This document shows, piece after piece, positions 1 through 64,000 of a stretch of 64,000 nt of DNA. The DNA lies in assembly GCA_013151775.1 (NCBI GenBank), contig JAADHO010000298.1, positions 2,853-66,852 of the forward strand, written 5' to 3'. The DNA is from Deltaproteobacteria bacterium. GTDB lineage: Bacteria > Myxococcota_A > Polyangia > Polyangiales > Houyiibacteriaceae. The stretch's first letter is position 1. Every line of letters starts with the position of its first letter. Made by a program: the position numbers and the translations under genes. The notes below the pieces were generated by a model. The model was not told the origin of the DNA, searched no databases, and saw only the letters and a list, made by a program, of their open reading frames with translations.

Positions 1-1212
1 GTGGTCGTGCGCTGGGCTCCGCGCTGGGTCTTGCAGGCACGCGAGACGGAAGTGGGCGCGGTGCAGCGCTTCTGGCATCGGGTGGACGAGTTGCCCATGA
101 CGCTGCGGCTCTCCCTCGACGCCGACAGGCTGATGAAGGGACGAATCGGCGTTCACCTGGCCACCTGGGGGACCCTCGACCTGACCGTGGACACGGAGGG
201 CGGGATCGCCGCTGGAGACGTAGCCCTGGGGTACGTCGACGCGCGTCTGGGCAAGGCGAAGGTCTGGCTCGGCCGGCGCTTCATCACCTGGGGACCGCCC
301 GGTGGACTGCATCTGGACGGTGCCGGCGCCGACGTGGACATCTCTCACGGCTTCTCGGTCGAGGCGTTCGCGGGGCGGCCCGTGGTCTCTCGCATGCTCA
401 CGAGCACCGGCGCTTCGGGGAACCTCACGCAGCCGACGGGCGCCTACGGAGGGCGCGTGTCCTGGGTTCGAGCCGGCTTTGCCTCGGCGAGCGCCGCCTA
501 CGTGCAGCGCTGGTCCCATGGACTCGAGACGGACCGCGTGGTCGACGTGGACTTCTCCGCAAGGCCCTCGAACTGGGCCGACCTGAACGGCGGCGCCACC
601 TGGGATGTGCGCACGTCGCGCCCGACACAGGCGCAGATCGGAGTGGATCTGGTCGCCCATCGCGCCTTCCGCTTGCTGGTCCTCGGGAGCTACGTCGACC
701 CGCGCGCGCTGCTCCCCGATTGGTCGGTCCTGAAGGCCTTCTCCAGCATGCTCTACACAGAGGCGGCGCTCGGCGGCACCCTGCGTGTCAGCAACGGTGT
801 TCATCTGCGGGTCGAGGGCGCCTACCGGCGCAGCTGGCAACCCGATCGACAGGACGGAGAGACGCTCAACGGCTATCGCATCGACGCCTATGTTCGGGGT
901 GTGCCCTGGGGAGGGCGGCCGGGTTATCGCGTGATGGTTTCACGCCGTGACGATGGCGCCATGGGCTACACCCTGGTGCAGGCTGCGGTCGCCTTCGAGA
1001 CGACTCGAGATCTTCAGCTGGCGGTCGAGCTCTCGGCGGCCTTCGACGACGCGCTGGAACGCGAGGCCTACGTAGGGCGCTTGTCGGGAGAGTATCGCGT
1101 CGCCTCCGCGTGGACCGTCGGAGCGGCGCTGGACGTCTCCCGCACACCCACCGCGGACGCAGAGGTGCGTGGCTTGCTTCGGGCGGTTTATCGCCGGGGA
1201 GTGTCCCAATGA
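1..1212 (+). CDS. putative outer-membrane beta-barrel (porin-like) protein, possibly 5'-truncated by the window edge; first gene of the multiheme cytochrome operon
   Basis: The frame is open from base 1 (GTG) to a stop at 1210-1212. Composition is balanced, unlike the Arg/Pro-rich shadow frames. Many amphipathic strand-like segments are present (YTLVQAAVAFETTRDLQLAVELSAAF, AYVGRLSGEYRVASAWTVGAALDV). The stop overlaps the next start (ATGA at 1209-1212). The barrel/porin role is inferred from sequence pattern and context only. Confidence 0.45.
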   Translation: MVVRWAPRWVLQARETEVGAVQRFWHRVDELPMTLRLSLDADRLMKGRIGVHLATWGTLDLTVDTEGGIAAGDVALGYVDARLGKAKVWLGRRFITWGPPGGLHLDGAGADVDISHGFSVEAFAGRPVVSRMLTSTGASGNLTQPTGAYGGRVSWVRAGFASASAAYVQRWSHGLETDRVVDVDFSARPSNWADLNGGATWDVRTSRPTQAQIGVDLVAHRAFRLLVLGSYVDPRALLPDWSVLKAFSSMLYTEAALGGTLRVSNGVHLRVEGAYRRSWQPDRQDGETLNGYRIDAYVRGVPWGGRPGYRVMVSRRDDGAMGYTLVQAAVAFETTRDLQLAVELSAAFDDALEREAYVGRLSGEYRVASAWTVGAALDVSRTPTADAEVRGLLRAVYRRGVSQ

Positions 1213-2312
1213 TTCGCAGCCTGTTCTCGGAGGTCGCAGACCGCAGCGTCCCGTGGCTCTCGTCGGTGGTGCTGCTCGCAGGCCTGCTCTTCGGAGCGGG
1301 CGCGTGCTCCCATCAGGAGGGCCCGGCGCGCGATCACATCAAGTTCTCCCACGGCTCGCACATGGTCTTGGGCGCCTCGTGTCTCGTCTGCCACGGAGAG
1401 GCGGCCAGCCCCGACGCCGGCACGGGCGCCGTAGGGCGTCCCCTGATGCCCGCGGAGGACACCTGCAAGGGCTGCCACATGGAGGGCGAGCAGGCCGCGT
1501 GCACGTATTGCCACACGGATCCCGCCCACCCGAGCACCTACATGCCTTCCGATCGGGACACGCGCTGGCGCCACTCTACACACCAGGCTCCGCAGCGAGG
1601 TCAGTGCCAGCGCTGTCATCGCAGCGTCGGCTCGGAGGAGACGGTGGCCGGCTACAGGCCCGATGTGCCCGACATGGCCACCTGTCTAGGCTCGTGTCAT
1701 CAGCAGCAGGTGCGCTCCTTCGACTGTGCCTATTGTCATCGGGACCTCAGCCGCTTCCGCATGGACCAGGTGTCTAGCGTCGACCATGGATCGGGCTGGG
1801 TCAGGCGCCATGGGCGCCACGCCAGGCAGGACGCCAACCTGTGCACGCAATGCCACGAGCCCACCTTCTGTAGCGACTGCCATGAGGCGTCCGTGGGCGC
1901 ACCCCTCGAGCTGCGTGAGCCCATGCGTGTGTACCGTGACTTCGTCCATCGGGACGACTTCCTCTCGCGGCATCCCGAGGAGGCGCGCCTCGAGCGCGGC
2001 ATGTGCGCACGCTGCCACGGCGTGAGCTACTGTGACGACTGCCATCGGCAGCGCGGCATCGGTGGATCGGTCGCCCCGGGCAGCCCTCATCCCCCCGGCT
2101 GGCTCGACCCGACCTCCGCCAACGGGCACGCGCGCTCCGCCCGACGGGACATCACTCTCTGCGCCGCCTGTCACGAGTCGGACGCGGACACCCTGTGTGC
2201 GGCTTGCCATCGCGTCGGTGGCCCCGCCGGCATCAACCCACATCCACCTGGCTTCGCGGCCGGGCGAGATCCTCTGGCTCACGCCGTCTGTCGGGTCTGT
2301 CACCTACGATGA
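1209..2312 (+). CDS. dodecaheme c-type cytochrome, probable lipoprotein
   Basis: ATG at 1209 sits in an ATGA overlap with the upstream stop. The N-terminus MIRSLF..VVLLAGLLFGAGAC looks like a signal peptide with a lipobox-like Cys. There are 12 CxxCH motifs (CLVCH, CKGCH, CTYCH, CQRCH, CAYCH, CTQCH, CSDCH, CARCH, CDDCH, CAACH x2, CRVCH) plus one CxxxCH (CLGSCH). Motifs are tightly paired, e.g. CTQCHEPTFCSDCH. Confidence 0.9.
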   Translation: MIRSLFSEVADRSVPWLSSVVLLAGLLFGAGACSHQEGPARDHIKFSHGSHMVLGASCLVCHGEAASPDAGTGAVGRPLMPAEDTCKGCHMEGEQAACTYCHTDPAHPSTYMPSDRDTRWRHSTHQAPQRGQCQRCHRSVGSEETVAGYRPDVPDMATCLGSCHQQQVRSFDCAYCHRDLSRFRMDQVSSVDHGSGWVRRHGRHARQDANLCTQCHEPTFCSDCHEASVGAPLELREPMRVYRDFVHRDDFLSRHPEEARLERGMCARCHGVSYCDDCHRQRGIGGSVAPGSPHPPGWLDPTSANGHARSARRDITLCAACHESDADTLCAACHRVGGPAGINPHPPGFAAGRDPLAHAVCRVCHLR

Positions 2313-3511
2313 CCAAGGTCGGTTTCAGTCTCTTGCTCGCGGTCGCCCTGACTGCGCCGCTCTTGACCCGCCCGGCCCGGGCGGAGGAGACATGCATCCT
2401 CTGCCATCGACAGCTTCGTGAGGCTCGACTGCGTCGGCCCGCGGTCGAGTGGCCGACCAGCATCCACGCACAAGAGGAGGTCTCCTGCGTGCTCTGTCAC
2501 GGCGGCAACGGTGAGGACGAGACGGTCAGCGCTCATGATCCCGACAGTGGTTTCATCGGACGTCTCAGCCCCATGCAGCAGGCGGAGCGCTGCGGCGGCT
2601 GTCACGGATCCACCGAGGGCGATCACGCTCCGGACGAGGCTAGCGATGCCTGGGCGCAGTGGCGGCAGAGCGCCCACGGGCGAGCTGCGGAGGCGGGCTC
2701 CTTCGCGCCGGGCTGTGCTGACTGTCACGGCGCTCACGCGGTTCATGAGGTGACCGATCCGCGGGCGACGGTAAGTCGCGCCAACGTGGTCGAGACCTGC
2801 GCCTATTGCCACGCGGATCCCGGGCTGATGGCGGACACGACGCTGCCCGACGATCAGTACGACCAATACATCGAGAGCGTCCACGGCCGGAAGCTCGCCG
2901 AGGGAGACCCCGACGTGCCCACCTGCGCCGATTGTCACGACGCCCACGGCGCGCGTCACGGCACGGAGGCGGCGGCCACGGGCTGCAAGCATTGCCACGA
3001 AGAGATCGGCGCAGCCTTCGATCGGGGCCGACACCACGAGGTGTTCGCGAACTACGGCTTCGTGGATTGCGTCGAGTGCCACGGCAGTCACGAGGTGGCC
3101 GAGCCCGGCGCCTGGCTGATCGGCGGTGGCGCCCAAGCGGCGTGTCGACGCTGTCACGGGCGCGGTCAGGAGGTCTTCGACAAGGTGCGTAAGCTGGGCG
3201 TGGACGTGAACCGAGCCGAACAGGCGCTCGCTGCGGCGAGTGACGAGAAGCGCCAGGAGCTCGAGGAGACGCGCCGAGGCATGGTGTTGGCGCTGCACGC
3301 GCTCGACATCGACGGCGTGAGCGGCGCAGCGGATCGGATCGTGAGCAGCGTAGGTCCGGTCGACACGACAGACGCACAGGCAGCCCCGTCGAGCCATCAG
3401 CCCGCCCACGCTGGGCGCGCTTTCTGGAGTGCCGTGGTTCTGGGTGGGCTCTTCTTGCTGACGCTCCTGGGGGGCGTGCTCGTGGGGCGCGCGCGCAGGA
3501 GGCGCTCATGA
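2309..3511 (+). CDS. nonaheme c-type cytochrome with N-terminal signal peptide and C-terminal TM anchor
   Basis: ATG at 2309 sits in an ATGA overlap with the upstream stop. The signal peptide is MTKVGFSLLLAVALTAPLLTRPARA. There are 9 CxxCH motifs (CILCH, CVLCH, CGGCH, CADCH x2, CAYCH, CKHCH, CVECH, CRRCH). The C-terminus is a hydrophobic helix followed by a basic tail (AFWSAVVLGGLFLLTLLGGVLVGRARRRRS). Confidence 0.9.
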   Translation: MTKVGFSLLLAVALTAPLLTRPARAEETCILCHRQLREARLRRPAVEWPTSIHAQEEVSCVLCHGGNGEDETVSAHDPDSGFIGRLSPMQQAERCGGCHGSTEGDHAPDEASDAWAQWRQSAHGRAAEAGSFAPGCADCHGAHAVHEVTDPRATVSRANVVETCAYCHADPGLMADTTLPDDQYDQYIESVHGRKLAEGDPDVPTCADCHDAHGARHGTEAAATGCKHCHEEIGAAFDRGRHHEVFANYGFVDCVECHGSHEVAEPGAWLIGGGAQAACRRCHGRGQEVFDKVRKLGVDVNRAEQALAAASDEKRQELEETRRGMVLALHALDIDGVSGAADRIVSSVGPVDTTDAQAAPSSHQPAHAGRAFWSAVVLGGLFLLTLLGGVLVGRARRRRS

Positions 3512-5730
3512 GCCCGCGTCACAGAACGTCCGCGCTGAAGCTCGCAGCTTGGTTCTTCGTCTTGGGCGCCTCGGGTGCGGGCGCGCTCTTTGCAGGGCGT
3601 CTGGCAATTCGCGCCGAGGTTCACCATTCGAACGAGTTCTGCGTCGGTTGTCATTCGGCGGCCCCCGCCCATCTGGGAGACCACTCCGATATCGCCTGTG
3701 CGGAGTGCCACGCGATCCCGCAGGGTCAGGAGACCTGGCTCTGGTTCGCCGAAGTGCGTGGTAGCCAGGCTGCTCCGGAGCACGGTGCGGTCGAGGACGG
3801 CGGCTGCAAGAGCTGCCATCAGAGGGACGCAGACGCGTGGACAGACCTGAGCACCTCGAGCGGACACGCTACCCACGCAGACCTGGTCGCGTGTACGCGT
3901 TGTCACGACGGGTCGCTGCACGGCCAACAGGATCCGGACGAGGCCTGCACCTCCTGTCACGAGGCCCCGAACTCCGAGGAGCCCACTGCGGGCGTGGCCT
4001 GCACGACCTGCCACAACTTCGCCGCGGCGCCGTCATTCATCGCCCTCGGAGATCAAGAACGTCGCCGTCCCGACGCCGCCCCCGGAGACGAGCCCGTGGT
4101 CGACGCGTCCCGGCTTCACGGCACCGTGGAGTGCGGTCGTTGTCACGACCCGCATCGGCCCGATCCGACCGGCGAGGTCGCCGCGGACTGCGAGGGCTGT
4201 CACCGGGTGGACCTGCCGGAGCAGGTGGCGGGCGGACCTTCGGGACACCAGAACTGCCGCGGCTGTCACGACATCCATGGCCCGATGGCGCAGCCCGCCG
4301 TCGAGTGCATCCAATGTCACCGCATGCCCAACGGACGTAGCGGGACGCAATGGGAGATCTCCCCCACACCCGTGCCGGAGGTCGAGCGTGCACGTCTGCG
4401 CGCGTCGATCAGCCACGAGGCGCAATGCCAGCGCTGCCACAAGCCTCACACCTGGGTCGCGGACGCGACGCGTTGCGCGGAGTGCCACGAAGAGAAGGTG
4501 AACTCCATCGCGCAGATGCCGCCTGAGAGTCATGGCAACTGCCTGGGTTGTCATGACCCGCATCGGGCGCCGCCCACGACTAAGATCTGCGCGAACTGCC
4601 ACCAGGACAAGACGCGCGCAGTCCGCGCGGCGCGGCCCGCTCGGCACCGCGATTGCACCAGCTGTCACGATCCTCACCAGCGCAAGCCCGCGGCCAATCG
4701 CGTCTGTGGTTCCTGTCACGCCGCGCCCCACGGGCAGCTTCAGAATCAGCCCGCCCAGCACCGCAACTGCGTCTCGTGCCACAACCCGCACGGGAACCCG
4801 CTGCGCGGAGCTCAGAGCGCGTGTGCTCGATGCCATCGGGAGAAGAGCCAGGCGCTGGCCCGCGCCGGTCGGGCCGTGCCTCGGCAGCATCGCTGCGCCA
4901 ACTGTCACGTCCCGCACCAGTTCGCGCCCGCCACCAACGCCCTGCGGCGCTGCTCTTCCTGTCACGCACAGCCGAGCGCGGCCAGCGCCAATCACAGGGA
5001 CACCTGCACGAACTGCCATACGCCGCACCAGGCGCCCATGGGCAGGGCGGCCAACTGTGCGGGCTGTCATCAGGCTGTGCGTCCCGCGGTCCGCGGGCAT
5101 CAGCAGTGCAACCGCTGCCACCGGCCCCACCGCAAGGCGGAGGCGGCCCTGGGGCAGTGCCGCAGCTGCCACGCCTCCGAGGTGCGCGCGCTCGCGAGTT
5201 GGCCCTCGGGCTCACCCCACCGCGGTCAGTGTGCGCGTTGCCACACGCCCCACAACGAGGGGCGCATCGCGGCCTGCTCTAGCTGCCACCAGGATCACCA
5301 GAACCGCCGCCACATGGGGGTCCACCGCCAGTGCACGGGCTGCCACAAGCCGCACCGACCGCGCCCGGCGAACAGCGATTGGCAGAGCCGCTGCGGAGAC
5401 TGTCATCGGGCGCAGGCCGCCGGAGTCGCGCGCTCGAGTGGCACCCACACACGCTGCAAGAACTGCCATCAGGTGCCCGGGCCGCCCCTGCCGACCTGCG
5501 CAGGCTGCCACGAGAACCAGAGGAGTCGGCTGCTGCACTCCGTGCCTCAGCACGGCACCTGCAGCACCTGCCACGAAGACCACAGCAACGCACCGCCCAC
5601 CCGGCGGAACTGCACCCACTGTCATAGGGATCGTCAGAACCATTTCCCCGACGCCCAGACGTGTCAGAGCTGCCACCCCTTCCGGCCCGGCGCGCCCGTA
5701 CGCATGCGCGGCGGACGAGCCGGGCGCTGA
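3508..5730 (+). CDS. giant 33-heme c-type cytochrome with N-terminal TM helix and NapC/NirT-like first heme motif
   Basis: ATG at 3508 sits in an ATGA overlap with the upstream stop. The N-terminal TM is LKLAAWFFVLGASGAGALFAG, followed by HHSNEFCVGCHS. I counted 33 CxxCH motifs by hand. About ten have the form CxxCH-x-PH (CGRCHDPH, CQRCHKPH, CLGCHDPH, CTSCHDPH, CVSCHNPH, CANCHVPH, CTNCHTPH, CNRCHRPH, CARCHTPH, CTGCHKPH), arranged in roughly 35-40 aa diheme modules. Confidence 0.9.
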   Translation: MSPRHRTSALKLAAWFFVLGASGAGALFAGRLAIRAEVHHSNEFCVGCHSAAPAHLGDHSDIACAECHAIPQGQETWLWFAEVRGSQAAPEHGAVEDGGCKSCHQRDADAWTDLSTSSGHATHADLVACTRCHDGSLHGQQDPDEACTSCHEAPNSEEPTAGVACTTCHNFAAAPSFIALGDQERRRPDAAPGDEPVVDASRLHGTVECGRCHDPHRPDPTGEVAADCEGCHRVDLPEQVAGGPSGHQNCRGCHDIHGPMAQPAVECIQCHRMPNGRSGTQWEISPTPVPEVERARLRASISHEAQCQRCHKPHTWVADATRCAECHEEKVNSIAQMPPESHGNCLGCHDPHRAPPTTKICANCHQDKTRAVRAARPARHRDCTSCHDPHQRKPAANRVCGSCHAAPHGQLQNQPAQHRNCVSCHNPHGNPLRGAQSACARCHREKSQALARAGRAVPRQHRCANCHVPHQFAPATNALRRCSSCHAQPSAASANHRDTCTNCHTPHQAPMGRAANCAGCHQAVRPAVRGHQQCNRCHRPHRKAEAALGQCRSCHASEVRALASWPSGSPHRGQCARCHTPHNEGRIAACSSCHQDHQNRRHMGVHRQCTGCHKPHRPRPANSDWQSRCGDCHRAQAAGVARSSGTHTRCKNCHQVPGPPLPTCAGCHENQRSRLLHSVPQHGTCSTCHEDHSNAPPTRRNCTHCHRDRQNHFPDAQTCQSCHPFRPGAPVRMRGGRAGR

Positions 5731-5737
5731 GGAGGAC

Positions 5738-8017
5738 TCAGGCGGGGAGCTTCGCGGCCCGCAGACTGAGGACGGCGATGCCTCCCTCGGTGCGGATCCC
5801 GACGCGCAGGTGGTCGGCATCGTTGGCGGGCGTCCACAGGGCCTCGCCTCCCTCGCCATCGACGGCGCCTTCAGCCTCCCAGCGGGCGCTGAAGTTCGCG
5901 GACACGCCGCCGACGCGCACACGCACGGACTCGCCCTCGCGCTCGACGATCAGCCGCGGCCGGGGAGGCGCGTAGAGAGCGACGGCGCGGCTGCGCTCGG
6001 CGCCCACGGGGGAGGTGTCGCGCCACTGGTCGATCAGTCGGCGGACGGGCACATCCGGCGTCAAGGCGGCGCCCGCGTCTGAAGGTGCGGGATCCACGAC
6101 CATACCGGCGTCGGCGGGTGGCGGGTCGACGACGCTGGCGTCCATGCTGGCGTCGCTGCCTGCGTCCGTCACGCCTGCGTCGGGCGGCAGAGGATCGCTG
6201 ATGCCGACGTCCATCCCAGCGTCCGCCGGCGCCGGGTCGACCACGTTGACGTCCATGCCGGCGTCCATGGGCGGTGGGTCGACGACGGTGGCGTCCATGC
6301 CCGAGTCGGGTGGAGGCGGGTCGACCGAGGTGGGCCCGTTGCCGCACGCCGTGGCGGAGAGCGCTAGCGTCGCGCTCAAGGCCGCGCTCATGGTCATGCG
6401 CCCCACGCCCGCTGAGTTCTTCTTGGCCTCATCGGCGAGCCTCGGCGGGATCGCACGCGTCGTGGCCTCGACGTCGTCCATCTCTTCGTGCCACTCGGCG
6501 TCCGCGGCTGCGATGCGCATGCCGAGGTCCGCGGTCGCGCGTGCGACGCCGTCGCTGTCATCCACATCGAGCCTCTCGGCGAGCTCGATAGCCTGCTCGA
6601 GGAAGTCCGCTGTCTGCTCGGCGATGGCCCGGGAGAGGCCGCGCGCACGTCGCGTCACGTGGCGTACGCTGGGGTGCTCCGCGCCGAAGAAGTGCTCGAG
6701 CACCTTGGCCAGATAGCCCAAGCCCATGTAGCGGTTGCCCACACCGCCCGGAGCGAAGTTGCGCTCTCGGAAGGCCGCCGCGGAGATGCGAAAGAGCAGC
6801 TCCGAGCGAGGATCTTCGAGCCGATAGTCGTAGCCCAGGTAGCTGCCGCTGAGCGTGCCTCGCGCTTCGAGATCGCGCATCAGCGGCGTGCCATAGTAGG
6901 GCTCGGCGCGACAGAAGTTGAAGGGGTGGTCGAGGTGCTCGCGCACGAAGGCGACGTTCTCGCGCACGTCCTCGAGACGCGTGTCGGGCTCGAAGACCAG
7001 CAGGTTGTAGCAGGTGAAGATGCCCGCCTCGGCGCAGGCCGCGAGGGCGCGTCCCACGCTCTCCTGTTGGGTGCCGCGTCGCAGATGCTTGCCGCCCGCC
7101 TCGGAGGCGTTCTCCACGCCCACGTAGAGGCGGATCACGCCGAGGTCGGCCAAGGCGTGCGCCAACTCCACGGTCAGTGTGTCGGGGCGGCACTTGCCGA
7201 CGATGCCCAGCTCGCCCACGCCTCGTGCGTCGAGCTCGGCGCGGATCGCGCGCATGCGCTCGAGCGTCGCCTCGGGCTTCGGCAAGAGCAGGTTGTCGTC
7301 GTGGAAGCAGAAGATGCTCGGCCCCGCCTGCTTCCACAGCCCCGCGATCTCGTCTGCGATGTTCGCGGGGCTGCGCAGCCGGAAGCTCGCGCCGCCGGTC
7401 TGGGATCGTGCGTCGCGGTAGCCCGTGGTGATGGAGCAGTAGGCGCAGCGACCCCAGCAGCCGCGACCGGCCATGATCGGAATGAAGGGCACGCCGAGGT
7501 GGCGGGCGTGGGCCCGGTAGCGTTTGGGGAAGGGCAGGGCGTCGAGGTCGGTGGCGAGGGGGCGCAGCTCCGTGCGCATGGCGACGCCGTCGTCCGAGAG
7601 CAGAGCGAGACCCGCCACCTCACGCAGATCGCCGCCCGTGTTCAGTGCCTCGAGCAGCGCCGCGAAGCTCGCCTCCCCGTCGTGCAGGATCACGCTGTCC
7701 ACACCGTGGCTACGTTCGAGCACCTCGCGGTAGGCCAAGGACGGGAACTGCCCGCCGCTGCTGATGTGGCCCGTGTAGCCGGCTTCGCGCAGCATGCGCG
7801 CGAGCGAGAGGAAGTCGTGGGTGCGATGTTGAAACTGCATCGAGAGCCCCACTAACTCGGGGGAGTCGGCCGCTATCTGTCGGGCCAAGTCGGGTGCGCG
7901 CGCCCCGCTGTCGAAGGGATGGATGGAGACCTCGTGTCCCGCCCTCTCGGCGATGGCGGCGAGCATCCCCGCCCCCAGGTTCTCTTCCAGATCCGCACAG
8001 ATGAGCGCGATACGCAT
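5738..8017 (-). CDS. B12-binding-domain radical SAM protein continuing in frame into a lipoprotein-like C-terminal module
   Basis: ATG at 8017 is preceded by TAGGAGGTCAGCT (GGAGG Shine-Dalgarno). The N-terminus MRIALICADLEENLGAG..VGLSMQF resembles a B12-binding domain. The radical-SAM cluster motif is GRGCWGRCAYCS (CxxxCxxC). From an internal ATG at 6397 the same frame reads MTMSAALSATLALSATAC, then DPPPxDAGMD repeats, then a beta-rich domain. Confidence 0.8.
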   Translation of the reverse strand: MRIALICADLEENLGAGMLAAIAERAGHEVSIHPFDSGARAPDLARQIAADSPELVGLSMQFQHRTHDFLSLARMLREAGYTGHISSGGQFPSLAYREVLERSHGVDSVILHDGEASFAALLEALNTGGDLREVAGLALLSDDGVAMRTELRPLATDLDALPFPKRYRAHARHLGVPFIPIMAGRGCWGRCAYCSITTGYRDARSQTGGASFRLRSPANIADEIAGLWKQAGPSIFCFHDDNLLLPKPEATLERMRAIRAELDARGVGELGIVGKCRPDTLTVELAHALADLGVIRLYVGVENASEAGGKHLRRGTQQESVGRALAACAEAGIFTCYNLLVFEPDTRLEDVRENVAFVREHLDHPFNFCRAEPYYGTPLMRDLEARGTLSGSYLGYDYRLEDPRSELLFRISAAAFRERNFAPGGVGNRYMGLGYLAKVLEHFFGAEHPSVRHVTRRARGLSRAIAEQTADFLEQAIELAERLDVDDSDGVARATADLGMRIAAADAEWHEEMDDVEATTRAIPPRLADEAKKNSAGVGRMTMSAALSATLALSATACGNGPTSVDPPPPDSGMDATVVDPPPMDAGMDVNVVDPAPADAGMDVGISDPLPPDAGVTDAGSDASMDASVVDPPPADAGMVVDPAPSDAGAALTPDVPVRRLIDQWRDTSPVGAERSRAVALYAPPRPRLIVEREGESVRVRVGGVSANFSARWEAEGAVDGEGGEALWTPANDADHLRVGIRTEGGIAVLSLRAAKLPA
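6071..6325 (-). repeat. imperfect tandem coding repeats (about 30-40 nt units) encoding a (V)DPPPxDAGMD linker
   Basis: The peptide reads VDPPPPDSGMDATVVDPPPMDAGMDVNVVDPAPADAGMDVGISDPLPPDAGVTDAGSDASMDASVVDPPPADAGMVVDPAPSDAG. At DNA level, 'gtcgac(c/g)ac..gcgtccatgcc' units recur. Confidence 0.8.
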
Positions 8018-8146
8018 AGCTGACCTCCTAGTCGATGTGTCAAGCCTCAGCCGAAGGCATGTCGGGGTGTTGATTCTGCGCAATTGACAGATCGAGGCTA
8101 AGGTGCTGGCTCACACCATTCCCGCGCGGAGTGCCAGTCGCTGACG

Positions 8147-10228
8147 TCAGCCCAGAGTGCCGCAGCGGTTGCTGACGCAGGCGGCCGCCGCGTCGCAGCA
8201 GTCGCTGTCCGCTCGGCAGGCTTCGCCTTCTTCGGAGCAGCTCACGCGATCGGGCGGCACGCAGACCGGGCCCGCGCCCTCGTCACGGCAGAAGCCGCTG
8301 CAGCACTCGCCGCTGGTCGCGCATCCACGCGCGTCGGCGCGGCATGGTGCTTCCGTCCACTGGGCCGCCATGTTGTCCGTCGTGCGGTCTTGCTGAGGCA
8401 GCCAATAGGGCGCGAAGCTCGGGTCCGAGCCGGCGGTCGGCGAGTCGCTCACGGCCGCGACCCAGAGCTGCCGGCGACCCGAGCCGGCGGTGCCCGCGCG
8501 GGAGTTGCCGTAGTCGCGCGTGCTGAAGAAGGCGAGCCAGAAGTAGCCACCCTCGTCGAAGGGCGAGAAGGTCGGGTAGTAGCTCTGGGTGGCGCCCGCG
8601 TTGAGGCGCTCGAGCAGGTAGGTGGTGCTGCCATCGCGGCTGACCATCTTCAGGGTGGCGTCCCGGGCGATGGTGCGAGGCGTCGCGCCGGGGCCGCGGT
8701 CTTCACGCGCGCGGCTGTGTTCGCCGTGCTGGAACGCCAGGAAGGCCGAGTCTGGGGACCAGCTCGGGTGGGCCACGGCCAGGCCCGCGCCGGGGAAGAT
8801 CATGCTCGAGGGTCCGAAGGCGTCGGGGCCCGAGACGGGGATCAGGGAGAGGTCTGCCCGGGTGAAGTCCACGGCCCAGCTGCCGTTGGTGCCCGAGGCG
8901 TAGGCGACGGAGCTTCCGTCCGGAGACCAGGTGGGATGGGCCGCACCCGCCGTGGGCAGGCCCGCGCCTCCCGCCGACATGCGCGCGCCCGTGTCGCCGT
9001 CCATCAAGAAGAGCTCGTTGCCATAGCTCGCGACCAGCCGGGTCGTGTCTGGGCTGAAGGTCGCGCCCAGAAACTTCTGCACGCTCGGCGGCACCAAGGT
9101 GGGCGCCGGGTCCACGCTGAGGTCCGCCGTCAGGTCGAAGATCGCGCCATAGTCGCCTCCGTCCCACAGCTCCGCGGCCATCTTGCGCCCGTCGCGGCTG
9201 ATGGTGTGGCAGGCGACGCAGCGTCGTCCGTCGCTCGGTCGCGCAGGCGGCGTGGGCATGAAGTCTTCGCGACCGGTTCCATCGCCTCGGATGCGCTGGA
9301 TGCGGCCCTCGGAGAGATCCCAATAGTAGATGGCGCCGCGGATGGTGGCGTCGGCGAAGCGGAAGCTGCGCGGCGAGCCGGCGATCACCTCACCGCTGCT
9401 GGCCTCGAAGCGATCGACCGTGAGCGTGATGCTCGTCTCGGGTGCGGACTCGGCCAGGGCGCGCCAGGCGCTGGCCGGCACGGCGTAGTGGTCGTCGCCA
9501 TCCCAGGCGAGGTAGGCCGTGATGCGCACCGCGGGTAACACCATGCGCAGGCGGTAGAGATCGCCGCTGGCGCCTCCGTCCCACTGAATGTCGGCCGCCG
9601 CCACGTTGCCCGGAAAGACCGTGCCTTCGAGGGGATAGAGCAGGTCCACGCGTCGGCTGGCGTCGATCACGGGCGCTGGGCTGAAACGGTCTGCCGCGTC
9701 TGCGGGCGCGCCCGGCGCCAGGATGACCGCTTCGATCTCCACGTGCACGGTGGTCGTCGCGGTCATGCCCAGAGCCTCCACCGTGACCTCGACGTCGCCC
9801 GCCACGCTGCCCGCCGCCGTGAACACGCCGCTGGTGCTGTCGACGTCGCCCACCACGCTCGCCGGTGCGGACCAAAACCCCGTCGGGATGTTCTCGGTGC
9901 TGCCGTCGTCGAAGCTGGCCTCGATGTCGAGGTCGACGCTCGCGCTGGCGCCGTCCCGCGCCACCAGGCTGGGCGCGTCGGGCGTGATGGCGATGGAGAC
10001 GAGCGTGCGCCGACCGCCGTCTGGCAATGTGGCGTCGAAGCCGCCGCCGCTGTCGACTCCGGAGTCGCCTGGTGGTCGCGCCACGCAGGCGCCGTCGACG
10101 CAGGTCTCGGAGAGCGCACAGTCCGAGGGGATGCTGCAAGGTCTCGTAGGCGCCGGGTTGCTCGCAGAGCAGGCCCCGAGCAGTAAGGCGGCGAAGACCA
10201 TGGTAGAGTGAATAGACGTGCGCATCAT
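8147..10228 (-). CDS. lipoprotein with Ig-like (Big_2-like) region, TolB/PD40-type beta-propeller repeats, one CxxCH motif and a Cys-rich C-terminal module
   Basis: The start is taken at MMRTSIHSTMVFAALLLGAC (lipobox LLGAC; ATG at 10228). PD40-like repeats include HPTWSPDGSSVAYAS and HPSWSPDSAFLAFQ. A single heme-type motif is present (RRCVACHTISRDG). The C-terminus is knottin-like (CATSGECCSGFCRDEGAGPVCVPP, CRADSDCCDAAAACVSNRC). Confidence 0.7.
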   Translation of the reverse strand: MMRTSIHSTMVFAALLLGACSASNPAPTRPCSIPSDCALSETCVDGACVARPPGDSGVDSGGGFDATLPDGGRRTLVSIAITPDAPSLVARDGASASVDLDIEASFDDGSTENIPTGFWSAPASVVGDVDSTSGVFTAAGSVAGDVEVTVEALGMTATTTVHVEIEAVILAPGAPADAADRFSPAPVIDASRRVDLLYPLEGTVFPGNVAAADIQWDGGASGDLYRLRMVLPAVRITAYLAWDGDDHYAVPASAWRALAESAPETSITLTVDRFEASSGEVIAGSPRSFRFADATIRGAIYYWDLSEGRIQRIRGDGTGREDFMPTPPARPSDGRRCVACHTISRDGRKMAAELWDGGDYGAIFDLTADLSVDPAPTLVPPSVQKFLGATFSPDTTRLVASYGNELFLMDGDTGARMSAGGAGLPTAGAAHPTWSPDGSSVAYASGTNGSWAVDFTRADLSLIPVSGPDAFGPSSMIFPGAGLAVAHPSWSPDSAFLAFQHGEHSRAREDRGPGATPRTIARDATLKMVSRDGSTTYLLERLNAGATQSYYPTFSPFDEGGYFWLAFFSTRDYGNSRAGTAGSGRRQLWVAAVSDSPTAGSDPSFAPYWLPQQDRTTDNMAAQWTEAPCRADARGCATSGECCSGFCRDEGAGPVCVPPDRVSCSEEGEACRADSDCCDAAAACVSNRCGTLG

Positions 10229-10338
10229 CGCAGCAAGGTAGCAGCGTCTGCCGGCAATCCCCAGGTGCATCCGCGCCCCGGCCAGGCTTGCGCGCACGAG
10301 GTCGTGCACATGGCTCCGGTCGAACTCGGCGGGTCTGG

Positions 10339-11019
10339 TTAGAGGTAGGTGACGAATCCCAGGAAGGGAGTGAAGTACACCGACAGGCTGCTGAGATTCC
10401 TCACCAGGACCTCACCCCGGCCGCCGAGGTCCAAGGAGAATTGGGGAGTGATGTCAATCTCGAGACCAAGTGCGAAGTCGCCGCCAGCCAGGGCTCGGAA
10501 GCGAGTCCGGTCGCCCGTCGTCTCGCTGGGCAAGTTCAGCGAAATGCCGATTTCTCCGAACGGATGGAAGCGATTCTTCGGCAGCGCAGACACGCGGAAA
10601 ACGGCAGCCACAGACAGACCAAGGTAGCTGTAGTGGTCTGCCGTGAGCCAGCGCGCGCCCACCGATACACCGACGCCAACGCCCATGGAGTTCTCGTAGC
10701 CGAGCATCGCGCTGAGCGTGGTTCCGAGCGCTAGCGGGTCGGTGCCGAGGCTCGGACCGCCGCGGCCTCGCAAGAAAAACCAATCTTGGTCGGCCGTGTC
10801 TGCGACTGCGGTGTCGCCTTGTGTTGTCTGCGCCACGATCATCGCGTCCTGCACTGCTGGCTCGGGCGCGAGGGGCGAGACATTGGGTTGTGCCCCATCC
10901 GACACCACGCCCTGCCCTCCGACGGCCGGGCTGTAGGCGCGGGCTGTAGGCACGGCCCCAAGAACGATACACGCCGCAGCGGCGAAGGCCACGACTCCAA
11001 CACTAGTACGTTCTCTCAT
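10339..11019 (-). CDS. small outer-membrane beta-barrel family protein (OmpA-barrel/porin-like)
   Basis: ATG at 11019 is preceded by CCCAGGAGTGTTGT (AGGAG Shine-Dalgarno). The signal peptide is MRERTSVGVVAFAAAACIVLGAVPTARA. Alternating strands are present (GVGVGVSVGARWL, YLGLSVAAVFRV, FALGLEIDITPQFSLDLGG). The aromatic-rich C-terminus is FLGFVTYL. Confidence 0.6.
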   Translation of the reverse strand: MRERTSVGVVAFAAAACIVLGAVPTARAYSPAVGGQGVVSDGAQPNVSPLAPEPAVQDAMIVAQTTQGDTAVADTADQDWFFLRGRGGPSLGTDPLALGTTLSAMLGYENSMGVGVGVSVGARWLTADHYSYLGLSVAAVFRVSALPKNRFHPFGEIGISLNLPSETTGDRTRFRALAGGDFALGLEIDITPQFSLDLGGRGEVLVRNLSSLSVYFTPFLGFVTYL

Positions 11020-11385
11020 CACAACACTCCTGGGATTCAACTTCTTTTCGCAGTTGTTCGGCCGCACGTACACATTCAACGGCAGCATGGCGTGATCGGG
11101 GCGCACCGCGATGAAGGCGCGCGCCGCAGACAAGGGCTTCAGCTTCCCCTAGCTGGTCGACGCTACGCAAGAGATCCCGCGGGCCTATGACGCGGCCTGC
11201 GCAGCCGACATCTTCCTCTTGGATGCGGCTCGCCGGCTGGTCTACAACGGACGCTGGGCAGCACGCGCCACGATCTACGCCGCGCCATCGACGCGACCTT
11301 GTCCGGCGCCGAACTCGACTTCGACGTCGTGCCTTCCATGGGCTCTCCATGACGCTGGCGTTGGGAGCTGATACATAGCGGCGCG

Positions 11386-12852
11386 ATGTGTGGCTTCATC
11401 GGTCTTGTCAGCGCGGGCGTCCGGGATGTGGCGCCGTCGATCCATCTGGCGCTCTCCGCGCTGCAGCATCGCGGGCAGGACTCTGCCGGTATCGCGACGC
11501 TGAGCGAGCAGGGGTCGCGCTTCTCGTTTCGGCGTGGGCTCGGCGCGGTCGCCACGGCCTTGAGCGAGGCCGATGTGCGCGCGCTGCCGGGCGTGGTTGG
11601 TGTCGGTCACGTGCGCTACCCGACCATCGGGCGCGGGGTGCTCGAGGACGCTCAGCCCTTCTTCTATCGGCAGCCGGGCATCCTGATGGCCCACAACGGC
11701 AACATCACGAACTACGAGGAGCTGCGGCTCAGCCTGCTCGAGCGCTCGATCCACCTGATGAGCCACTGCGACGTGGAGCCCGCGCTCTGCGAGCTCGCGG
11801 ACGCCTTGATGCGCGCCCGGCCCGCACATCACACGACGGCGGATCTGCTCGAGGCGTTCCGCGAGCTTCAGCGGCGCGTGCGCGGCAGCTACTCGTTGGT
11901 GGCGGCGCTGCGCCTGGACGGTGAGGAGACTCTGGTGGTCTTCCGGGATCCCCACGGCCTGCGCCCGGCTGTGCTCGGCAGGCGGAGCGACGGCAGCTTC
12001 ATGGCGGCGAGTGAGTCCGTGGCCCTCGACGCGCTGGGCTTCTCGCGGCTCGACGATCCCGCCCCGGGGGAGGTGGTGATCCTGCGCGCCAATCGCGAGC
12101 CCGAGCGTCACGCCCTCGAGTCGCGCGAGCCTGCGCCCTGCGTCTTCGAGTACATCTACTTCGCGCGCCCCGACGCCGTGCTCGGAGGTCGCAGCGTGTA
12201 CGAGGTACGTCTGGCCCTCGGGCGTGAGCTGGCCAAGCGCTTGGCCGACAAGGGCGTCACGGCGGACGTGGTCTTCCCTGTGCCCGACACGGCGCGCCCG
12301 GCGGCCACGGCCGTCGCCGAGCAGCTCGGCCTGCCTCTGCGCGAAGGCTTCATCAAGAACCGCTACAGCGGCCGCACCTTCATCATGCCCGACGCGCTCA
12401 CACGCGAGACGGCGCTGCGCCTGAAGCTCAACCCGATCCCCGCGGAGATCAAGGATCGCCGCGTGCTCTTGGTCGACGACTCCATCGTGCGTGGAGCGAC
12501 GCTAGCGCGGGTGGTGGCGCTGCTGCGCGACACGGGCGCGCGCGAGGTGCACCTCGCCATCCACGCGCCGCCGGTGCGCAACCCCTGCTACTACGGCATC
12601 GACATGTCCACGGAGGAGGAGCTCTTCGCGCGCAAGCTCGATGTGGACACGGAGGACGTGGACGCCCTCGAGCGGGCGGGCGCCGAGGCTCTCGCTGTGG
12701 ACTCGCTGACGTGGCTGCCCGTCGCCGCCATGGACCGCGCCTTCCCCGGGCCGCGCTGCGCCGCCTGCTTCGATGGCCACTACCCCGAGCCCCTCGACGA
12801 CTCGCATCGCGACGCCATCACTCGCGACCGCCGCAGCCTCAGGTCGGTCTGA
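11386..12852 (+). CDS. purF: amidophosphoribosyltransferase
   Basis: The N-terminus MCGFIGL carries the Ntn catalytic Cys. HRGQDSAGIA is present. The PRPP-binding motif is VLLVDDSIVRGATL. Fe-S Cys motifs are NPCYYGID and CAACFDGHYP. Confidence 0.95.
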   Translation: MCGFIGLVSAGVRDVAPSIHLALSALQHRGQDSAGIATLSEQGSRFSFRRGLGAVATALSEADVRALPGVVGVGHVRYPTIGRGVLEDAQPFFYRQPGILMAHNGNITNYEELRLSLLERSIHLMSHCDVEPALCELADALMRARPAHHTTADLLEAFRELQRRVRGSYSLVAALRLDGEETLVVFRDPHGLRPAVLGRRSDGSFMAASESVALDALGFSRLDDPAPGEVVILRANREPERHALESREPAPCVFEYIYFARPDAVLGGRSVYEVRLALGRELAKRLADKGVTADVVFPVPDTARPAATAVAEQLGLPLREGFIKNRYSGRTFIMPDALTRETALRLKLNPIPAEIKDRRVLLVDDSIVRGATLARVVALLRDTGAREVHLAIHAPPVRNPCYYGIDMSTEEELFARKLDVDTEDVDALERAGAEALAVDSLTWLPVAAMDRAFPGPRCAACFDGHYPEPLDDSHRDAITRDRRSLRSV

Positions 12853-12866
12853 CTCTCGCCGCGCCT

Positions 12867-13244
12867 TCAGTCGCAGCGCCCGCCGTCGAAGGCCGTGACC
12901 TGCGCTCGCAGGGACTCTTGGTGCGCGAGCCAGGCGTCTCGAATCGAGCTCGGGACCCGGTGGTCCTCCAGAGTCTGGCGCAGGATCGTCAGCCGTCGGG
13001 CGAACTGACCGCCCATGATGCGGTGTCGGGCGTGGGCGTCGCGGATCGAGCGCCCGGCGTATTCGATCTCGGCGCCCAGGAACACGGCCGCGTGTTGATA
13101 CTCGAAGCGTTTCGTGCGCTCACGGTTGGCGCGAGCGAAGAAGAAGCCGATCATCGGATCGTCGAAGCAACGGTCCACGAAGTCGTCTACGAGGGCGCGC
13201 AAGGGCGCTTCGCCTCCCAGCTCGTCGAAGCGCGTCATGACCAC
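12867..13244 (-). CDS. truncated hemoglobin (group I-like globin)
   Basis: The pattern FDELGGEAPLRALVDDFVDRCFDDPMIGFFF...FLGAEIEYAGRSIRDAHARHRI matches the trHb layout (GG motif, FY/FV..D..L..F, proximal His region). The start is either GTG 13244 or ATG 13238. Confidence 0.7.
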   Translation of the reverse strand: MVMTRFDELGGEAPLRALVDDFVDRCFDDPMIGFFFARANRERTKRFEYQHAAVFLGAEIEYAGRSIRDAHARHRIMGGQFARRLTILRQTLEDHRVPSSIRDAWLAHQESLRAQVTAFDGGRCD

Positions 13245-13278
13245 ATCATGGGGTCGGTCAGCCGCTTCGCCAAGGGGG

Positions 13279-14151
13279 TCAATGCGCTCGAGGCGGATGG
13301 GGAAGACGCTTGATCTCCGCCGTCCGGAAGCGGCGTGCGGTCGGTCCGTAGAGCAGCAGGGCGAAGACGAGGGCGATGCCCCCAGCGCCCAGCAAGGGCA
13401 GGGTGACGGCGGCCGGCTGGGACTGGCTCATGCCAAAGCCGCCGGCGCCCATCAGCAGCAGGCCTGCCAGGCTCACCAGGCGCAGGATCGACAGCGCCAG
13501 ATCCCTCAGGCGCCCCACGATGGCCAGCAGCCCGACGAAGAGCGCGCAGCCGAGCAGCCCGAGGCCCACGGGCCCGAAGAGCGGGTCTACGTCCGTGCCG
13601 GCGAACCATGGCCGCATGCGTGCGGGCAGCCCCCGCTGATCGAGGGCGACGAGGCGCAAGGGGCTGATGGCGACCACGCCCCGACCCGGCAGCTCGAGCT
13701 CGAGCTCGATGCGGCGCAGCGTGTCTCCCTCACGGCCCGCGTAGGGGATGCGGAAGGGCCGACTCTCGAAGCTGCCCTCCAGAGCTGCGGTGGCGCCCGC
13801 GCCATCCGTCGCCACGCGGTAGCGATGGCCTTCGCCGTAGTCGAGCCACAGCACGAGCTGCGCCGCCGGAGAGATGTCGCGACCTCGCACGTTGCCTCGC
13901 AGCTCGACCACGGCGTGGGGGCAAGTGGGCACCTCGAGGGAGAGCAGGCGGCGAGGCCGATCTCGGCCGCCGCGCACGGCGAGCCACTCCACGTCCCCTT
14001 GTCGCCCCAGGCGACCACCGGCCGCGTGGGCCTCGTCCGCTGTGAACTCGTGGCTCAGCACCAGCATGTCCGCGTGCGCCCGAGCGGGCATCAGCAGTGA
14101 CGTCAGCAGGAGCGCGAACAAGGCCTGCGAGGTCTGCGGGCGAGAGGGCAT
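13279..14151 (-). CDS. hypothetical secreted/membrane protein (signal peptide plus C-terminal TM helices)
   Basis: ATG at 14151. The signal peptide is MPSRPQTSQALFALLLTSLLMPARAHA. C-terminal hydrophobic helices are present (LFGPVGLGLLGCALFVGLLAIVG, LVSLAGLLLMGAGGFG, LPLLGAGGIALVFALLLYG). I saw no recognisable catalytic motif. Confidence 0.6.
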   Translation of the reverse strand: MPSRPQTSQALFALLLTSLLMPARAHADMLVLSHEFTADEAHAAGGRLGRQGDVEWLAVRGGRDRPRRLLSLEVPTCPHAVVELRGNVRGRDISPAAQLVLWLDYGEGHRYRVATDGAGATAALEGSFESRPFRIPYAGREGDTLRRIELELELPGRGVVAISPLRLVALDQRGLPARMRPWFAGTDVDPLFGPVGLGLLGCALFVGLLAIVGRLRDLALSILRLVSLAGLLLMGAGGFGMSQSQPAAVTLPLLGAGGIALVFALLLYGPTARRFRTAEIKRLPHPPRAH

Positions 14152-14221
14152 GGCGGAATCCTATCAGCCCTGGGCCGGCCGGCTGATATGCTCCGGCCCT
14201 CTCAGGGAAAGCAGAGTGGCC

Positions 14222-15346
14222 ATGGTGTTGATGCCGGATCCAGAGCGCACGCGACGTCGAGTCGGGTTGGCCCTCTATCTCATCGGGCTCTCCTTCGGGG
14301 GGCTGCTGCTCTTCCTCACCTTCGTGGGAATCCCCGTGGCCACGGGGCAGTTCGGCATGCTCGGTCTGATGTGCATCGGCGCCGTGCTCGCGCTGCCTGC
14401 GGGCGCAGCCTACCTCACCATCCCGCGCTTGCTCGATCGCTACGATCCCGAGCCGTGGTACGCGCTGATCGCCTGCCTGGTCTGGGGCGGGATCGCCGCC
14501 ACGGGGTATTCGGCGGTGATCAACACCTTGGTCAGCAGTCTCATCGGAGGATCCACCGGAGAGCTCGTCGCCACGGTGGTGAGCGCGCCGATCGTCGAGG
14601 AGGGCTTCAAGGGGCTCGCCATCTTCGGCGTCGCGTACTTCCTGCGCCGCGAGTTCGACGGAGTAGTGGACGGAATCATCTACGCCACCTTCACCGCCAT
14701 CGGCTTCGCCGCCATCGAGAACGTCATCTACTACGCGCGCGCTGCGGGCCACGACGCTCTGGGCATGACCTTCGTCATCCGTGGCCTGATCGCTCCGTGG
14801 GGACACCCCGTCTACACCTCCATGACCGGCATCGGCTTCGGCGTCGCCCGCGAGACGCGCAGCAGCGTGCTGCGTTGGACGGCACCACTGCTCGGCTATT
14901 TCGGGGCCGTGGCGCTGCACGCGATCTGGAACGGCTCCGCCGCCATCTCCGACGGACTGGGCGAGGGCGGAGGCGCGTTCTTCGTCTGCATGCTGCCCGT
15001 CTGGCTGCTCTTCGTGTTGGTCTTCTTGGTGCTGGTGATCTTCCTCGTGCGTCGAAGGGGGCGGATCATCCGCGAATATCTCGCCGACGAGGTCGCCCTC
15101 GGAAACCTCACGACGGACGAGGTCGATCTGGTCTGCTCCGCCTTCGGGCTACTTCAAGCGCGCTCCCGCTACGGCAAGACGGGGGTGCTCTTCGTACGCG
15201 CCGCGGCTCGCTTGGCGCTCTCGAAATGGCACACGGTGCGGGCGCAGGACACGCAGAACAGCACCGTGAGCATGGGCTTCATCGTGCCTCTACGTCAGCG
15301 TCTCGCGGAGCTACGCGCGCAGATGCAGAGCGGAGCCAGGCGATGA
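14222..15346 (+). CDS. PrsW-family intramembrane metalloprotease
   Basis: The protein is polytopic, with PrsW hallmark motifs PIVEEGFKGLAIF (EExxK), FAAIENVIY and LHAIWNG. The start is taken at ATG 14222 (MVLMPDPER). ATG 14150 is an alternative but would overlap the divergent gene's start. Confidence 0.8.
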   Translation: MVLMPDPERTRRRVGLALYLIGLSFGGLLLFLTFVGIPVATGQFGMLGLMCIGAVLALPAGAAYLTIPRLLDRYDPEPWYALIACLVWGGIAATGYSAVINTLVSSLIGGSTGELVATVVSAPIVEEGFKGLAIFGVAYFLRREFDGVVDGIIYATFTAIGFAAIENVIYYARAAGHDALGMTFVIRGLIAPWGHPVYTSMTGIGFGVARETRSSVLRWTAPLLGYFGAVALHAIWNGSAAISDGLGEGGGAFFVCMLPVWLLFVLVFLVLVIFLVRRRGRIIREYLADEVALGNLTTDEVDLVCSAFGLLQARSRYGKTGVLFVRAAARLALSKWHTVRAQDTQNSTVSMGFIVPLRQRLAELRAQMQSGARR

Positions 15347-16602
15347 GGCTCTCTCTCTTCGTGGCGTGTGCGCCTGGGCTCGAGGGTTTGCTCCAGGGTG
15401 AGGTGCGGCGCGTGCTCGGCCCGAGGAAGAAGTGCGAGGTGGTCGCCGGTGGGGTGGAGCTCACGGGAGACGTCGCGGCAGTGATGCGCCTGAACCTCGA
15501 GCTGGCCCTCGCCTCGAGCGTGCGGGTGCGCATCGGCGAGGTGAAGGCCAAGCGCTTCGACGCCTTCGCGCGCAAGACGTCGCGTCTGCCCTTCGAGCGC
15601 TTCATCGATCCCGAGCGCGAGTACGAAGTGCGCGCCACCACCCGCCACTCTCGCCTGTACCACACGGGCGCCATCGCCGAGCGCGTGGCCTGGGCCGTCG
15701 CCACCCGGCTCGGTCGTCAGGCGCCGCCCGCGAACCCGGAGGCTGGCGCCGAGCAGGCCTCGCCCAGCGTGCTGCACGCCCGCTTCGTGGACGACGTCTG
15801 CACCCTCAGCGTCGACACCTCGGGCGCTCCCCTGCATCGCCGGGGCTATCGACTCGAGAGCGCGCGGGCGCCACTGCGTGAGGATCTAGCGCGCGCCCTG
15901 GTCGAGGTGAGCGGGTGGTCGCCCGGGGCCGCGCTGGTGGATCCACTATGTGGCGCCGGCACCCTGGTGATCGAGGCCGCTCTGCTGGCCCGCCGCCTGG
16001 CGCCGGGGCGTTCGCGCCGCTTCGCCTTCATGGACTCGCCGCTCTTTGATCCGGCGCTCTTCGCCGAGATCCAGGCCAAGCTCGCGGCTCGGGCGTCGCC
16101 CTGCCTGCCGGTCCGCCTCGTGGGCACGGATCGCGATCCCGGCGCCATCGAGGCGGCGCGGGCCAATGCCGAGCGGGCGGGGGTGGCGGACGACGTCTGC
16201 TTCGCCGAGGCGAGCCTCTCGGACGCCCCATCACACTGGCCGGCGCTGACACGGGAGTCGGCGCTGGTGGCGAACATGCCCTTCGGTCAGCGCGTGTCAC
16301 GCGGGCAGCCGCTCGGCGCCCTGCATCAGCGCCTCGGGGCCTTGGTGGCGGCGCTCCCCGAGCGTCCACGGGTCGCCCTGCTCGTGGCGGATCGCAAGCT
16401 CGCCTACCTCACGGGGCTGGACCTCCACCCGGCGTTTCACACCAAGCACGGAGGGCTCTCCGTACACGCCATGGTTGGCCACCAAACTAAAGCTCGAGCG
16501 CCGAGCGTCCGAGGGCAGGACGATGGCCCCTCGAGCGAGGCAGCGGAAGCGGGCGCGGCGCGCGCCGAAGGCCAAGGCGCGTCCGGCGGCGGCGGGCCCT
16601 GA
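15343..16602 (+). CDS. THUMP-domain class I SAM-dependent RNA (N6-adenine/guanine-type) methyltransferase
   Basis: ATG at 15343 sits in an ATGA overlap with the prsW-like stop. The THUMP-like N-terminus is MRLSLFVACAPGLEGLL..VRVRIGE. The SAM motif is DPLCGAGTLVIEAA and the catalytic motif is NMPFG (NPPY-type). The Gly/Ala-rich tail may be a run-on caused by stop-codon scarcity. Confidence 0.75.
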   Translation: MRLSLFVACAPGLEGLLQGEVRRVLGPRKKCEVVAGGVELTGDVAAVMRLNLELALASSVRVRIGEVKAKRFDAFARKTSRLPFERFIDPEREYEVRATTRHSRLYHTGAIAERVAWAVATRLGRQAPPANPEAGAEQASPSVLHARFVDDVCTLSVDTSGAPLHRRGYRLESARAPLREDLARALVEVSGWSPGAALVDPLCGAGTLVIEAALLARRLAPGRSRRFAFMDSPLFDPALFAEIQAKLAARASPCLPVRLVGTDRDPGAIEAARANAERAGVADDVCFAEASLSDAPSHWPALTRESALVANMPFGQRVSRGQPLGALHQRLGALVAALPERPRVALLVADRKLAYLTGLDLHPAFHTKHGGLSVHAMVGHQTKARAPSVRGQDDGPSSEAAEAGAARAEGQGASGGGGP

Positions 16603-18046
16603 GGTCGAGGTCCGTGCGCTGATGCGCAGGGCCGACCGCGATCTCGAGGCGGGAGACGCCAAGGCCGCCGCGCAGCGACTCACGCGCGCCATGACTCTCG
16701 ACCCCACGAACGCCGACGCGGCCCTCGCCCTGGCGCTGCTCTATCACCGTCGGGGCAACCACGACGCCGCTCTGAAGCCTCTGAACGAGGCTCTGCGCCG
16801 CGCGCCGGGCCGGCAGGATCTGAAGATCCAGCTCGCTCAGGTGTTGCTCGACGGAGGCCACCTGCCTCAAGCGGACAAGGCCTTCGAGTTGGTGCTCCGC
16901 GAGTCGCCCCATGAGCCCTTCAGCCGCTCCGGTCGCGCCACCATCGCCATGCGTCGCGGCCAGCCCGAGTGCGCCATGGAGCTGTTGCAAGACCTGGTCG
17001 AGGAGCGCCGCCCCCACGTGAACGCGGCCTCTACCTGGGGTCGCGCCGCGCTCTTGGTCGGGCGCGTGGATGAGGCGAGGGACGTGGTCGAGCGGGCGTT
17101 GGTGGGCGCGTCTGATCCCGCCGTGGCGATCCTGGGCCACCTCCTCGGTGATATCCTGGCGAGCCTCCGAGAGCATGCGGGGGCCTTTCGCGCTCACGCT
17201 CGGGCGAACGCGGCGACCCGCGTCGAGTACGACCCCAAGGCGCACACACGCGAGGTGGAGCAGCGGCTCGAGCTCGCGCGCTCGGGGGCCTGCGCCTCCC
17301 TGGCGCGGGCGAAGGTCGACGGCTCACGGGCGCTCTTGATCGTGGGGATGCCGCGCTCGGGGACCAGCCTCACGGAGCAGATCCTAGCTCGCCACAGCGC
17401 GGTCCACGCGGCCGGGGAGCGTGAGGACTTGCGGCTGTTGGAGAAGGCGCTGCGGGCTCAGCACCCCGGCACCCACATGCAGGCGATGACCGAGATGGAC
17501 GAGGCCTTCGCCACGCGCATGGGCCGCCACTATCTAGAGCGCGTGGGCCACGAGGCGCCCGCCGGCAGCGTGCTGGTCGACAAGATGCCGCAGAACTACC
17601 TGCAGCTGGCTCTCGCGGCCTGCGTCCTGCCCGGGGTCCGTGTCGTGCATTGCGTCCGTGACGCCCGCGAGACAGCGCTCTCGTGCTTCTTCCAATCCTT
17701 CGGCTCGCAGCAAGCCTTCAGCACGCGCCTCGACTGGCTCGGCCAGCGCATCGTAGAGCAGCGGCGGCTGATGGCGGAGCTGCCCGAGGCGCTGGAGTTG
17801 CCGCTGATGACCCTGCACTACGAGCGGCTGGTGCAGGCGCCGGAGCGGACGATCCGTGAGCTGCTCGAGTTCGCGCAGCTGCCCTTCGAGCAGGCCTGTC
17901 TCAGCCCGCACGAGAGCGAGCGCCTGGTCAACACAGCCTCCTGGGCACAGGTGAAGAAGCCGATTCACGCGGGCTCCCTGGGCCGCACGGCGCACTACAG
18001 CGAGCCGCTCGGACCCCTCGACGCCGTCCTCGGCGACGTGCGCTAG
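16523..18046 (+). CDS. TPR-repeat sulfotransferase family protein
   Basis: TPR-like N-terminal half (AAAQRLTRAMTLDPTNADAALALALLYHRRGNHDAALKPL). The PAPS 5'-PSB motif is LLIVGMPRSGTSLTEQIL. The start is ambiguous: ATG 16523 overlaps the upstream gene, and ATG 16622 is the alternative. Confidence 0.7.
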   Translation: MAPRARQRKRARRAPKAKARPAAAGPEVEVRALMRRADRDLEAGDAKAAAQRLTRAMTLDPTNADAALALALLYHRRGNHDAALKPLNEALRRAPGRQDLKIQLAQVLLDGGHLPQADKAFELVLRESPHEPFSRSGRATIAMRRGQPECAMELLQDLVEERRPHVNAASTWGRAALLVGRVDEARDVVERALVGASDPAVAILGHLLGDILASLREHAGAFRAHARANAATRVEYDPKAHTREVEQRLELARSGACASLARAKVDGSRALLIVGMPRSGTSLTEQILARHSAVHAAGEREDLRLLEKALRAQHPGTHMQAMTEMDEAFATRMGRHYLERVGHEAPAGSVLVDKMPQNYLQLALAACVLPGVRVVHCVRDARETALSCFFQSFGSQQAFSTRLDWLGQRIVEQRRLMAELPEALELPLMTLHYERLVQAPERTIRELLEFAQLPFEQACLSPHESERLVNTASWAQVKKPIHAGSLGRTAHYSEPLGPLDAVLGDVR

Positions 18047-18618
18047 CTGCAGGCGTCGAGCAGGCGCTCGGCGAGCTCGTACTCGGGGATGGCGCCGCGG
18101 CTCAGGGTGGTGGAGCCGACCCGCACGCAGGGCACCGACGTGACGCCTAGCGCCGGGCACTGATCCGCGCGCAGGATGTCGACGTCGAGCGCGGGTGATC
18201 CGCAGGCCATGCGCAGCGCCGCCGCGGAGACGCCGGGGCAGAAGGGACAGCTCGGGCCCACGAACACCTGTAGCGCGAGGCGCTCGGGCAGGCGCGCCAA
18301 GAGCGCGGGCGTCGCGGGCGTGTCCCAGGCGATCTCGCCGGTGGCCAAGCTGCGCAGGGTCTCCGCCAAGCTCTCCAAGAGGCGACCTTCGAGCTCTCCG
18401 AGGAAGCGGATGGAGCCATGGGCGTGGGAGCCCCGTAGCTCGAGCTGGGCGTGTGCGCTGGGAGCCTCGTCCCACTCGAGCTGCAGCCACGCCGCCGCCT
18501 CGGCGAAGTCCCTCAGCACGCTCTCTGCCGATCGCCCTCGGACGCTCAGACGCACAGGCGCGCCCGGGACACCGAGGTAGGCTCGGAGCCGGGTCAGCGC
18601 CTGCGGTCGCGAGCTCAC
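18043..18618 (-). CDS. thioredoxin-fold (glutaredoxin-like) protein with CPFC redox motif
   Basis: Only the 3' 576 nt of the 611-aa track ORF look coding. GTG at 18618 forms a GTGA overlap with the stop of the upstream gltS-like gene. The motif VFVGPSCPFCP is followed by a VTSVPCV cis-Pro-like region. Confidence 0.6.
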   Translation of the reverse strand: MSSRPQALTRLRAYLGVPGAPVRLSVRGRSAESVLRDFAEAAAWLQLEWDEAPSAHAQLELRGSHAHGSIRFLGELEGRLLESLAETLRSLATGEIAWDTPATPALLARLPERLALQVFVGPSCPFCPGVSAAALRMACGSPALDVDILRADQCPALGVTSVPCVRVGSTTLSRGAIPEYELAERLLDACS

Positions 18619-20240
18619 GTGTCGAGCTGCACGTAGGACGCGCGCTGTCTGCTGTCGAGCACCTCGAAGGAGTCGGGGCGTGCGGCGTGCCAGGCACGGG
18701 CGTAGGCCTCGGGGATGTCCGCTCCGAGCAGCGAGCCGGGCTCGATGTACTGGTAGATCTGATCGTAGTGGCGCACGTCCGTGGACGAGACGCGGCGCTG
18801 GATATGCCACGGCCTCAGGTCTCCCGGGCCGTCGAGGCCCGCCGCCGCGACCAGCTCGTTGAGGGCGCGAAGGGTGGCGTCGTGGTACTGCCGCACGCGC
18901 TCGGCCTTGTCGGGGATCACCAGGCCACTCACCAAGGAGGGCAGCTGCGTGGCGATGCCCACGGGGCAGTGGTTGGTGTTGCAGCGTCGGGCTTGGATGC
19001 AGCCGAGGGCGAACATCATGGAGCGCGCCGCCATGGTCGCGTCCGCGCCCACGGCGAGCTTGTGCGCGATGTCGAAGCCGCTCGCGACCTTCCCGCTCGC
19101 GAGCACGCGGATCTCCTCGCGCAGGCCCGCGCCCGTGAGCGCGTTGTGGACGAAGACCAGGCCCTCTACCAAGGGCGTGCCCACCACGTTGGAGAACTCG
19201 AGGGGCGCCGCGCCCGTGCCTCCCTCGCCACCGTCCACCGTGATGAAATCGGGGCGCACGCCGGTCTCGAGCATGGCCTTGACGATGGCGAAGAACTCTC
19301 GATGCTTGCCGATGCAGAGCTTGAAGCCGACCGGTTTCCCGCCCGATAGATCCCGAAGCGTAGTGATGAACTTCATCATCTCGAGCGGCGTCCCAAAGGA
19401 CGAGTGCGTGGGCGGTGAGAGCACGTCTTTTCCCAGCGGGACGTGACGAATCTTGGCGATCTCTGGCGTGACCTTGGCCGCCGGAAGGATGCCTCCGTGG
19501 CCCGGCTTGGCGCCTTGACTGACCTTGATCTCCACCATCTTGACGGCGTCTGTGGTCGCCTTCTGGGCGAAGCGCTCTTCGGAGAATCCGCCCTCGTCGT
19601 TGCGCGCGCCGAAGTAGCCCGTGCCGATCTGCCAGATCAGGTCTCCCCCCTGCTCGTGGTGCGGGCTGAGCCCGCCTTCGCCCGTATTGTGCGCGAAGTG
19701 GCCCTGCTTGGCGGCGCGGTTCAGGGCGATGATGGCGTGCCGGCTCAGGGAGCCGAAGCTCATGGCGGAGACGTTCAAGAGCGAGAGGTCGTAGGGCTGC
19801 TTGCAGTCCTTTCCGCCGACCATGATGCGAGGGAGCTCCTCCGGGTGCTCCTTGGCCGCGATGGAGTGGTTGATCCACTCGTATCCGACGTCGTAGACAT
19901 TGCGCTGCGTGCCGAAGGGCACGGTGTCGCGCACGCCCTTGGCACGCTGATAGATGAGTGAGCGTTTCTCGCGATTGAATGGCGTGCCGGATACGTCAGA
20001 CTCGACGAAATACTGGTTGATCTCTGGTCGAATCGACTCGAGGAGATAGCGCCCATGTCCCACGAGCGGGTAGTTGCGCCTCAGGGCGTGGCGGGTCTGG
20101 AGCATGTCGTAGAGGCCGAGCAGAATGGGCGGCCCGACGAGGACGAAGGCCCAGGCGGCGGGAGGCCAGACATAGGCCGCCGCGGAGATGCCCGCGATGA
20201 CGACGCCGGCGCCCAGCACGAAGATGTTTCTCGGTGTCAT
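18615..20240 (-). CDS. membrane-anchored FMN-binding glutamate synthase family protein (GltB central-domain-like)
   Basis: ATG at 20240. N-terminal TM helices are IFVLGAGVVIAGISAAAYVWPPAAWAFVLVGPPILLGL. Conserved GltS-domain blocks are present: NVSAMSFGSLS, VEIKVSQGAKPGHGGILP, ITVDGGEGGTGAAP and CNTNHCPVGIATQ. Confidence 0.85.
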   Translation of the reverse strand: MTPRNIFVLGAGVVIAGISAAAYVWPPAAWAFVLVGPPILLGLYDMLQTRHALRRNYPLVGHGRYLLESIRPEINQYFVESDVSGTPFNREKRSLIYQRAKGVRDTVPFGTQRNVYDVGYEWINHSIAAKEHPEELPRIMVGGKDCKQPYDLSLLNVSAMSFGSLSRHAIIALNRAAKQGHFAHNTGEGGLSPHHEQGGDLIWQIGTGYFGARNDEGGFSEERFAQKATTDAVKMVEIKVSQGAKPGHGGILPAAKVTPEIAKIRHVPLGKDVLSPPTHSSFGTPLEMMKFITTLRDLSGGKPVGFKLCIGKHREFFAIVKAMLETGVRPDFITVDGGEGGTGAAPLEFSNVVGTPLVEGLVFVHNALTGAGLREEIRVLASGKVASGFDIAHKLAVGADATMAARSMMFALGCIQARRCNTNHCPVGIATQLPSLVSGLVIPDKAERVRQYHDATLRALNELVAAAGLDGPGDLRPWHIQRRVSSTDVRHYDQIYQYIEPGSLLGADIPEAYARAWHAARPDSFEVLDSRQRASYVQLDT

Positions 20241-20283
20241 CGAATCTCCCAGTCTTGGTTCGTCACGCTATCCATCGGGAACC

Positions 20284-21489
20284 TCAGTCGTCGCTCCGTG
20301 TGATGGGAGCTTGGCCGGATTTGCGGTCGAGCCGCCGACGCACCCACCAGACGCCGAAGATGGCCACGACCGCGCCCAGGGTGAGCAGCAGACCTCCCAT
20401 CACCGGACGATGGGCGGTCCAGAGTCCACCCACGACCAGCACGCAGAGGGGCGTGGCCAGGGCGAGCGCGGGCACGATGGCGCCCGCTTCGAGCATGCGC
20501 CCGAGGCGCACGAAGCGCTCGCTGCCCATGGCGCGTCGCAGCAGCAGCCACAGCCCGAGCCAGATCAGCAGCCAGCTCAGGGCGCGCAGGGCCCACGTCA
20601 GCGGTGTGTTCACGCGTGTGATGTCGCTCGCGGCGTCGCCCGCCTCTTCGCGACCGAGGCTGAGGTGCGGCGCCAGCTCACGGCCGCTCGGGGCGGTCCA
20701 GGTCGTCAGCTCGCTCCCGCGTTGCGCGCCGACCACGGTGACGGTGGTGAAGGGCGTGCGCTGAAAGCGGACGCGTAGATCGCCCACGCGAGGCTGTGCC
20801 GGATCTTGGCCGACGTAGATCGAGTCGTCCCAGAGCTGTCCGCGCTTGCCCGCGAGCTCCACGGCGTTGGCGGCCGCGGCGTCGGGTGTGAGGCTCTCGA
20901 GGGTCTCGACCTGGGCGAGCAGGGAGGCGGGCACGGCGAAGGCGCCGACCACGGGGCGAGAGGCCTCGAAGGAGTCGTCCTCGGCCGGGAAGTCCGGATT
21001 CTCGTGGCCCTCCTCCTGCTCGAAGTCGCCCGAGTCGATGGGCGTGGCGGACCACACGCCCGAGTAGCGCGGCTCGCTGACGCGCCGCGTGCCGCCGTCC
21101 TCGCGGAGCTCACGCTCCACCCGCTCCTCACGCCATTGGTACATCTCCACGTGACGCAGAAGCCGCAGGGCGCTGACCGAGACCTGGAACACGGGATCGA
21201 CCAAGATCTCGCGCGTGGAGAGCTGCCCCGTGACGTGCACGAGGCGGCCTTCGGCGCTGGGATCGACCTGCTCCGCGGCCACGCTGACCACGGCCCGCCC
21301 GCTCTCGAGGGCGTCGTCGGCGCGGTTCAGGGCGAAGAGCTCGTCGCCCACGAGCAGGGCGAGACCTGCCACGACGAGCGCCACGGCCACGAGCGCCCGC
21401 CGGCTCTTGGGCGCGGCGGGGGAGGTGGCCGGCTTCTCGGAGTCATCCGACGTCGCGGGCTCAGCTTCGGATTCGGTTGTGTTCGTCAC
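20284..21489 (-). CDS. TMEM43 (DUF1625)-family membrane protein
   Basis: GTG at 21489 is the codon immediately after, and in the same frame as, the TAA of the upstream gene. The layout is TM1 (ALVAVALVVAGLALLVG), a large loop containing VEMYQWRE, and a C-terminal cluster of TM helices (WALRALSWLLIWLGLWLLL, IVPALALATPLCVLVVGGLW, GGLLLTLGAVVAIFGVWW). Confidence 0.65.
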   Translation of the reverse strand: MTNTTESEAEPATSDDSEKPATSPAAPKSRRALVAVALVVAGLALLVGDELFALNRADDALESGRAVVSVAAEQVDPSAEGRLVHVTGQLSTREILVDPVFQVSVSALRLLRHVEMYQWREERVERELREDGGTRRVSEPRYSGVWSATPIDSGDFEQEEGHENPDFPAEDDSFEASRPVVGAFAVPASLLAQVETLESLTPDAAAANAVELAGKRGQLWDDSIYVGQDPAQPRVGDLRVRFQRTPFTTVTVVGAQRGSELTTWTAPSGRELAPHLSLGREEAGDAASDITRVNTPLTWALRALSWLLIWLGLWLLLRRAMGSERFVRLGRMLEAGAIVPALALATPLCVLVVGGLWTAHRPVMGGLLLTLGAVVAIFGVWWVRRRLDRKSGQAPITRSDD

Positions 21490-22110
21490 TTAGAGCACTT
21501 CGTCGAGATGGTTGAGAAGTCGGTCGGCGGAAGGTGCCGCCGCGCGCACCTTGTTTGGATCGACGCGCGCGAGCAGCGCGAAGGAGTGCTTGCCTTTGCC
21601 GTAGGGCCCGCCCTGGGTGTTTCGCGTCGCCTGCTTCAACGCGTCGTAGACGCCTTGCTTCTGGACGCTTTCGAGCGAGGTGCCAGGGGGCAGCGCGCTG
21701 CGCTGGAAGCCCTGACCAAAGAACTCCTCGAGCGCGTGTGGATCCGCCAGGAACCAACTCTCCATGCACTCGATCATCAAGTGAAGCTGTTCGTCTGTCG
21801 CATTCCCCGGCTGTTGCCAGCCGTCTCCCTGTCGTTGTGCGACATGCTTCCAACTCGAGGTCTGTGACACCGGCGCCTCCGAGTCCACCAACAGCACGAC
21901 CGAGTCGCAGGGCTGTGCCTCTCTGAATGCGCTGCAGAACCTCTTGTACGCCTGTCCGCGCCCACCACAGGCGACGATACGAGGCATACGGCCCGTGAAA
22001 CTCCCCGTCTTCTCGAGGAACTTGCGGAAGCCTTTGCGGCATGCTGTCGCGAGCGCGTGATTGTTGTCGCCTCCGCCCTCGACGAAGAGCAGTCGCTTCC
22101 TGCTGGTCAC
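21490..22110 (-). CDS. DUF4276-like protein with Toprim-like acidic motifs
   Basis: The preferred start is GTG 22110, which forms a GTGA overlap with the ATPase stop and is preceded by GGGAGGG. The track's GTG 22143 is the alternative. The N-terminal strand is RKRLLFVEGGGDNN, followed by VVLLVDSEAP and ECMESWFLADP. Size is about 205 aa. The family call is from remembered motif pattern, not a search. Confidence 0.55.
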   Translation of the reverse strand: MTSRKRLLFVEGGGDNNHALATACRKGFRKFLEKTGSFTGRMPRIVACGGRGQAYKRFCSAFREAQPCDSVVLLVDSEAPVSQTSSWKHVAQRQGDGWQQPGNATDEQLHLMIECMESWFLADPHALEEFFGQGFQRSALPPGTSLESVQKQGVYDALKQATRNTQGGPYGKGKHSFALLARVDPNKVRAAAPSADRLLNHLDEVL

Positions 22111-23297
22111 CAGCGGGTCCCTCCCAGGCGTCCACTCATCCACAGGCTGCCCAGGCTGCCGTCGCCGCGCCAGCGCTCGACCTCATCCTGAGCGAGCCGA
22201 GTCAGCCGACTTCCTCCTTCGTGCTTCTCGCATACCAACACCGAGTTCGCGTAGTCTGTCATGGCGTCCACGAGCTGCGTCGAGTGCGTCGAGACCACCA
22301 GCTGGCAGCGCCCGCTGGCCTCCAACATGAGATCACGAAGCGCGGGCAGCACGTCGGGGTGCAGGCCGAGTTCAGGCTCCTCGATGGCCACCAAGGGCGG
22401 AGGCTTCGGATCAGTCAGGATCGCCGCCAAGCATAGGAAGCGCAGCGTGCCGTCCGAGAGGCGTCGCGCGGGCAGCATGCGCCCGCTCTCCTGAACGTAG
22501 AGTTGGAGCTGCCCCCCTTCAGGGGTGACTTCGATGTCTTCGAAACCGGCGCAGAAATCACCCATCAGTTCGATCAGGCGCTTCTTGACGGCCGGAGTCT
22601 TCTTGAGCACGGCTAGGCGCGCAGGAAGATTGCTGAAGTCCTCGAGCAGCCTGTCCGTGACCACGTCGGCATGGCAACTGCTGCGCACGGCGGAGCGCGG
22701 ACCGAAGGACCAGCTGCGGTAGATCGCCACTCGCTTCAGCTTGTCAGCCAGCTGCGTCAGCTCCGGGTAGCTGTCTGGATCGCGTCGCTGCGAGAGGATG
22801 GACTGCGTCGGGTCGAGGTCTTCCCGCTCGAGCTGGCGCCCCACCTTCCCATCGGCGACGTTGAGCATGGGGCGGCCCTGCTGATAGCCGAAATAGAAGT
22901 AGGGCTTCGTGTGGCCTTCGTCAGGACATTCGTTTTCGATTCGCTCGTCGAGCACGGTGAACTTATCGCCCTCGGCTCCGAAGGTCAGGCGATAGCGGAC
23001 GGCGGGCGTCGCGATCTGCCCCGCCGCGAAGACGGCCTCCAGGCTTGCTCGGTCCGCAGGTGACGTTCCCTTCCACAGCCAATCCTTGACGCCTCCGCCC
23101 TCGCGAATTGGCAGGGGCAGGTCTCTGGGCGCAGCTCGAAGCACCGAGAGCGCTTCCACGAAATTCGACTTGCCCGAGCCGTTGGGCCCGATCACGAGGT
23201 TGAGCGCGGACAGAACGATTGGGTCGGAGTCGGGCGCGAAGGAGAGAAAACCTCCTAGCGCGATGCTCTTCAGCAGCTTGGCCCCCTGTGCGCTCAT
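22107..23297 (-). CDS. AAA_21/ABC-type (SMC/OLD-like) ATPase
   Basis: ATG at 23297 is preceded by a GAGGAAG Shine-Dalgarno. Walker A is LVIGPNGSGKSNF, the ABC signature-like motif is RLSDGTLRFL, Walker B/D-loop is LVAIEEPELGLHPD, and the His-switch region is VVSTHS. Confidence 0.85.
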   Translation of the reverse strand: MSAQGAKLLKSIALGGFLSFAPDSDPIVLSALNLVIGPNGSGKSNFVEALSVLRAAPRDLPLPIREGGGVKDWLWKGTSPADRASLEAVFAAGQIATPAVRYRLTFGAEGDKFTVLDERIENECPDEGHTKPYFYFGYQQGRPMLNVADGKVGRQLEREDLDPTQSILSQRRDPDSYPELTQLADKLKRVAIYRSWSFGPRSAVRSSCHADVVTDRLLEDFSNLPARLAVLKKTPAVKKRLIELMGDFCAGFEDIEVTPEGGQLQLYVQESGRMLPARRLSDGTLRFLCLAAILTDPKPPPLVAIEEPELGLHPDVLPALRDLMLEASGRCQLVVSTHSTQLVDAMTDYANSVLVCEKHEGGSRLTRLAQDEVERWRGDGSLGSLWMSGRLGGTRW

Positions 23298-23511
23298 GTC
23301 TTCCTCTGCTGAAGTTCCTGCCTATAGCTCTTGTCGCCTGTTTCATCTGGGGCGTCAATCGAAGCGGGCACGTCGGGTACGCTCGAGGGAGGTCGAGCCC
23401 GGCGTTCGCTGCGCTGTCGCGTGTCTGAATCTGGCAGAGCGATCCCCGCTTGCGGCCGCGATCGAATCGAGGCTAGCCTTTTAGGCACCTTCCACACGGA
23501 GCTTCCCACCG

Positions 23512-24267
23512 ATGACTGCTCAGCGTTTCGTTCTCTCCTCCCGCGTCCGGGCCGTGGTCGCGCTCTCGGCGGCTCTCTCCCTCGGCGCCTGCGGTGGCGG
23601 TGGAGGGAGCACCACGGATGGGGGCGGCTCGCGCGACTCGGCCGCACGTCCCCCCGACTCGGGCGGCGGTCGTGACTCGGCGATCTCTCCGGGCGATGGT
23701 GGCGGCCGAGATTCGGCGACCCCGCCGGGAGACTCCGGCGGTGGCTGCGTGCCTACGGTCGAGATCTGCGGCGATCGCATCGATCAGAATTGCGACGGCC
23801 GCGACACGGGCTGCGGTGACGCGGACGGCGATCATTTCGACGCCTGCACGGTGGCCGATCAGATGTCCGGCGATCTCAGCGCCTGCGACTGCGACGACGA
23901 CCACGCTACGGCCTATCCGGGGCATCCCGAGGAGTGCGACGGCATCGACAACGACTGCAACGGACGCATCGACGAGGCCGCGGCCTGCTGCGCGGGCTGC
24001 GCGGGCATGGCCCTGCGCGGAGACATATGCGCCACAGACGGCTCCTGCGCGTGTTCGACCGCACCGGGCATGGGCGTGTGCGCAGTGGGCCAGACGTGTT
24101 GCTCGGGCGGCTGCACGGACATCACCACGGACATCACAAACTGCGGCTACTGCGGCACGGCCTGCACCACGAGCTCTGACACATGCAGCGGTGGCGAGTG
24201 TCGCTGTGGCACGGGCCCTGTGTGCAGCTACACCTACGCGTGCACGGGCGGCAGCTGCGGCACGTGA
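23512..24267 (+). CDS. Cys-rich lipoprotein with MopE-type 'putative metal-binding motif'
   Basis: The signal/lipobox is VVALSAALSLGAC. GGGRDSA-type repeats follow. Motifs are EICGDRIDQNCDGRDTGCGDADGD and EECDGIDNDCNGRIDE, with a Cys-rich tail (CCSGGCTDITTDITNCGYCGTAC). Confidence 0.75.
   Translation: MTAQRFVLSSRVRAVVALSAALSLGACGGGGGSTTDGGGSRDSAARPPDSGGGRDSAISPGDGGGRDSATPPGDSGGGCVPTVEICGDRIDQNCDGRDTGCGDADGDHFDACTVADQMSGDLSACDCDDDHATAYPGHPEECDGIDNDCNGRIDEAAACCAGCAGMALRGDICATDGSCACSTAPGMGVCAVGQTCCSGGCTDITTDITNCGYCGTACTTSSDTCSGGECRCGTGPVCSYTYACTGGSCGT
23617..23745 (+). repeat. about 3.4 tandem copies of a 36-39 nt coding repeat (DGGGSRDSAARPP / DSGGGRDSAISPG / DGGGRDSATPPG / DSGGG)
   Basis: Read directly from the translation and the DNA ('ggcgg..cg.gactcggc' recurs). 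Confidence 0.8.
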
Positions 24268-24312
24268 GCTCGGTGCGGGCGGCGCACCGAGCGCGTGCTA
24301 CAACGCGCCTCG

Positions 24313-26871
24313 ATGACCGACGAACGATACGATCCCGCCGAGGTCGAGCCGCGCTGGCAGGCCTACTGGCAAGAGCACGACACCTTCCGCACGGATGAAG
24401 AGAAGGAGCCGCGCTTCTACATCCTCGACATGTTTCCCTATCCCTCGGGGTCGGGTCTCCACGTCGGTCACCCGGAGGGCTACACGGCCACGGATATCGT
24501 CGCCCGCTATCACCGCGCGAAGGGCCACGGCGTGCTCCACCCCATGGGGTGGGACGCCTTCGGCCTGCCAGCGGAGCAGTACGCCATCAAGACGGGGACG
24601 CATCCGCGCGACACCACGCAGAAGAACATCGACACCTTCCGGCGTCAGCTCAAGATGCTGGGCTTCAGCTACGACTGGTCGCGCGAGGTCGACACCACGG
24701 ACCCGAGCTACGTGCGCTGGACGCAGTGGATCTTCCTGAAGCTCTTCGAGCGCGGCCTCGCCTACCAGAACGAGATCGCCGTCAACTGGTGCCCTGCGCT
24801 GGGCACGGTGCTGGCGAACGAGGAGGTCGTGGGCGGGCTCAGCGAGCGCGGACAGCACCCGGTCGTGCGCAAGCCCCTGCGGCAGTGGGTGCTGAAGATC
24901 ACGGAGTACTCGGATCGTCTGCTCGCGGGGCTCGAGGGCGTCGAGTGGCCCAAGAGCACGGAGACCATGCAGCGCGAGTGGATCGGTCGCTCCGAGGGCG
25001 CCGAGGTGCATTTCCCCTTGGTCGACGCCGAGGGTGAGCTGAGCGTCTTCACCACGCGCCCCGACACCCTCTTCGGCGCCACCTTCATGGTGGTCGCGCC
25101 CGAACACGAGAGCGTCGCCAAGATCACCACGGACGCGCAGCGCGAAGCGGTCACGGCCTACGTGGCCGAGGCGGCGAACAAGAGCGACCTCGACCGCAAG
25201 ACGGCCAAGCAGAAGACCGGCGTCTTCACGGGCGGCTACGCGACCAATCCCGTGAACGGCGCGAAGGTGCCGATCTGGATCGCAGACTACGTGCTGATGG
25301 GCTACGGCACGGGTGCCATCATGGCCGTGCCGGCCCACGACGAGCGCGACTTCGAATTCGCCAAGACCTTCGACATCCCCATCGTCGAGGTCGTGAGCAA
25401 GACGGGAAAGGCGAGCTCAGCGCCGCTCGAGTCCGCCATGGCCGGCGAGGGCGTGGCCGTGAATTCGGGCGCCTACGACGGCTTGAGCACCGCGGAGTTC
25501 AAGACGCGCATCATCGCCAACCTCGAGGCCAAGGGGCAGGGCAAGGGGCGCGTCGAGACCAAGCTGCGCGACTGGGTGTTCAGCCGTCAGCGCTATTGGG
25601 GCGAGCCCTTTCCCATCTACTTCCCCGTCGACACGGACGGCGACCCCCGCGCCGGCGCCGACTACGCCATTCGCTACGACGAGCCCATCGCCGTGCCCGA
25701 GAGCGAGCTGCCCGTGCGCCTGCCGGAGCTGGACGACTTCCGTCCGGGCGAGGATCCCGCGGGCGTGCTGGCGCGCGCCAAGGACTGGCGCTTCTTCCAG
25801 CAGGACGGGAAGTGGTTCGCCCGCGAGACCAACACCATGCCCCAATGGGCGGGCTCCTGTTGGTACTACCTGCGCTACCTCTCGCCGCACAATGACGAGG
25901 CCATCTTCGATGCGGAGCAGGCCGAGCGCTGGCTGCCCGTCTCCCTCTACGTGGGAGGCGCGGAGCACGCCGTCCTGCACCTGCTCTACGCGCGCTTCTG
26001 GCATATGGTGCTCTACGACGCGGGTGTGGTCTCCGTGCCGGAGCCCTTCGGCAAGCTGGTGCATCAGGGCATGATCCTGGGCGAGGTCGAGTACACGACG
26101 CAGGCGGGCGACAAGCTCGCTGCCGCGGACGTGAAGAAGAACGCCGACGGCAATTTCGTGCTCGAGGCAGACGGCTCGACCCCGGTGACGGCGCGCGCCT
26201 ACAAGATGAGCAAGTCGCGCGGCAACGTGCTGAACCCGGACGACGTGGTGGAGCGCTTCGGCGCCGACTCCATGCGCGTCTACGAGATGTTCATGGGGCC
26301 CCTCGAGGCGACCAAACCCTGGAGCACCTCGAGCATCGGCGGCGTGCGCCGCTTCCTCGACCGCGTCTACGCCAGCGTGCTGCGCGCGGAGCCGGTGGAG
26401 GCGGACGAGGCGCTCATGAAGCTCGCCCATCGCACCATCCAGAAGGTCACAGGCGACATCGAGGCCCTGCGCTTCAACACGGCCATCAGCGCGATGATGG
26501 TGCTGACCAACGCCCTCGTGCGCGCCGAGCACGTGCCCGCGGAGATCGCCTCCATGCTCGTGCGTCTGGTCCACCCCTTCGCGCCCCACCTGGCCGAGGA
26601 GTGCTGGCTGAAGCTCGGCCACGAGCCGAGCGTGCAGTTCGCCGACTGGCCCGAGTTCGACCCGGCGCTCTGCGTGGACGACGAGGTCGAGGTGCCCGTG
26701 CAGGTCAACGGCAAGCTGCGCGGCAAGCTGATGCTCGCGAAGGACGCCAGCGAAGAGACCGCTCTGAGCGCGGCGCGAGAGCTCGGCGGCGTAGCGAGGC
26801 AGCTCGAAGGCAAGACCCTACGCAAGGTGATCTGGGTGCCAGGTCGCATCCTGAACCTGATCGTAGGGTAG
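24313..26871 (+). CDS. leuS: leucine--tRNA ligase
   Basis: The start is MTDERYDPAEVEPRWQAYW. The HIGH motif is PYPSGSGLHVGH and the KMSKS motif is YKMSKSRGN, with length and order typical of bacterial LeuS. ATG 24313 is preferred over GTG 24295. Confidence 0.97.
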   Translation: MTDERYDPAEVEPRWQAYWQEHDTFRTDEEKEPRFYILDMFPYPSGSGLHVGHPEGYTATDIVARYHRAKGHGVLHPMGWDAFGLPAEQYAIKTGTHPRDTTQKNIDTFRRQLKMLGFSYDWSREVDTTDPSYVRWTQWIFLKLFERGLAYQNEIAVNWCPALGTVLANEEVVGGLSERGQHPVVRKPLRQWVLKITEYSDRLLAGLEGVEWPKSTETMQREWIGRSEGAEVHFPLVDAEGELSVFTTRPDTLFGATFMVVAPEHESVAKITTDAQREAVTAYVAEAANKSDLDRKTAKQKTGVFTGGYATNPVNGAKVPIWIADYVLMGYGTGAIMAVPAHDERDFEFAKTFDIPIVEVVSKTGKASSAPLESAMAGEGVAVNSGAYDGLSTAEFKTRIIANLEAKGQGKGRVETKLRDWVFSRQRYWGEPFPIYFPVDTDGDPRAGADYAIRYDEPIAVPESELPVRLPELDDFRPGEDPAGVLARAKDWRFFQQDGKWFARETNTMPQWAGSCWYYLRYLSPHNDEAIFDAEQAERWLPVSLYVGGAEHAVLHLLYARFWHMVLYDAGVVSVPEPFGKLVHQGMILGEVEYTTQAGDKLAAADVKKNADGNFVLEADGSTPVTARAYKMSKSRGNVLNPDDVVERFGADSMRVYEMFMGPLEATKPWSTSSIGGVRRFLDRVYASVLRAEPVEADEALMKLAHRTIQKVTGDIEALRFNTAISAMMVLTNALVRAEHVPAEIASMLVRLVHPFAPHLAEECWLKLGHEPSVQFADWPEFDPALCVDDEVEVPVQVNGKLRGKLMLAKDASEETALSAARELGGVARQLEGKTLRKVIWVPGRILNLIVG

Positions 26872-26999
26872 GGCGGCGCGCCATGGGAATCGGCTCCGCC
26901 CAGTCTTGGCCTGATGCCCACGCTGACGCAGCACATCGTGGGGCCCGTGCTTGCGCCCGCTGGCCGCGATCTGCCAGCGGGGCTACACTCGTACACCTC

Positions 27000-27233
27000 A
27001 TGGCTCCACTCAAGGCGCGCGTCTGTGACGGCAAGCTGGTTTTCGAGGATGCGTCCACGGATCTACCCGAGGGGGCCGTGGTTCGACTGCGCATCGTGGA
27101 AGCTCCAGACGCCATGGGCGACGAGGAGCGTGCGAGGCTTCACGAGGCGCTTCGGCGCAGCCTGGAACAAGCCAAGGCAGGCCAGCTCATCCACGCGGAT
27201 CAGGTGATTTCCCGGCTGCTCGCTAGGGAATGA
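27000..27233 (+). CDS. type II antitoxin (DUF104-like N-terminus plus ParD-like helical C-terminus)
   Basis: ATG at 27000, 77 aa. ARVCDGKLVFEDASTDLPEGAVVRLRIVE resembles the 'GvfkP..dLPEGt.V.v' antitoxin motif. The C-terminus is DEERARLHEALRRSLEQAKAGQLI. The stop overlaps the toxin start (ATGA at 27230). Confidence 0.65.
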   Translation: MAPLKARVCDGKLVFEDASTDLPEGAVVRLRIVEAPDAMGDEERARLHEALRRSLEQAKAGQLIHADQVISRLLARE

Positions 27234-27535
27234 GCGTCCGCTTCACGCCCGAAGCGCGGGACCAGGCCGAGGCGAGTGACATCTGGTGGAGGACTCATCG
27301 GGACGAGGCGCGCGACATGTTCGCGAGAGAGCTTCTCGCCGCCCAGGAACTGGTCGCGAGCACTCCGAGCCTTGGCACCTTCTACACCATGCTCGAAGAG
27401 ACTCCTGTGCGCCGACTCTTGATGCCCAAGACCAGACACCACATCTACTACACACTGCGTCGGGAGGCGGACGAGGACGAGGTCGTCATCCTCGCAGTGT
27501 GGGGGGCACCGAAGGCTGAAGGACCATTCCTCTAG
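27230..27535 (+). CDS. RelE/ParE-superfamily toxin (ParE-like)
   Basis: 101 aa. FTPEARDQAEASDIWW and the C-terminal HHIYYTLRREADEDEVVILAVWG are typical ParE/RelE layout. The gene is translationally coupled to the upstream small ORF. Confidence 0.7.
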   Translation: MSVRFTPEARDQAEASDIWWRTHRDEARDMFARELLAAQELVASTPSLGTFYTMLEETPVRRLLMPKTRHHIYYTLRREADEDEVVILAVWGAPKAEGPFL

Positions 27536-27600
27536 CGCGAACCTGCCAGATTGTCGTCGGGAAGGCCGCAGGGATGCACGGCCGCGGTTCGTGGCGCTGG

Positions 27601-28200
27601 CTACTTCAGCCTTGGCTGATAGGGGTCGAGGACTTCGCCTCGCGTTGGCTCGCGCCCATGTCGCGTCGGTGGGGCTGCCGCCGAGGCGCGCACCACGATC
27701 ACCTCGACCAAGGTGCCGCCATCAAAGCGCAGCGCGAGGGTGTAGGGGCGGGAGTGGGTGAGTCCCGAGAGCACGGCCCGCAGGCAGCGCGACACGGGGG
27801 TGTCGGCGGGCTGGCGTGCCGCTGAGGTCACGCGGTAGACCGGCCCGGAAGGGACCTCGAGAAAGCAGCGTCGAATCTTGCGCGCCTGTTCGCGCGCGGA
27901 GACCGTGAGGCGATGCTCGTCCGGCCGGAAGGCGCGCAGCCTCTCATTGGGATCGTCGTTGCCCCAGGGGTCGAACACCTCCGGCGCGACCCAATGGGGC
28001 ACGCCGTGTCGCAAGGGCACGAGCGCAAGCGCGGGCTCTGCGGCCGCTTGTGGTCGCGTCGTCTGAGAGGCGGGCTCCTCTGCTGGCGACGACTCCGCCC
28101 ACGGATCGAGCCGTTCCGCGCGCTGCGCGTGGGCCGTCGCGGTGACCGAGCACAGCAACAGGCCAAAGGATGTGAGGACGACGGCATACCGAGCGAGCAT
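27601..28200 (-). CDS. hypothetical secreted protein
   Basis: ATG at 28200. The signal peptide is MLARYAVVLTSFGLLLCSVTATAHA. Composition is non-shadow. No motif recognised. Confidence 0.55.
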   Translation of the reverse strand: MLARYAVVLTSFGLLLCSVTATAHAQRAERLDPWAESSPAEEPASQTTRPQAAAEPALALVPLRHGVPHWVAPEVFDPWGNDDPNERLRAFRPDEHRLTVSAREQARKIRRCFLEVPSGPVYRVTSAARQPADTPVSRCLRAVLSGLTHSRPYTLALRFDGGTLVEVIVVRASAAAPPTRHGREPTRGEVLDPYQPRLK

Positions 28201-28334
28201 CCTGCGAGTGTAGGGGCAAGGCCGCGGGGTCGCCAGGACGCCGCGCTCGGCCCCGCTCGGCCAGCGACCGACCGGATCTGACGAGCGTCGTACCTCGATT
28301 GCCGCGTGAACGCTGCCTTGCTAGCCTCCTGAAC

Positions 28335-29738
28335 GTGAATGGGGGAACACAAAGAGGGTGGCTCTCGAGGATCGGCTGGCTGTGCCTCGCTCTGACCTGC
28401 GGATGCGGACTCTTAGACTCGTGGCCCGACACGCCCCCCTACTGCTCGACCCATGCGGCGGCTCGGCGCGAGGCTGGCGAACCGGGACCGGGACCGGCGG
28501 AGCTCTGCCGGATCATCGGAGAGCGCCTCTGCGATCAGTGGGCGCGCTGCGGCTGTCAGGATGGCACCGGCGAGATCGTGAGCGAGGGCTGCGTCGCGAA
28601 CGTCGAGTCCGAGTGCGACGACTACTTGGCATCACCAGCGGTCCTCGCTGATCTCGACGCGGGCAGGATGGTGTGGTCCGGCGGCGCGGCCAACCGCTTT
28701 GTGGCCGCGCTGACTTCGGCCACAGCGAGCTGCGAGCCCGCGCACTTGGACGTGTCGAAGGTCACCATCGGGCGGCGACGCGACGGCGCGCGGTGCGACC
28801 CGGTCTCCCCGGTGCTCTCGGAGTGCCTTGATCGAAGCATGTGCCAATCTCTCTTCCGTGGGCCGCCAGGTTACTATTGTCACGCCAGCTCTTGGTCGGT
28901 GCCCTCACTGGTGCCGCTGGGCGAGCGCTGCCGCGGTAACTACGACTGCCAAGCCGACGCTCGCTGCGCACATGTGTGCAGTGCGGGTCCCGACGAAGGC
29001 GTGTGCGCGGAGCGCCTCGCGGTCGGGCAGGCGTGCAGCACGTTAGGCGACTGCCGAAGCGGCCTGTGCGAACCCGAGGTCGGGAGCGGACGCTACGACA
29101 GCGACCCGAGGGGCCGCTGCGTCGAGGCCGGCACGCGAGGACTGGGGGAGAGCTGCAGGATGGACACCGTCTGCGCCAGCGGACTCTGCGAGCGACACCA
29201 CGGCAGCTACGATTCGATCACGGGTGAGGTGATCACCGGCGCGTGCGCTCCGCTTCTGAGCATCGGCTCGGACTGCGACCGCAGCGCCCACTGTGAGAGT
29301 CACGCCTGTGCCGGCTTCCGCTTCGTGGAGCTGAATGAGTGCGAGGGCACAGGAGAGCCCTGCCGTGACACTCACGACTGCGCATGCGTGGGCGGACTGA
29401 TGCTTGGCACCTGCGTCGTGCCTGTCCGCAACGGGACGGCCTGTCGAGACTCCGCCGCGTGTGCGTCTGACTACTGTGATCCGCCGAGTGGCGTGTGCGC
29501 AGATCCAGCACCCGCACCGGCCGACCTCCACCAGCCCTGCGACGAGTCCCTCGGCTGCACGGAGGGGAGGTGCATCAGCGGTCGGTGCACGCTTGGCAAC
29601 GCCCCAGGCGAATCATGCTCCTGGCGGTTCTCGTGCGCCAGCGGGTCGTGCGTGGCGGGGCAGTGTCAGCCGACCGCGTGCGTCGCGTACCTCGCACAGA
29701 CCGCGGGGTGGTTTGGCTGGACGCTGAGACCTCATTGA
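28335..29738 (+). CDS. Cys-rich secreted/lipoprotein with repeated CxxxxxCxSGxC modules
   Basis: The probable start is GTG 28335 (VNGGTQRGWLSRIGWLCLALTCGCG); the track start is 28299. Repeats include CSTLGDCRSGLCEP, CRMDTVCASGLCER, CDRSAHCESHAC, CRDSAACASDYCDP, CDESLGCTEGRCISGRC and CSWRFSCASGSCVAGQC. Confidence 0.7.
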   Translation: MNGGTQRGWLSRIGWLCLALTCGCGLLDSWPDTPPYCSTHAAARREAGEPGPGPAELCRIIGERLCDQWARCGCQDGTGEIVSEGCVANVESECDDYLASPAVLADLDAGRMVWSGGAANRFVAALTSATASCEPAHLDVSKVTIGRRRDGARCDPVSPVLSECLDRSMCQSLFRGPPGYYCHASSWSVPSLVPLGERCRGNYDCQADARCAHVCSAGPDEGVCAERLAVGQACSTLGDCRSGLCEPEVGSGRYDSDPRGRCVEAGTRGLGESCRMDTVCASGLCERHHGSYDSITGEVITGACAPLLSIGSDCDRSAHCESHACAGFRFVELNECEGTGEPCRDTHDCACVGGLMLGTCVVPVRNGTACRDSAACASDYCDPPSGVCADPAPAPADLHQPCDESLGCTEGRCISGRCTLGNAPGESCSWRFSCASGSCVAGQCQPTACVAYLAQTAGWFGWTLRPH

Positions 29739-29779
29739 GTCGGCTGGGAAGCGGCGGACTCGCCGGCTCCGCGCCGAGC

Positions 29780-31450
29780 TCAGCGGCGGCTGCGGCGGCG
29801 TAGGCCGAAGAAGATGGCGAGGAAGGGCAGCCAGCTCAGGGCCATGCTGATGCGACTCGGTCGGCTCGCGCGCCCCGGCGCGGGCGAGGCGTCCACGGAG
29901 CAGGCGTAGTAGGTCGGAGGCGGCGCGCTGCTGTAGGCGCTGGCGATCTCGGCGCACTCGTCGCGGGTGTAGCCTGGCGCGCGGTAGAAGTCCGGCGCCG
30001 GGCTCGGCTCCCCCTCCAGGTACTCGTAGGTCTCCGAGAAGGTGCGCTGACCGCCCGCGGGGTAGGAGTTTCCGGGGCAGCAGGCCTGCGCGATGTAGAC
30101 CGTGCGGCGGCGCTCGATCTGCAGCGGGTCGACCTCCGTGTCGTCCGTGGGCACGAGGCGCGAGTCCTCCTTCACCTCGTCGACCCGGCGCGTCAGTCGG
30201 ATGCGCGTGACCCAGCCCTGCTCCAGGCCGAAGGCGCGCACGGCGGGGTCCTCGAAGCTCGCGGGAGACGCGATTTCCACCTCGCCGTCGCCGTCCTCCA
30301 CGGCCATGCGCGTGGGGGCGATCACGAAGGCGTCCGTCTCCACCACGCCACCGCTGGCGCTGTACTGAAGGCGATTCATCACGGGGATGTCGTCGCCGCG
30401 CCAGGTCACGACCAGAGGCGCCAGAGCCACGCGGTCGTTGCCGGGCAGCTCGGGAGCTTGCACGCGCACGGCCAGGAACCACGCGCCCTCCTTCACGTAG
30501 CTGGAGAAGGCGGCCACGTCCTCGTCGTCGTAGGAGAACTCGTTGATGTCGAGCCACTCCGTGAGGGCGTTCAGGTTCGAGGCGTTGAGCACCACGACCT
30601 CGTAGTTCTCGGTCGTGGTGATGCGGTCGACCGCGACGCTGCCGCTGCGCGTCTCCTCCGTCTCCGTGCCTCGCCGCTCGAGCCCGGGATCGTAGTAGGC
30701 GCTCCCCTCGTAGGCTCCGCAGCCCATCATGGCCATGGGCAGCCCGAGCACGGCGTCGAGGGCGTTGCTGGCGTAGTGCGGATCCGAGCATTGGTATCCG
30801 ATGCTGCCATCCTCCACGAAGTCCACCGTCTCCGTGACGTGGCCCTGCACGCTCGCCGCGGCCGCCACGAAGATGTCGTCCACTCCGACGTGCACGTCGG
30901 CGCGAGCGGGCAGGGGCATCACCAGGCCGCTGCGTCCGCCCATGGCGTAGAGGGCGGGTTGGATGACGGTGTGGACGAGGCCACCATAGATCGGATCGGG
31001 GGGCGCACCGTCAGGGCAGAGGGCAGGACCAGGCTCGAAGACGCCGCCATCGATCAGGCTGCGGTGTCCGCCCGCGGCGAAGGCGAGCTCCCTGGCGTCG
31101 AGGGCCTCGCCGACACCTTCCGGGGCGCCGACCTCGAGCTCGAAGGGGGGCTCGTAGCTCGGGCGCGTGCTGTCGTGGGCGTCCTCGACCGGCACCGCGT
31201 AGTCGTAGCCGGCGACCGGGCCGAGATCCAGGCCGCTTCCGAGCCCAGGCTGGTAGACCACGCTGCGGCAGCGGAACCCCACGAGTTGATTCGGCGCCAT
31301 CACGTAGAGGGCCTGTGTCGTCGAGTCGAAGACCACCTCGTGCTCTCCCGACTCCGTAGTCGGTCCGAGCACGCGGCAGACAGCGCGCGCCTTGGGCAGG
31401 GCGACGCCCAAGAGAGCCAATGCGATGGCGACCAACAGAAAACGATTCAC
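29780..31450 (-). CDS. hypothetical secreted protein with C-terminal TM/basic anchor (possibly DUF2330-like)
   Basis: GTG at 31450 is preceded by a strong AGGAGG Shine-Dalgarno. The signal peptide is MNRFLLVAIALALLGVALPKARA followed by VC. The C-terminus is LSWLPFLAIFFGLRRRSRR. The DUF2330 guess is low confidence. Confidence 0.6.
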   Translation of the reverse strand: MNRFLLVAIALALLGVALPKARAVCRVLGPTTESGEHEVVFDSTTQALYVMAPNQLVGFRCRSVVYQPGLGSGLDLGPVAGYDYAVPVEDAHDSTRPSYEPPFELEVGAPEGVGEALDARELAFAAGGHRSLIDGGVFEPGPALCPDGAPPDPIYGGLVHTVIQPALYAMGGRSGLVMPLPARADVHVGVDDIFVAAAASVQGHVTETVDFVEDGSIGYQCSDPHYASNALDAVLGLPMAMMGCGAYEGSAYYDPGLERRGTETEETRSGSVAVDRITTTENYEVVVLNASNLNALTEWLDINEFSYDDEDVAAFSSYVKEGAWFLAVRVQAPELPGNDRVALAPLVVTWRGDDIPVMNRLQYSASGGVVETDAFVIAPTRMAVEDGDGEVEIASPASFEDPAVRAFGLEQGWVTRIRLTRRVDEVKEDSRLVPTDDTEVDPLQIERRRTVYIAQACCPGNSYPAGGQRTFSETYEYLEGEPSPAPDFYRAPGYTRDECAEIASAYSSAPPPTYYACSVDASPAPGRASRPSRISMALSWLPFLAIFFGLRRRSRR

Positions 31451-31725
31451 GCTCCACCTCCTGTGAAAGACAAGTCGATGACCTGGCTATCGCAACGGCC
31501 GTGCCGGTGGAAAAGGCTCGGAAAGTGCCTAGAAGACGGCCTCGGTCGCGACACGCCTCGTGGCTGCGGCACGCTCTGGCACAGAGCGGCGCACAGGCCG
31601 CGAAGCTCGCGTCAGACCCGCTCGTGGTCAGGGAAGAAGCACGGGCCGCGCGCCGTAACTCTGTGCTGCTGCGGCCGGCGCAGTGTTGACGCCCATAGTC
31701 CCAGCAAGCAGGATCCTACGCCGAC

Positions 31726-32331
31726 ATGGCCAAACCAATCATCGTCAACTGGCAGGGCGCGACGTCCAGCTTTCAAATCGCCAAGCTCGATCGCAGCAAG
31801 CTCTATGGCAAGCGGCAGCGCTGGGTGCTCGATCCCGAGGGTGAGCGCTGCGAGCGCGCCGAGCTGATGCGCGACGGCTCGATGTTGATCCGCTCGGGCA
31901 TGACGGCGCAGGGCTACTTCGACGACGCCGGCGTCTGGATCCGCAACGACCAGCTCGTTGGCCTGAGTGCGGCGGGGGAGCCCGTCGAGAAGGTGCCCTC
32001 CACGCTGGGCGCGGAGCAGGCCCTCGAGGGGCCCATCGATCCCTCGGAGGCTCTGGATGTCACCGTGCGCTCGGTCTACATGCTCAGCCCCGAGGAGCTC
32101 GACGATGCGTTGAAGGAGCGCCTCTTGGCCGGCGATATCTTTCGCTGCTCTTTCAACTATCGCGCCGACTTCAACGCCGAGACGGCGATCCTCGTGGCCA
32201 ACGACGACGGCTTCTTCGCCCTGGTGGGCGATCCCCTCGAGACCGCCTGGTGCGAGCTCGCCGTCGAGGCCACCGAGAGCTTCGAAGAGCGCGCGGACGA
32301 CGACGACGACCTCGACTTCGAGATGTTCTAG
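31726..32331 (+). CDS. hypothetical protein with acidic C-terminus; first gene of the ligase operon
   Basis: ATG at 31726, 201 aa. Codon usage is clean. The tail is EERADDDDDLDFEMF. The stop TAG is followed directly by a GGAGG Shine-Dalgarno for the next gene. No motif recognised. Confidence 0.65.
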   Translation: MAKPIIVNWQGATSSFQIAKLDRSKLYGKRQRWVLDPEGERCERAELMRDGSMLIRSGMTAQGYFDDAGVWIRNDQLVGLSAAGEPVEKVPSTLGAEQALEGPIDPSEALDVTVRSVYMLSPEELDDALKERLLAGDIFRCSFNYRADFNAETAILVANDDGFFALVGDPLETAWCELAVEATESFEERADDDDDLDFEMF

Positions 32332-32340
32332 GAGGCAGCG

Positions 32341-33042
32341 ATGCGCAAGATTCACCTGATGAACGAGGCGTCCCGCGACGCCACCGTGGCCTTCGACGGC
32401 GTGCGCGCGCGCGCCAAGCCCGCCCTCGGGCTGCCCGGCGTGGAGCTCTCCTTTCGGCGCTATGTCGCCGCCACCGAGGCGGGGCGTCACGCCGGGCTCG
32501 CGGCCGCACATGGCGACTTGGCGCAGGCTCTGATCGACGGCGACCCCGAGATCGACAAGGAGGTCGTGGGCCGCTTCATCGACGAGACGGCCCCCGTCTA
32601 CCTCGCCGCCTCCGGTGAGGTGCTCCACGTCTCGCCGCGTTTGGTCGACGTGGTCTTCGGTCCCGACGGCGCGGAGCGTGAGCGCAAGGATGCCGTCAAC
32701 ACGCCGGGGAACGTCTCGGACGAGACGCCCGTGCGCTGGACGGGGCGCAAGCTCCCGCGCCGTGACGCCCTCCGCCGCTTCGCCTTCCGCCGCACGCTGG
32801 CGCTGAAACACCTCGACGGCCTCACCCATGATTTTCTCTTCGCCATGGCCGAGCAGCTCGCCAAAGAGGACGTGCTCGTGATGTTGGGCGGCGGCGCCAA
32901 GGGCAAAGAGCCGCTGATCTTTCAGGAGAACGGCACGCCCTACCGCGGCTTCCTCGAGGGTCGCGTCGATGGCGCTCGCTACAAGCTCCTGCTCCACCTC
33001 TCCAACCTCGAGATCCGCGTCCCTGACGCGGCGAAGGCCTGA
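32341..33042 (+). CDS. hypothetical protein; second gene of the ligase operon
   Basis: ATG at 32341 is preceded by taGGAGGcagcg. 233 aa. The stop TGA lies 1 nt before the ligase ATG. No motif recognised. Confidence 0.65.
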   Translation: MRKIHLMNEASRDATVAFDGVRARAKPALGLPGVELSFRRYVAATEAGRHAGLAAAHGDLAQALIDGDPEIDKEVVGRFIDETAPVYLAASGEVLHVSPRLVDVVFGPDGAERERKDAVNTPGNVSDETPVRWTGRKLPRRDALRRFAFRRTLALKHLDGLTHDFLFAMAEQLAKEDVLVMLGGGAKGKEPLIFQENGTPYRGFLEGRVDGARYKLLLHLSNLEIRVPDAAKA

Positions 33043-33043
33043 G

Positions 33044-34504
33044 ATGTCCAAGTTCTACTCCGAAGCGGACGCGCGAGACCTCGGCAAGGGCAAGCAGGCT
33101 CCCAATGGCAGCGTGACGGACGCGGAGCTCGCGGCGCGCCTGCGCGGTTACAAGCGCACGGTGGCGGGGCGCTACCGCGCACTCTTCGAGGCAGACTTCG
33201 AGCGCATCCCCGGTGGGCAGCTCTTGGTCAGCCCGAAGATCGACGGGGAGCTCTGGTTCCTCGTCTTCGACGGGGGCGAGGTCTTCTTGGCGTCGCCGAA
33301 GGGGCGAGTCGTCTTCGGTGACGTGCCCGTGCTCGCCGAAGCCAAGGCCGCGATGGCCCGCGCCCACGAGCGCACCATCGTCGCCGGCGAGCTCTTCGCG
33401 GCCCGCAAGTCGGGGCGCCCGCGTGTGGGGGATCTGGCCGCGGCCATGGGCGGCGAGGCCAAGGCCGAGGTCGCGCGCATGGCCTTCGCGCCTTTCGACC
33501 TGCTCGAGGGTGGGTTCGGAGAAGACGCCGAGCGCCCCGTGACCTACGCCGAGCGCTTGGCCTCGATTCAGAAGCTCTTCGAAGGCGGCAAGCGCGTGCG
33601 TACGGTGCGCACGGAAGAGGTCGAGGGGGGCGCCGCCGTGGCCTCGCTCTTCGAGGAGTGGGTCGCGGGAGGCAAGGGAGAGGGGCTCGTCGTGCGCACG
33701 GCGGACGACGCCTTCGTCTACAAGGTCAAGCCCACCATCGACGTCGACGCCGTGGTCGTCGGCTACACGGAGTCGAGCGAGGGCGACAACAAGGTCGGCT
33801 CCTTCCTGCTCGCCCTGATGCGCGAAGATGGTCAGCTGCAGCTGATCGGCTCCTGCGGCAACATGCCGACCCAGCAGCGCCTCGAGTTCATGCGTCAGGT
33901 GCGCGAGATGCACGTGGACTCGGGCTACCGCCACGCCAACAGCAAGGGCGCCCTCTACCGCTTCATCCGTCCCGAGATCATCCTCGAGGTGAGGCTCACG
34001 GACGTGCAGAGCGAGACCTCTGCGGGCGACCCCATCCGCCGCATGGTGCTCGACTATGTGGACGACGCCTACAAGCCCCTGCGTCAGCTGCCGGGCGTGA
34101 GCATCCTGCATCCCGTGTTCATGCGCGTGCGCGAAGACAAGAGCGTGAACCCGACGGATCTGCGCGTCGCGCAGGTGCTCGAGCGCTGCCTCGTCGACTC
34201 CCTCGACGAACACGCGGAGCCCTTGGACTTGCCGCCGAGCGAGCTGATCCGGCGCGAGGTCTACACCAAGACCACGAAGGGCGCGGTCGCCGTGCGCAAG
34301 CTCGTGCTGTGGAAGACGAACAAGCAGGACGTCGACCCGAGCTACCCTGCCTACGTCGTGCACTTCACGGACTACAGCGCGGGTCGCAAGGATCCCCTGA
34401 AGCGCGAGGTGCGCGTGGCGCCGAGTGAGGAGTTGGCCACGGGCATCGCCGAGGCAATGCTCGAGAAGAACATCAAGAAGGGCTGGGCGCTCGTCGAAGG
34501 CTGA
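33044..34504 (+). CDS. ATP-dependent DNA ligase (NTase + OB core) with WGR-like C-terminal extension
   Basis: Ligase motifs occur in canonical order: I SPKIDGE, III IVAGELF, IIIa FAPFDLL, IV GEGLVVR, V YKVKP, the OB region DAVVVGY..KVGSFLLAL, and VI HPVFMRVREDKS. The last ~110 aa (VAVRKLVLWKTNK..YVVHFTDYSAGRKDPLKREVRVAPSEELATGIAEAMLEKNIKKGW) resemble a WGR domain. Confidence 0.85.
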   Translation: MSKFYSEADARDLGKGKQAPNGSVTDAELAARLRGYKRTVAGRYRALFEADFERIPGGQLLVSPKIDGELWFLVFDGGEVFLASPKGRVVFGDVPVLAEAKAAMARAHERTIVAGELFAARKSGRPRVGDLAAAMGGEAKAEVARMAFAPFDLLEGGFGEDAERPVTYAERLASIQKLFEGGKRVRTVRTEEVEGGAAVASLFEEWVAGGKGEGLVVRTADDAFVYKVKPTIDVDAVVVGYTESSEGDNKVGSFLLALMREDGQLQLIGSCGNMPTQQRLEFMRQVREMHVDSGYRHANSKGALYRFIRPEIILEVRLTDVQSETSAGDPIRRMVLDYVDDAYKPLRQLPGVSILHPVFMRVREDKSVNPTDLRVAQVLERCLVDSLDEHAEPLDLPPSELIRREVYTKTTKGAVAVRKLVLWKTNKQDVDPSYPAYVVHFTDYSAGRKDPLKREVRVAPSEELATGIAEAMLEKNIKKGWALVEG

Positions 34505-34510
34505 GCGCGG

Positions 34511-35758
34511 TTACGGGATATCAGGATCCGAGTCCCAGCCGCGGAAGAGCTCGGGCAGGAAGCCAGCGTAGGGGTAGGGCGCTGGTGTCGGCGCGGGGCG
34601 TAGCCAAGGGAAGGGCTCCGGATCCACGCCCCAGCGGGCGTGGAAGACGTCTCGGAGCAGGCCCTCGGCGCGCTTCGCGTGAGGGGAGAAACCCCAGATG
34701 GCCTCTTGGGAGCAGTCGTCGAGATCCGCGTAGTAGCGCCAGACGAAGAAGCCCGCGAAGAAGCGCTCGGGCAAGAAGGCCTCGAAGAGGGCCGCCATGC
34801 CGCGCGCCTGCTCCTCTTCGTCGACGACCACGTCCTGCATGTCGTCGGGCCAGAGCCAAGGTTCGACCGCGGCGTCGGCGCGGGTCGTGTAGCCTACTTC
34901 GACGAAGAGCACGGGGCGCTCGAGCTCATGGGCCAACTCTCGCAGCGCGGGCACTCGGGAGCGTGCGCCCTCGACGTACTCCGCGTAGCTGGCGCCCTCG
35001 TGATCCGCGAGCGGGTAGAAGGCGTTGACGCCGATGAAGTCGAGCTGCTCCCAGAAGACCACGTCGTCGACCTCGTCCCAGTTGGCGCTGTAGGTGAGCA
35101 GACCGGGGTAGACGGCGCGGATGCTCTGGATGAGCTTTTCCCAGAAGGCGCCGAAGCGGTAGGAGAGGCTCTTCATCTCGACACCGATGGAGAAGGCGTC
35201 GGCGCCAGCGTCCGCGGCGTCTCGCGCCCAGGCGAGCACGAAGTCGGCGTAGCTCGCCTGATAGGCCTGCCAGCCCTCGGGGGAGCCCGGGTCGACGCGC
35301 CCGCGCCAGCCGCCGGTCTCGACCCAGAGGTGGGGGATCAAGAGCACACGCATGCCGCGCGCGTGGGCTTGGGCGATCATCTCACGCACGCCTTGTCGGT
35401 TGTCCGCGTAGGGCGCCTCGAAGTCCATCAACACGCGGGTGTCGTCCAGAGCCCAGAGGCGACCGAAGGGGGTGATGGAGATCCAGTTGACGCCCATGGC
35501 GGCGAGGTGGTCGAGCAGGCGTGCGCTGACCGGCGTGCCATAGCCGCGACCCGGCAGCTGCGACGATTCGATGGGCCCGATGGTCACGCCGCGGATGCCG
35601 CCCTGCGCCAGCTCGGCCCAGGCGTCCGCGCTGCGCAGCGTCTGGGCCGAGGCGCTCAGGGGCAGGGCGAGCCCGAAGACGAGGCTGGCCATCGCGAAGA
35701 GGGCGAGTCGCCCCCAGCCGCGGCCCGCGCAGCTTGCGCTTTGATCAAAGGAGACCAC
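34511..35758 (-). CDS. secreted TIM-barrel glycoside hydrolase-like protein (GH5/GH113-like)
   Basis: The signal peptide is ..GRLALFAMASLVFGLALPLSASA. The pattern VNWISITPF..HARGMRVLLIPHLW..FSIGVEMKS..TYSANWDE..GVNAFYP is typical of (beta/alpha)8 clan GH-A hydrolases (the E in GVEM is a candidate acid/base). The subfamily is not resolved. Confidence 0.6.
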   Translation of the reverse strand: MVSFDQSASCAGRGWGRLALFAMASLVFGLALPLSASAQTLRSADAWAELAQGGIRGVTIGPIESSQLPGRGYGTPVSARLLDHLAAMGVNWISITPFGRLWALDDTRVLMDFEAPYADNRQGVREMIAQAHARGMRVLLIPHLWVETGGWRGRVDPGSPEGWQAYQASYADFVLAWARDAADAGADAFSIGVEMKSLSYRFGAFWEKLIQSIRAVYPGLLTYSANWDEVDDVVFWEQLDFIGVNAFYPLADHEGASYAEYVEGARSRVPALRELAHELERPVLFVEVGYTTRADAAVEPWLWPDDMQDVVVDEEEQARGMAALFEAFLPERFFAGFFVWRYYADLDDCSQEAIWGFSPHAKRAEGLLRDVFHARWGVDPEPFPWLRPAPTPAPYPYAGFLPELFRGWDSDPDIP

Positions 35759-35856
35759 GATTGGGGACCTATCGGATCGCGCCCCCCTTCGTAAAGCCCC
35801 TGGGAAGCGCTAGTCTCCGCCGGCTTCCCCCGGCGCGTCCTCTTCCAGAGCATTCC

Positions 35857-38136
35857 ATGCATCGTCATTGCCGCCTTCTCTCCTTGGTGGGCCTCGGCCT
35901 GCTTCTGTCCCTACCTCTGTCCACGTCGGCGCAGCTGAGCCCCGGCGGTGCGGCGAGACCCGCTGGGCTCGAGGCCCTCGCGGGTCCCGATGCCCACTTT
36001 CTGCGCGACGACGCCGGTCATCTGCGCTCCGCCTATGGCATGCACCTCGCGGTCGTGGGCGACGACGCACCCAGCCGAGCGCGCAAGGCCCTCGAGCTCT
36101 ACGGCGCACGCTTCGGCGCCCTCGCAGACGCCCTCGCCCTCGGACGCGTGACCCAGACCTCGGGTCTCACCGTCGTGCGCTTTCATCGACAGCTCGACGG
36201 GCTCGCCGTGCAGGCTCGGGGCGCGGTCGTGCGCCTCTGGCCCGACGGCCAGGTCGAGTCGATCCAGGCTCGCTTCGGCACGGCCGCACGGGCGCTCCCC
36301 GACGCTCGCCTGAGCGTCGAGCAGGCCCAGTCCGTGGTGCGCAGCGATGGCCTGCGTTTCCGCGAGCTTCAGCTCCTCGGCGTGCGTCAGGCGGCGCTCG
36401 ACCTCGGGGATCGCGTGGCGCGGGTCTTCGTCATCGAGGCGCAGGACGGAGAGCGATCCTCGACCCGCGTGGAGGCCTACGTGGACGCCCACGACGGCAG
36501 CCTGCTGCTCGCGCGTCCGCTGGTGCAAGAGGCCCTCGGCCGCGTCTGGGATCCGAACCCTGTGGTCGCCGACGGGATGACCAGCGACGTGGAGCTTCAG
36601 GATCTGACCAGCGCGCGCTTCCTCACCGGGCGCTACGTGCGGGTGTCGAGCTGCTCCGCCACGGGCTCGAGCTGTTCGGCGGCGCAGCGCGCGATGGCCG
36701 ACTCGGACGGCAATTTCCTCTTCGATCCCGTTGACCCCTCGTTCGACGATCCCTTCGCCGAGGTGAACGTCTACTTCCATGTGGATCGCGTGGCGCGCTT
36801 CTTCCGCGATCGCCTGGGCTTCGGCTGGACCTGTTGCGGTGACACGGGCGTGATCGAGGCCATCGCCAACTACACGGAGACGCCGGGCCTCGCCTTCGAG
36901 AACGCCTTCTATTCCCCCGCCTCCTGCGGTCGCGGAGAGTGTCCCTTCCTCGCCATGGGTCAGGGGATGAAGGACTTCGGCTACGACGGCGATGTGATCT
37001 ACCACGAGTACACGCACGGGGTCGTGGACCTGGTCTCGAGCATCGTGGGCTTCGACATCGACCCGCGCCGCGGAGTTCACTACGAACCCGGCGCCATCAA
37101 CGAGGGCACGGCGGACTACTTCAGCGGCAGCGTCACGGGGGATCCCGAGATGGCCGAGTACTTCACCGGCCTCGGAGGCAGCTTCGGCGCCGAGGGCGCG
37201 CTGCGACGCCTCGACAACAGCATGAGCTGTCCCAACGATCTCTTCGGTGAGGTCCACGCGGATGGCAACATCTGGAGCGGCGCGACCTGGGACGTGCGCG
37301 GGATCGTGGGTCCCGACGAGGGCGACGCCATCGTCTTCGCGACGCTCGTGGACTTCCCCGACAACCCGGACCTCACCCGCGCGGGCGAGACCTTGCTCGC
37401 CACGGCGGCGGCGTTCGAGGGCATGGGCCGGATCGACGCAGGGCAGCTCTCGGCTATCCAAGCCGCCATCGAGACGCGAGGCTTGGTCGGCTGCGATCGG
37501 GAGGTGCCCCTCGACGATGGGGAGATCCACCGCGGCTACAGCGGCAACGATCAGATCACGGGCAGCTTGGGCGCGAACGTCGCGCCGCTCCACTACCGGA
37601 TCGACGTGCCGGCCGACGCCACGCGCTTGACGCTGAACATCCAGAAGCTCACCTTCGCCGGTCGCTACGGGCTGTATCTGCGCGTAGGGGAGCCCGCGCT
37701 CTTCCGCTCGACGCGCCGACCGCCGCTGGTCGCGGACGGAGAGTTTCCGAGCACCTCCGAGGTCGTGCTCGACGCCTCGAGCGAGCTGCCGCTGCCGCGC
37801 TGTCAGACCCTCTACATCGGGATCATCTCGGAGGATCTCACCGACGTGGGGCAGAGCATCTACCAGCTTCAGGCGACGCTCGAGCGCAGCGGGGACGCCT
37901 CGGCTACGTGCCCAGAGCCTTTGATGGACGCTGGCGTGGCGGACGCCGACGTAGCCCTCGACGCGGGGCTCGCGGAGGACGCCGGCTCGGATGCGGGAGC
38001 CGACGCTACGGCCAGCGTGGGCGGCGGCGGTGGCTGCGGATGTCGCGTCAGCGCGGCCTCCGGCGGGCGCCCTCTGCTCGGCCTCTTCGGAGCTCTGGCC
38101 CTCGCAGGTTTGCTCTGGCGCCGTAGGCGGGCGTGA
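35857..38136 (+). CDS. secreted zinc metalloprotease (HExxH, M36/M4-like) with propeptide-like N-terminal region and MYXO-CTERM sorting tail
   Basis: ATG at 35857. The signal peptide is MHRHCRLLSLVGLGLLLSLPLSTSA. The zinc motif is VIYHEYTHGVVD, with a downstream INEGTADYF (Glu ligand-like). The C-terminus is GGGGGCGCRVSAASGGRPLLGLFGALALAGLLWRRRRA. Confidence 0.8.
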   Translation: MHRHCRLLSLVGLGLLLSLPLSTSAQLSPGGAARPAGLEALAGPDAHFLRDDAGHLRSAYGMHLAVVGDDAPSRARKALELYGARFGALADALALGRVTQTSGLTVVRFHRQLDGLAVQARGAVVRLWPDGQVESIQARFGTAARALPDARLSVEQAQSVVRSDGLRFRELQLLGVRQAALDLGDRVARVFVIEAQDGERSSTRVEAYVDAHDGSLLLARPLVQEALGRVWDPNPVVADGMTSDVELQDLTSARFLTGRYVRVSSCSATGSSCSAAQRAMADSDGNFLFDPVDPSFDDPFAEVNVYFHVDRVARFFRDRLGFGWTCCGDTGVIEAIANYTETPGLAFENAFYSPASCGRGECPFLAMGQGMKDFGYDGDVIYHEYTHGVVDLVSSIVGFDIDPRRGVHYEPGAINEGTADYFSGSVTGDPEMAEYFTGLGGSFGAEGALRRLDNSMSCPNDLFGEVHADGNIWSGATWDVRGIVGPDEGDAIVFATLVDFPDNPDLTRAGETLLATAAAFEGMGRIDAGQLSAIQAAIETRGLVGCDREVPLDDGEIHRGYSGNDQITGSLGANVAPLHYRIDVPADATRLTLNIQKLTFAGRYGLYLRVGEPALFRSTRRPPLVADGEFPSTSEVVLDASSELPLPRCQTLYIGIISEDLTDVGQSIYQLQATLERSGDASATCPEPLMDAGVADADVALDAGLAEDAGSDAGADATASVGGGGGCGCRVSAASGGRPLLGLFGALALAGLLWRRRRA
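38020..38133 (+). other. MYXO-CTERM-type C-terminal sorting signal (GCGC + TM + Arg cluster)
   Basis: The motif GGGGGCGC-R..(hydrophobic helix)..RRRRA is read directly. It matches the described Myxococcales-specific C-terminal sorting domain. Confidence 0.8.
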
Positions 38137-38149
38137 ACGCGCGGGCGCG

Positions 38150-38494
38150 TCAGCGTGGTCGCAGATCCAGGTCGATGACGCGATCGCTGCCGTCGAAGTA
38201 GACGGTCACCTCCGCGGGGTTGTAGCCCTCGCGCTCGGCCCGCACCTGTCCGAAGGGCACGTCGGATAGCACGGACATGCGGTAGCGGCCGCCGCTGCCC
38301 GTGCGCGTGCGCGTAGACAAGCCCGTGTCCGAGGTGAAGGTCACGTCGGCGCCCGACAGGCCCTCTCTGGAGAACTCGTCACGCACGCGTCCCTCGAGCT
38401 CGAAGCCCATGGTCGGGCCGGGCGACGCGCAGGACGCCAGCACCACGCCGAGCAGGGTCAGGCCGCAGAAGCGCCCAACCGCACGGACGCGCAG
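38150..38494 (-). CDS. small lipoprotein with carboxypeptidase-regulatory-like (CarboxypepD_reg) beta-sandwich; start codon unresolved
   Basis: The track ORF starts at GTG 38446 (MVLASC..), but the in-frame upstream codons encode a textbook lipoprotein signal (RLRVRAVGRFCGLTLLGVVLASC). The only in-frame start-like codon there is CTG at 38494. The body GRVRDEFSREGLSGADVTFTSDTG..RTGSGGRYRM fits the CarboxypepD_reg pattern. Confidence 0.55.
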   Translation of the reverse strand: MRVRAVGRFCGLTLLGVVLASCASPGPTMGFELEGRVRDEFSREGLSGADVTFTSDTGLSTRTRTGSGGRYRMSVLSDVPFGQVRAEREGYNPAEVTVYFDGSDRVIDLDLRPR

Positions 38495-38531
38495 ACGTCG
38501 AAGCTCGCTGAGCCTCGACCGCCCGTGAGGC

Positions 38532-39125
38532 TCAGCCAGAACCGCCCCGCTTGAGCTCGGTCAGCACCAACTTGGCGATGGCCTTCAGCGTATCGAAGAC
38601 CCCGAGCCCCGTGAGCGCGACGGCCTCGAAGTCAGGCACGCCACCCGGATTCAAGAGCTGGCGCAGCTCCTCCACGGGTGCGATGGCGGGCATGTCGCGC
38701 TTGTTGTACTGCACGACGTAGGGGAGCTTATCCAGGCTGTAGCCCTGCTCCGCGAGGTTCGTGCGCAGGTTCTCGATGGACTCGATGTTGGCTTCCGTGC
38801 GGGCGATCTGGGAGTCCGCCACGAAGACCACGCCGTCGACCCCCTTGAGGATCAGCTTGCGGCTGGCGTCGTAGAAGACCTGCCCGGGCACGGTGTAGAG
38901 ATGGAAGCGGGTCTTGAAGCCACGGATCTCACCCAAGGCGAGGGGCAGAAAATCGAAGAAGAGGGTGCGCTCGGTCTCGGTCGCGAGGCTGATCATCTTG
39001 CCCTTCGCGTCCGGGTTCGTCTTGTTGTAGATGAACTGCAGGTTCGTGGTCTTGCCGCAGAGCCCCGGCCCATAGAACACGATCTTGCAGTTGATCTCGC
39101 GCGAGAGATAGTTGATGAACGACAT
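38532..39125 (-). CDS. mglA: gliding-motility Ras-like GTPase MglA
   Basis: [33 protein letters not shown].. carries the P-loop [18 protein letters not shown] and VQYNKRD are present. Near full-length resemblance to M. xanthus MglA. It sits directly downstream of mglB. Confidence 0.95.
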
Positions 39126-39133
39126 CTAGCGGC

Positions 39134-39616
39134 TCAATCGTTGAAGAGGTTGTCGATGTCGTCGTCCGTGATCTCGGCGAAGGGAGCCTCCCGCTCCGGA
39201 TCGTCCACCTTCGCGAGCAGCGCCTCGAAGATGCCGTTGAGCTGCTCGCTCGACTTCTTCACGCGCAACCGCACCAGCCCGAGGCTGGTCTTGTTGTCGA
39301 AGATCACCACGAGGATGACGCGGTTGCCAACCAACTGGATGTGGATGTTGGCTCGCTCACCTTCGTGGAACTGCGTGGTGAACTCATTCTCACGCAGCAA
39401 CTTCGCGATGCCTCCCGTGGCGGCGATGTTCCCGGCAGTCAGGGACGCGAGCGAAGTCGTGTCCACATCTGCGGTATCACCGGCCGACGCGATCAGCTGA
39501 CCATTTTTGTCGATGATGAAAACGACCTCGGCGTTTGCCTCACGAACCAAGCGATCGACGATCGCCTGGATCTGATTGAACTCCGCTTCGTACATCACCA
39601 TCTGCGGGTTCGCCAT
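39134..39616 (-). CDS. mglB: Roadblock/LC7-domain GTPase-activating protein MglB
   Basis: 160 aa. ATG 39616 is preceded by a GGAGGAG Shine-Dalgarno. The Roadblock/LC7 pattern is VVFIIDKNGQLIASAGD..SLASLTAGNIAATGGIAKLL. The tail is acidic. The mglBA gene order is conserved. Confidence 0.9.
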   Translation of the reverse strand: MANPQMVMYEAEFNQIQAIVDRLVREANAEVVFIIDKNGQLIASAGDTADVDTTSLASLTAGNIAATGGIAKLLRENEFTTQFHEGERANIHIQLVGNRVILVVIFDNKTSLGLVRLRVKKSSEQLNGIFEALLAKVDDPEREAPFAEITDDDIDNLFND

Positions 39617-39786
39617 GAACTCCTCCGACGGGTCCTCTCCCGGTCACCGGACCGGCCAGAACAACATTCCCGTAACTATCAGAGGCCATGGGGTGGGTAA
39701 AGGGTCTTGAGCAGCTCTCGCTGTCGATCGCGACTCGGCGACGTGGGCCCCGTGGCCAAGCCGCTCCCATGCACTAGGCTGCGGCT

Positions 39787-40150
39787 GTGCTCTTGCTGCC
39801 ACTGCGCCTCCTCGAGAATCTTTTTCGCATCCTGCTCGCACCCCTGTGGCTGCTGAGACGTCGCCTGATCCCTGGAGCCGCGCCGTGGGTGCGCCTGAGG
39901 CTCGAGGGTCGCTTGGCGCTGCTGCCTCCGGTCACCCCCTGGTGGCGCAGGTTCTTGCCCGACGGGGCGCGCAGATCGAGGGACTCTCTGGCGGGCATCG
40001 ACGCGCTGCTGCGGCGCCTCGGTCGCGATCCGCGCCGGCGCGGTCTGCTGCTCGAGATCCCGAGGCTACAGATCGGCTGGGGGCCGCTCGCCGGTCTACG
40101 CGCTCAGCTGATCGCGCTGCGAGGCTCGGGCAAGAAGGTCGTCGCCCACA
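39787..40150 (+). pseudogene. sppA: N-terminal fragment of signal peptide peptidase SppA, separated from the rest by a 1-nt frameshift
   Basis: The GTG 39787 frame encodes a TM-like N-terminus (MLLLPLRLLENLFRILLAPLWLL) and the S49 first-domain block LLLEIPRLQIGWGPLAGLRAQLIALRGSGKKVVAH. After about 40150 it degenerates into Arg/Gly-rich nonsense. Confidence 0.7.
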
Positions 40151-40162
40151 GAGGGTGGTGGA

Positions 40163-41464
40163 ATGCGCGCGCTCTACCTCGCGTCGGCCGCGGACCGGGT
40201 GATCACCAGCCCGCTCGCGAGCTTCGAGCTGGCGGGCATCGGCGCCACGACCCGCTACCTCGGCGCGGCCCTGGCCAAGCTCGGTCTGAAGGTAGAGCCC
40301 TTCGCCCAAGGGCGTTTCAAGACGGCCGTCGAGAGCCTGGCGAGCGGGCACATGAGCGAGCCTCAGCGGGAGCAGCTGGGGGCTCTGCTCGACGCCTTCG
40401 ATGTGGAGCTGCGGCGCGCCTTGGCCCAGCGGCCGGCCCTGGACGAAGAGGTGGTCGAGCGGCTCTTCGAGTCGGCATCGGCCGAAGAGGCGAAGGAGCG
40501 GCAGCTGGTCGATGCTGTGGCGTACGAGGACGAGCTCCCGCCGCTGCTCGACGCCGACCCCAAGCGTCCGAGCGTGAGCGCCTCCGCCTACCTCGAGAGC
40601 AGGCGCGCGCCGCTGCTCCGGCCGCTGCGCAGGCCCAAGCACCTGGCCGTCATCGAGATCCATGGTGCCATCACGCGCGGGGGCCGTGGGGCGAGCCAGC
40701 TCCGGCTGGTGCGCGAGCTGCGCGCGGCGCGGGCCGATCGTCGTGCGTTGGGCGTGATCCTCGACATCGACTCCCCGGGCGGATCAGCCCTCGCCAGCGA
40801 CTTGATTCATCGAGAGGTGCTGCGCCTGGCCGAGGAGAAGCCCGTGGTCGCCCTCTTTGGGGCCGTCGCTGCCAGCGGCGGCTACTACGTCGCGGCTCCG
40901 GCTCACGCCATCGTGGCGGCGCCCACTAGCATCACCGGCTCCATCGGCGTGATCGCCGCACGCCTCGACGCCAGCGCGCTGCTCGATCGCCTCGGCGTTC
41001 ACAGCGAGAGCCTGCTGCGCGCACCCCACGCCGATCTACTCGACCCCTCGCGCGAGTCGACGGACGCCGAGCGTGCGCTGATGGATCGGGAGCTAGCCGT
41101 CGCGTATCAGGGCTTCCTGAAGCGTGTGGCCCAAGGGCGCGGCCTGAGTGAGCAGCGCGTGCACGAGCTGGCGCAAGGTCGCGTGTGGTCCGGCGCCGAC
41201 GCCCACGAGCGCGGCTTGGTCGATCGGCTTGGCGGCCTCGCGGAGGTGCGCGCCGTGATCGCGGAGCGCCTGTCGATGCCCCTGGGGCGCGTCGAGCGCC
41301 TGGCCCTGCGTCGCGTCCGCGTGGGTCGCCGTCATCCTGCCCCGGCGCCGCCGCTCGAGGCGCTGTTGCGCGAGCTCTCGCCCGAGGCCGCCGACCTGTT
41401 GCGGCTCACGACCGGCTCGGAGCGCGTGCTGTACTACGATCCTCAGCTGCCGCGAATGCTCTGA
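40163..41464 (+). CDS. sppA: signal peptide peptidase SppA (S49 family), main body in the +1 frame
   Basis: Reading starts at (EGGG)MRALYLASAADRVITSPLASFELAGIG..GRFKTAVESLASGHMSEPQREQL. The second S49 domain is GVILDIDSPGGSALASD..VALFGAVAASGGYYVA..ITGSIGV..GRVWSGADAHERGLVDRLGG. Confidence 0.85.
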   Translation: MRALYLASAADRVITSPLASFELAGIGATTRYLGAALAKLGLKVEPFAQGRFKTAVESLASGHMSEPQREQLGALLDAFDVELRRALAQRPALDEEVVERLFESASAEEAKERQLVDAVAYEDELPPLLDADPKRPSVSASAYLESRRAPLLRPLRRPKHLAVIEIHGAITRGGRGASQLRLVRELRAARADRRALGVILDIDSPGGSALASDLIHREVLRLAEEKPVVALFGAVAASGGYYVAAPAHAIVAAPTSITGSIGVIAARLDASALLDRLGVHSESLLRAPHADLLDPSRESTDAERALMDRELAVAYQGFLKRVAQGRGLSEQRVHELAQGRVWSGADAHERGLVDRLGGLAEVRAVIAERLSMPLGRVERLALRRVRVGRRHPAPAPPLEALLRELSPEAADLLRLTTGSERVLYYDPQLPRML

Positions 41465-41591
41465 GCCCTGCGGGCTCCGTGGGCGGCGCCCCGGCGCTTC
41501 GCGCGCCCTTGTGCGGGAGGCGCTTTCGGGGCAAGCATGGCGAGATGGTGAGGGACGCTGAACGTTGGACGAGTTCAGGCCGGAGGGGGCG

Positions 41592-43208
41592 ATGACCTCG
41601 CCTTGGCGCAGGCTGGGCGCGTGGGTGGGGCGGCACATCGACCCTGATATGCCTCGACTCAGCGTCGTGCTCTGGCTGACGTCGGTCGCGCTCTGCGTCG
41701 TGGCGCTGCTTCCCGCCTTGGCCACCGCTCGCGCCTTCTTGGAGCTCGCGAGCACGCGCTTGTTGGAGTCCTACCCCATCCAATGGCTCGAGCCCCTCTT
41801 CTACCGATTCGCGCTGCGCTCGTTCAACGGTCTGCCGATCTACGGTCCGCCGACCACGGAGTACGTCGCGCCGATCTACGGTCCCGCCTTCGCCACCTTC
41901 GCCGGCGGCCTCTTTCGAGTCTTTGGTCCCGGCTTCGTGGCCATGAGGCTGATGTCCTTCGCGGGCTTCACGGCGCTATGCGTCGGCGCTGGCGTGTGGG
42001 TCCGCCGGGCATCCGGCAGCTGGCTGTGGTCCTGGGTGCCCGGGCTGCTGCTGATCATGCTGAACCATCCGATCAACAATTGGTTTCTCGTCACCAATGT
42101 CGACGTGATCTATTTCGCCTTCATCGTCGCGGCGCTTGCTCTCATCGACAGCTCGAAGTGGTCGACGTCGGTCGTCTCCGCGGTGGCGCTGTGCTTGGTG
42201 TTGGCGTGCCTGTTCAAGCAGAACGGCCTGGTGTTCGGCGTCGCCGTGTGTGCATACGCGCTCTTCCGCGATCGCCGCGCAGCGTGGAGGATCGTCTGGA
42301 TCGGAGCGGCTGTCCTGCTGCCGATCGCGATCGTGTTGCATCTGAGGTCCGAGGGTTGGTTCTGGATATCGACCGCCGCCATTCCCCTGGAGTCGATCAA
42401 GGATCCACGCGCCGACCATTGGAAAACGCTGATGAAGTTGTCAGAGTTGGCCACGTGGGCCTTCGCCCTCTCGCTGACGGCGCTGGTCGTGTTGGACAGA
42501 AAGCGTGGGAAGTGGGTCCTGTGGGTGCTGCTGCAGGGCGCCGCCGCCTGGGTCGCCTATCGCGCGTTCGCCAAGTCGGGCGGCGGTGAGAACAGCCTGC
42601 TGCCGGTGCTCTTCCTGGGGATCGTGCTGCCCTTCGTCGCCTTGGCGAAGCTGCGCAGTCGACTGAGCTGGATCTGGACACGGCAGCTGCTCGACGTGCT
42701 CACGCTCGCGGGCGTGGCCTTCGTGCTCATGCATCAGCCGCCGCCTCCCGCGGTGGCCAAGGCGCAGGCCGTGAGCATGCCCTCCTACGTCGCCTTCGAT
42801 CGCAAGATCGCTCAGGTGGTCGCGTCGGTGGACGGAGAGGTCTTCGTGGGTGCACGACCGAGCATCCTCTACGCCGCGGGGCGTCCGCAGAACTTTCATC
42901 AGACCACGCTCTACGAAGGGACGCATCGCACGTCGAGGTACGATCTGACGCAGGTGCTCGAGGAGGACTTGGCCGCGCACCGGTGGGAGAAGATGGTGCT
43001 CTGGGACTACCGCGAGCGAGCGTTCAATCAGCTCGTGGCGACGTACTACCGTCGCGCGCGGAGCCTCGGACGCGATCCGTTGATCGGCCTGGGCGTGGCC
43101 GTCTGGGTGCCGCGGAGCGATCCGTCGCCCGAGCCGCAGCCCGCGCCGTCGGCCGAGCCGCAGCCCGCACCGTCGACGCTTGCCGTGCCTCCCGTATTCC
43201 TTCGCTGA
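41592..43208 (+). CDS. polytopic membrane protein of GT-C/ArnT-like architecture with Pro-rich C-terminal tail
   Basis: ATG 41592 is preceded by GGAGGGGG; the track start is TTG 41565. More than 10 hydrophobic helices span the first ~380 aa, followed by a soluble domain. The tail is PSPEPQPAPSAEPQPAPS. The glycosyltransferase role is inferred from architecture only. Confidence 0.5.
   Translation: MTSPWRRLGAWVGRHIDPDMPRLSVVLWLTSVALCVVALLPALATARAFLELASTRLLESYPIQWLEPLFYRFALRSFNGLPIYGPPTTEYVAPIYGPAFATFAGGLFRVFGPGFVAMRLMSFAGFTALCVGAGVWVRRASGSWLWSWVPGLLLIMLNHPINNWFLVTNVDVIYFAFIVAALALIDSSKWSTSVVSAVALCLVLACLFKQNGLVFGVAVCAYALFRDRRAAWRIVWIGAAVLLPIAIVLHLRSEGWFWISTAAIPLESIKDPRADHWKTLMKLSELATWAFALSLTALVVLDRKRGKWVLWVLLQGAAAWVAYRAFAKSGGGENSLLPVLFLGIVLPFVALAKLRSRLSWIWTRQLLDVLTLAGVAFVLMHQPPPPAVAKAQAVSMPSYVAFDRKIAQVVASVDGEVFVGARPSILYAAGRPQNFHQTTLYEGTHRTSRYDLTQVLEEDLAAHRWEKMVLWDYRERAFNQLVATYYRRARSLGRDPLIGLGVAVWVPRSDPSPEPQPAPSAEPQPAPSTLAVPPVFLR
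43131..43178 (+). repeat. two tandem 24-nt copies (gagccgcagcccgcRccgtcgRcS) encoding EPQPAPSA/EPQPAPST
   Basis: Direct reading of the sequence. There are 3 mismatches between the copies. Confidence 0.85.
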
Positions 43209-43229
43209 GTGCGCTGCTGCTGAGCAGGC

Positions 43230-45680
<2,451 letters not shown>

Positions 45681-45791
45681 CTATGGATTTCGGTCCAAGG
45701 CAGAACATAGTCATGGGCTCTTGGGGGCGCAAGACGCGCATGCGTCTGGGAGGGAAGTGCGCGTGAAGTGCGCTAGCGCGGGATCGGGCGC

Positions 45792-46535
45792 TCAGGAGAT
45801 ATGGCACTCCACAGCCAGGCCGCGGTCTCGCACCAACACGCCGAGGCCTTCCCTGTCGAATTGTCGGCCCTGAACGAGGGGCCCGCAGAGGATGCCGTAG
45901 CTCGGGTCTCTGGAGGACACGAAGAAGGACATGTCGTGCTCGTCGTTCAGCCACTCGTCGAGCTCTTCGGCGGCGTCGGCGCGATTCAGGTCTGGACTCT
46001 GGTCGACCCAGTCCGCGATCGCGGCGGCGAGGGGGGCAGCGCCGGCGAGCGTCACCTTCCACTCGCCTCCGCGCCAGTGGGCCTCGCCCCAGCTGCCCGC
46101 TCGCAGGCTCGCCCGCCCGGAGCCCAGCTCGTCGTCGGTGCTCAGGAAGACGAACACGGGCTCCCCGGCCGCCACGTCCGAGGGCACGAATGGAAACGCG
46201 TCGTGGACCCGGGCGAAGAGCGTCGGGTGAGCTCGCTGCAAGCTGGCCAGCCGGGTCGGCGCCGTGAGCACGTCCTCCATCGAGACCGTGACCGCCGCGG
46301 GATCCCCAGAGACCGAGGCGATGGGCAGGCCGATGTAGAAATACTCGCAACCGAAGAGGGCCGGGCTGTCGTCCGGCCCCAACACGGGCACATCCGCGAA
46401 GAGCCGCAGGCCGCCCTCGGTGAGCGTCTCCAGGCGGGCGTCGAGTTCACACATTTGCCGCATCGTGATGTTGTCGGAAACGCGAAATCCATGGGCGCAG
46501 TAGAGGCCGGCGAGCGGAACATCAGTCGGTAGCAT
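45792..46535 (-). CDS. hypothetical cytoplasmic protein, co-transcribed partner of the giant LRR protein
   Basis: ATG 46535 is preceded by a GAGGA Shine-Dalgarno in the 21-nt gap after the LRR gene stop. 247 aa. No signal peptide and no motif recognised. Confidence 0.6.
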   Translation of the reverse strand: MLPTDVPLAGLYCAHGFRVSDNITMRQMCELDARLETLTEGGLRLFADVPVLGPDDSPALFGCEYFYIGLPIASVSGDPAAVTVSMEDVLTAPTRLASLQRAHPTLFARVHDAFPFVPSDVAAGEPVFVFLSTDDELGSGRASLRAGSWGEAHWRGGEWKVTLAGAAPLAAAIADWVDQSPDLNRADAAEELDEWLNDEHDMSFFVSSRDPSYGILCGPLVQGRQFDREGLGVLVRDRGLAVECHIS

Positions 46536-46556
46536 TTTGGAAAGTCCTCGACGCTC

Positions 46557-49500
46557 TCAGCGCCAAAGTCGCCGGTTGCCCGGCGGTCGTTCGATCTCGG
46601 TGGAACTGGCAGTGAATGACTCGAGCCGCTTGAGCGTGGCCTTGCCCATGTCCTCGTTCTGAGCCGCGAGCAGCTCCAAGCCGCTCAGGTAGGGGCTCTC
46701 GACGATCGCCCGGACGGCCTTGTCGGTGAGGGCGTTGCCACCGAGCAGCAGACGCCTCAAGCTCGCTGAGTTCGGACTCTTAGCGAGCTCGATCACACCT
46801 TTGTCGTCGATCTCGCTGGCGGTGAGATCGAGGGAGGTAAGCTGACTCAGCAGGGGACTCTTGGCGAGCGTGCTGAGATCCCTCGCCGTGTTACTCGCCC
46901 AGCGAAGCGACCTGAGCGAGCTCAGCCCCGTCCCCTCACATAGCGCCGCCAAGGCGTCTGACTCGAGATGATGCCCCGAGAGGTCCAAGGAGATCATCGC
47001 GCCGAGGTGCGGGCTGTTGGCGAGCGTGGCCACTCCGCGAGCCGTGATCGTCTCGCCTCGTCCGTGCCAGATCGCCTCGAGGTGCAGGTATGCGACGCAG
47101 GAGAAGAGCGGATTCTGCGCGATGGCCTCGACCACGCTGTCATCGAGGTGCACCCGGGACAACTCCAACACCAGGTGCTCGAGGCTCGGATTGGGGAGCT
47201 CGCAGATCGCCGAGAAGCGCTCCGCCCGGCGACGGATGATCGCGTGAACGCTCGGCAGCTCGAGCGAGGTCCCGAGGATCGAGAAGGAGCGCAGCGGCTC
47301 CTCCAACAAGGCCTCCAGGCTGGCTGTCTTGTGGTTGGAGAGATCCAAGGAGCGAAGCTTCGTGAGCGACGCGAGGGCTGAGACGTCGGCGGCGTTGTTT
47401 CCTCCGATGTCGAGGGTGACGAGTTCGGTGGCTCGAGCGAGTGGGCCGTCGTCGTGGATGAAGCACCCAGCCAGCGTCAACTCTCTGAGCCGCTTCGCCA
47501 CCGGCTTGTCCATCAGGGCCGTGAGGCCCGCGTCGCCCAGCCCCGTGCCGCTCAGGTCGAGCGACGTGAGCGAATCGAGCTTGGCGCCAGCGAGCACTTC
47601 CGCGCTGTCCGAGAGGGGGGTGTGGGCGAGGCCGAGTGACGTCAGTCGGCTCAGATCGAGGCGGAGCAGCGCTCTGCCGCCGTCGTCGGACAGGCTCTTG
47701 GCCAGCTCGAGGGACGTGAGCCGCTCCAGCAAGGGCCCGGCCTCCTGAACACCGTCGAGCCCCCCGTTGTCCGACAGGTCCAGCCTGCGAAGAGCCTGCA
47801 GATGCGGACTGGCGACCAGCGCGGCCAGCCCCTCGGCTTTCACGCCATTTCGATGCAGGCCGAGCTCGAGCAAGCCCGACACGCGGGCGCTCTGGGCGAG
47901 GGTCGCCACGCCCGCGGAGTCGAGAGCGTTGAACCTGAGATCGAGCGTCGTCAGCTGGCCGACCAGAGGTCCGCTCAGCAGCGCGTCGACCTCGGCGGAC
48001 TCGATCGATTGCCAGGCCAGATCGAGGGAGGTCAGATTCGGCAGCTTCGCCTGGCTGAGGGCCCGCCAGCCGACCTGCGTGATCGGCGTCTTGCCGCCCG
48101 CAAAGTCATAGAATCCTTTGAACCCAACCCCCAAGATGCCAAGGCTCGTGAGCTTCGTCAGGTGCTCGCTCGCCGAGAGCTCGACGAGTCCGTCATCGTC
48201 GAGTCCGTTGCCGGCGATGACGAGTGAGCTGAGCTCCGTGCAGGCGTCCCAGAGGCCCTGGGTGTGGAGCCGCTCGAGGTCGCCGTCGAAGATCGCCGAA
48301 CGCACCAGACGCCACGCAGGACGTTCGATGATCGCCTGGACCTCTTCCGGGCCGACCGCCTCGACCTTCCTCGAAGCGTCGGGCCACTCCGCGAGCTTCT
48401 CTTCGACCTCATCGAGGAGCACGTCTCCGGCGGGGACGTGCTCGAGGACATCCCAGAGCTGTCGAAAGTTCGTGGCAGAGGGTGACGCTGCGAGCTTCGA
48501 GCAGGCCTCTGCGACGTCGTCGCGAACGCTTGTCCAGAGCGCCTCGGCGAGTGGGCCATCCGCGAGCGCGCGGCGGCAGCGCAGGCGCGCAGCCAGCGAG
48601 AGTTTGGTCAGCCCTGCGAGGTCTTGGAGGGCCGGGTTGTCGCCTAGCATCAAGGTCTGCAGCCGCGGGAGCCCATCGAGCGTGGTCAGGGCGTGACATC
48701 CCCTGAGGTCGAGTGAGCTCAGCCTGAGCGCCGCGAGGCCGGAGAGATCCGTGACGGCGCTGCCCCTCAGGCTCAGCCGCGTCAGGCTCGTGAGCCTGGC
48801 GATGTCGTCCGTCCCGGTGAGCGCCGCCCCCTCGAGGGACAGGCGCTGGAGCGCCTTGGGGAGCGTGGAGACATCCTTCAGCGCCTCGCAGCCCGTGAGC
48901 TCGAGCTGATAGAGCTGGGTGAGCTCGCCCAGAGGCGCGAGGTCCGCCAGCTGCGCGCAGTCGTCGAGCCGGATCCGGGCCGGACCGGCCTCGAAATCCC
49001 AAAACCTGCGCCCAAAACGCTCCAGCCGCTCGACCGGGGAGATCCTTCGCTCCACCAGCGGGGTCAGATCCGTGACCGTCTCCGTCCGATGGAGGTCGAT
49101 ATGGGTCAGGGCGAGGTCTCGGAGGGCGTCGAGATCGCCGAGCTCCGTGTCGAGCTTCCGAAGGCCGTCGAGCTTCCCTTGGTGCGAGAGCAGGCGCAGC
49201 GCGACCCAGCTCCGATGGGGCGCCTTCACGGCCTTCGCGAGCGCTTCGCCCACGTCGAGCTTGCCCTGCTCGCTACAGCTCGTGCCCCGCAGCAGCTCGG
49301 AGATCAGCAGTGGCCTCTCGAGCTCGATCAGCTGTTGGCAGCCGCGCTTGACCGCCTCCATGTCGTCGCTCGCCAGGGCGTCGCGGGCGGCGACCCGCGT
49401 GGCGCTCTCGTCTTCCGTCAACGCGGGGGTGTTGTCGAGGAGGGCGCCCATCGACGTCTTTCGGCGCGCGTGTGTGCGGGGCATCTCCTCGCGCGGCAAG

Positions 49501-50948
49501 GAGAGCGCCAGAGGCAGCGAGCGCACACCGGATCGGCTGAGTATCAGCAGGCGATCTCCCTCGGGGTCGATCAAGAAGCGGTCGGAATCTCGCAGCAGGA
49601 AGAGGCCTCCGGGGATCCGCGCGAGGGGTCGCCAGGCTCCTTCCACGACGGCGCAGATCCAGTCGGACTCGACCCCCTCTACGTTCGCGGAGCCGACCGC
49701 GAGGAGTAGATTTCGCGTGGGCTCCCAGGCGAGAAAGAAGGCCTTGAAGGCGGAGTCGTACACCACGCGAACCCACGCCTCGTCCGTCAGCCTCCACAGC
49801 GCCGTGTCGGAGCTGGCGTACAGGCCGGAGGGGGTCGACACCATGGAGCCGAAGCGGCCCGAGGGCCCCTTGCCCGCGAGCTTGCTCCAGGCACCGTCCC
49901 ACACCCACGTTTCCTTCTTGGTGCAGACGAAGACGCGCCCCTCGTGGACCTGCATGGGCCAGCCGAACTCACCGCGGGGCCCGCCCATGTTGCCGTACCG
50001 TTTCGCGTCCGGCGGGCCGCCGTCGGCGACCTTCGACCACTCGGAGTCGGGTTCGGTGCGCCAGAGCGCCCCGTCTTGGGAGAGGGCGAAGAGGCTCTGA
50101 CCGTCGAGGGCGAGGGCTTGGCTGGATCCGGGAAGGTGGCCTGCCCCGAGCCGCTCCGTCCAACCTTCGGCCAGCGTGCGCACCTCGCCCGTGCGGTTGA
50201 AAAGCACCGCCGCGCGTCCGTCGAGGATGCCAGGGGTGATGGAGTCGATGTCGATGAAGAGCGGATCTTGGATGGGAACGAAGTCTTCGCCAGGCTCTCG
50301 CACGAAGGTGACTTGATTCTCGCGGGAGAACCAACGGCCATCCGGATCCGCGGCCAACGTCGGCCTGCCCAGTTGGCTCTGAAATCGGCCCGCCAGCGGC
50401 GGAAGAGAGCCCTCCAAGGGGACCCACGTCTCCCCCTCCAGGACATGGGGCGTGGACCCCGTCGCGATCAGCCGTCGCGTGTCGGCGTCCCAGAAAGCCC
50501 CGGACACCGTGGGGCTGTCGAAGCTCGTCCAGCCGCCCTCCGTGTCGTATGTCAGCGTCAGGTAGGGCTTGTTTCGCCCGCGGCTCAGGCCGATCACGAA
50601 CTTCTTCTGCGCTTCGTCGAAGGACGCGAAGCGCATCGCGAAGTGGTCGCACTCTCGGCGCTCCAACTCTTGCAACGTGCTGGCATCGAACACGAGCAAC
50701 ATCTTGGCCGCGGAGACGAACAACAGCGTGCGACCCATCCCGTGAGCCAAGAGCGGCACCGCCCCTCGCAGCGTCAGCGCGCCTTCGGGACGCCACGCAT
50801 CCGCGTCCCAGCGCCAGGTTTGCACGAGCGAGCAGGACTCGATGTCTGTGCGTGTGGCCAGGAGCATCGTGCCGAGCTCCGGCGAGAAGGAGAGAGCACC
50901 CCCGGAGGGCGGTACGACGACGCAGTGGTCCCAGGAAAAATGAGTCAT
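46557..50948 (-). CDS. 1463-aa cytoplasmic protein: N-terminal beta-propeller-like region, internalin-type LRRs and RNI-type (ribonuclease-inhibitor-like) LRRs
   Basis: ATG at 50948, no signal peptide. The first ~480 aa are rich in W/G strand repeats (ALWRTEPDSEWSKVADGG, TWVWDGAWSKLAGKG, ALWRLTDEAWVRV). The 22-aa LRRs include LTSLTRLSLRGSAVTDLSGLAALRLSSLDLRGC. The 28-aa LRRs include LTSLDLSGTGLGDAGLTALM and LRRLDLSDNGGLDG. Confidence 0.8.
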   Translation of the reverse strand: MTHFSWDHCVVVPPSGGALSFSPELGTMLLATRTDIESCSLVQTWRWDADAWRPEGALTLRGAVPLLAHGMGRTLLFVSAAKMLLVFDASTLQELERRECDHFAMRFASFDEAQKKFVIGLSRGRNKPYLTLTYDTEGGWTSFDSPTVSGAFWDADTRRLIATGSTPHVLEGETWVPLEGSLPPLAGRFQSQLGRPTLAADPDGRWFSRENQVTFVREPGEDFVPIQDPLFIDIDSITPGILDGRAAVLFNRTGEVRTLAEGWTERLGAGHLPGSSQALALDGQSLFALSQDGALWRTEPDSEWSKVADGGPPDAKRYGNMGGPRGEFGWPMQVHEGRVFVCTKKETWVWDGAWSKLAGKGPSGRFGSMVSTPSGLYASSDTALWRLTDEAWVRVVYDSAFKAFFLAWEPTRNLLLAVGSANVEGVESDWICAVVEGAWRPLARIPGGLFLLRDSDRFLIDPEGDRLLILSRSGVRSLPLALSLPREEMPRTHARRKTSMGALLDNTPALTEDESATRVAARDALASDDMEAVKRGCQQLIELERPLLISELLRGTSCSEQGKLDVGEALAKAVKAPHRSWVALRLLSHQGKLDGLRKLDTELGDLDALRDLALTHIDLHRTETVTDLTPLVERRISPVERLERFGRRFWDFEAGPARIRLDDCAQLADLAPLGELTQLYQLELTGCEALKDVSTLPKALQRLSLEGAALTGTDDIARLTSLTRLSLRGSAVTDLSGLAALRLSSLDLRGCHALTTLDGLPRLQTLMLGDNPALQDLAGLTKLSLAARLRCRRALADGPLAEALWTSVRDDVAEACSKLAASPSATNFRQLWDVLEHVPAGDVLLDEVEEKLAEWPDASRKVEAVGPEEVQAIIERPAWRLVRSAIFDGDLERLHTQGLWDACTELSSLVIAGNGLDDDGLVELSASEHLTKLTSLGILGVGFKGFYDFAGGKTPITQVGWRALSQAKLPNLTSLDLAWQSIESAEVDALLSGPLVGQLTTLDLRFNALDSAGVATLAQSARVSGLLELGLHRNGVKAEGLAALVASPHLQALRRLDLSDNGGLDGVQEAGPLLERLTSLELAKSLSDDGGRALLRLDLSRLTSLGLAHTPLSDSAEVLAGAKLDSLTSLDLSGTGLGDAGLTALMDKPVAKRLRELTLAGCFIHDDGPLARATELVTLDIGGNNAADVSALASLTKLRSLDLSNHKTASLEALLEEPLRSFSILGTSLELPSVHAIIRRRAERFSAICELPNPSLEHLVLELSRVHLDDSVVEAIAQNPLFSCVAYLHLEAIWHGRGETITARGVATLANSPHLGAMISLDLSGHHLESDALAALCEGTGLSSLRSLRWASNTARDLSTLAKSPLLSQLTSLDLTASEIDDKGVIELAKSPNSASLRRLLLGGNALTDKAVRAIVESPYLSGLELLAAQNEDMGKATLKRLESFTASSTEIERPPGNRRLWR

Positions 50949-51035
50949 GAGTGCCGAGTCTGTACGTGAGGAGAGCTACGGAATCAAGCGTCCCTCGGGC
51001 GCGCCAAGACGGACTCGAGGGGCGTCGGGGCACGG

Positions 51036-52850
51036 ATGAATCGAAGCGCGAATGCGCTTCGAGACGTTGTCCCCCTGAGCGCGCGCCCCCATACTCCGCG
51101 CGTGATCGGCAAGGACGAGACTTCGGCGCAGACTAGCTGGCGCAAGCGTGGGCCCGATCTGCTCTTCTGGGCGCTCTTCGCCTGTTTGTCGCTGCTGAAC
51201 CTCTGGCCCTTTTGGGTCATGCACTGGCTCGCGGGCACGGACACGGGCGGTCACATCGAGCTGATGGACATCGCCGGGCGCCTGCACGACGCTCACACGG
51301 CCTACGGCGAGACCTACTACCTCAGCAGCTGGATGGCGCCCAACACCCTGGGCGTGCGCCTCTCCCAGGCGCTGCATCCCTGGGTCTCCAGCATGACCTT
51401 GGCGAGGCTGATGCTGAGCTTCTACGTCGTGGGCGTACCCCTCGGCTGTCTGGCCATGGTCCGCGCCTTCGACCGCAGCCGCTGGCTGGTGCTGCTCAGC
51501 TTCCCGCTGGTCTTCAACTTCACCCTGGCCATGGGCTTCTTCAACTACGTGGTGGCGGCTCCGCTGCTGTTCTTCGTGGTGGCGCTGACCCGCCGCTTCG
51601 CCGAGCGTGGGGGCTGGCGGCGGGGCGCTGGCGTGGTCGCGCTGCTGTGGCTGACCTTCTTCACCCACGCCTTGATGTTCATGGTCGCGCTCGGCATGTG
51701 CGCCTTCGTGCTCCTGGTGTCTGCGCGCCCGCGTCGCCGGCTGCTGCAGGGCGTGGGTCTGCTCTCCCTGGGCACGACCTTCTGCGTCGTGTGGCTGGTG
51801 ATGAAGATCGGCTGGCTCGGCTCCGAGGCCGGGCTGATGCACCACGCCACACCGGGCACGACCTGGCCCAACCCCGAACACCTGCTGACGAAGCTCCCGG
51901 GCAGGCTGGTGGATTTCGTACGCGGACCCACGGACGACGCGCTCTTCTTGGGGCTGGTCGCTGTCTGGGCGCTGCTCCTGCGCGCCTCTCCTCCACGCCC
52001 CGAGGACGCCGAGCCGGCGCCCTTGGGCTTTCGCCTGCGTCTCGGGCGCGACGCCCTGCCGTGGATGGCGTTCCTGGTCTGGGTCGCCTTCTTCACGCTG
52101 CCCTCCCACGTGATGGGCATCTCCCTGGTCTCCGAACGCTTCGGCTCCTTGGCGCTGCTGCTCGCGTTACTCACTCCCCGGGTGCGCCTCGACGGCTACT
52201 GGACGCGCGGGCTCTTGGCGGCGGGCGTCGTCCTCTCCATGGCCTGGGTGGGCGTAGTGGACCACGCCCTCATCCACTTCGACGCCTACACGGCGCAGCC
52301 CTTGGCGCGGGAGCTGGGCAAGCTGCCCGAGGGCAGCTCCATCGGTTACGCCTTGGCCAACGACCTGCCCACGCGACTCGCCCAGCCCCAGACGCGCCAC
52401 CTGGTGAAGGAGATCCACACCGTGCTCAACGGCGGCGTCACGGACGACAGCTTCGCCTGGCGCTCCACGTCTCCCGTGCAGTACCGCTCGGGGCGCGCGC
52501 CGCCTCGGCCCTTTGGTCGCTTCTGGACACGCAAGACGCAGTTCCGACGCTACGACTTCATCGTCTACAGTGGCCGCGTCCCGCCGCCGCACAACAGCCT
52601 GCGGGGCTTCGTCCGCGAGCGTTGGCATAGCGGACCGTGGTGGCTCTACGAGGTGCTGCACCCCGAGCCGCCCAGCGCTGTTCGTCGTCCGGCCGACGCT
52701 GGCCATCAGGGTCAGGCCGTGCCGGCGCCAGCGCTCGACTCGCCCGTCCGCGCGCTGCGCTTTCGCCTGGGCCAGAGCCCCACCACCAACATGGCCAACA
52801 GGCCGCAGCCGAGCAGCCACGACGCGGGCACCAGCTCCATGGGGCGGTAG
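51036..52850 (+). CDS. polytopic membrane protein (GT-C/YfhO-like architecture), function unknown
   Basis: ATG at 51036. About 10 TM helices, then a soluble C-terminal domain ending ..HSGPWWLYEVL. The last ~60 codons overlap the convergent gene and look like run-on sequence. Confidence 0.55.
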   Translation: MNRSANALRDVVPLSARPHTPRVIGKDETSAQTSWRKRGPDLLFWALFACLSLLNLWPFWVMHWLAGTDTGGHIELMDIAGRLHDAHTAYGETYYLSSWMAPNTLGVRLSQALHPWVSSMTLARLMLSFYVVGVPLGCLAMVRAFDRSRWLVLLSFPLVFNFTLAMGFFNYVVAAPLLFFVVALTRRFAERGGWRRGAGVVALLWLTFFTHALMFMVALGMCAFVLLVSARPRRRLLQGVGLLSLGTTFCVVWLVMKIGWLGSEAGLMHHATPGTTWPNPEHLLTKLPGRLVDFVRGPTDDALFLGLVAVWALLLRASPPRPEDAEPAPLGFRLRLGRDALPWMAFLVWVAFFTLPSHVMGISLVSERFGSLALLLALLTPRVRLDGYWTRGLLAAGVVLSMAWVGVVDHALIHFDAYTAQPLARELGKLPEGSSIGYALANDLPTRLAQPQTRHLVKEIHTVLNGGVTDDSFAWRSTSPVQYRSGRAPPRPFGRFWTRKTQFRRYDFIVYSGRVPPPHNSLRGFVRERWHSGPWWLYEVLHPEPPSAVRRPADAGHQGQAVPAPALDSPVRALRFRLGQSPTTNMANRPQPSSHDAGTSSMGR

Positions 52851-54445
52851 CGCAGGCGAAGCTCGTGCGAGCCCTCGGGCACGCGGCGCACGCTGAGCAA
52901 CCCGCGCGGTCCGGGCGCGACCTCTCCGATGTTCGTCTGCCAGCCCGGCGCCCAAGTCTGATCGAAGGTGACCTCGCCCGGTCGCCGGAGCTCGACCTGG
53001 GCCGTCAGCGTGGAGCTCGTGAGCTCGCTCGAGCGCACGCGTCCGTGCCGTGCGCGCGCCAGGTTGGGGCCTACCCACAGGCCTCGCGCTGTGTGGTAGC
53101 CCTCCATGCCCGTGTAGCAGCCGGCGTTGCCGAGGTTCTTCGCAGGGAAGCTCTGCCACTCGCCGTAGCGGGAGGCCGGCACGACCCGATAGCTCGCGCT
53201 CTCGTCGATCTCCGGTAGGGGCGCGCCGCGCCAGCGATCGATCTGCGCGGCGTTGCCCACGTAGAGCTGGGCGGCCACCAGCCCGAGGGTCAGCAGCCCG
53301 AGGGGCGTCGCCGTGCGCCTCAGCCAGCCGGGTCGCCGCGCCAGCCCGCGCATGACGCGATCGAGCGCCAGGCCCGCTGCCAGCGCGAGATAGAGCGAGC
53401 CGAGCACGACGAAGCGCGAGGGCACGCGCAGCGAATCCCAGACCGGCAGGTGATGCAGCAGCGTCCAGGGATAGAGCGCGCCGCCGGCCCCGAGGGTGAA
53501 CCCGAGGAAGAGCGCGCAGCCCGCCAAGATGCGTCCGCGATTCGCCGCGTCCCGGCCTCGAGGCACGAAGCAGATCAGCAGGCCCAGCGCCGCCAGGCCA
53601 AAGGCCAGGGCGCCGATGTAGGTGCCGTACTCTCCCCAGACGAAGGTGTGCCCGAAGCGATACTCGTGGCTCGCGTCCACGAACATGGCCAAGAGTTCGC
53701 GTAAGGAGAGGGCGTCGTCTCCCGGCGTGGGCCTGGGGTATTGCTGCATGGTGTGCAGGATGGGCAGCAGCCGAAAGCCTCCGGCGAGCAGCGTCAGGCC
53801 GCCCGACAGAGCGCCCGCGCGCAGCACCCGCCAGATGCGTGTGCGCAGCCGCGCGCCGTCGACCGAGGAGAGCAGGGCGACGCAGGCCTCGAAGACCAGC
53901 AGCAAGACGAAGAGCGGGAAGGGGTAGACGCCGCCCTCGAGCAGGGTGAGCAGCATCAAGCCCGCGAGCAGCGCGCTGGCTCGCCAGCTCAGCAGCGAGG
54001 CGCGGAAGGCGAGCACGATCAGCGGGGCGAGGTAGAAGGGCGCGAAGGCGGCGTGTCCTCCCGACAGGTGCCAGGCGAAGAAGCCCGAGCCCGCCCACAC
54101 CAGGGCGCTCAGGCTCGCCGGGATGCGCTCGAGCCGAAACTCGCGCCGCGCGAGCAGGTAGGCGCCCCCGAAACCTGCGGCGGCGTGCAAGATCACGAAG
54201 AGCTTCAGGCCGACGGTCGTGCCGAAGGGCAAGAGCGCGACATACAGCGGCGAGTAGATCTGCGCCTGGGGATCACCAAAGAGAAAGACTCCGCCACAAT
54301 GCCACGGATCCCATAGGGGAAACTCGCCGTAGCGCAGGAGCGCGACACGCGCGGCTTCCCACTGGTGATGGAAGACGCGCCAATCCCCATATCCAGTCTC
54401 GTGAAGATGCCACAGCGCCGGGCTCCAATAGGCGAAGGCGGCCAC
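52712..54445 (-). CDS. polytopic membrane protein (YfhO/GT-C-like) with C-terminal beta-rich periplasmic domain and terminal TM; start unresolved
   Basis: The sequence reads WRVFHHQWEAARVALLRYGEFPLWDPWHCGGVFLFGDPQAQIYSPLY.. followed by many TM helices. GTG 54445 is the first canonical start after the upstream stop, but it cuts into the first hydrophobic helix (RTRPYWVLGALVAAFAYW). Alternatives are CTG 54499 (CTGA overlap) or ATG 54664. Confidence 0.55.
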   Translation of the reverse strand: MAAFAYWSPALWHLHETGYGDWRVFHHQWEAARVALLRYGEFPLWDPWHCGGVFLFGDPQAQIYSPLYVALLPFGTTVGLKLFVILHAAAGFGGAYLLARREFRLERIPASLSALVWAGSGFFAWHLSGGHAAFAPFYLAPLIVLAFRASLLSWRASALLAGLMLLTLLEGGVYPFPLFVLLLVFEACVALLSSVDGARLRTRIWRVLRAGALSGGLTLLAGGFRLLPILHTMQQYPRPTPGDDALSLRELLAMFVDASHEYRFGHTFVWGEYGTYIGALAFGLAALGLLICFVPRGRDAANRGRILAGCALFLGFTLGAGGALYPWTLLHHLPVWDSLRVPSRFVVLGSLYLALAAGLALDRVMRGLARRPGWLRRTATPLGLLTLGLVAAQLYVGNAAQIDRWRGAPLPEIDESASYRVVPASRYGEWQSFPAKNLGNAGCYTGMEGYHTARGLWVGPNLARARHGRVRSSELTSSTLTAQVELRRPGEVTFDQTWAPGWQTNIGEVAPGPRGLLSVRRVPEGSHELRLRYRPMELVPASWLLGCGLLAMLVVGLWPRRKRSARTGESSAGAGTA

Positions 54446-54495
54446 CAGCGCCCCCAGGACCCAGTACGGACGCGTCCGGCTCTTGCCCGGCGGAT

Positions 54496-57162
54496 TCAGC
54501 GGATGTCCACTTCGTCGAGGGGGATCTCCGTGCGCCCGTCCGCGAAGGCCAGAGGCCGGCGTCCGTTGAGCACGCGCAGGTGAAGGCGCAGGTGCACGGG
54601 GTGTCGCAGGTTGGGCGGCATCACCAGCTCGACCGTGTCCCGCAGGATCTCCCCCGCCTTCCATTGGTTCGTGCGGTAGCGCCCGTTCATGGGCGCGTGG
54701 AAGGCCTCGAAATGTCGTGGCACGGCGTAGCCAGGCGGCCCGAGGATCTTCACGTGGAAGACCAGATCGTCCGTGGTCTCCTCGTCGACTCGATAGTAGA
54801 AGGTCAGGGCGATGCGCTGCCCCATGCGGTAGCGCGTGCGCGGCTGATCGAAGCCCAGCAGAGTGAAATGCCCCGGCAGGCGCAGGTCGAGCCGATGCCC
54901 CATATGCTCCGGCGGAGCCGCGAGTCGCGCCTCGCTGATGACGCGATCCGTGCGGTTCTCCGGGCGGCTCGATTGACCGACCCATGCGCGCAAGAGCCCG
55001 AGCAGCTCCCGCGAATCATCTAGGTCATCGCCCGATAGATCGTGACGCTCCCCTGGATCATCGCGCAGATTGAAGAGCTGTGAGCTGTTGTCGTTGACCC
55101 ACCAGATGAGTTTCATGCCCTCGCGTCGAATGGTCTTCTGATCATAGGTGTAGAGTCCGTCGGGCATCAGCTCCGCGAAGAGCATGCGATCGGAGGGCAG
55201 GTGCCCCTCTCCGTCGAGCAAGGGCAGCAGGCTCCGGGAGGGCGTCTGGTGGGGCATGCGCTCGTTGGCGAGGTTGAGCAGCGTGGGCATGAGATCGAAG
55301 AGGCCCACGGGTTCGCTGACGTGGCGTGGCTCGACCCCCGGGACGCGGATGGCCAAGGTCGCGCGCAGCTCTTCGTCGTAGAGCGCGTTGGCGTGGAACT
55401 GCTCGCCGTGCTCGCCGAAGGCCTCTCCGTGATCCGAGGCCAGGACGACGATGGTGTTGTCGTCGAGCCCTTGATCTTCGAGGGCGGCCAAGAGGCGCTG
55501 CACCTCCGTGTCGACGTAGCTTATCTCCGTGTCGTAGGCGGCCATGGAGCCGGGTCCGAAGCGCGAGGGGCGATGGTCACGCAGATAGGGCTGATGCACG
55601 GTGAAGTAGTGGACCCACAGGAAGAAGGGGTGGTGGGCGGCCTTCAGCGTGGTCAGCTCGGAGATGGCGTGGTCCGAGACCCAGGGGCGTGGCGGGTGAT
55701 AGGCAGGGGCGAGTTGCTTGCGGGCGAAGCCCTGGAAGAAGCCCTGCACGCGCTCGAAGTAGCTCGTGCCCATGACCACGGAGGTGCGGTAGCCGGCCCG
55801 CATGAGGCTCTCCGCGAGCGTCTGGTTGGAGGCCTCGAGGGTGGGCCAGAGGTACTCGGGGCCGAAGGCGATCTGGGAGGGGTAGCGGCCCGTGAAGACG
55901 GAGGGGATCGAGAGCATGGAGCGCGTCGACTGGGCCAGGGCCTGATCGAAGACCACGGCGCCGTCGAGGAAGTCGTCGAGGTGGGGTGAGGTGGGGCGCG
56001 CGTAGCCGTTGTGGCTCAGGTGATCCGGGCGCAGGGCGTCCACGCTGATCAGGACGATGTTGGGCTGGGCGGGCAGCCCCTCGGGTCGCTCCCCGTAGGC
56101 GCCGTCGTTGAGGTCCTCCACCTCGGGCGAGCCATCTCCATCGAAGCAGTCCGCGTCCACGCCGTCGCCCGGTTCGTCCGCGGCGCCCGGATGGATGTCG
56201 GCGTTCGAGTCGTCGCAGTCGTCGCCTCCGAAGGCGAAGGAGAAGCCGTCGCCGTCGCGATCCGTCAGCGTCCGGTAGCCCCGCACCAGCCTCAGGCCGA
56301 GCCCCGAGCGTCGCTCCAGCAGCGTGCGCACGCCGTGGCTCGAGCCGTAGGTCGCGCCGGCGAAGAGCAGCATCAGCAGCCCGAAGACTCCCAGCAGCCC
56401 GAGGGCCAGGCGCGGACGCCCCCACGCCACGCGCCCGTGGCGGGTCCACAGGCTGAGCAGGAAGAAGAAGAGCGCGGCGCCGAGGCCCAGGCCGAAGTGA
56501 AACGGACCGACGATGCTCACCAGCGCGGGTAGGCGATGAATCACCTTGGCGACCACCGCGCTCAGCGTGCCCGCCATCAACACCAGGGCGGCGCCCACGC
56601 AGGCGAAGGGGCCCAGCAGGCGCGCGAGCGGGCGCAGTGCCAGGGAGAGCGCGGCGATCACGAGCGCGCTGATCGCCACCACGCCCAGGGCGGACGCGGC
56701 CATGGCGGCGGCGGCCAGGGAGGCGTCGTGGTAGTGGGTGGCGAAGTGCTTGGCCAAGCGCCACAGGCAGACGAAGGCCAGCGCGAGCCCCGCGCCGGTC
56801 GCCAGGGTGGTGGCGAAGCCCCGCCGGCTGGTGCGGAAGAGGGCGCGTCGCGAGCCCAGGGCCGCCAGGGGCGCGAGCCAGGGTGTGCGCCGGATGACGA
56901 CGCCGATGCTTGCTAGGCCCAGCCCCAAGAGCAGCGCGAAGGGCAGCAGCAGGGCGACTAGATAGAGCAGCGCCATGGGCGCGTCCCCCATGCCCGTGAC
57001 GCCCGCGTGCGCCTTGACCTGACCGTGGATCAGATCCGCGACGCCATAGGCGACCAGGGTCCAGATGGCCGCCGTGGACAGGGACCAGGCGCTGGCCGTC
57101 CAGCTGCGCGAGGGCCTCGCCCCGGGGGTGTCCCTGTGTGCGCTCGAGGATCGACTCAGCAT
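54496..57162 (-). CDS. membrane-anchored sulfatase-superfamily (alkaline-phosphatase-like) hydrolase/transferase with embedded MopE-type metal-binding motif
   Basis: ATG at 57162. The N-terminal ~280 aa are polytopic. Next comes DRDGDGFSFAFGGDDCDDSNADIHPGAADEPGDGVDADC. The sulfatase domain follows: PNIVLISVDALRPDHLSHNGYARPTSPHLD, SIPSVFTGRYP, VLASDHGEAFGEHG. Confidence 0.8.
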   Translation of the reverse strand: MLSRSSSAHRDTPGARPSRSWTASAWSLSTAAIWTLVAYGVADLIHGQVKAHAGVTGMGDAPMALLYLVALLLPFALLLGLGLASIGVVIRRTPWLAPLAALGSRRALFRTSRRGFATTLATGAGLALAFVCLWRLAKHFATHYHDASLAAAAMAASALGVVAISALVIAALSLALRPLARLLGPFACVGAALVLMAGTLSAVVAKVIHRLPALVSIVGPFHFGLGLGAALFFFLLSLWTRHGRVAWGRPRLALGLLGVFGLLMLLFAGATYGSSHGVRTLLERRSGLGLRLVRGYRTLTDRDGDGFSFAFGGDDCDDSNADIHPGAADEPGDGVDADCFDGDGSPEVEDLNDGAYGERPEGLPAQPNIVLISVDALRPDHLSHNGYARPTSPHLDDFLDGAVVFDQALAQSTRSMLSIPSVFTGRYPSQIAFGPEYLWPTLEASNQTLAESLMRAGYRTSVVMGTSYFERVQGFFQGFARKQLAPAYHPPRPWVSDHAISELTTLKAAHHPFFLWVHYFTVHQPYLRDHRPSRFGPGSMAAYDTEISYVDTEVQRLLAALEDQGLDDNTIVVLASDHGEAFGEHGEQFHANALYDEELRATLAIRVPGVEPRHVSEPVGLFDLMPTLLNLANERMPHQTPSRSLLPLLDGEGHLPSDRMLFAELMPDGLYTYDQKTIRREGMKLIWWVNDNSSQLFNLRDDPGERHDLSGDDLDDSRELLGLLRAWVGQSSRPENRTDRVISEARLAAPPEHMGHRLDLRLPGHFTLLGFDQPRTRYRMGQRIALTFYYRVDEETTDDLVFHVKILGPPGYAVPRHFEAFHAPMNGRYRTNQWKAGEILRDTVELVMPPNLRHPVHLRLHLRVLNGRRPLAFADGRTEIPLDEVDIR

Positions 57163-57166
57163 GCCC

Positions 57167-57925
57167 TCATCCGTCGGCTGAGCTCCGGCCGCACACGGCC
57201 CACCAGCTGAGCCCAGGCGCCTCCAGGGGGCTGCGTGAGAGCAGCCCGCTGAGCCGGGTGTCGAGGGTCAGGGCCGTGTCGACCAGGCGTGAGATCAGTG
57301 GACCCGCGCGCCAGCCAAGATCGTGCGCCCGTCCCTTGCGACCCGTCAGCCGCTCCACGCCGACCTGCAGCGCCCGGGGCGCCAGCAGCGAGTGGAACAA
57401 GCCCCCCGAGGCCAGCGGCACCAGACCCGACTGCGTCAGGACCCGCTTGGCGTCCGCGGGCGTGTAGCGGCGATGGTGGGCGAGGGAGCGATCGTGCGAG
57501 GAGAAGAGCATGGGCCAGGCGGGGATGCTGAACACCAGCCGGCCCTCGGGCGCCAGCCGAGGCATGAGCTCGCGCATGAAGTCCAAGTCGTCAGGCACGT
57601 GCTCGAGCACGTCGAGCAGCAAGATGGTGTCGAACGGCCCCTCGGGGAGATCCCGGCAGAACTGGATGGACGCGGAGGTCTGGGCCGCCAGGCTCGCGAG
57701 ATCCTGATCGGTGTAGAGCAGGTCCTGGCACACCACCTCGGCCGAGGCATGCTCCTGCACCAGGCGATTGGCCAGGTAGGCGTCCCCCGCGCCCACGTCG
57801 AGCACGCGTCCGGGCGACGCCGGCAGCCGGTCCAAGAAGAAGCGAGCGCGCGCCACCTCCCAGGGGTGACGTCTCAGTGTGGTCTCGGGGCGCTCTGCGA
57901 GGTCCATCGTCGGGCTGCTTACCAC
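57167..57925 (-). CDS. class I SAM-dependent methyltransferase
   Basis: Motif I is RVLDVGAGDAYLAN. The post-I/II region is FDTILLLDVLEHVPDD, followed by LAPEGRLVFSIP. The stop lies 4 nt before the sulfatase start. Confidence 0.8.
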   Translation of the reverse strand: MVSSPTMDLAERPETTLRRHPWEVARARFFLDRLPASPGRVLDVGAGDAYLANRLVQEHASAEVVCQDLLYTDQDLASLAAQTSASIQFCRDLPEGPFDTILLLDVLEHVPDDLDFMRELMPRLAPEGRLVFSIPAWPMLFSSHDRSLAHHRRYTPADAKRVLTQSGLVPLASGGLFHSLLAPRALQVGVERLTGRKGRAHDLGWRAGPLISRLVDTALTLDTRLSGLLSRSPLEAPGLSWWAVCGRSSADG

Positions 57926-57940
57926 GCCCTCGGGAGGCCG

Positions 57941-59707
57941 TCAGCGCCTCGTCGTGCCGACGCCCCGGGCGGCGGCGTCTGCGAGTCGGTCTCGACCTTC
58001 CTCACGGTAGAGCTCGGAGAGGCGCAGCCTGTCGGACGCAGGCGACGCCGGACCCAAGGCCAGGATGTGGTCCCGAAGGCGCGTGGCCCGATCGTGACCT
58101 TCTGGCGACCAGTGTTCGCACACGAAGGCCACCATCCGCCGCGCTCCGGGATCCGACTCGGCCGAGAGCATACGCGGGATGATCACGTGGGGCGCCAGCA
58201 AGAGCGCCGCCACCAGCGCGGGAGCCAGTAGTCGCGGCAGAGGCCGAGCCGATCCCGTCTTCTGCAGGCCCGCCCACAGCAGCGCCCCGAGCAGCAGCAG
58301 CGCCACGGGCAGCATGGACAGGCTGCCGAAGACCCCGAGCAGGCCACCGGCGTTGGTGGGCGCGTAGTCGTGGGCGATCAAGACGCTGAAGAGCTGAGTC
58401 AGAGGCCAGTCGAATTCATCCGGCAGATGTGGATAGTAGGCCGACGGGATGCCCGCGCTCAGCATGCAGGCGGCCAGCCCGCCGAGGGCGAGCGCGGAGG
58501 CCAAGAGCGGGCGGCGTCTGTGAAGCGCCGTCAGAGTCACCAGGCTCGCCCAGGCCAGGAAGGGGATCAGCGCCACCAGGTAGCGCGGCCCGATGGACCA
58601 GCCGGCGTGCCAGATGTTCATGAAGCAGATGAAGATGTAGAGCAGCAAGCTCGCCCCGAAGAGGCAGAGGGCACCCGCGCGCGTGTCCCGGCGGCGCAGC
58701 AGGAGCCAGACGCCCGGGAGGCCCAGGATCAGCAGCGGGCTGGTGGCGAAGAGGCCGAGGCGCTCGTCGAAGAGCAGCCGCAGGGCGCCCATGAAGTGGA
58801 AGGTCTGGGCGCCATAGAAGCCCACGGCGTGGCCGGCGCGGAAGGCGGCGTTCTCCACGAAGTGATGACCAGGCGTCAGCGGGTTGCCGAAGGCGTGGGA
58901 CTGGAAGTGCATGACCGCCAGCACCGGCACCAGGGCGCCGAGCACGAAGCCCAGGATCCGCAGGCGGGGCCGCAGGGCGAAGAGCGAGAAGAGGCAGAGG
59001 CCGGCCGTGATGAAGAAGCAGGGGTACTCCAGCGCGCTGGTCGCAGTGGCCAAGGCTCCCGCTAACCCGGCGCTCCACCAGCCCAAGCTGCCCCCGCGTC
59101 GCGCTCGGTCGAGGATCATGAAGCTGCCCATGGCGGCGGCCGCGCTGGTGCTGTGGCTGGCGAAGAGATAGGCGTAGCCCCAGACCACGGAGCCGAGGCC
59201 GACGACCAAGAACACGCTGTCGCGCAGCAGTGGGCTCGGGGTGAATTCTCCGAGCCAGCGGTAGAAGAAGAAGAGGAAGAGCAGCAGCGGCAGGATCGAG
59301 CCCGTGACGCGCACGGTCCACAGGGCCTCCGTGCGGTCGAAGTCGTCGCCCGGGTGCAGCCAGCGGTAGAGGGCGTAGCCGGGCACGCCCATGAGGCTCG
59401 TGCCGGGACCCTTCACCGAGTAGTAGTGGCGCTCCACGCCCGGGGCGGGCCGTCGCGTCTCACAAGGGGTGAGCGCGCCATCCTCGCCCCGGTCGACGCA
59501 GGCCGCGTCGTTGGTCCAGCCCCAGCGCGCTCGGGGGCCGTCGATGGCGTAGGTGCCGTCGTCCACCAGAGCCGCCGTCATGTAGAAGCGGACGTTCTCG
59601 TTGGGGTTGTTGAGGGCCGCGTAGTAGGGGAAGACGTAGAGGTAGGCGAAGGCGCAGAGCGCGACCGCGAACAGGCTTCGTCGAATGCTGGGCCGCGCGC
59701 CGTTCAT
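57941..59707 (-). CDS. polytopic GT-C-like (ArnT/PMT-like) membrane glycosyltransferase candidate
   Basis: ATG 59707 (MNGARPSIRRSLFAVALCAFAYLYVFPYY). The first periplasmic loop carries YYSVKGPGTSLMGVPGY. About 12 TM helices follow, then a C-terminal soluble TPR-like tail. The role is inferred from architecture and the neighbouring GT2. Confidence 0.55.
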   Translation of the reverse strand: MNGARPSIRRSLFAVALCAFAYLYVFPYYAALNNPNENVRFYMTAALVDDGTYAIDGPRARWGWTNDAACVDRGEDGALTPCETRRPAPGVERHYYSVKGPGTSLMGVPGYALYRWLHPGDDFDRTEALWTVRVTGSILPLLLFLFFFYRWLGEFTPSPLLRDSVFLVVGLGSVVWGYAYLFASHSTSAAAAMGSFMILDRARRGGSLGWWSAGLAGALATATSALEYPCFFITAGLCLFSLFALRPRLRILGFVLGALVPVLAVMHFQSHAFGNPLTPGHHFVENAAFRAGHAVGFYGAQTFHFMGALRLLFDERLGLFATSPLLILGLPGVWLLLRRRDTRAGALCLFGASLLLYIFICFMNIWHAGWSIGPRYLVALIPFLAWASLVTLTALHRRRPLLASALALGGLAACMLSAGIPSAYYPHLPDEFDWPLTQLFSVLIAHDYAPTNAGGLLGVFGSLSMLPVALLLLGALLWAGLQKTGSARPLPRLLAPALVAALLLAPHVIIPRMLSAESDPGARRMVAFVCEHWSPEGHDRATRLRDHILALGPASPASDRLRLSELYREEGRDRLADAAARGVGTTRR

Positions 59708-59840
59708 GCGACGAGGCTCTAGCATGCCCAGCCTTTGGGGCACACGTCGTTGCGGCCCGTGGAGCGTCGGGATACAAGGCGGACGTGCCGCATCCTCAAC
59801 CCGCATCGGGAGTGACGACACGCTCGAGGGGCGGGTCCGC

Positions 59841-60650
59841 GTGAGCATCAAGCTTCTGCTCCCAACCTACCGAGCGCGTGAGCGCTACATCCGGCGCGCC
59901 CTCGACCAGCTCTCGCCCGGCGGACGCGTGGGCCGCATGCTGCACGTGGGCTCCGGCGAGGGCGAGGTCGATCACTGGCTCGCCCCGGTGGCGGATCAGA
60001 TCGACTCCATCGACATCAACCACGGCGACGTGGCGGTGGCCCACGCCTCCGCCGCCGCCCTGAGCAACGTGCGTTACTCCGTGCAGGATGGCGAGCGCAT
60101 GGCCTTCGCGGACGCGAGCTTCGATCTCGCCGTCTGCCTCGAGGTGATCGAGCACGCGGCGCACCCCGGCGCGCTGCTGCGAGACATCGGTCGAGTGCTG
60201 CGCCCGGGTGGGCATCTGCTGCTCACCTGCCCCCACGCCGACTTCCCCTTCACCTACGATCCGTTGAACCGCGTGCTCCGGCGTTGGGGCCTGCGCCTGC
60301 CCTTGGGCGCCTATGGCTACGGCCACCATTGGTTGGCCAGCGAGGCGGAGGTGTCCGGCTGGGCGCGCGAGGCCGGGTTCGAGGTGGTCGCCTTCACGCC
60401 CCTCTCGCATCACCTCGTGGGCCTCGCCGAGTGCTATCTGCCGGGCCTGGCACAGCGGCTCTTGAAGCGGAACTCGGCCAACACGGGCGCCGACGAGTTT
60501 CCGGCGCGCGGGCCCGTGCGTGCGCGTCCCAGCCCCAGCGGCGAGCCCGCTCTGGTGCGGCTGACGGATCTGCTGATCGCGCTGGATCAGCGCCTGGCGT
60601 CTTCGGACAGCTCCTCCATTGGCCTGGCGTGGACCTTTCGCCGACGCTGA
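59841..60650 (+). CDS. class I SAM-dependent methyltransferase (Methyltransf_11-like)
   Basis: GTG at 59841. Motif I is RMLHVGSGEGEVD. FDLAVCLEVIEHAAHP and LRPGGHLLLTCP are present. Confidence 0.8.
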   Translation: MSIKLLLPTYRARERYIRRALDQLSPGGRVGRMLHVGSGEGEVDHWLAPVADQIDSIDINHGDVAVAHASAAALSNVRYSVQDGERMAFADASFDLAVCLEVIEHAAHPGALLRDIGRVLRPGGHLLLTCPHADFPFTYDPLNRVLRRWGLRLPLGAYGYGHHWLASEAEVSGWAREAGFEVVAFTPLSHHLVGLAECYLPGLAQRLLKRNSANTGADEFPARGPVRARPSPSGEPALVRLTDLLIALDQRLASSDSSSIGLAWTFRRR

Positions 60651-60708
60651 AGTGCAGGGACGCGCAGCTTCGCTTGCTGCGGTCTCGCGCCGCCACTAGA
60701 ACGCCCCG

Positions 60709-61473
60709 GTGCTGAGGCCGCCGACATCTCCGCTCCGGCTCTCCATCGTGCTGCCTTGTTATGACGAGGCCGCCAACGTGCGCGCCGTGGTCGAGGACGC
60801 GCTGCGCGTGGGCCGCGCCGTGACCGAGGCGCTCGAGGTGATCGTGGTGGACGATGGCAGTCGCGACGAGACCGCCGGCATCGTCGAGCAGCTCGCGCGC
60901 CGGGAGCCCGAGCTGCGCCTACTTCGCCACCCGCTCAACCAAGGCTATGGCGCCGCCCTGCGCAGTGGTTTCCTGGCCGCGCGCATGCCCTGGGTCTTCT
61001 ACACGGACGGCGACGCCCAGTTCGATCTCGACGATCTACCCGGCATCTTGCCCTTGCTCGAGAGCCACGACATCGTCTCCTGCTATCGCGTGGCGCGGCG
61101 CGACGGGCCGCTGCGCTTCGTCCTAGGGCGCGCCTTCACCTTCGCCTGCGACGCGCTGCTCGGGCTCGATCTGGTGGACGTGAACTGCGCCTTCAAGATC
61201 TACCCACGCGCGCTCTTCGACGCCTTCGAGATCCAGAGCCAGGGCGCGCTGGTCGACGCCGAGGTGTTGGCGGCGGCGCGTGGGCTGGGGCTGCGTGTGG
61301 CGCAGGTGGGTGTGCCCCATCGCCCACGACGCGCGGGCAGGCAGACGGGCGCGAGCCCCAAGGTGGTGGCGCGGGCCGCGCTCGAGCTCTCACGTCTATG
61401 TCTTCGGCGGCTCTCGCCCACGCACCCGCTGCTGACCACTGCGGTCACCGAGACTCCGGCAGAGGCTCAGTAG
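60709..61473 (+). CDS. family-2 glycosyltransferase (polyprenyl-phosphate sugar synthase, DPM1/ArnC-like)
   Basis: GTG at 60709. LSIVLPCYDEAANV, VIVVDDGSRDET, NQGYGAALRSG and YTDGDAQFD (DxD) are present. Confidence 0.85.
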   Translation: MLRPPTSPLRLSIVLPCYDEAANVRAVVEDALRVGRAVTEALEVIVVDDGSRDETAGIVEQLARREPELRLLRHPLNQGYGAALRSGFLAARMPWVFYTDGDAQFDLDDLPGILPLLESHDIVSCYRVARRDGPLRFVLGRAFTFACDALLGLDLVDVNCAFKIYPRALFDAFEIQSQGALVDAEVLAAARGLGLRVAQVGVPHRPRRAGRQTGASPKVVARAALELSRLCLRRLSPTHPLLTTAVTETPAEAQ

Positions 61474-62369
61474 CAGACGCGGTTGCGGCCGCTGTCTTTG
61501 GCTTCGTAGAGCTTGTCGTCGGCGAGCTTGATCAGCTCCTCGCCGGTGGTCATGCCCTCTTGCCAGGTCGCCACTCCCAGGCTGATGGTGATGTCCATGA
61601 CCGTGTTCTCGAACTCGAAGCGCGAGTCGTCGATCAAGGCGTTCATCTTGCGCGCCAGGCCCACCGCGCCCTCGAGCCCGACCTCCGGCAGGATGATGGC
61701 GAACTCCTCGCCTCCCGTGCGTGCGACCACGTCGTCGCGGCGCACGCGCGTGCGCACCAGCGTGCCCAAGCGCCTCAGCACGGCGTCGCCCGCGAGGTGG
61801 CCGTGGGTGTCGTTCACGCGCTTGAAGTGGTCGATGTCGAAGAGGATCAGCGAGAAGGAGCGACCGTAGCGCGCGCAACGCGAGACCTCGCGCTCGAGCA
61901 TCTCGTCGAAGTAGCGCTTGTTGTGGATCTGCGTGAGGCCGTCCACCGTCATCAGCCGGTAGATCTCCTCGTGGTACTGGGCCTCGACGTTGCCGCCCGT
62001 GATGTACTTGAGGATGGTGCGGCCGACCTTGATCTGGTCGCCATCTCGGAGCTCGATCTCTTCGCAGGGCTCGTCGTTGACGTAGGTGCCGTTGGTGGAG
62101 CCGAGATCGCGCACGCGATGACGCTTGCCCCTGAAGGTGATCTGACAGTGATTGCGCGAGACGCTCTCCTGGTCCACCTGCATATCCGCTTGGGAAGAGC
62201 GCCCGATGATGGCGCGCGACGTGCCTAGAGGGACGCGCCGACCGATGTCGTCTCCGTAGATCACGATGAGGCAAGCGTCGCTTCCATCCGCACCCCCGCG
62301 CTCCGGTGGCGGCCCGATGACCGTCACGACCGTGCGGTTCGGATTCGTCGTCCGATCCTCGTCGTCCAT
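61467..62369 (-). CDS. FHA-domain diguanylate cyclase (GGEEF) with I-site
   Basis: ATG 62369 is preceded by a GGGGAG Shine-Dalgarno. The FHA domain reads IGRSSQADMQVDQESVSRNHCQITF..LGSTNGTYVND. The GGDEF domain reads LILFDIDHFKRVNDTHGHLAGD..RRDDVVARTGGEEFAIIL, with RxxD exactly 5 residues before GGEEF. Confidence 0.9.
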   Translation of the reverse strand: MDDEDRTTNPNRTVVTVIGPPPERGGADGSDACLIVIYGDDIGRRVPLGTSRAIIGRSSQADMQVDQESVSRNHCQITFRGKRHRVRDLGSTNGTYVNDEPCEEIELRDGDQIKVGRTILKYITGGNVEAQYHEEIYRLMTVDGLTQIHNKRYFDEMLEREVSRCARYGRSFSLILFDIDHFKRVNDTHGHLAGDAVLRRLGTLVRTRVRRDDVVARTGGEEFAIILPEVGLEGAVGLARKMNALIDDSRFEFENTVMDITISLGVATWQEGMTTGEELIKLADDKLYEAKDSGRNRVCY

Positions 62370-62424
62370 CTCCCCATGGTACCGACTGGGGCGCCGCTGC
62401 CAAGCAGATCTCCTGCTGATGTGT

Positions 62425-63822
62425 TCAGCCGAGGCTGTGACGCTTGGATCGGGCGGCCTCGAGATCGCGCACGCGCGCCGCCGCCTCGGCGTAGCCTGCG
62501 CGACCCAAGAGACCATAGGCGAGCTCTTTGCCGCCCTCCACGCCAGGTTGATCGAAGGCGTTCACCCCGTAGAGCTCGCCGGCGATGGCCGTGGCCGCTT
62601 GGTAGAGGAAGAAGAGCGCGCCGAGCCCGTGGGCGTCGAGGCGTGGCAGGCCGATGGTGAGGTTCGGGCGCCCGCCCTCGGCCAGCGCCAAGGCCGTACC
62701 ACGGCGCTCGAAGTCGAGCAGCTGCGCCAGGCTGTGGCCGCCGAGGTAGGCGTAGTCGCCGTCTTCGTGCGGGATGGTCAGATCGTGGGCCAGCTCCGCC
62801 ACGCGCACGAAGGTCACGAGCTTGTCCCGCGGTCCCTCCACGAAGAGCTGCCCCTGGGCGTGCTGATCGGTCGCGCCCACGGCGGGCAGGGGCGTGGGCC
62901 CGCTCTCCACGATGCGTCCGCGCCGGTCGAGGCGCTTGCCCAGGCTCTCGGCCCAGAGCTGCACATACCAGGCGGCGAAGGGCCGCAGCGCGTCGGCGTA
63001 GGGCATCAGCACGTGGATCCCGTGGCCGCGCAGTCGCTGGTGCAGCACGTGGAGCGTGGCCAGCAGCCCCGCGGGGTTGTCGCGCAGAGTCGGCACGCGG
63101 CAGGCCTCGGCCATGGCCGCAGCGCCATCGAGTAGCCCCGAGGCGTCCAGCCCCAGGAGCCGCGCAGGCAACAGCCCCACGGGCGTGAACACGCTGAAGC
63201 GCCCACCGACGTTGGACGGAATCGAGAAGGCCTCGAGCCCCTCCGCCTCGGCCAGATCGTGCAGGCTTCCTCCCTCGGGATCGGTGATCACCACCAGGTG
63301 TTCGCTCGCCTTCTCCGCCAGCCCTTGGGCCAGCCACTGTCGGGCGACCAAGAGCGCCGCCGCGGTCTCCACGGTGCCGCCCGACTTGCTCACGGCCACG
63401 ACCAGGGTCGCGCGCGGCTCGAGGCAGCCCAGGAGCGCGGCGAGTCGCCCCGGATCGGAGTTGTCGGGCAGGTGCAGGCGCCGGCGCTCGGGCTGAGTGA
63501 AGGCGAGCTCCGTGGAGGCACCGAGCCCCTCCACCAAAGCCTTGGCGCCCAGGGAGGAGCCGCCGATGCCCAGCATCAAGACGTCCGTGATGCCCTCGGG
63601 CAAGCTCCCGACGTAGGCGTCGATGGCCTGCAGCGCGGCGCGCTCCTTGGGCAGTGTGAAGAACCCCAGCCTGCCCGCGTCGACCTCGCCGAGCAGGCGC
63701 GCGAGGCCGCGCTCGAAGGCCGGCGCCTCGGCGTCGAGCTCGGCGTCCGTGAGTCCGCCGCGGTCGCCGACGCCGTCGGACATGCAGAGGCTATAGTCGA
63801 TGCTCAGGGGAGAGGTGTTCAT
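62425..63822 (-). CDS. pgi: glucose-6-phosphate isomerase
   Basis: ATG at 63822. LMLGIGGSSLGAKAL, VVAVSKSGGTVET and SNVGGRFSVFTPVG (PGI signature) are present. GATDQHAQGQL is also present. Confidence 0.9.
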   Translation of the reverse strand: MNTSPLSIDYSLCMSDGVGDRGGLTDAELDAEAPAFERGLARLLGEVDAGRLGFFTLPKERAALQAIDAYVGSLPEGITDVLMLGIGGSSLGAKALVEGLGASTELAFTQPERRRLHLPDNSDPGRLAALLGCLEPRATLVVAVSKSGGTVETAAALLVARQWLAQGLAEKASEHLVVITDPEGGSLHDLAEAEGLEAFSIPSNVGGRFSVFTPVGLLPARLLGLDASGLLDGAAAMAEACRVPTLRDNPAGLLATLHVLHQRLRGHGIHVLMPYADALRPFAAWYVQLWAESLGKRLDRRGRIVESGPTPLPAVGATDQHAQGQLFVEGPRDKLVTFVRVAELAHDLTIPHEDGDYAYLGGHSLAQLLDFERRGTALALAEGGRPNLTIGLPRLDAHGLGALFFLYQAATAIAGELYGVNAFDQPGVEGGKELAYGLLGRAGYAEAAARVRDLEAARSKRHSLG

Positions 63823-63922
63823 GCCATGAGTCCTAACGCTCTCGGGGCTCGCCGTGAAGTCCGGCATCGCAGTCCGCGCCATTTTGTTGCCCCTCGCGCG
63901 AGAGGCGCCCTAGGTTCGAAGC

Positions 63923-64000
63923 ATGCGCAAGCGTTCTCGCACTCTGGCCCTCGGGGCCGTGTCCGTGCTCGCCCTGGCTGCGGCCTTCGCGTTCTTCGCG
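63923..64000 (+). CDS. 5' end of a signal-peptide/TM protein, cut by the window edge
   Basis: ATG at 63923. MRKRSRTLALGAVSVLALAAAFAFFA has a basic n-region followed by a hydrophobic core. Only 26 codons are visible. Confidence 0.35.
   Translation, partial: MRKRSRTLALGAVSVLALAAAFAFFA

Follow-up and report, generated by a model that had tools for sequence, protein, structure and literature searches.

A probable distal part of a porin-cytochrome-type electron conduit in an uncultured member of the Polyangiales

Gene layout and heme content

Four consecutive genes open the window, as the whole 64-kb stretch of DNA analysed is called here, which comes from an uncultured Polyangiales bacterium (Myxococcota). 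They lie on the same strand and each is joined to the next by an ATGA stop/start overlap, exactly where the first-pass annotation had placed it, with Shine-Dalgarno-like sequences upstream of two of the starts, those of ORF2 and ORF4 (Table 1). They do not make up a complete operon but form the end of a longer cluster that is conserved among relatives.

Table 1. Genes and features at the start of the window
Feature	Position	Strand	Description
ORF1	1-1212	+	last 403 codons of a predicted 440-aa outer-membrane beta-barrel; 5' end beyond the window
ORF2	1209-2312	+	367-aa predicted lipoprotein multiheme cytochrome
ORF3	2309-3511	+	400-aa 9-heme cytochrome with signal peptide and C-terminal transmembrane anchor
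ORF4	3508-5730	+	740-aa 33-heme cytochrome
N-terminal module of ORF4 (residues 1-90)	3508-3777	+	NapC/NirT/NrfH-like helix and hemes 1-2
ATGA overlap ORF1/ORF2	1209-1212	+	GGGAG at 1197-1201
ATGA overlap ORF2/ORF3	2309-2312	+	
ATGA overlap ORF3/ORF4	3508-3511	+	AGGAGG at 3497-3502

The motif count reproduced the 12, 9 and 33 CxxCH sites announced for ORF2, ORF3 and ORF4. These account for 54 of the 56 CxxCH motifs found in the six frames of the window, and shuffling of the residues of the three proteins gives mean expectations of only 0.14, 0.05 and 0.58 motifs, respectively. All the cysteines of the cytochromes can be assigned: the 66 of ORF4 belong to its 33 motifs, the 18 of ORF3 to its nine, and the 27 of ORF2 are divided between its CxxCH motifs (24), a conserved CX3CH (two) and a lipobox (one). 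Since ORF2 probably binds 13 hemes, the heme sites of the three cytochromes would be about 55 rather than 54. Neither CxxCK nor any other catalytic heme motif is present. The topologies first proposed also hold, with a lipoprotein signal in ORF2, a signal peptide and a C-terminal helix in ORF3, and an N-terminal helix in ORF4.

The barrel and its partner cytochrome

Only 37 codons of ORF1 are missing from the window, and the complete protein (P0001), which is 100% identical to the windowed portion, has a signal peptide. The AlphaFold2 model of this full-length protein is all-beta, with 22 hairpin-connected strands (pLDDT 91.2, pTM 0.82) and no plug domain. The most strongly conserved motif (P271, S279, F284) maps to a loop with short helices between strands 13 and 14. 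In a Foldseek search of the PDB, every top match is an outer-membrane barrel, and these include the FimD/PapC usher translocation pores, with TM-scores of 0.4-0.55 that are generic for large barrels. On this structural model, ORF1 can be confidently assigned as an outer-membrane barrel, as its strand-rich character had first suggested; a soluble or non-barrel protein, named beforehand as the outcome that would speak against a conduit, is not what the modelling yields.

The barrel family has no matching model in Pfam or NCBIfam. Its profile matches LptD, a barrel housing a lipoprotein, weakly (E 3e-4), and MtrB appears neither among the best 50 Foldseek matches nor among the PDB structures that this profile recovers. 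An exhaustive search retrieved 384 relatives of ORF1, all of them from metagenomes. One distant relative belongs to a Geobacteraceae MAG.

The signal peptide of ORF2 ends at the conserved lipobox cysteine. Its CX3CH (residues 159-164) is a canonical CxxCH in distant homologues with 13 motifs, and ORF2 probably carries 13 hemes, because this conserved site adds to its 12 CxxCH. The ORF2 family profile matches the Geobacter dodecaheme cytochrome GSU1996 (PDB 3ov0) with an E-value of 1e-20 across two c7-type units, and ORF2 is thus predicted to be built of such units. A gene of the ORF2 type, coding for 12-14 hemes, adjoins the barrel gene in all seven close loci (L001-L007), and this adjacency is kept in four others (L009, L010, L011 and L013) where barrel identity is down to 22-25%. 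The pairing is therefore found in 11 loci in total, with the ORF2 homologue directly downstream of the barrel gene.

ORF2 had initially been likened to OmcB, a 12-heme lipoprotein paired with a porin. The lipoprotein beside a barrel stands, now with about 13 hemes; by analogy with MtrA and with the 12-heme Pcc cytochrome of Anaeromyxobacter, a role as barrel-threading partner is more likely than that of an OmcB-like surface reductase. ORF2 could nevertheless be surface-exposed as OmcB is, since it is a predicted lipoprotein.

The two membrane-anchored cytochromes

ORF4 packs its 33 heme motifs into 740 residues, that is one heme per 22.4 residues. Another 40 histidines, beyond those of the motifs themselves, are sufficient to make bis-His ligation feasible throughout. 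The count of 33 sites is kept in four of five orthologues (one CX3CH included), and is 29 in L001. Pfam detects only c7/c3-type repeats along the chain. A single N-terminal helix (residues 12-34) precedes the first CxxCH, which starts at residue 45, and this arrangement is kept in seven orthologues.

The first-pass annotation had tentatively placed an inner-membrane quinol-oxidase-like module in the same operon, and the N-terminus of ORF4 lends support to this proposal. The profile of the seven orthologues (A3) matches Desulfovibrio vulgaris NrfH (2j7a_C) over residues 17-88 with an E-value of 2.1e-7, compared with 0.0012 for the single sequence. The resemblance is confined to about 70 residues, covering the helix and hemes 1-2. 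The suggested search with the NapC/NirT model was less decisive: PF03264 scores 18.0 bits (E 0.0026) on ORF4, below its gathering score of 24.1, and gives a sub-threshold match in five of the seven orthologues (best E 1.7e-4). Judged from these profiles, the N-terminus of ORF4 resembles the NapC/NirT/NrfH quinol dehydrogenases, and about 29 more hemes follow it.

ORF3 starts with a signal peptide, predicted to be cleaved at ARA/EE, and a helical linker leads to a hydrophobic helix near the C-terminus (residues 369-395), after which comes RARRRR. This predicted topology is that of cytochrome c1. In L004, L005 and L006, genes for a Rieske protein and cytochrome b immediately precede its orthologue. 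Such a Rieske, cytochrome b, c-type order is absent here, where ORF2 abuts ORF3. Other similarities were also detected in ORF3, namely weak NrfB-like matches and a marginal, partial match to positions 120-175 of PF22113 (30.6 bits for a cut-off of 30). The DmsE/MtrA decaheme identity was rejected, as none of the proteins attains the TIGR03508 cut-off of 192 bits; the two anchored cytochromes stay far below it (57.2 for ORF3, 28.1 for ORF4).

Related loci

The close Polyangiales loci add an MtrC/OmcA-like decaheme cytochrome (PF22113, E 5e-39, with 134 bits in L005), which is also present in L007 and L013. They further encode NrfD, a 4Fe-4S protein with a TAT signal and two lipoproteins, one with three hemes and one with 10, the gene of the latter sitting just upstream of the barrel gene. 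NrfC/NrfD-like genes are found among the relatives, and their upstream cytochrome bears the Geobacter CxxxxCH...CxxCH domain PF09698. L013 shows a compact order, with an MtrC-like gene, the 10-heme lipoprotein, the barrel, the 13-heme cytochrome and then a canonical NapC/NirT gene. L009 is a two-gene module of barrel and cytochrome, without a surface cytochrome. A tblastn search of the 64-kb window revealed no gene for a surface cytochrome, NrfC/NrfD or Rieske/cytochrome b, and the likely surface cytochromes, like the other genes found upstream in relatives, would fall outside it.

Homologous loci consistently embedded among nitrite, hydroxylamine or sulfite reductase genes had been named as evidence for a periplasmic role. 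No gene for NrfA (CxxCK), Hao, MccA or sulfite reductase occurs in the window or in any related locus inspected, and no Cyc2, cupredoxin or carbon-fixation context is seen near these loci. As far as gene content can tell, this context fits electron export.

Comparison with known conduits

The initial comparison was with both the Pcc and the Mtr modules, and it is the Pcc-type architecture, a 22-strand barrel beside a multiheme gene, that stands. Pcc barrels have 18-22 predicted strands (PMC4245776), a range that includes the 22 modelled strands of ORF1, and ORF2 with its 12-13 sites corresponds to the adjacent 5-14-heme cytochrome that co-evolves with the barrel, here in 11 loci. In architecture, the resemblance extends to Geobacter OmbB-OmaB-OmcB and especially to the two-gene clusters of Anaeromyxobacter, a member of the same phylum, where a porin is paired with a 12-heme periplasmic cytochrome, e.g., Adeh_3392 (Shi et al. 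2014, PMC4245776). In both cases a small barrel lies beside a 12-14-heme cytochrome of about 350 residues, and these two co-evolve whereas the surface cytochromes vary. As for the lipoprotein cytochromes of Pcc systems, the conserved lipobox cysteine of ORF2 is present, and the 10-heme and MtrC-like lipoproteins are found in the relatives only. The differences from the Pcc type are that the partner cytochrome is a predicted lipoprotein, that the cluster also encodes 9-heme and 33-heme proteins with predicted inner-membrane anchors, and that the relatives add NrfC/NrfD-like, Rieske/cytochrome b and MtrC-like genes.

The Ext clusters of Geobacter sulfurreducens, e.g., ExtEFG, combine a barrel with 21 predicted transmembrane domains, a pentaheme lipoprotein cytochrome and a periplasmic dodecaheme cytochrome (Otero et al. 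2018, PMC6148476). The three-part logic of lipoprotein cytochrome, barrel of about 21-22 strands and dodecaheme-class cytochrome is shared at the level of architecture, and the PF09698 domain and the Geobacteraceae barrel relative mentioned above are further links to Geobacter, but heme numbers and gene order are unlike those of the present cluster. To our knowledge, a quinol-dehydrogenase-like gene has not been reported within an Ext operon.

With MtrCAB and CymA of Shewanella, the common design runs from a quinol dehydrogenase through periplasmic hemes to a barrel that houses a cytochrome, and on to a surface decaheme cytochrome, and MtrC/MtrF domains II/IV are clear in the cluster-mates of the relatives (134 bits). 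Membership of ORF1 in the Mtr group does not hold, with 440 residues, 22 strands and no MtrB match: MtrB is a protein of about 650-700 residues, whose structure shows 26 strands where predictions give 28. The CymA-like module differs in being fused to about 29 extra hemes, and would not rely on soluble shuttles.

NrfH, NapC, NirT and CymA share with ORF4 an N-terminal transmembrane helix directly before the first heme motif, with the second heme and a further helix coming next, and in L013 the corresponding place in the operon is taken by a canonical NapC/NirT member. ORF4 is not a typical tetraheme member of this family (about 160-220 residues), given its 33 hemes, its 740 residues and the sub-threshold PF03264 score, and the CxxCHxM motif seen at heme 1 in NrfH is not retained. 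GSU1996 is comparable to ORF2 in size (318 vs 367 residues) and in heme load, but it is soluble, periplasmic and unlinked to a barrel gene, whereas ORF2 is a predicted lipoprotein whose gene always lies beside that of the barrel. The best reading of these comparisons is that the present cluster would be a new variant of the porin-cytochrome kind of conduit.

Proposed conduit and alternatives

The four genes probably represent the distal part of a porin-cytochrome-type trans-envelope conduit for extracellular electron transfer. The analysis shows the gene content, the fold of the barrel, the numbers of heme sites, the synteny kept among relatives and the joint presence of barrel and 13-heme genes. 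The locations, contacts, order of electron transfer and physiological acceptor that we infer are as follows. The longer cluster would build a chain of hemes that links the quinol pool of the inner membrane with the cell surface. ORF4, held in the inner membrane by its NrfH-like helix, would accept electrons from quinol, as its profile similarity suggests, and its further hemes, some 29 with bis-His ligation, would form a chain able to cross most of the periplasm. In MtrA and GSU1996 the hemes are spaced by 0.8-1.0 nm each, and the ORF4 chain might therefore reach 25-30 nm. ORF3 would be a second inner-membrane-anchored protein, acting either as a parallel entry point or as a partner of ORF4; in the three relatives mentioned above, its orthologue would serve as c-type subunit for a Rieske/cytochrome b complex encoded in the same operon. 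The c7 polymer of ORF2, lipid-anchored at the outer membrane, would thread the plug-less ORF1 barrel as MtrA threads MtrB, and pass electrons to surface lipoprotein cytochromes, which in the relatives would be the 10-heme protein and the MtrC/OmcA-like decaheme. We favour an outward direction of flow, with Fe(III)/Mn(IV) minerals or partner cells as the acceptors.

The same conduit might work in reverse, as MtoAB/PioAB do, drawing electrons from outside the cell, where Fe(II), minerals or syntrophic partners would be oxidised, and feeding them to the quinone pool or a terminal oxidase. The Rieske/cytochrome b genes of L004-L006 would be consistent with this, such genes serving uphill electron flow too in iron oxidisers. 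Two-gene modules of the L009 type, devoid of a surface cytochrome, are likewise found in the Mto/Pio systems of Fe(II) oxidisers (PMC4245776), CymA-type proteins are common to reducers and oxidisers according to PMC6295460, and the direction of flow cannot be read from sequence alone. The MtrC/OmcA-like surface decahemes of the relatives are, however, typical of mineral reducers, all the hemes are apparently bis-His and thus usually of low potential, and the inspected surroundings lack the Cyc2, cupredoxin and carbon-fixation genes; electron uptake appears rather unlikely.

A purely periplasmic function is still harder to reconcile with the strict association of barrel and 13-heme cytochrome, kept down to 22% barrel identity. 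The roughly 55 hemes of three proteins, two of them anchored in the inner membrane, could be viewed as storing or relaying electrons for respiration in the periplasm, with the barrel as a porin or as a translocon exporting lipoprotein cytochromes rather than as an electron sheath, in line with the usher and LptD matches. But the TM-scores with ushers are those of any large barrel, the modelled barrel would need a partner in its lumen so as not to leave an open hole, and neither a catalytic heme motif nor a reductase gene accompanies the cytochromes, so this scenario looks improbable. The idea of an electron-supply chain of the NrfH/NrfB or Hao type, dedicated to a reductase that acts on nitrite, hydroxylamine or sulfite in the periplasm, could draw on the NrfH-like start of ORF4, the NrfB-like matches in ORF3 and the NrfC/NrfD-like genes of the relatives. 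It can hardly be retained, since none of the corresponding reductase genes is found in the window or the inspected loci, and a pathway of this kind has no use for the outer-membrane barrel or for MtrC-like proteins.

Implications

Within the export conduit preferred here, a more speculative proposal may be ventured, though it is doubtful. ORF4 might unite quinol dehydrogenase and periplasm-spanning wire in one polypeptide, with an NrfH/CymA-like anchor fused to about 29 tightly spaced bis-His hemes and with the periplasmic width dictating the conserved number of 33 sites. The inner membrane would then be hard-wired to the ORF1/ORF2 complex of the outer membrane without soluble shuttles; in the sister variant, the 9-heme ORF3 might replace cytochrome c1 in a Rieske/cytochrome b complex and couple a Q-cycle to extracellular electron transfer. 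The type of conduit is already known, and the version found here has unusual parts. The Polyangiales are mostly regarded as predators and degraders of polymers with an aerobic way of life. If the proposal is true, they would possess a fully tethered, envelope-spanning respiratory chain that was previously undescribed.

Gene Organization

Direct translation bears out the four + strand genes that the first-pass annotation had proposed (see Table), which are joined by ATGA stop/start overlaps at 1209, 2309 and 3508 (ORF1/ORF2, ORF2/ORF3 and ORF3/ORF4, respectively). Shine–Dalgarno-like sequences, GGGAG and AGGAGG, are found ahead of two of the starts. The heme-binding CxxCH motifs, when recounted, number 12 in ORF2, 9 in ORF3 and 33 in ORF4, as had been claimed; a six-frame count of the 64-kb window gives 56 such motifs, 54 of which fall within these three genes. 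Shuffling the residues of the same proteins, with their own composition, leaves means of 0.14, 0.05 and 0.58 motifs, respectively. The 66 cysteines of ORF4 and the 18 of ORF3 all belong to their motifs; the 27 of ORF2 comprise 24 in motifs, two in a variant CX3CH site (residues 159-164) and the lipobox cysteine. Hydropathy also agrees with the topologies initially put forward: a signal peptide with a cysteine at its end for ORF2, a signal peptide and a C-terminal helix (369-395) followed by RARRRR for ORF3, and one N-terminal helix (12-34) for ORF4. Pfam and NCBIfam assign ORF2–ORF4 to generic multiheme families only.

The GC3 of the four genes is 0.80–0.82, compared with 0.84–0.93 in the other confidently coding ORFs of the window, the latter having been chosen by GC3 >0.84; the cluster may have been acquired later, or its codons may be under a constraint.

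Coordinates and features of the window and of related loci (L004 to L013)
Locus	Position	Strand	Feature	Basis
Window	1-1212, open at window edge	+	ORF1, barrel	ORF list and direct translation
Window	1209-2312	+	ORF2	ORF list and direct translation
Window	2309-3511	+	ORF3	ORF list and direct translation
Window	3508-5730	+	ORF4	ORF list and direct translation
Window	5738-8083	-	B12-binding radical-SAM ORF, 781 aa	
Window	8147-10309	-	PD40 beta-propeller protein, cysteine-rich C-terminus	
Window	12867-13244	-	Small bacterial-type globin	
Window	38532-39125	-	ORF with no Pfam match; N-terminus presumably MglA-like	
L004	12375-13870		Rieske/cytochrome b insert	
L005	12412-13886		Rieske/cytochrome b insert	
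L006	12316-13787		Rieske/cytochrome b insert	
L004	18173-21166	-	Molybdopterin oxidoreductase and 4Fe-4S protein	
L005	18155-21267	-	Molybdopterin oxidoreductase and 4Fe-4S protein	
L007	17940-19943		G-x-y-run cytochrome	
L010	8412-10487	-	G-x-y-run cytochrome	
L013	4997-7537		G-x-y-run cytochrome	
L009			Barrel and 12-heme cytochrome without lipobox cysteine	
L010			Small cytochrome, barrel and 13-heme cytochrome, in that order	
L011			Barrel and 14-heme cytochrome	

The Outer Membrane Barrel

The full-length ORF1 product was retrieved by protein search as P0001, annotated as hypothetical protein GXP55_17600 and encoded on a 66,942-bp contig from the MAG of a 'Deltaproteobacteria bacterium'; it is 100% identical to ORF1 across the part lying in the window. 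Since this protein has 440 residues and a normal signal peptide, the window misses just 37 codons. ORF1 has no model in Pfam or NCBIfam, so that curated domain libraries cannot recognise this barrel; Pfam domains are likewise absent from ten of its distant relatives. An exhaustive profile search yielded 384 relatives, 21 of them close, and one distant relative comes from a Geobacteraceae MAG.

The AlphaFold2 model, computed with a 96-sequence alignment (pLDDT 91.2, pTM 0.82), supersedes an earlier five-sequence model (pLDDT 66). It shows 22 antiparallel strands in hairpin order and no plug domain. Foldseek comparison of this model with the PDB returned solely outer-membrane barrels, namely OprD/Occ porins, MOMP, FimD/PapC ushers and the 22-strand PfeA barrel, with TM-scores of 0.4–0.55 that are generic. 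ORF1, barrel-like at first reading, is thus predicted to be an outer-membrane barrel once modelled with its 5' part, and a soluble or non-barrel protein is not borne out. MtrB was not found among the top 50 Foldseek matches, and the barrel family profile has no sequence match to MtrB.

The family profile, A2, weakly matches LptD, a barrel housing a lipoprotein plug (E 3e-4 to 7e-3, over about 60–100 residues), and a faint Pfam LptD match is seen in one distant family member. The orthologue P0003 (70% identity) carries a low-complexity (ASDAT)n insert after its signal peptide, at residues ~20-80.

The Cytochrome Paired with the Barrel

A gene for a cytochrome of about 350 residues with 12 CxxCH motifs directly follows the barrel gene in all seven close loci, which come from sequencing-run assemblies (L001, L002), Polyangiales or 'Deltaproteobacteria' MAGs (L003–L006) and a Sandaracinaceae MAG (L007). 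This pairing recurs in four distant loci (L009, L010, L011 and L013) despite a barrel identity of 22–25%, and their ORF2-type cytochromes are 29–38% identical to ORF2. Where ORF2 has its CX3CH site, the distant homologues have a canonical CxxCH, for a total of 13 motifs, and ORF2 therefore probably binds 13 hemes. Its family profile matches the Geobacter dodecaheme cytochrome GSU1996 (3ov0, E 1e-20), a chain of c7-type units, as well as ActA of alternative complex III and PpcA. More than 280 homologues were found; the few that are named belong to MAGs of Polyangiales, Sandaracinaceae, 'Myxococcales' or 'Deltaproteobacteria'.

ORF2 had initially been likened to OmcB, which would make it a terminal surface reductase. 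This part of an otherwise supported reading appears less likely than a role in threading ORF1, because distant relatives have barrel and ORF2-type cytochrome as a two-gene module that suffices by itself, and because the partner cytochrome of L009 lacks the lipobox cysteine. By analogy, ORF2 is more likely a barrel-threading partner.

The Predicted Inner Membrane End

The claim that a quinol-oxidase-like module lies in the same operon is supported by the N-terminus of ORF4. As a single sequence, ORF4 matches Desulfovibrio vulgaris NrfH (2j7a_C), a NapC/NirT-family quinol dehydrogenase, over residues 17-84 with an E value of 0.0012; with a profile of seven orthologous N-termini, the E value improves to 2.1e-7. 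The alignment takes in the transmembrane helix, the first two hemes and the helix after them. The Pfam model PF03264 matches five of the seven orthologues, every one under its gathering score (18.0 bits for the window ORF4, against 24.1), and the likeness is thus read as resemblance to NrfH, not as membership of the NapC/NirT family.

The compact relative L013, whose contig measures 365 kb, supports an inner-membrane quinol end independently of this match. In its operon, an MtrC-like 10-heme lipoprotein and a second 10-heme lipoprotein bearing a Geobacter CxxxxCH...CxxCH domain are followed by the barrel, a 13-heme lipoprotein and a NapC/NirT gene of canonical type (207 aa; an unmarked PF03264 match), and then by genes for a small membrane protein and for a cytochrome c with one heme. 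The NapC/NirT gene occupies the place of ORF3 and ORF4, and the operon is predicted to encode the entire route between the inner membrane and the cell surface.

Hemes occur at one per 22.4 residues in ORF4, whose 40 non-motif histidines exceed the 33 required for bis-His ligation. Four of the five orthologues counted have 33 heme sites, one CX3CH included; that of L001 has 29.

PDB sequence searches gave no informative relative of ORF3. In having a signal peptide and a C-terminal anchor, it shares its topology with cytochrome c1. In L004, L005 and L006, Rieske and cytochrome b genes lie between the 13-heme and 9-heme genes (see Table), giving the classical order Rieske, cytochrome b, c-type subunit. 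Since this insert is absent from the window, L001, L002 and L007, the cluster exists in two variants; the window represents the one without Rieske/cytochrome b, and tblastn found neither gene anywhere in the 64 kb.

The Longer Cluster and Its Surroundings

The conserved order in the close loci starts with an MtrC/OmcA-like 10-heme lipoprotein of ~750–1000 aa (PF22113 at 134 bits in L005) and a 3-heme lipoprotein. These are followed by a TAT-signal 4Fe-4S protein (NrfC-like), an NrfD-like membrane protein, a lipoprotein of ~205–225 aa from no known family and a 10-heme lipoprotein of ~500 aa, and the order ends with the barrel and the 12/13-heme, 9-heme and 32/33-heme proteins. Positions vary for the NrfD gene, which is downstream in L002, and for the MtrC-like gene, which comes after the 33-heme gene in L007. 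The four joined genes of the operon first described thus stand, but not as a complete unit: gene order in the relatives indicates a longer cluster, of which they form the distal part. A tblastn search of the 64-kb window detected no upstream component; should this genome have them, they would be encoded on another contig or in the stretch, up to 2.9 kb long, that precedes the window on its own contig.

Beyond 5730 lie convergent, unrelated genes, for a B12/radical-SAM protein, a PD40 protein, an amidophosphoribosyltransferase, a globin and PrsW. The radical-SAM ORF contains, after about residue 560, an in-frame lipoprotein-like signal, MTMSAALSATLALSATAC, and then proline-rich repeats of the 'VVDPPPxDAGMD' type; it may consist of two genes in one ORF or be an odd fusion.

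Collagen-like G-x-y runs, such as GPRGPAGANGDAGSRGEAGATGPMG, open predicted surface lipoprotein multiheme cytochromes of related loci, and suggest a trimeric stalk that would keep the heme domain off the cell. In L004 and L005, the molybdopterin oxidoreductase/4Fe-4S genes lie ~1 kb beyond the 33-heme gene on the opposite strand; the pair has no counterpart in the window.

A Putative Electron Path and Its Alternatives

Alongside the observed gene content, fold, heme counts and synteny, we infer the contacts, locations and order of transfer in the conduit. The NrfH-like foot of ORF4 would draw electrons from the quinol pool; in relatives, they could also leave it via modules of the NrfC/NrfD or Rieske/cytochrome b kind, ORF3 serving as c-type subunit. 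The heme chain of ORF4 would carry them across the periplasm. Heme spacing in MtrA and GSU1996 is 0.8–1.0 nm per heme, at which 33 hemes could reach 25–30 nm. Electrons would then pass into ORF2, a c7-polymer that a lipid anchor would hold at the outer membrane and that would thread the plug-less ORF1 barrel, and leave it for surface lipoprotein cytochromes. This outward direction is also inferred; the sequence is compatible with either, and electron uptake through the same barrel and cytochrome hardware is the rather less probable reading.

Two further readings were considered. The cytochromes could form a periplasmic capacitor or store, or the barrel could be a translocon solely exporting lipoproteins; both are unlikely in view of the strict barrel–cytochrome pairing and of the empty lumen of the modelled 22-strand barrel. 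A supply chain for nitrite, sulfite or hydroxylamine reductase is unlikely as well, since neither a catalytic partner nor a CxxCK motif occurs in any locus inspected; this candidate was rejected, and the conduit reading survives the check for a reductase context.

Relation to Known Conduits

Pcc barrels have 18–22 predicted strands and periplasmic cytochromes of 5–14 hemes (Shi et al., PMC4245776). By analogy, the window cluster is predicted to be a porin–cytochrome conduit in function. The early likening to Pcc and Mtr systems holds for a predicted Pcc-type function but not for Mtr membership: assignment to the Mtr family was rejected on barrel size and decaheme model score. Among described systems, the one closest in size, heme number and phylum, matched on description, is the two-gene cluster of Anaeromyxobacter, a porin and the 12-heme periplasmic cytochrome Adeh_3392, which is more abundant under Mn(IV)-reducing than under Fe(III)-citrate conditions (PMC4245776). 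In Geobacter ExtEFG, a barrel for which 21 transmembrane domains are predicted is accompanied by a pentaheme lipoprotein and by a dodecaheme cytochrome of the periplasm (Otero et al., PMC6148476). The Ext clusters conserve their periplasmic parts and swap their surface parts (PMC6148476), as does the present family.

Zhong and Shi (PMC6295460) distinguish three families of quinol oxidases/quinone reductases for extracellular electron transfer, CymA, CbcL/MtrH/MtoC (3–23 heme motifs) and ImcH (6–10). With 33 hemes and an NrfH-like foot, ORF4 lies outside the ranges described there.

Significance

Porin–cytochrome conduits are the Gram-negative route to mineral or electrode respiration and to electron exchange with partner cells, and extracellular electron transfer within Myxococcota has been tied to Anaeromyxobacter. 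No account of this cluster from Polyangiales or Sandaracinaceae, nor any paper describing extracellular electron transfer in Polyangiales, turned up in the literature searched. As a principle, such conduits are established; the barrel family has no curated model, and the unusual features are the fused NrfH-like 33-heme protein, the 9-heme protein in c1 position and the host lineage. The locus defines an uncurated module, the pair of barrel and 13-heme cytochrome, with 384 barrel and more than 280 cytochrome relatives. Its 33-heme protein, whose anchor resembles NrfH, and its c1-position 9-heme protein suggest, at the level of sequence, that the periplasm could be crossed by tethered wires rather than by diffusing cytochromes. 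The predicted capacity for extracellular electron transfer would thereby extend to uncultured Polyangiales/Sandaracinaceae-like myxobacteria.

Follow-up and report, generated by a model that had tools for sequence, protein, structure and literature searches.

Quinol dehydrogenases of the NrfH/NapC/NirT/CymA kind have a single N-terminal helix, a first heme motif of the form (F)CxSCH about 12 residues further on, and four to five hemes. ImcH of Geobacter sulfurreducens, a homologue of NapC/NirT/NrfH, keeps its N-terminus uncleaved and bears additional hemes, and its membrane-adjacent heme 1 has non-bis-His ligation (10.1101/2023.05.03.539133). With three transmembrane helices and seven hemes (its homologues have one to three helices and five to nine hemes), ImcH passes electrons to the soluble PpcA. 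Modular arrays of high heme density are found in GSU1996 and GSU0592. GSU1996 is soluble, and its 12 hemes are spread over four triheme c7 domains (~80 aa each), every domain having one His-Met heme. It has been described as wire-like (PMC11492766). STC, MtrA/DmsE and HmcA are likewise soluble or porin-inserted, with 4-16 hemes and no NapC-like base. Envelope electron transfer is further represented by the Pcc/MtrCAB systems, with a porin and lipoprotein multiheme cytochromes, and by CbcL, CbcBA and Cbc4 of Geobacter, with an NrfCD-like module or a multiheme cytochrome with a C-terminal transmembrane helix beside cytochrome b. The locus described here resembles each of these in part, and differs from Pcc/MtrCAB and Cbc in that all modules lie in one operon-like cluster, which in most loci includes a Rieske/cytochrome b complex, and in that an anchored 33-heme protein takes the place of soluble periplasmic carriers.

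The window analyzed is a stretch of 64,000 nucleotides from a deltaproteobacterial assembly (GCA_013151775.1, contig JAADHO010000298.1); all features named below lie on its forward strand. The gene at 3508..5730 encodes a protein of 740 aa, identical to the NCBI entry 'hypothetical protein GXP55_17615'. A first-pass annotation had counted 33 CxxCH motifs in it, ten of them in the form CxxCHxPH, and both counts were reproduced. All 66 cysteines lie inside these motifs, 40 of the 73 histidines are free, and a motif count over the 740 aa returned neither CxxCK nor CxnCH variants. By chance, the protein's own composition would yield about 0.6 C..CH motifs (736 x 0.0892^2 x 0.0986), versus the 33 observed. 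A Shine-Dalgarno sequence, AGGAGG, was read at 3497..3502, 5 nt upstream of the ATG, and the start codon shares the tetranucleotide ATGA with the stop codon of the preceding gene. DNA tandem repeats are absent from the gene, the only internal matches being of 20-37 nt, with 69-81% identity, at CxxCH codons. Because of the canonical Shine-Dalgarno sequence, the ATGA overlap, the lack of DNA tandem repeats and the retention of the motifs in 85 homologues, the reading frame is neither a chance ORF nor an assembly artefact. On the evidence of this conservation, the 33-heme cytochrome is real and is conserved among uncultured myxobacteria. The heme density, previously called extreme, amounts to 22.4 residues per heme, and STC (CctA) and c7 have a similar density. 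Cytochromes with 34 hemes are on record in Geobacter (PMC10989804). Neither the number of hemes nor their spacing of ~22 aa is thus unprecedented.

About 85 full-length homologues, all from Myxococcota MAGs, share 29-70% identity with the 33-heme protein. The number of hemes varies only from 32 to 34, at fixed positions, and in the alignment of the 85 homologues (about 30% identity) all 33 motifs are invariant or nearly so. Exactly 32 free histidines are conserved as well, but no Met, Lys or Tyr is, and the median Met count per member is four. Because homologues keep 32-34 hemes at fixed positions together with the 32 free histidines, the protein is not a loose tandem array. For hemes 7-33 there are 27 conserved free histidines, one per heme, and for hemes 1-6 there are five, so that, as judged from the alignment, the heme lacking a conserved His belongs to the six-heme unit at the N-terminus. 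Bis-His ligation, proposed in the first-pass annotation, would thus be permitted by the histidine count for 32 of the 33 hemes.

The N-terminus carries a hydrophobic helix (residues ~12-30, 3541..3597). Its uncharged segment LAAWFFVLGASGAGALFAG, 19 residues long, precedes the context of the first heme motif, HHSNEFCVGCHS. Across the family the uncharged run has a median length of 19 residues and is at least 18 residues long in 64 of 85 members; it is preceded by a median of four K/R residues and separated from the first heme Cys by a median of 12 aa (14 aa in the window's protein). AlphaFold2 (AF2) predicts a continuous helix from residue 3 or 9 to residue 40 (pLDDT 86-98), running up to heme 1, and the hydrophobic segment of the family aligns with the transmembrane helix of NrfH in a profile match to 2j7a_C. 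A single N-terminal helix right before heme 1, a trait of NapC/NirT/NrfH proteins, is therefore present, and the helix is probably an uncleaved inner-membrane anchor.

The helix leads into a tetraheme module resembling NapC/NirT/NrfH (residues 41-139, 3628..3924), which is delimited by hhalign, the profile match, PF03264 and the motif grammar. It contains hemes 1-4 (C45, C64, C100 and C129) and conserved histidines H59, H92, H120, H123 and H138; hemes 5 and 6 (C147 and C165; 3925..4023), whose motifs are invariant, complete the six-heme N-terminal unit. The hhalign alignment of the N-terminal module with NrfH covers 93 columns (Prob 96.1, E=3.2e-9) and keeps hemes 1-4 and the His that follows them colinear. 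In hmmsearch, the profile of the module matches NrfH 2j7a_C in one stretch (profile 3-112 to chain 3-130, E=1.9e-10). At E<=0.01, PF03264 also matches 25 of 40 N-termini from the family, the lowest E being 8.7e-9. These results uphold the homology behind the NapC/NirT context noted in the first pass, but the window's own copy falls short of it on two points: its N-terminal slice stays under the Pfam gathering cutoff for PF03264 (22.1 vs 24.1 bits, E=1.4e-4), the full-length protein giving no PF03264 match, and the CxxCHxM heme-1 signature is absent, CVGCHSA standing in its place. The full signature, CxxCHxM...W..SxH, is kept only in the distant members P0057, P0062 and P0090, and no equivalent of the quinol-site Lys/Asp of NrfH is conserved in the N-terminal region of the family alignment. 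A Foldseek search of the PDB with the N-terminal model (pLDDT 87.8, pTM 0.74) gave no match at E<=0.001; heme-free, loop-rich models are poor queries. Taken at the sequence level, the tetraheme front end is homologous to the NrfH/NapC/NirT quinol dehydrogenases. Beyond the colinear hemes and the His after heme 4, it shares with the NrfH family an amphipathic helix after heme 2, and the five conserved free histidines for six hemes would be compatible with a heme lacking bis-His ligation at a quinol site. It differs from that family in an extra GHxxH pair between hemes 3 and 4, in the 29 extra hemes of the protein and in its surroundings, as the neighbouring genes include none for an enzyme partner of the NrfA or NapAB type. 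The described features of ImcH, namely a NapC/NirT/NrfH-derived base, added bis-His hemes and a setting in extracellular electron transfer, are similar; in contrast, the window's protein combines a single helix with 33 hemes, and a soluble shuttle to match PpcA is missing from its cluster.

A variable linker (residues 173-200, 4024..4107), marked by low predicted order (pLDDT < 50 at residues 175-194, between hemes 6 and 7) and weakly conserved alignment columns, separates the six-heme unit from the heme array. The array (4108..5682) consists of 13 diheme modules (hemes 7-32) and the terminal heme 33, as indicated by motif spacing, the histidines per heme, internal repeats found by profile self-comparison, and homology. 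Each module has the form H-x2-3-CxxCH-x-(P)H ... CxxCH and measures ~38 aa, which gives four hemes per ~76 aa. The tandem diheme array proposed initially is thereby borne out, though with 13 modules and a single last heme instead of about 14 modules, since hemes 1-6 form a unit of their own. Among colinear matches, the repeat region aligns best with GSU1996 (3ov0_A; profile 273-558 to chain 21-317, 286 positions, E=1.4e-19). The family profile is also matched by HmcA (8e-20) and by MtrA (6r2q_A, 7e-17), and hemes 19-22, two diheme modules in a row, align with the four hemes of STC (E=3e-8). At the level of families, the 33-heme protein scores 28.1 bits with TIGR03508 (MtrA/DmsE decaheme), against an NCBIfam cutoff of 192.2, and far under the cutoff with NCBIfam CctA. 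The array is accordingly related by sequence to GSU1996 and other c3/c7-derived multiheme proteins (HmcA, MtrA, STC and c7). The suggested comparison with c7 polymers of the GSU1996 type thus holds for relatedness but not for the repeat unit: a c7 triheme domain (~80 aa, three hemes) is ruled out by the four hemes per ~76 aa, and the His-Met heme per domain finds no counterpart, as Met is not conserved in the family. In the alignment with GSU1996, every fourth heme motif of the array stands opposite a heme-less SHExH segment. Both proteins are modular heme arrays of high density, and the window's protein differs in its anchor-like helix and its 33 hemes. The full-length AF2 model has a pTM of 0.42, with flexibility at residues 175-194 and around 450-520, and a Foldseek search of the PDB with this equally heme-free, and hence poor, query gave no match at E<=0.001.

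ATGA overlaps link four genes in series, of which the 33-heme gene comes last, translationally coupled to its three upstream neighbours. The first visible gene (1..1212), cut by the left edge of the window, encodes a porin-like protein with 40% identity over 98% of its length to a 438-aa signal-peptide protein at the same cluster position in locus L002; homologues occupy this position in about 18 other loci as well. Because the match of a complete homologue to Porin_4 is weak (E=0.012) and the window's copy has no Pfam or PDB match, its assignment as an outer-membrane beta-barrel is putative. The next gene (1209..2312), whose ATG shares ATGA with the upstream stop codon, encodes a 12-heme cytochrome with 12 CxxCH motifs, a match to Pfam Cytochrome_C7 and 54% identity to a 351-aa multiheme cytochrome of L002; its lipobox-like signal, LLFGAGAC, makes it a probable lipoprotein. 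The third gene (2309..3511), with an ATGA overlap at either end, encodes a 9-heme cytochrome (nine CxxCH) that opens with a signal peptide, contains a helical stalk and closes with a C-terminal transmembrane helix, FWSAVVLGGLFLLTLLGGVLVG-RARRRRS; it shows a weak DmsE-decaheme-like match. In L002, L004, L050, L052 and L053, a homologue lies directly 5' of the 33-heme gene and overlaps it by 4 bp, and gene order across these loci indicates that the 9-heme cytochrome is a conserved, translationally coupled partner of the 33-heme protein.

The wider clusters add quinone-reactive and surface modules. Of 21 informative genome loci, 14 have Rieske/cytochrome b genes immediately before the 9-heme/33-heme pair, and the order Rieske-cytochrome b-9-heme-33-heme, with overlapping genes, occurs in these and in L004, L050, L052 and L053, the most NapC-like member, P0062, being included. 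Nearly every locus whose flanks are long enough has NrfD and Fer4_11 genes, a CbcL-like fusion is among the modules adjoining 33-heme homologues, and the clusters of relatives contain a genuine MtrC/MtrF-type decaheme cytochrome (PF22113, 2.3e-55), a further likeness to MtrCAB. Rieske/cytochrome b has been lost from loci of the window's type. In the divergent locus P0071, which has a porin/multiheme cytochrome cluster, the N-anchored homologue is the sole candidate for a link to quinone within 10 kb of that cluster. No small soluble periplasmic shuttle is encoded in the cluster. This porin/multiheme/NrfCD/Rieske-cytochrome b context was absent from the first-pass annotation and offers alternative routes of electron entry.

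The reading we favour, to which we give an even chance, is that the 33-heme protein is an inner-membrane-anchored periplasmic heme wire and the last component of a conserved envelope electron-exchange cluster of Myxococcota. The helix would stay uncleaved and hold the protein in the inner membrane, where the (mena)quinone pool would exchange electrons with the membrane-proximal NapC-like base. Electrons might enter directly at heme 1, by analogy with NrfH, CymA and ImcH, or by way of the quinol modules encoded alongside (NrfCD-like, Rieske/cytochrome b) together with the 9-heme partner. Hopping between tightly packed low-spin hemes could then take them on to the porin-cytochrome module of the outer membrane, and the exchange may serve reduction outside the cell or uptake from there. 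A linear chain with the ~0.8-1 nm per heme of MtrA and GSU1996 would be ~25-30 nm long, comparable to the width of the periplasm. Direct quinol oxidation and full spanning of the periplasm are both presumed here; direct oxidation by the 33-heme protein itself is not required, because nearly every locus encodes other quinone-reactive modules beside the gene.

Indeed, these co-encoded quinol modules constitute a strong rival route of electron entry. The protein could be anchored with a NapC-like base that no longer oxidises quinol, and would then serve as a membrane-tethered output wire of quinol:cytochrome c oxidoreductases, either Rieske/cytochrome b with the 9-heme protein as an analogue of cytochrome c1 or CbcA, or the NrfCD-like module with a small triheme cytochrome. 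This possibility, which we rate at somewhat under one chance in three, draws on the Rieske-cytochrome b-9-heme-33-heme order in the 14 informative loci and in L004, L050, L052 and L053, on the near-ubiquity of NrfD and Fer4_11, on the loss of CxxCHxM in most members, the window's included, and on Geobacter CbcA, which has the same C-terminal-TM multiheme topology beside cytochrome b. However, a dead-end base gives no obvious reason why heme 1 and its distance from the anchor are invariant in the family, and the sole heme without a conserved His sits in the NapC-like unit, as in active family members; the loss of Rieske/cytochrome b from window-type loci and the lack of another quinone module within 10 kb in P0071 also speak against it.

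Two further readings, both improbable, concern the anchor and the shape of the chain. Were the helix a cleaved Sec signal peptide, the mature protein would be a 33-heme carrier or capacitor like GSU1996, soluble and either periplasmic or secreted. The segment does have the usual layout of n-region, h-region and small residues, which could form an AxA-like site, and related 26-27-heme proteins are lipoproteins or secreted; moreover, the N-terminal profile also matches the signal peptide and first hemes of OmhA (6qvm_A), and such matches can therefore stem from signal peptides. Yet the long h-region (the family median of 19 uncharged residues, with 18 or more in most members) and the lack of a conserved cleavage motif in the family alignment argue for an anchor, as do the NrfH match, which starts in that protein's uncleaved transmembrane helix and stays colinear across the hemes, the single confident AF2 helix from the hydrophobic segment to heme 1, and the uncleaved homologue ImcH. 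An anchored array might, with similarly little probability, fold back into a compact electron store or a hub for several partners near the inner membrane instead of forming a bridge. In favour of such folding stand the low pTM of the full model, the two predicted flexible segments and HmcA, which is among the best sequence matches and is a compact protein of 16 hemes. A linear chain is a better fit to the strict heme number and the 1:1 grammar of His and heme in serial modules; the best colinear match of the repeat region is the elongated GSU1996, and the cluster offers no small soluble shuttle to close the gap to the outer membrane.

Within the favoured reading of an anchored periplasmic wire, the nearly invariant number of 32-34 hemes suggests, on alignment evidence, a fixed length. 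A tempting, if speculative, picture, to which we give somewhat under one chance in three, is a hard-wired cable of set length, its NapC-like foot at the inner membrane beside the Rieske/cytochrome b or NrfCD modules and its 33 hemes forming one continuous path of ~25-30 nm that docks directly at the outer-membrane porin-cytochrome complex. If this picture is true, electrons leaving the quinone pool would reach the cell surface wholly through protein-bound hemes, without diffusing periplasmic shuttles, and the invariant heme number would be a ruler matched to the width of the periplasm.

The gene at 3508..5730 (+) of the window encodes a protein of 740 aa, exactly at the position given by the first-pass annotation, and a script count returned the 33 CxxCH motifs tallied there, 10 of them as CxxCHxPH. 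All cysteines (66/66) lie inside CxxCH motifs, 40 of the 73 histidines lie outside them, and the script count found neither CxxCK nor longer-spaced heme motif variants in the protein; ~0.6 CxxCH motifs would be expected by chance from its composition. A canonical AGGAGG lies 5 nt before the ATG, which forms an ATGA overlap with the stop codon of the preceding gene. TRF and direct-repeat scans revealed no DNA-level tandem repeats in the gene, in which DNA repeats are limited to stretches of 20–37 nt at CxxCH codons with 69–81% identity; the presence of only such short, diverged matches implies that the heme array is old and diverged. On the basis of these scans, both a recent duplication and an assembly artefact were rejected as the source of the array. 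Terminator or promoter-like sites were not found around the 3′ end of the gene, and an Rfam scan of the window gave no match.

An NCBI “hypothetical protein” from a Deltaproteobacteria MAG has the identical sequence, and there are ~90 full-length relatives (29–70% identity, 660–830 aa), which almost without exception carry 32–34 heme motifs. Across an 85-sequence alignment with a mean column identity of 28%, all 33 motifs are invariant or nearly so: the family has a fixed architecture and is not a variable array. Exactly 32 histidines outside the motifs are conserved (threshold: at least 80% of sequences), and no conserved Met, Lys or Tyr is present in the family alignment. The search of genomes for related loci used a 10-sequence alignment. 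When 1.84 billion representatives were scanned exhaustively with HMMER, 120 proteins were found at E ≤ 1e-30, only ~45–50 of which give a single full-length colinear match. Among species-representative genomes, orthologues (33–42% identity, full length) are confined to MAGs of the Myxococcota (Polyangiales, Sandaracinaceae, others). Remote matches of ~25% identity in Rokubacteria, Acidobacteriota, Desulfobulbaceae and others were rejected as members, because they are 26-heme lipoproteins or secreted proteins that lack the NapC-like N-terminus. They form a different family of ~650 aa, found at the related loci L029–L035 and L040 (e.g., L029 2030-4078) in MAGs of Desulfobulbaceae, Acidobacteriota, Betaproteobacteria and other groups, with one heme per ~25 aa, a density close to that of the 33-heme protein.

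The first-pass annotation had assigned a NapC/NirT-type membrane anchor to the protein. Homology to NapC/NirT/NrfH was borne out, whereas strict Pfam membership of the window copy and conservation of the quinol-site residues were not. At full length, the protein matches only c7/c3-type families in Pfam; the N-terminal part alone matches PF03264 (NapC/NirT) at E = 0.005, and a 143-aa slice of the window copy does so at E = 1.4e-4 (22.1 bits, just below the 24.1-bit cutoff). PF03264 is matched at E ≤ 0.01 by 25/40 N-terminal slices of the family (best E 8.7e-9), the slice profile matches NrfH (2j7a_C) at E = 1.9e-10 in one colinear stretch that starts at the N-terminus and includes the NrfH membrane helix, and hhalign against NrfH gives a probability of 96.1% (E = 3.2e-9) with heme motifs 1–4 and the His after heme 4 aligned. 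These slice, profile and hhalign matches together support homology to NapC/NirT/NrfH. In the family, the N-terminal region begins with basic residues, a helix, ~12 aa, (F)CxSCH, gH and CQxCH, and continues with a Leu-rich amphipathic helix, HG, CxxCH, GHrxH and CxxCHxxxxH; the NapC/NrfH signature CxxCHxM...W..SxH is retained in the most distant members. The first motif reads CxxxCH in a subclade (among the homologues P0031–P0068; e.g., FCAGSCH, FCASSCHH), often with a second His after it, which suggests altered surroundings of the membrane-proximal heme 1. Hemes 1–6 have 5 conserved His for six hemes, and hemes 7–33 have 27 for 27, so bis-His ligation is possible for all but one heme. Judging from this census, the heme that lacks a conserved His ligand would fall in the N-terminal unit, while all others can be bis-His.

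Beyond the N-terminal unit, hemes 7–32 follow the grammar H-x2-3-CxxCH-x-(P)H ... CxxCH, x13, with ~38 aa per unit, and are followed by one terminal heme. Comparison of the profile with itself confirmed the internal repetition; the basic unit is not among the alternative offsets (~57, 182, 281 and onward), and the repeat unit was defined by motif and His grammar. The family profile matches HmcA (2e84, E = 8e-20), GSU1996 (3ov0, E = 1.4e-19, one colinear stretch of 286 positions), 6r2q_A (E = 7e-17), which we take to be MtrA, i.e., chain A of the MtrCAB complex 6R2Q, STC (E = 3e-8), whose four hemes align with hemes 19–22, and c7/PpcA (E about 1e-5 or better). In the PDB table, 6r2q_A (333 aa) is labelled “Cystathionine beta-synthase,” yet the alignment is that of a decaheme cytochrome, and the label looks wrong. 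The suggested relation to the “c7 polymer” GSU1996 holds, though with a different repeat unit: four hemes per ~76 aa and no His-Met heme in the 33-heme protein, against three hemes per ~80 aa in GSU1996. The full AlphaFold2 (AF2) model has a mean pLDDT of 80 and a pTM of 0.42, with a disordered linker predicted at residues 175–194. Foldseek searches against the PDB returned 0 matches at E ≤ 10 for the full-length AF2 model and only noise (E > 3) for the model of the N-terminal domain, which counts as evidence neither way.

At its left end, the window carries four genes linked by ATGA overlaps (1209/1212, 2309/2312, 3508/3511), the last of which is the 33-heme gene. The first, at 1..1212 (+), is truncated at the window edge and encodes a porin-like protein; the second, at 1209..2312 (+), encodes a 12-heme cytochrome that is a probable lipoprotein; and the third, at 2309..3511 (+), encodes a 9-heme cytochrome in which a signal peptide and a stalk of ~110 aa (helical or disordered) precede a C-terminal transmembrane helix. 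This is the topology of cytochrome c1 or of CbcA, the latter being its precedent. The porin-like protein has no match in the PDB, and in Pfam only its complete homologue gives a weak match, to Porin_4 (E = 0.012); it is presumably a β-barrel. Further members of the system were not found in the 64-kb window beyond these four genes. The next gene after the 33-heme gene is convergent and lies 7 bp away, and the downstream B12-radical SAM and PD40 genes were rejected as partners, since they are not conserved beside any homologue. In the B12-binding radical SAM ORF (5738-8083, −; 781 aa), the reading frame stays open through a lipoprotein-like signal (MTMSAALSATLALSATAC), after which come Pro/Asp-rich DPPPxDAGMD repeats and another C-terminal domain; the ORF may represent two genes or an unusual fusion. 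A leucine-rich-repeat protein of 1463 aa (46557-50948, −), as well as sulfatase and sulfotransferase/TPR genes elsewhere in the window, appear typical of large myxobacterial genomes and unrelated to the finding.

At ~25 loci, a conserved gene order is found: a small triheme cytochrome, an NrfC-like FeS protein, an NrfD-like membrane protein, a 205-aa protein, a 10-heme cytochrome, the porin-like and 12-heme proteins, Rieske and cytochrome b (present or absent), the 9-heme protein with C-terminal transmembrane helix and the 33-heme protein. An MtrC-type decaheme cytochrome (strong PF22113 match, 2.3e-55) and an 8-heme cytochrome may or may not follow. In 14/21 informative genome loci, plus L050, L052, and L053, the 9-heme/33-heme pair is immediately preceded by Rieske and cytochrome b genes, which are absent from the locus type of the window. 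Loci with these genes are L004, L008, L012–L017, L019–L024 and the three just named, with insertion between the 12-heme and 9-heme genes and conservation of the rest of the cluster; the genes are absent from the window, L002/L005, L006, L007, L009, L010, L018, and L025. A Rieske/cytochrome b complex inside a porin-cytochrome cluster is an unusual arrangement. At L051 (12141-14285), the gene after that of a 34-heme homologue (P0075) encodes a multiheme cytochrome of 714 aa that matches Ni_hydr_CYTB weakly; it is a CbcL-like cytochrome c/cytochrome b fusion, a different quinone-module partner of the wire protein. At another locus, the homologue opens a porin/multiheme cluster, and no other quinone module is encoded within 10 kb.

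Heme-site architecture and conservation, the NrfH homology, the His census, and the operon and cluster context are demonstrated and form the basis of the best-supported reading, in which the 33-heme protein is an inner-membrane-anchored periplasmic heme wire and part of a trans-envelope electron conduit. The N-terminal helix would be retained, the NapC-like foot would exchange electrons with the quinone pool, and an unbroken heme chain would extend as far as the outer-membrane module. At 0.8–1 nm per heme, a spacing that we take from MtrA and GSU1996, the chain would have an estimated length of about 25–30 nm. Electron flow along the chain may be outward, as reduction, or inward, as uptake.

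In the main alternative, the topology is unchanged and Rieske/cytochrome b or NrfCD supplies the electrons by way of the 9-heme partner, a route to which the gene-neighbourhood data give real weight. A cleaved, soluble carrier similar to GSU1996 is less likely: the hydrophobic segment is an uncharged run with a median length of 19 residues (at least 18 in 64/85 members), flanked by ~4 Lys/Arg before and ~2 after, no conserved cleavage motif follows it in the family alignment, and AF2 predicts a single confident helix from residue 3/9 to 40, into heme 1. Less likely, too, is a function of the array as a compact electron store.

Research on extracellular electron transfer has yet to settle how electrons cross the 20–30 nm of the periplasm. 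In Shewanella and Geobacter, small diffusing cytochromes (STC, FccA, PpcA) are believed to carry them; static periplasmic bridges have, to our knowledge, been proposed and not demonstrated. The closest functional analogue of the 33-heme protein is ImcH. This NapC/NirT/NrfH homologue carries additional hemes, keeps its N-terminus uncleaved and has an unusual membrane-adjacent heme 1; its homologues are reported to have 5–9 hemes (10.1101/2023.05.03.539133). Cytochromes with 34 hemes (PMC10989804) and wire-like modular cytochromes (PMC11492766) are known, and anchored, periplasm-spanning multiheme cytochromes have already been proposed (10.64898/2026.01.22.701106). Literature searches yielded no description of the 33-heme family or its cluster. 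The family is not categorically new, but it is conserved and well defined and makes a candidate for a static electron bridge across the periplasm: one polypeptide joins a membrane foot of the quinol-dehydrogenase type to a heme chain whose length is conserved, and it is encoded in the same operon as the outer-membrane module. Because of the single polypeptide, the conserved length and the shared operon, the wire-versus-shuttle question becomes directly testable. The known range of NapC/NirT/ImcH architectures widens from 4–9 hemes to 33, and the presence of Rieske/cytochrome b within a porin-cytochrome cluster bears on energy conservation in metal respiration or electron uptake. For the organisms themselves, the finding marks uncultured Polyangia and Sandaracinaceae as likely electroactive.

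Follow-up and report, generated by a model that had tools for sequence, protein, structure and literature searches.

The ATPase and DUF4276 genes of the window (the whole 64-kb stretch of DNA analysed) reached their present position as an inserted two-gene cassette, and the TMEM43-family gene that follows them without a gap is a passenger and not a component of the system. By its profile matches, the pair is HEC-01 of PADLOC, a two-gene candidate anti-phage system already catalogued, of which this is an unremarkable copy. The account of an acquired HEC-01 cassette with a passenger TMEM43 is very probably correct; the mechanism is proposed by analogy with PARIS, OLD, and Gabija. The features concerned are as follows:

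18046-18618 (approximate), same strand as TMEM43: thioredoxin_3 gene
18615-20240, same strand as TMEM43 and separated from it by a 43-nt gap: GltS-like FMN protein
20284-21489, minus strand: native TMEM43-family membrane protein (Pfam TMEM43), 401 aa, four hydrophobic segments; resident flanking gene
21490-22110, minus strand: HEC-01B, DUF4276 protein (PADLOC PDLC04201, Pfam DUF4276), 206 aa from the GTG at 22110, predicted Toprim-like nuclease
22107-23297, minus strand: HEC-01A, ABC-type (AAA_21) ATPase (PADLOC PDLC04177, Pfam AAA_21), 396 aa
23298-23447, minus strand: 150-nt leader of the inserted cassette
21490-23447, minus strand: whole inserted segment of 1958 nt (leader, HEC-01A, and HEC-01B), ending at the DUF4276 stop codon and delimited by blastn against the relative L115
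23448-23511, no strand: surviving, conserved stretch of the original divergent spacer between the MopE-type lipoprotein gene and TMEM43
23512-24267, plus strand: MopE-type lipoprotein gene

The three abutting minus-strand reading frames, the ATPase motifs, and both junctions are as a sequence-only reading had described them. The ATPase carries the Walker A motif GPNGSGKS (aa 37-44, 23166-23189), the signature LSDGTLR (aa 280-286, 22440-22460), the Walker B motif LVAIEEPELGLHP (aa 302-314, 22356-22394), and the H-loop STHS (22281-22292). Its TGA (22107-22109) shares a 4-nt GTGA overlap with the DUF4276 GTG (22108-22110), which is preceded by GGGAGGG. The DUF4276 protein contains VEGGGD (22066-22083, with E11), LLVDSE (21877-21894, with D76 and E78), and CMESWFLAD (21742-21768); its TAA (21490-21492) is followed in frame and with zero spacer by the TMEM43 GTG (21487-21489). 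It was also confirmed that TMEM43 lacks another canonical start before its first hydrophobic helix (aa 33-51): no ATG, GTG, or TTG occurs between codons 1 and 34, and codon 34 already lies inside the helix. Pfam assigns the three proteins to AAA_21 (1.2e-35), DUF4276 (4.2e-24; 86 bits, cutoff 30.2), and TMEM43 (7.2e-47).

A PADLOC search, which the sequence-only reading had named as a check, matched the ATPase to HEC-01A (E 6.4e-151, 500.8 bits, aa 7-396 on model positions 3-393 of 393) and the DUF4276 protein to HEC-01B over its full length (E 3.5e-75); no PADLOC model matched TMEM43. The sequence features that define HEC-01 are present, namely the ATPase match, the DUF4276/TOPRIM partner match, adjacency, and co-orientation. 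[quoted passage not shown] Unlike the described pair, however, they lie outside Hma, BREX, or any other defence locus and are flanked by lipoprotein and TMEM43 genes among housekeeping genes. The pairing itself is already known: PADLOC-DB has listed HEC-01 since 2023, and two papers have tested it. The earlier proposal of an OLD/PARIS-like split ABC-ATPase and TOPRIM candidate defence module is thus upheld, the pair being the published HEC-01 and DUF4276 a member of the Toprim superfamily (PMC12065111). With this locus, a family of which more than 1600 homologues have been detected gains one further pair, in a Myxococcota-like MAG; the value of the locus is mostly one of annotation, and the mechanism and target of HEC-01 are no more testable here than in other copies.

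Several known systems share part of this architecture. PARIS (AriA, an ABC ATPase, and AriB, a DUF4435 TOPRIM protein; PMC11464382) likewise combines a split ABC/AAA_21 ATPase with a separate small protein of the Toprim superfamily, and according to the legend of Fig. 6 in that paper, DUF4276 pairs sit in the same AAA15/21 ATPase tree as PARIS. DUF4276 takes the place of DUF4435 here, and PARIS has Ocr as its trigger and tRNA-Lys as its target. The only AriA match of the ATPase was to a generic AAA_21-like profile and, at 8.5e-34, fell far short of the HEC-01A match, and the small protein matched HEC-01B models only in PADLOC and DUF4276 only in Pfam, with no AriB model among its matches, so membership in PARIS was rejected. 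OLD family nucleases and Gabija GajA also unite an ABC ATPase with Toprim chemistry, and the C-terminal part of the ATPase gave weak PADLOC matches to Old and ATPase-Toprim_I-B models (1.2e-13); in those proteins, however, a single polypeptide carries both activities, which the present pair divides between two proteins. Assignment to OLD class 1 or Gabija was set aside on the grounds of the two separate ORFs and of neighbours that include no GajB/UvrD-like helicase. An AAA_21-type ATPase beside a DUF4276 Toprim effector is further found in MADS (Mad3/Mad4) and in Menshen (NsnB and NsnC, the latter with DUF4276 as its C-terminal domain) (PMC12065111). The ATPase is partly similar to MAD3 (NCBIfam 2e-20, PADLOC mad3 6e-22), but the NCBIfam score of 73.4 bits compares with a cutoff of 420, and no methyltransferase or other mad genes lie nearby, which speaks against MADS; Menshen was rejected because no NsnA/NsnC genes occur nearby.

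The DUF4276 protein is a predicted Toprim-like nuclease. E11 and D76 do not vary among 31 DUF4276 homologues, and conservation of E78 reaches at least 90%. In an AF2 model (pLDDT 94.7), the elements follow the order beta-alpha-beta-alpha-beta-alpha-beta, with E11 just after beta1 (6-10) and D76/E78 where beta3 (70-76) ends, the motif here being D-x-E. The model thereby shows what characterises a Toprim domain: a Glu after beta1, a DxD-type acidic motif after beta3, and a beta-alpha core. These features agree with the Toprim definition given in PMC12065111, which places DUF4276 in the Toprim superfamily, and with the reported similarity of the HEC-01B metal site to that of BpOLD (bioRxiv 10.1101/2024.01.29.577857). 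Foldseek found nothing significant for the model in PDB or BFVD, the best match in PDB being the OLD nuclease 6p74 of Thermus scotoductus (E 0.15). A PDB sequence-profile search returned noise only, hhalign against P2 Old returned nothing, and a Pfam scan (E up to 10) of the 31 homologues yielded no Toprim, RloB, or DUF4435 match. The Toprim likeness noted from the motifs agrees with the residue conservation and with the order of the beta strands; the Foldseek check gave the weak match to 6p74.

The insertion is visible in close relatives, which were obtained by protein searches. The 16.8-kb contig of L115, whose LeuRS is 90% identical in amino acids to that of the window, carries LeuRS, the MopE lipoprotein gene, 92 nt, TMEM43, the GltS-like gene, and thioredoxin; the ATPase pair is absent and the order is otherwise collinear. 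L112 and L113 have the same empty site. In blastn alignments, L115 1-2431 corresponds to window 25881-23448 and L115 2527-3639 to window 21439-20330, and the fine right junction TAA|GTG was placed by alignment. The 23448-23511 remnant aligns to L112, L113, and L115 (…GGCTCCGTG…AAAGCTAGCC…GCAAGC). In these relatives, TMEM43 (70-80% amino acid identity) is followed by the same GltS-like gene and has no ATPase pair upstream, and the intergenic region, short and conserved among them, contains the TMEM43 ATG. The 150-nt leader could not be aligned to that region, and nothing in 85 other HEC-01 loci matched it. A GTDB scan with TMEM43 found relatives at 29-40% identity only, which served for co-occurrence and not for synteny; exact-sequence look-ups found no record of P0001 or of the window's TMEM43.

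A HEC-01-type cassette (21490-23447) was very probably acquired horizontally and entered a divergent region of about 92 nt between the MopE-type lipoprotein gene and the TMEM43/GltS-like/thioredoxin_3 operon. The event replaced about 33 nt of native sequence, the ATG of TMEM43 among it, so that the cassette TAA now abuts the former codon 2 of TMEM43, a GTG. The zero-spacer TAA-GTG junction is an insertion breakpoint, at which TMEM43's own ATG and upstream region were removed; the junction is gap-free for this reason and not by operon design, and TMEM43 now starts at a GTG next to the cassette stop because its native ATG was replaced. The locus offers a clean, base-resolved case of a two-gene defence cassette that entered a divergent promoter region, deleted the start codon of a resident gene, and left this gene dependent on the cassette for its expression. 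No tRNA was found in the 64-kb window, no mobility gene marks the insertion, and its ends carry no direct or inverted repeats beyond chance-level 10-mers. The leader presumably carries the cassette promoter; a scan of the cassette found 0 sigma-70-like promoter sites and no terminator.

Base composition delimits the same segment. No 1957-nt window of the 64 kb (mean 0.687, sd 0.017) falls below the GC content of 21490-23447, which is 0.639. GC3 is 0.80 for the ATPase and 0.77 for DUF4276, against 0.88-0.93 for the neighbours, and the 150-nt leader has a GC content of 0.62. The GC dip that the sequence-only reading had ascribed to all three genes thus holds for the ATPase, DUF4276, and the leader (GC 0.64) but not for TMEM43, which is host-like (GC 0.716, GC3 0.886); the composition therefore favours an insertion of two genes and not of three. 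The hint of horizontal acquisition is substantiated for the pair, which combines the GC minimum with the empty site in L115, L112, and L113.

The proposal that the three genes form a genuine defence system, with TMEM43 translated together with the ATPase-Toprim pair and serving as its membrane effector or anchor, draws on the gap-free arrangement (GTGA overlap, then TAA-GTG), on the missing alternative TMEM43 start, and on the fact that TMEM43 lacks its own upstream region, so that its expression must depend on the cassette. The comparative data already largely refute it. The ATPase and DUF4276 pair is a conserved unit: among 85 homologous DUF4276 loci, all 80 with upstream sequence carry a same-strand ATPase, and in the other five the contig ends within 99 nt. 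TMEM43 accompanies the pair in none of these 85 loci (47 of which extend at least 1.2 kb downstream), and the pair accompanies TMEM43 in none of 25 TMEM43 loci. DNA homology to other HEC-01 loci covers positions 22-1804 of the 1808-nt pair and then ends, and no third gene recurs, the biggest downstream family occurring in 6 of 68 loci. Relatives retain TMEM43 with the same neighbours and no pair, and TMEM43, host-like in composition as the pair is not, is unmatched in PADLOC. The sequence-only reading had itself named a TMEM43 syntenic and conserved in relatives without the pair as evidence against its proposal, and this arrangement is found in L115, L112, and L113. A three-gene system with a TMEM43 component is therefore not supported and is hardly credible. 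It is just as implausible that a lineage-specific fusion into one translationally coupled operon has led, or is leading, to the co-option of TMEM43 as a third component, although such a case would represent a defence system caught in the act of recruiting a host membrane protein. The locus cautions that a junction without a gap between genes may be the scar of an insertion and is no proof of a functional operon.

It is also very unlikely that the relatives lost by deletion a pair that was ancestral at this site, the window preserving the original state. The comparison does comprise only three or four related lineages, all represented by short metagenomic contigs, without outgroup polarity. However, the pair stands out in composition from the rest of the 64-kb window, the relatives' short conserved intergenic region with the TMEM43 ATG is as expected of an intact ancestral state, three independent precise deletions restoring a start codon are improbable, and homologous pairs occur elsewhere in unrelated contexts. 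A different doubt concerns function, as the pair could be a selfish or housekeeping ATPase-nuclease module (addiction/toxin-antitoxin-like or DNA-repair) with no anti-phage role. Payne et al. found HEC-01 unprotective against the phages tested, in the largest test so far (bioRxiv 10.1101/2024.01.29.577857); Pfam labels AAA_21 as 'putative AbiEii toxin, type IV TA'; and no defence island surrounds the window pair, whose neighbours encode LeuRS, the lipoprotein, TMEM43, and the GltS-like protein. Such a role is nevertheless unlikely, because pairs are repeatedly embedded in BREX and Hma defence loci (within BREX, L027 has its pair after BrxC, and L080 before PglX), a representative of HEC-01 gave E. 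coli B protection from at least one of the phages T4, T5, and T7 (PMC12881386), and DUF4276 homologues are predicted effectors in Menshen and MADS (PMC12065111).

The window pair is regarded as a candidate anti-phage system, in which HEC-01A is translationally coupled to HEC-01B through the GTGA overlap. A sensor/effector mechanism can be proposed for it wholly by analogy with PARIS, OLD, and Gabija. The ATPase may serve as a sensor or scaffold that keeps the Toprim nuclease inactive. A phage-derived cue, together with ATP binding or hydrolysis, would then release or activate the nuclease, and the freed enzyme might cut nucleic acid (DNA or tRNA), so that the infection is aborted. Following the insertion of the cassette, TMEM43 is probably expressed via read-through and termination-reinitiation. 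The same-strand gene run extends beyond TMEM43 into the genes for the GltS-like FMN protein and thioredoxin_3, which the sequence-only reading had overlooked.

The ATPase and DUF4276 genes of the window form a pair that is already known, catalogued as HEC-01 and experimentally tested twice. In PADLOC-DB, the best-fitting models are HEC-01A for the ATPase (PDLC04177, E 6.4e-151, over the entire model) and HEC-01B for the small DUF4276 protein (PDLC04201, E 3.5e-75); the adjoining TMEM43-family membrane protein has no match there. The Pfam matches are AAA_21 (1.2e-35), DUF4276 (4.2e-24) and TMEM43 (7.2e-47), respectively. The same-strand gene run goes on beyond TMEM43:

22107-23297, minus strand, ATPase (HEC-01A), 396-aa ORF
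21490-22110, minus strand, DUF4276 protein (HEC-01B), 206 aa counted from GTG
20284-21489, minus strand, TMEM43-family protein, 401-aa ORF
18615-20240, same strand as TMEM43, GltS-like FMN protein, 43 nt after TMEM43
about 18046-18618, same strand as TMEM43, thioredoxin_3 gene, overlapping the end of the GltS-like gene

HEC-01 ("Hma-embedded candidate 01") was described by Payne et al. (bioRxiv 10.1101/2024.01.29.577857) as an ABC ATPase with a TOPRIM-like protein. The same study re-classified the ATPase as ABC-type, found the BpOLD metal site to be common to HEC-01B, and observed no protection by HEC-01 against an E. coli phage panel; a 2026 Nature Communications paper (PMC12881386) reports that E. 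coli B carrying one HEC-01 representative was protected from one or more of the phages T4, T5 and T7. According to the PARIS paper, DUF4276-linked ATPases fall in the same AAA15/21 tree. The sequence-only reading, which had proposed an OLD/PARIS-like defence module with a membrane component and had asked whether ATPase-DUF4276 pairs were already described, was half right: they are, in PADLOC and in both phage studies, and the pair stands as a candidate defence module, while the role assigned to TMEM43 is refuted.

The gene junctions are exactly as that reading gave them. The ATPase TGA and the DUF4276 GTG overlap as GTGA, preceded by GGGAGGG; the TMEM43 GTG directly follows the DUF4276 TAA in the same frame and is the sole ATG, GTG or TTG before the first hydrophobic helix of TMEM43 (aa 33-51). 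The ATPase is intact, with all ABC catalytic motifs, and those that had been quoted are where they had been placed. For this MAG, NCBI annotates a DUF4276 protein (P0001, 200 aa, MLFVEGGGD) that begins at a CTG six codons 3' of the GTG (window 22093-22110), and the ORF listing contains an alternative GTG at 22143. The GTG at 22110, which has the GGGAGGG Shine-Dalgarno sequence and the 4-nt overlap with the ATPase stop, agrees better than the CTG with the N-termini of homologues (MVRRxxKLFVEGGGD).

The suggested Toprim likeness of the small protein held for motifs and topology. In an alignment of 31 DUF4276 homologues (50-63% identity), E11 (VEGGGD), D76 (LLVDSE), E117 and D123 are invariant, and E78 is at least 90% conserved. 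The AF2 model is confident (pLDDT 94.7, pTM 0.90) and has the topology beta1(6-10)-helix-beta2(44-47)-helix-beta3(70-76)-helix-beta4(109-112); its C-terminal half is helical. In it E11 comes after beta1 and D76-x-E78 closes beta3, the Toprim arrangement of PMC12065111. Fold searches gave less: the top Foldseek match in the PDB was the Thermus OLD nuclease 6p74, weak and not significant (E 0.15), and no match came from Foldseek against BFVD, from a PDB sequence profile, from hhalign with P2 Old or from a Pfam scan at permissive settings. A Toprim fold for DUF4276 is supported by two papers; in particular, the Menshen paper independently put DUF4276 in the Toprim superfamily and noted that the DUF4276 homologue Mad4 belongs to MADS (PMC12065111). 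An intact ABC ATPase is translationally coupled to a DUF4276 protein whose conserved acidic residues occupy Toprim positions. If the pair works in the manner of PARIS, OLD and Gabija, its ATPase would be the sensor or the scaffold, with the Toprim protein as a nuclease effector that infection releases or activates.

The pair is a strictly conserved two-gene unit. Among 85 loci with DUF4276 homologues (46-63% identity), collected by metagenome scan and contig look-ups, the ATPase lies immediately upstream on the same strand in 80, and in the other five the contig ends within 99 nt. None of the 85 has a TMEM43 homologue (downstream sequence reaches at least 1.2 kb in 47 and at least 2 kb in 34), and no third gene recurs, the largest downstream family occupying 6/68 loci. 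Nucleotide homology to other pair loci is confined to the pair itself, covering 22-1804 of its 1808 nt. Conversely, no ATPase or DUF4276 homologue occurs at 25 TMEM43 loci of GTDB genomes, with flanks of up to 10 kb. In one Desulfobacteraceae MAG (L015), the TMEM43 N-terminal domain is matched twice in succession by tblastn (10001-10576, then 10625-11134), which suggests that TMEM43 is internally duplicated there or present as tandem genes.

Relatives show the site empty. The closest TMEM43 proteins, P0122 (80%), P0124 (73%) and P0123 (70%), are all on short contigs; the GltS-like gene directly follows TMEM43 in L111 (79% aa) and L112 (71% aa), and in L112 and L113 TMEM43 has a divergent gene upstream, at a distance of only about 65-92 nt. 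In L112 this gene starts MNASLVSPRLLLVLGLPAALSLVACGGGSSTDGG and is homologous to the MopE-type lipoprotein gene of the window (23512-24267). What decides the matter is L115, reached via its GltS-like protein (83% aa): its contig, 16.8 kb long, reads LeuRS, MopE, 92 nt, TMEM43, GltS-like, thioredoxin_3 and, further on, PrsW and PurF, collinear with the window; tblastn found no ATPase or DUF4276 on it. TMEM43 without the pair in an otherwise collinear locus refutes the proposed membrane component. By blastn, L115 1-2431 corresponds to window 25881-23448 and L115 2527-3639 to 21439-20330. Since fine alignment to the relatives breaks after …GCAAGC (about 23448) and resumes at the TMEM43 GTG, which is aligned with codon 2 (GTC) of their ATG-GTC-ACG…, the window carries a 1958-nt insertion at 21490-23447. 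It took the place of about 33 native nt, including the TMEM43 ATG and a conserved upstream element, TTTGGTATG. The "zero spacer" TAA-GTG junction is accordingly the insertion scar, as the cassette stops at its own stop codon and native DNA resumes at a Val codon usable as a start. Co-option of TMEM43 in this lineage only is very improbable; most likely, TMEM43 owes its expression to read-through with reinitiation at the TAA-GTG junction, as a side effect of the insertion.

The native intergenic region beside the lipoprotein gene (window 23448-23511, L112 129-190, L113 111-175) is kept as …GGCTCCGTGTG…AAAGCTAGCC…GCAAGC, with a palindrome, GCGGCCGC, at window 23447-23464, and may be a regulatory element of that gene. 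A second variable spot, with flanking DNA alignable on both sides, encodes a TPR and sulfotransferase protein in the window (16475-18046, plus strand) versus an 800-aa Ser/Thr protein kinase in L115 (6094-8496).

The earlier impression of a GC-poor module applies to the pair. GC of the inserted segment is 0.639, and no other 1957-nt stretch of the 64 kb falls lower (mean 0.687, sd 0.017); its GC3 is 0.80 and 0.77; TMEM43 is excluded by its GC3 of 0.886, and the GltS-like gene and LeuRS have 0.882 and 0.927. A search for hallmarks of insertion turned up no tRNA, no integrase and no terminal repeats. The second-lowest stretch (about 0.647, 37.8-40.7 kb) contains, at 38532-39616 (minus strand), a small Arf/Ras-like GTPase (weak match) adjoining a Roadblock/LC7 protein; this MglA/MglB-like pair looks native rather than acquired, given its GC3 of 0.84-0.92.

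The site of the pair in the window is not a defence island, as the neighbours are housekeeping genes (PurF, PrsW, a TPR-sulfotransferase, the GltS-like gene and LeuRS) and have no PADLOC matches. A defence setting does exist elsewhere: BREX loci hold homologous pairs (about 50-61% identity), located after BrxC in L027 (3086-10061, between BrxC/PglY and a Schlafen/AlbA_2 protein) and directly upstream of PglX in L080 (3981-7490), L091 and L103. These widen the "embedded" pattern of HEC-01 from Hma to BREX. Further pairs adjoin housekeeping genes, e.g., Lon, PheT and NRPS genes, and the two settings together are consistent with a mobile "embedded" cassette. Directly after LeuRS in the window, in a lower-GC stretch (0.64-0.66 at 27000-27750), lies a ParE-like toxin gene (27230-27535, plus strand; Pfam ParE_toxin, E 1.8e-4, just under cutoff), which, with a small ORF just upstream that ends near 27233 and encodes a putative antitoxin, may be a small toxin-antitoxin insertion.
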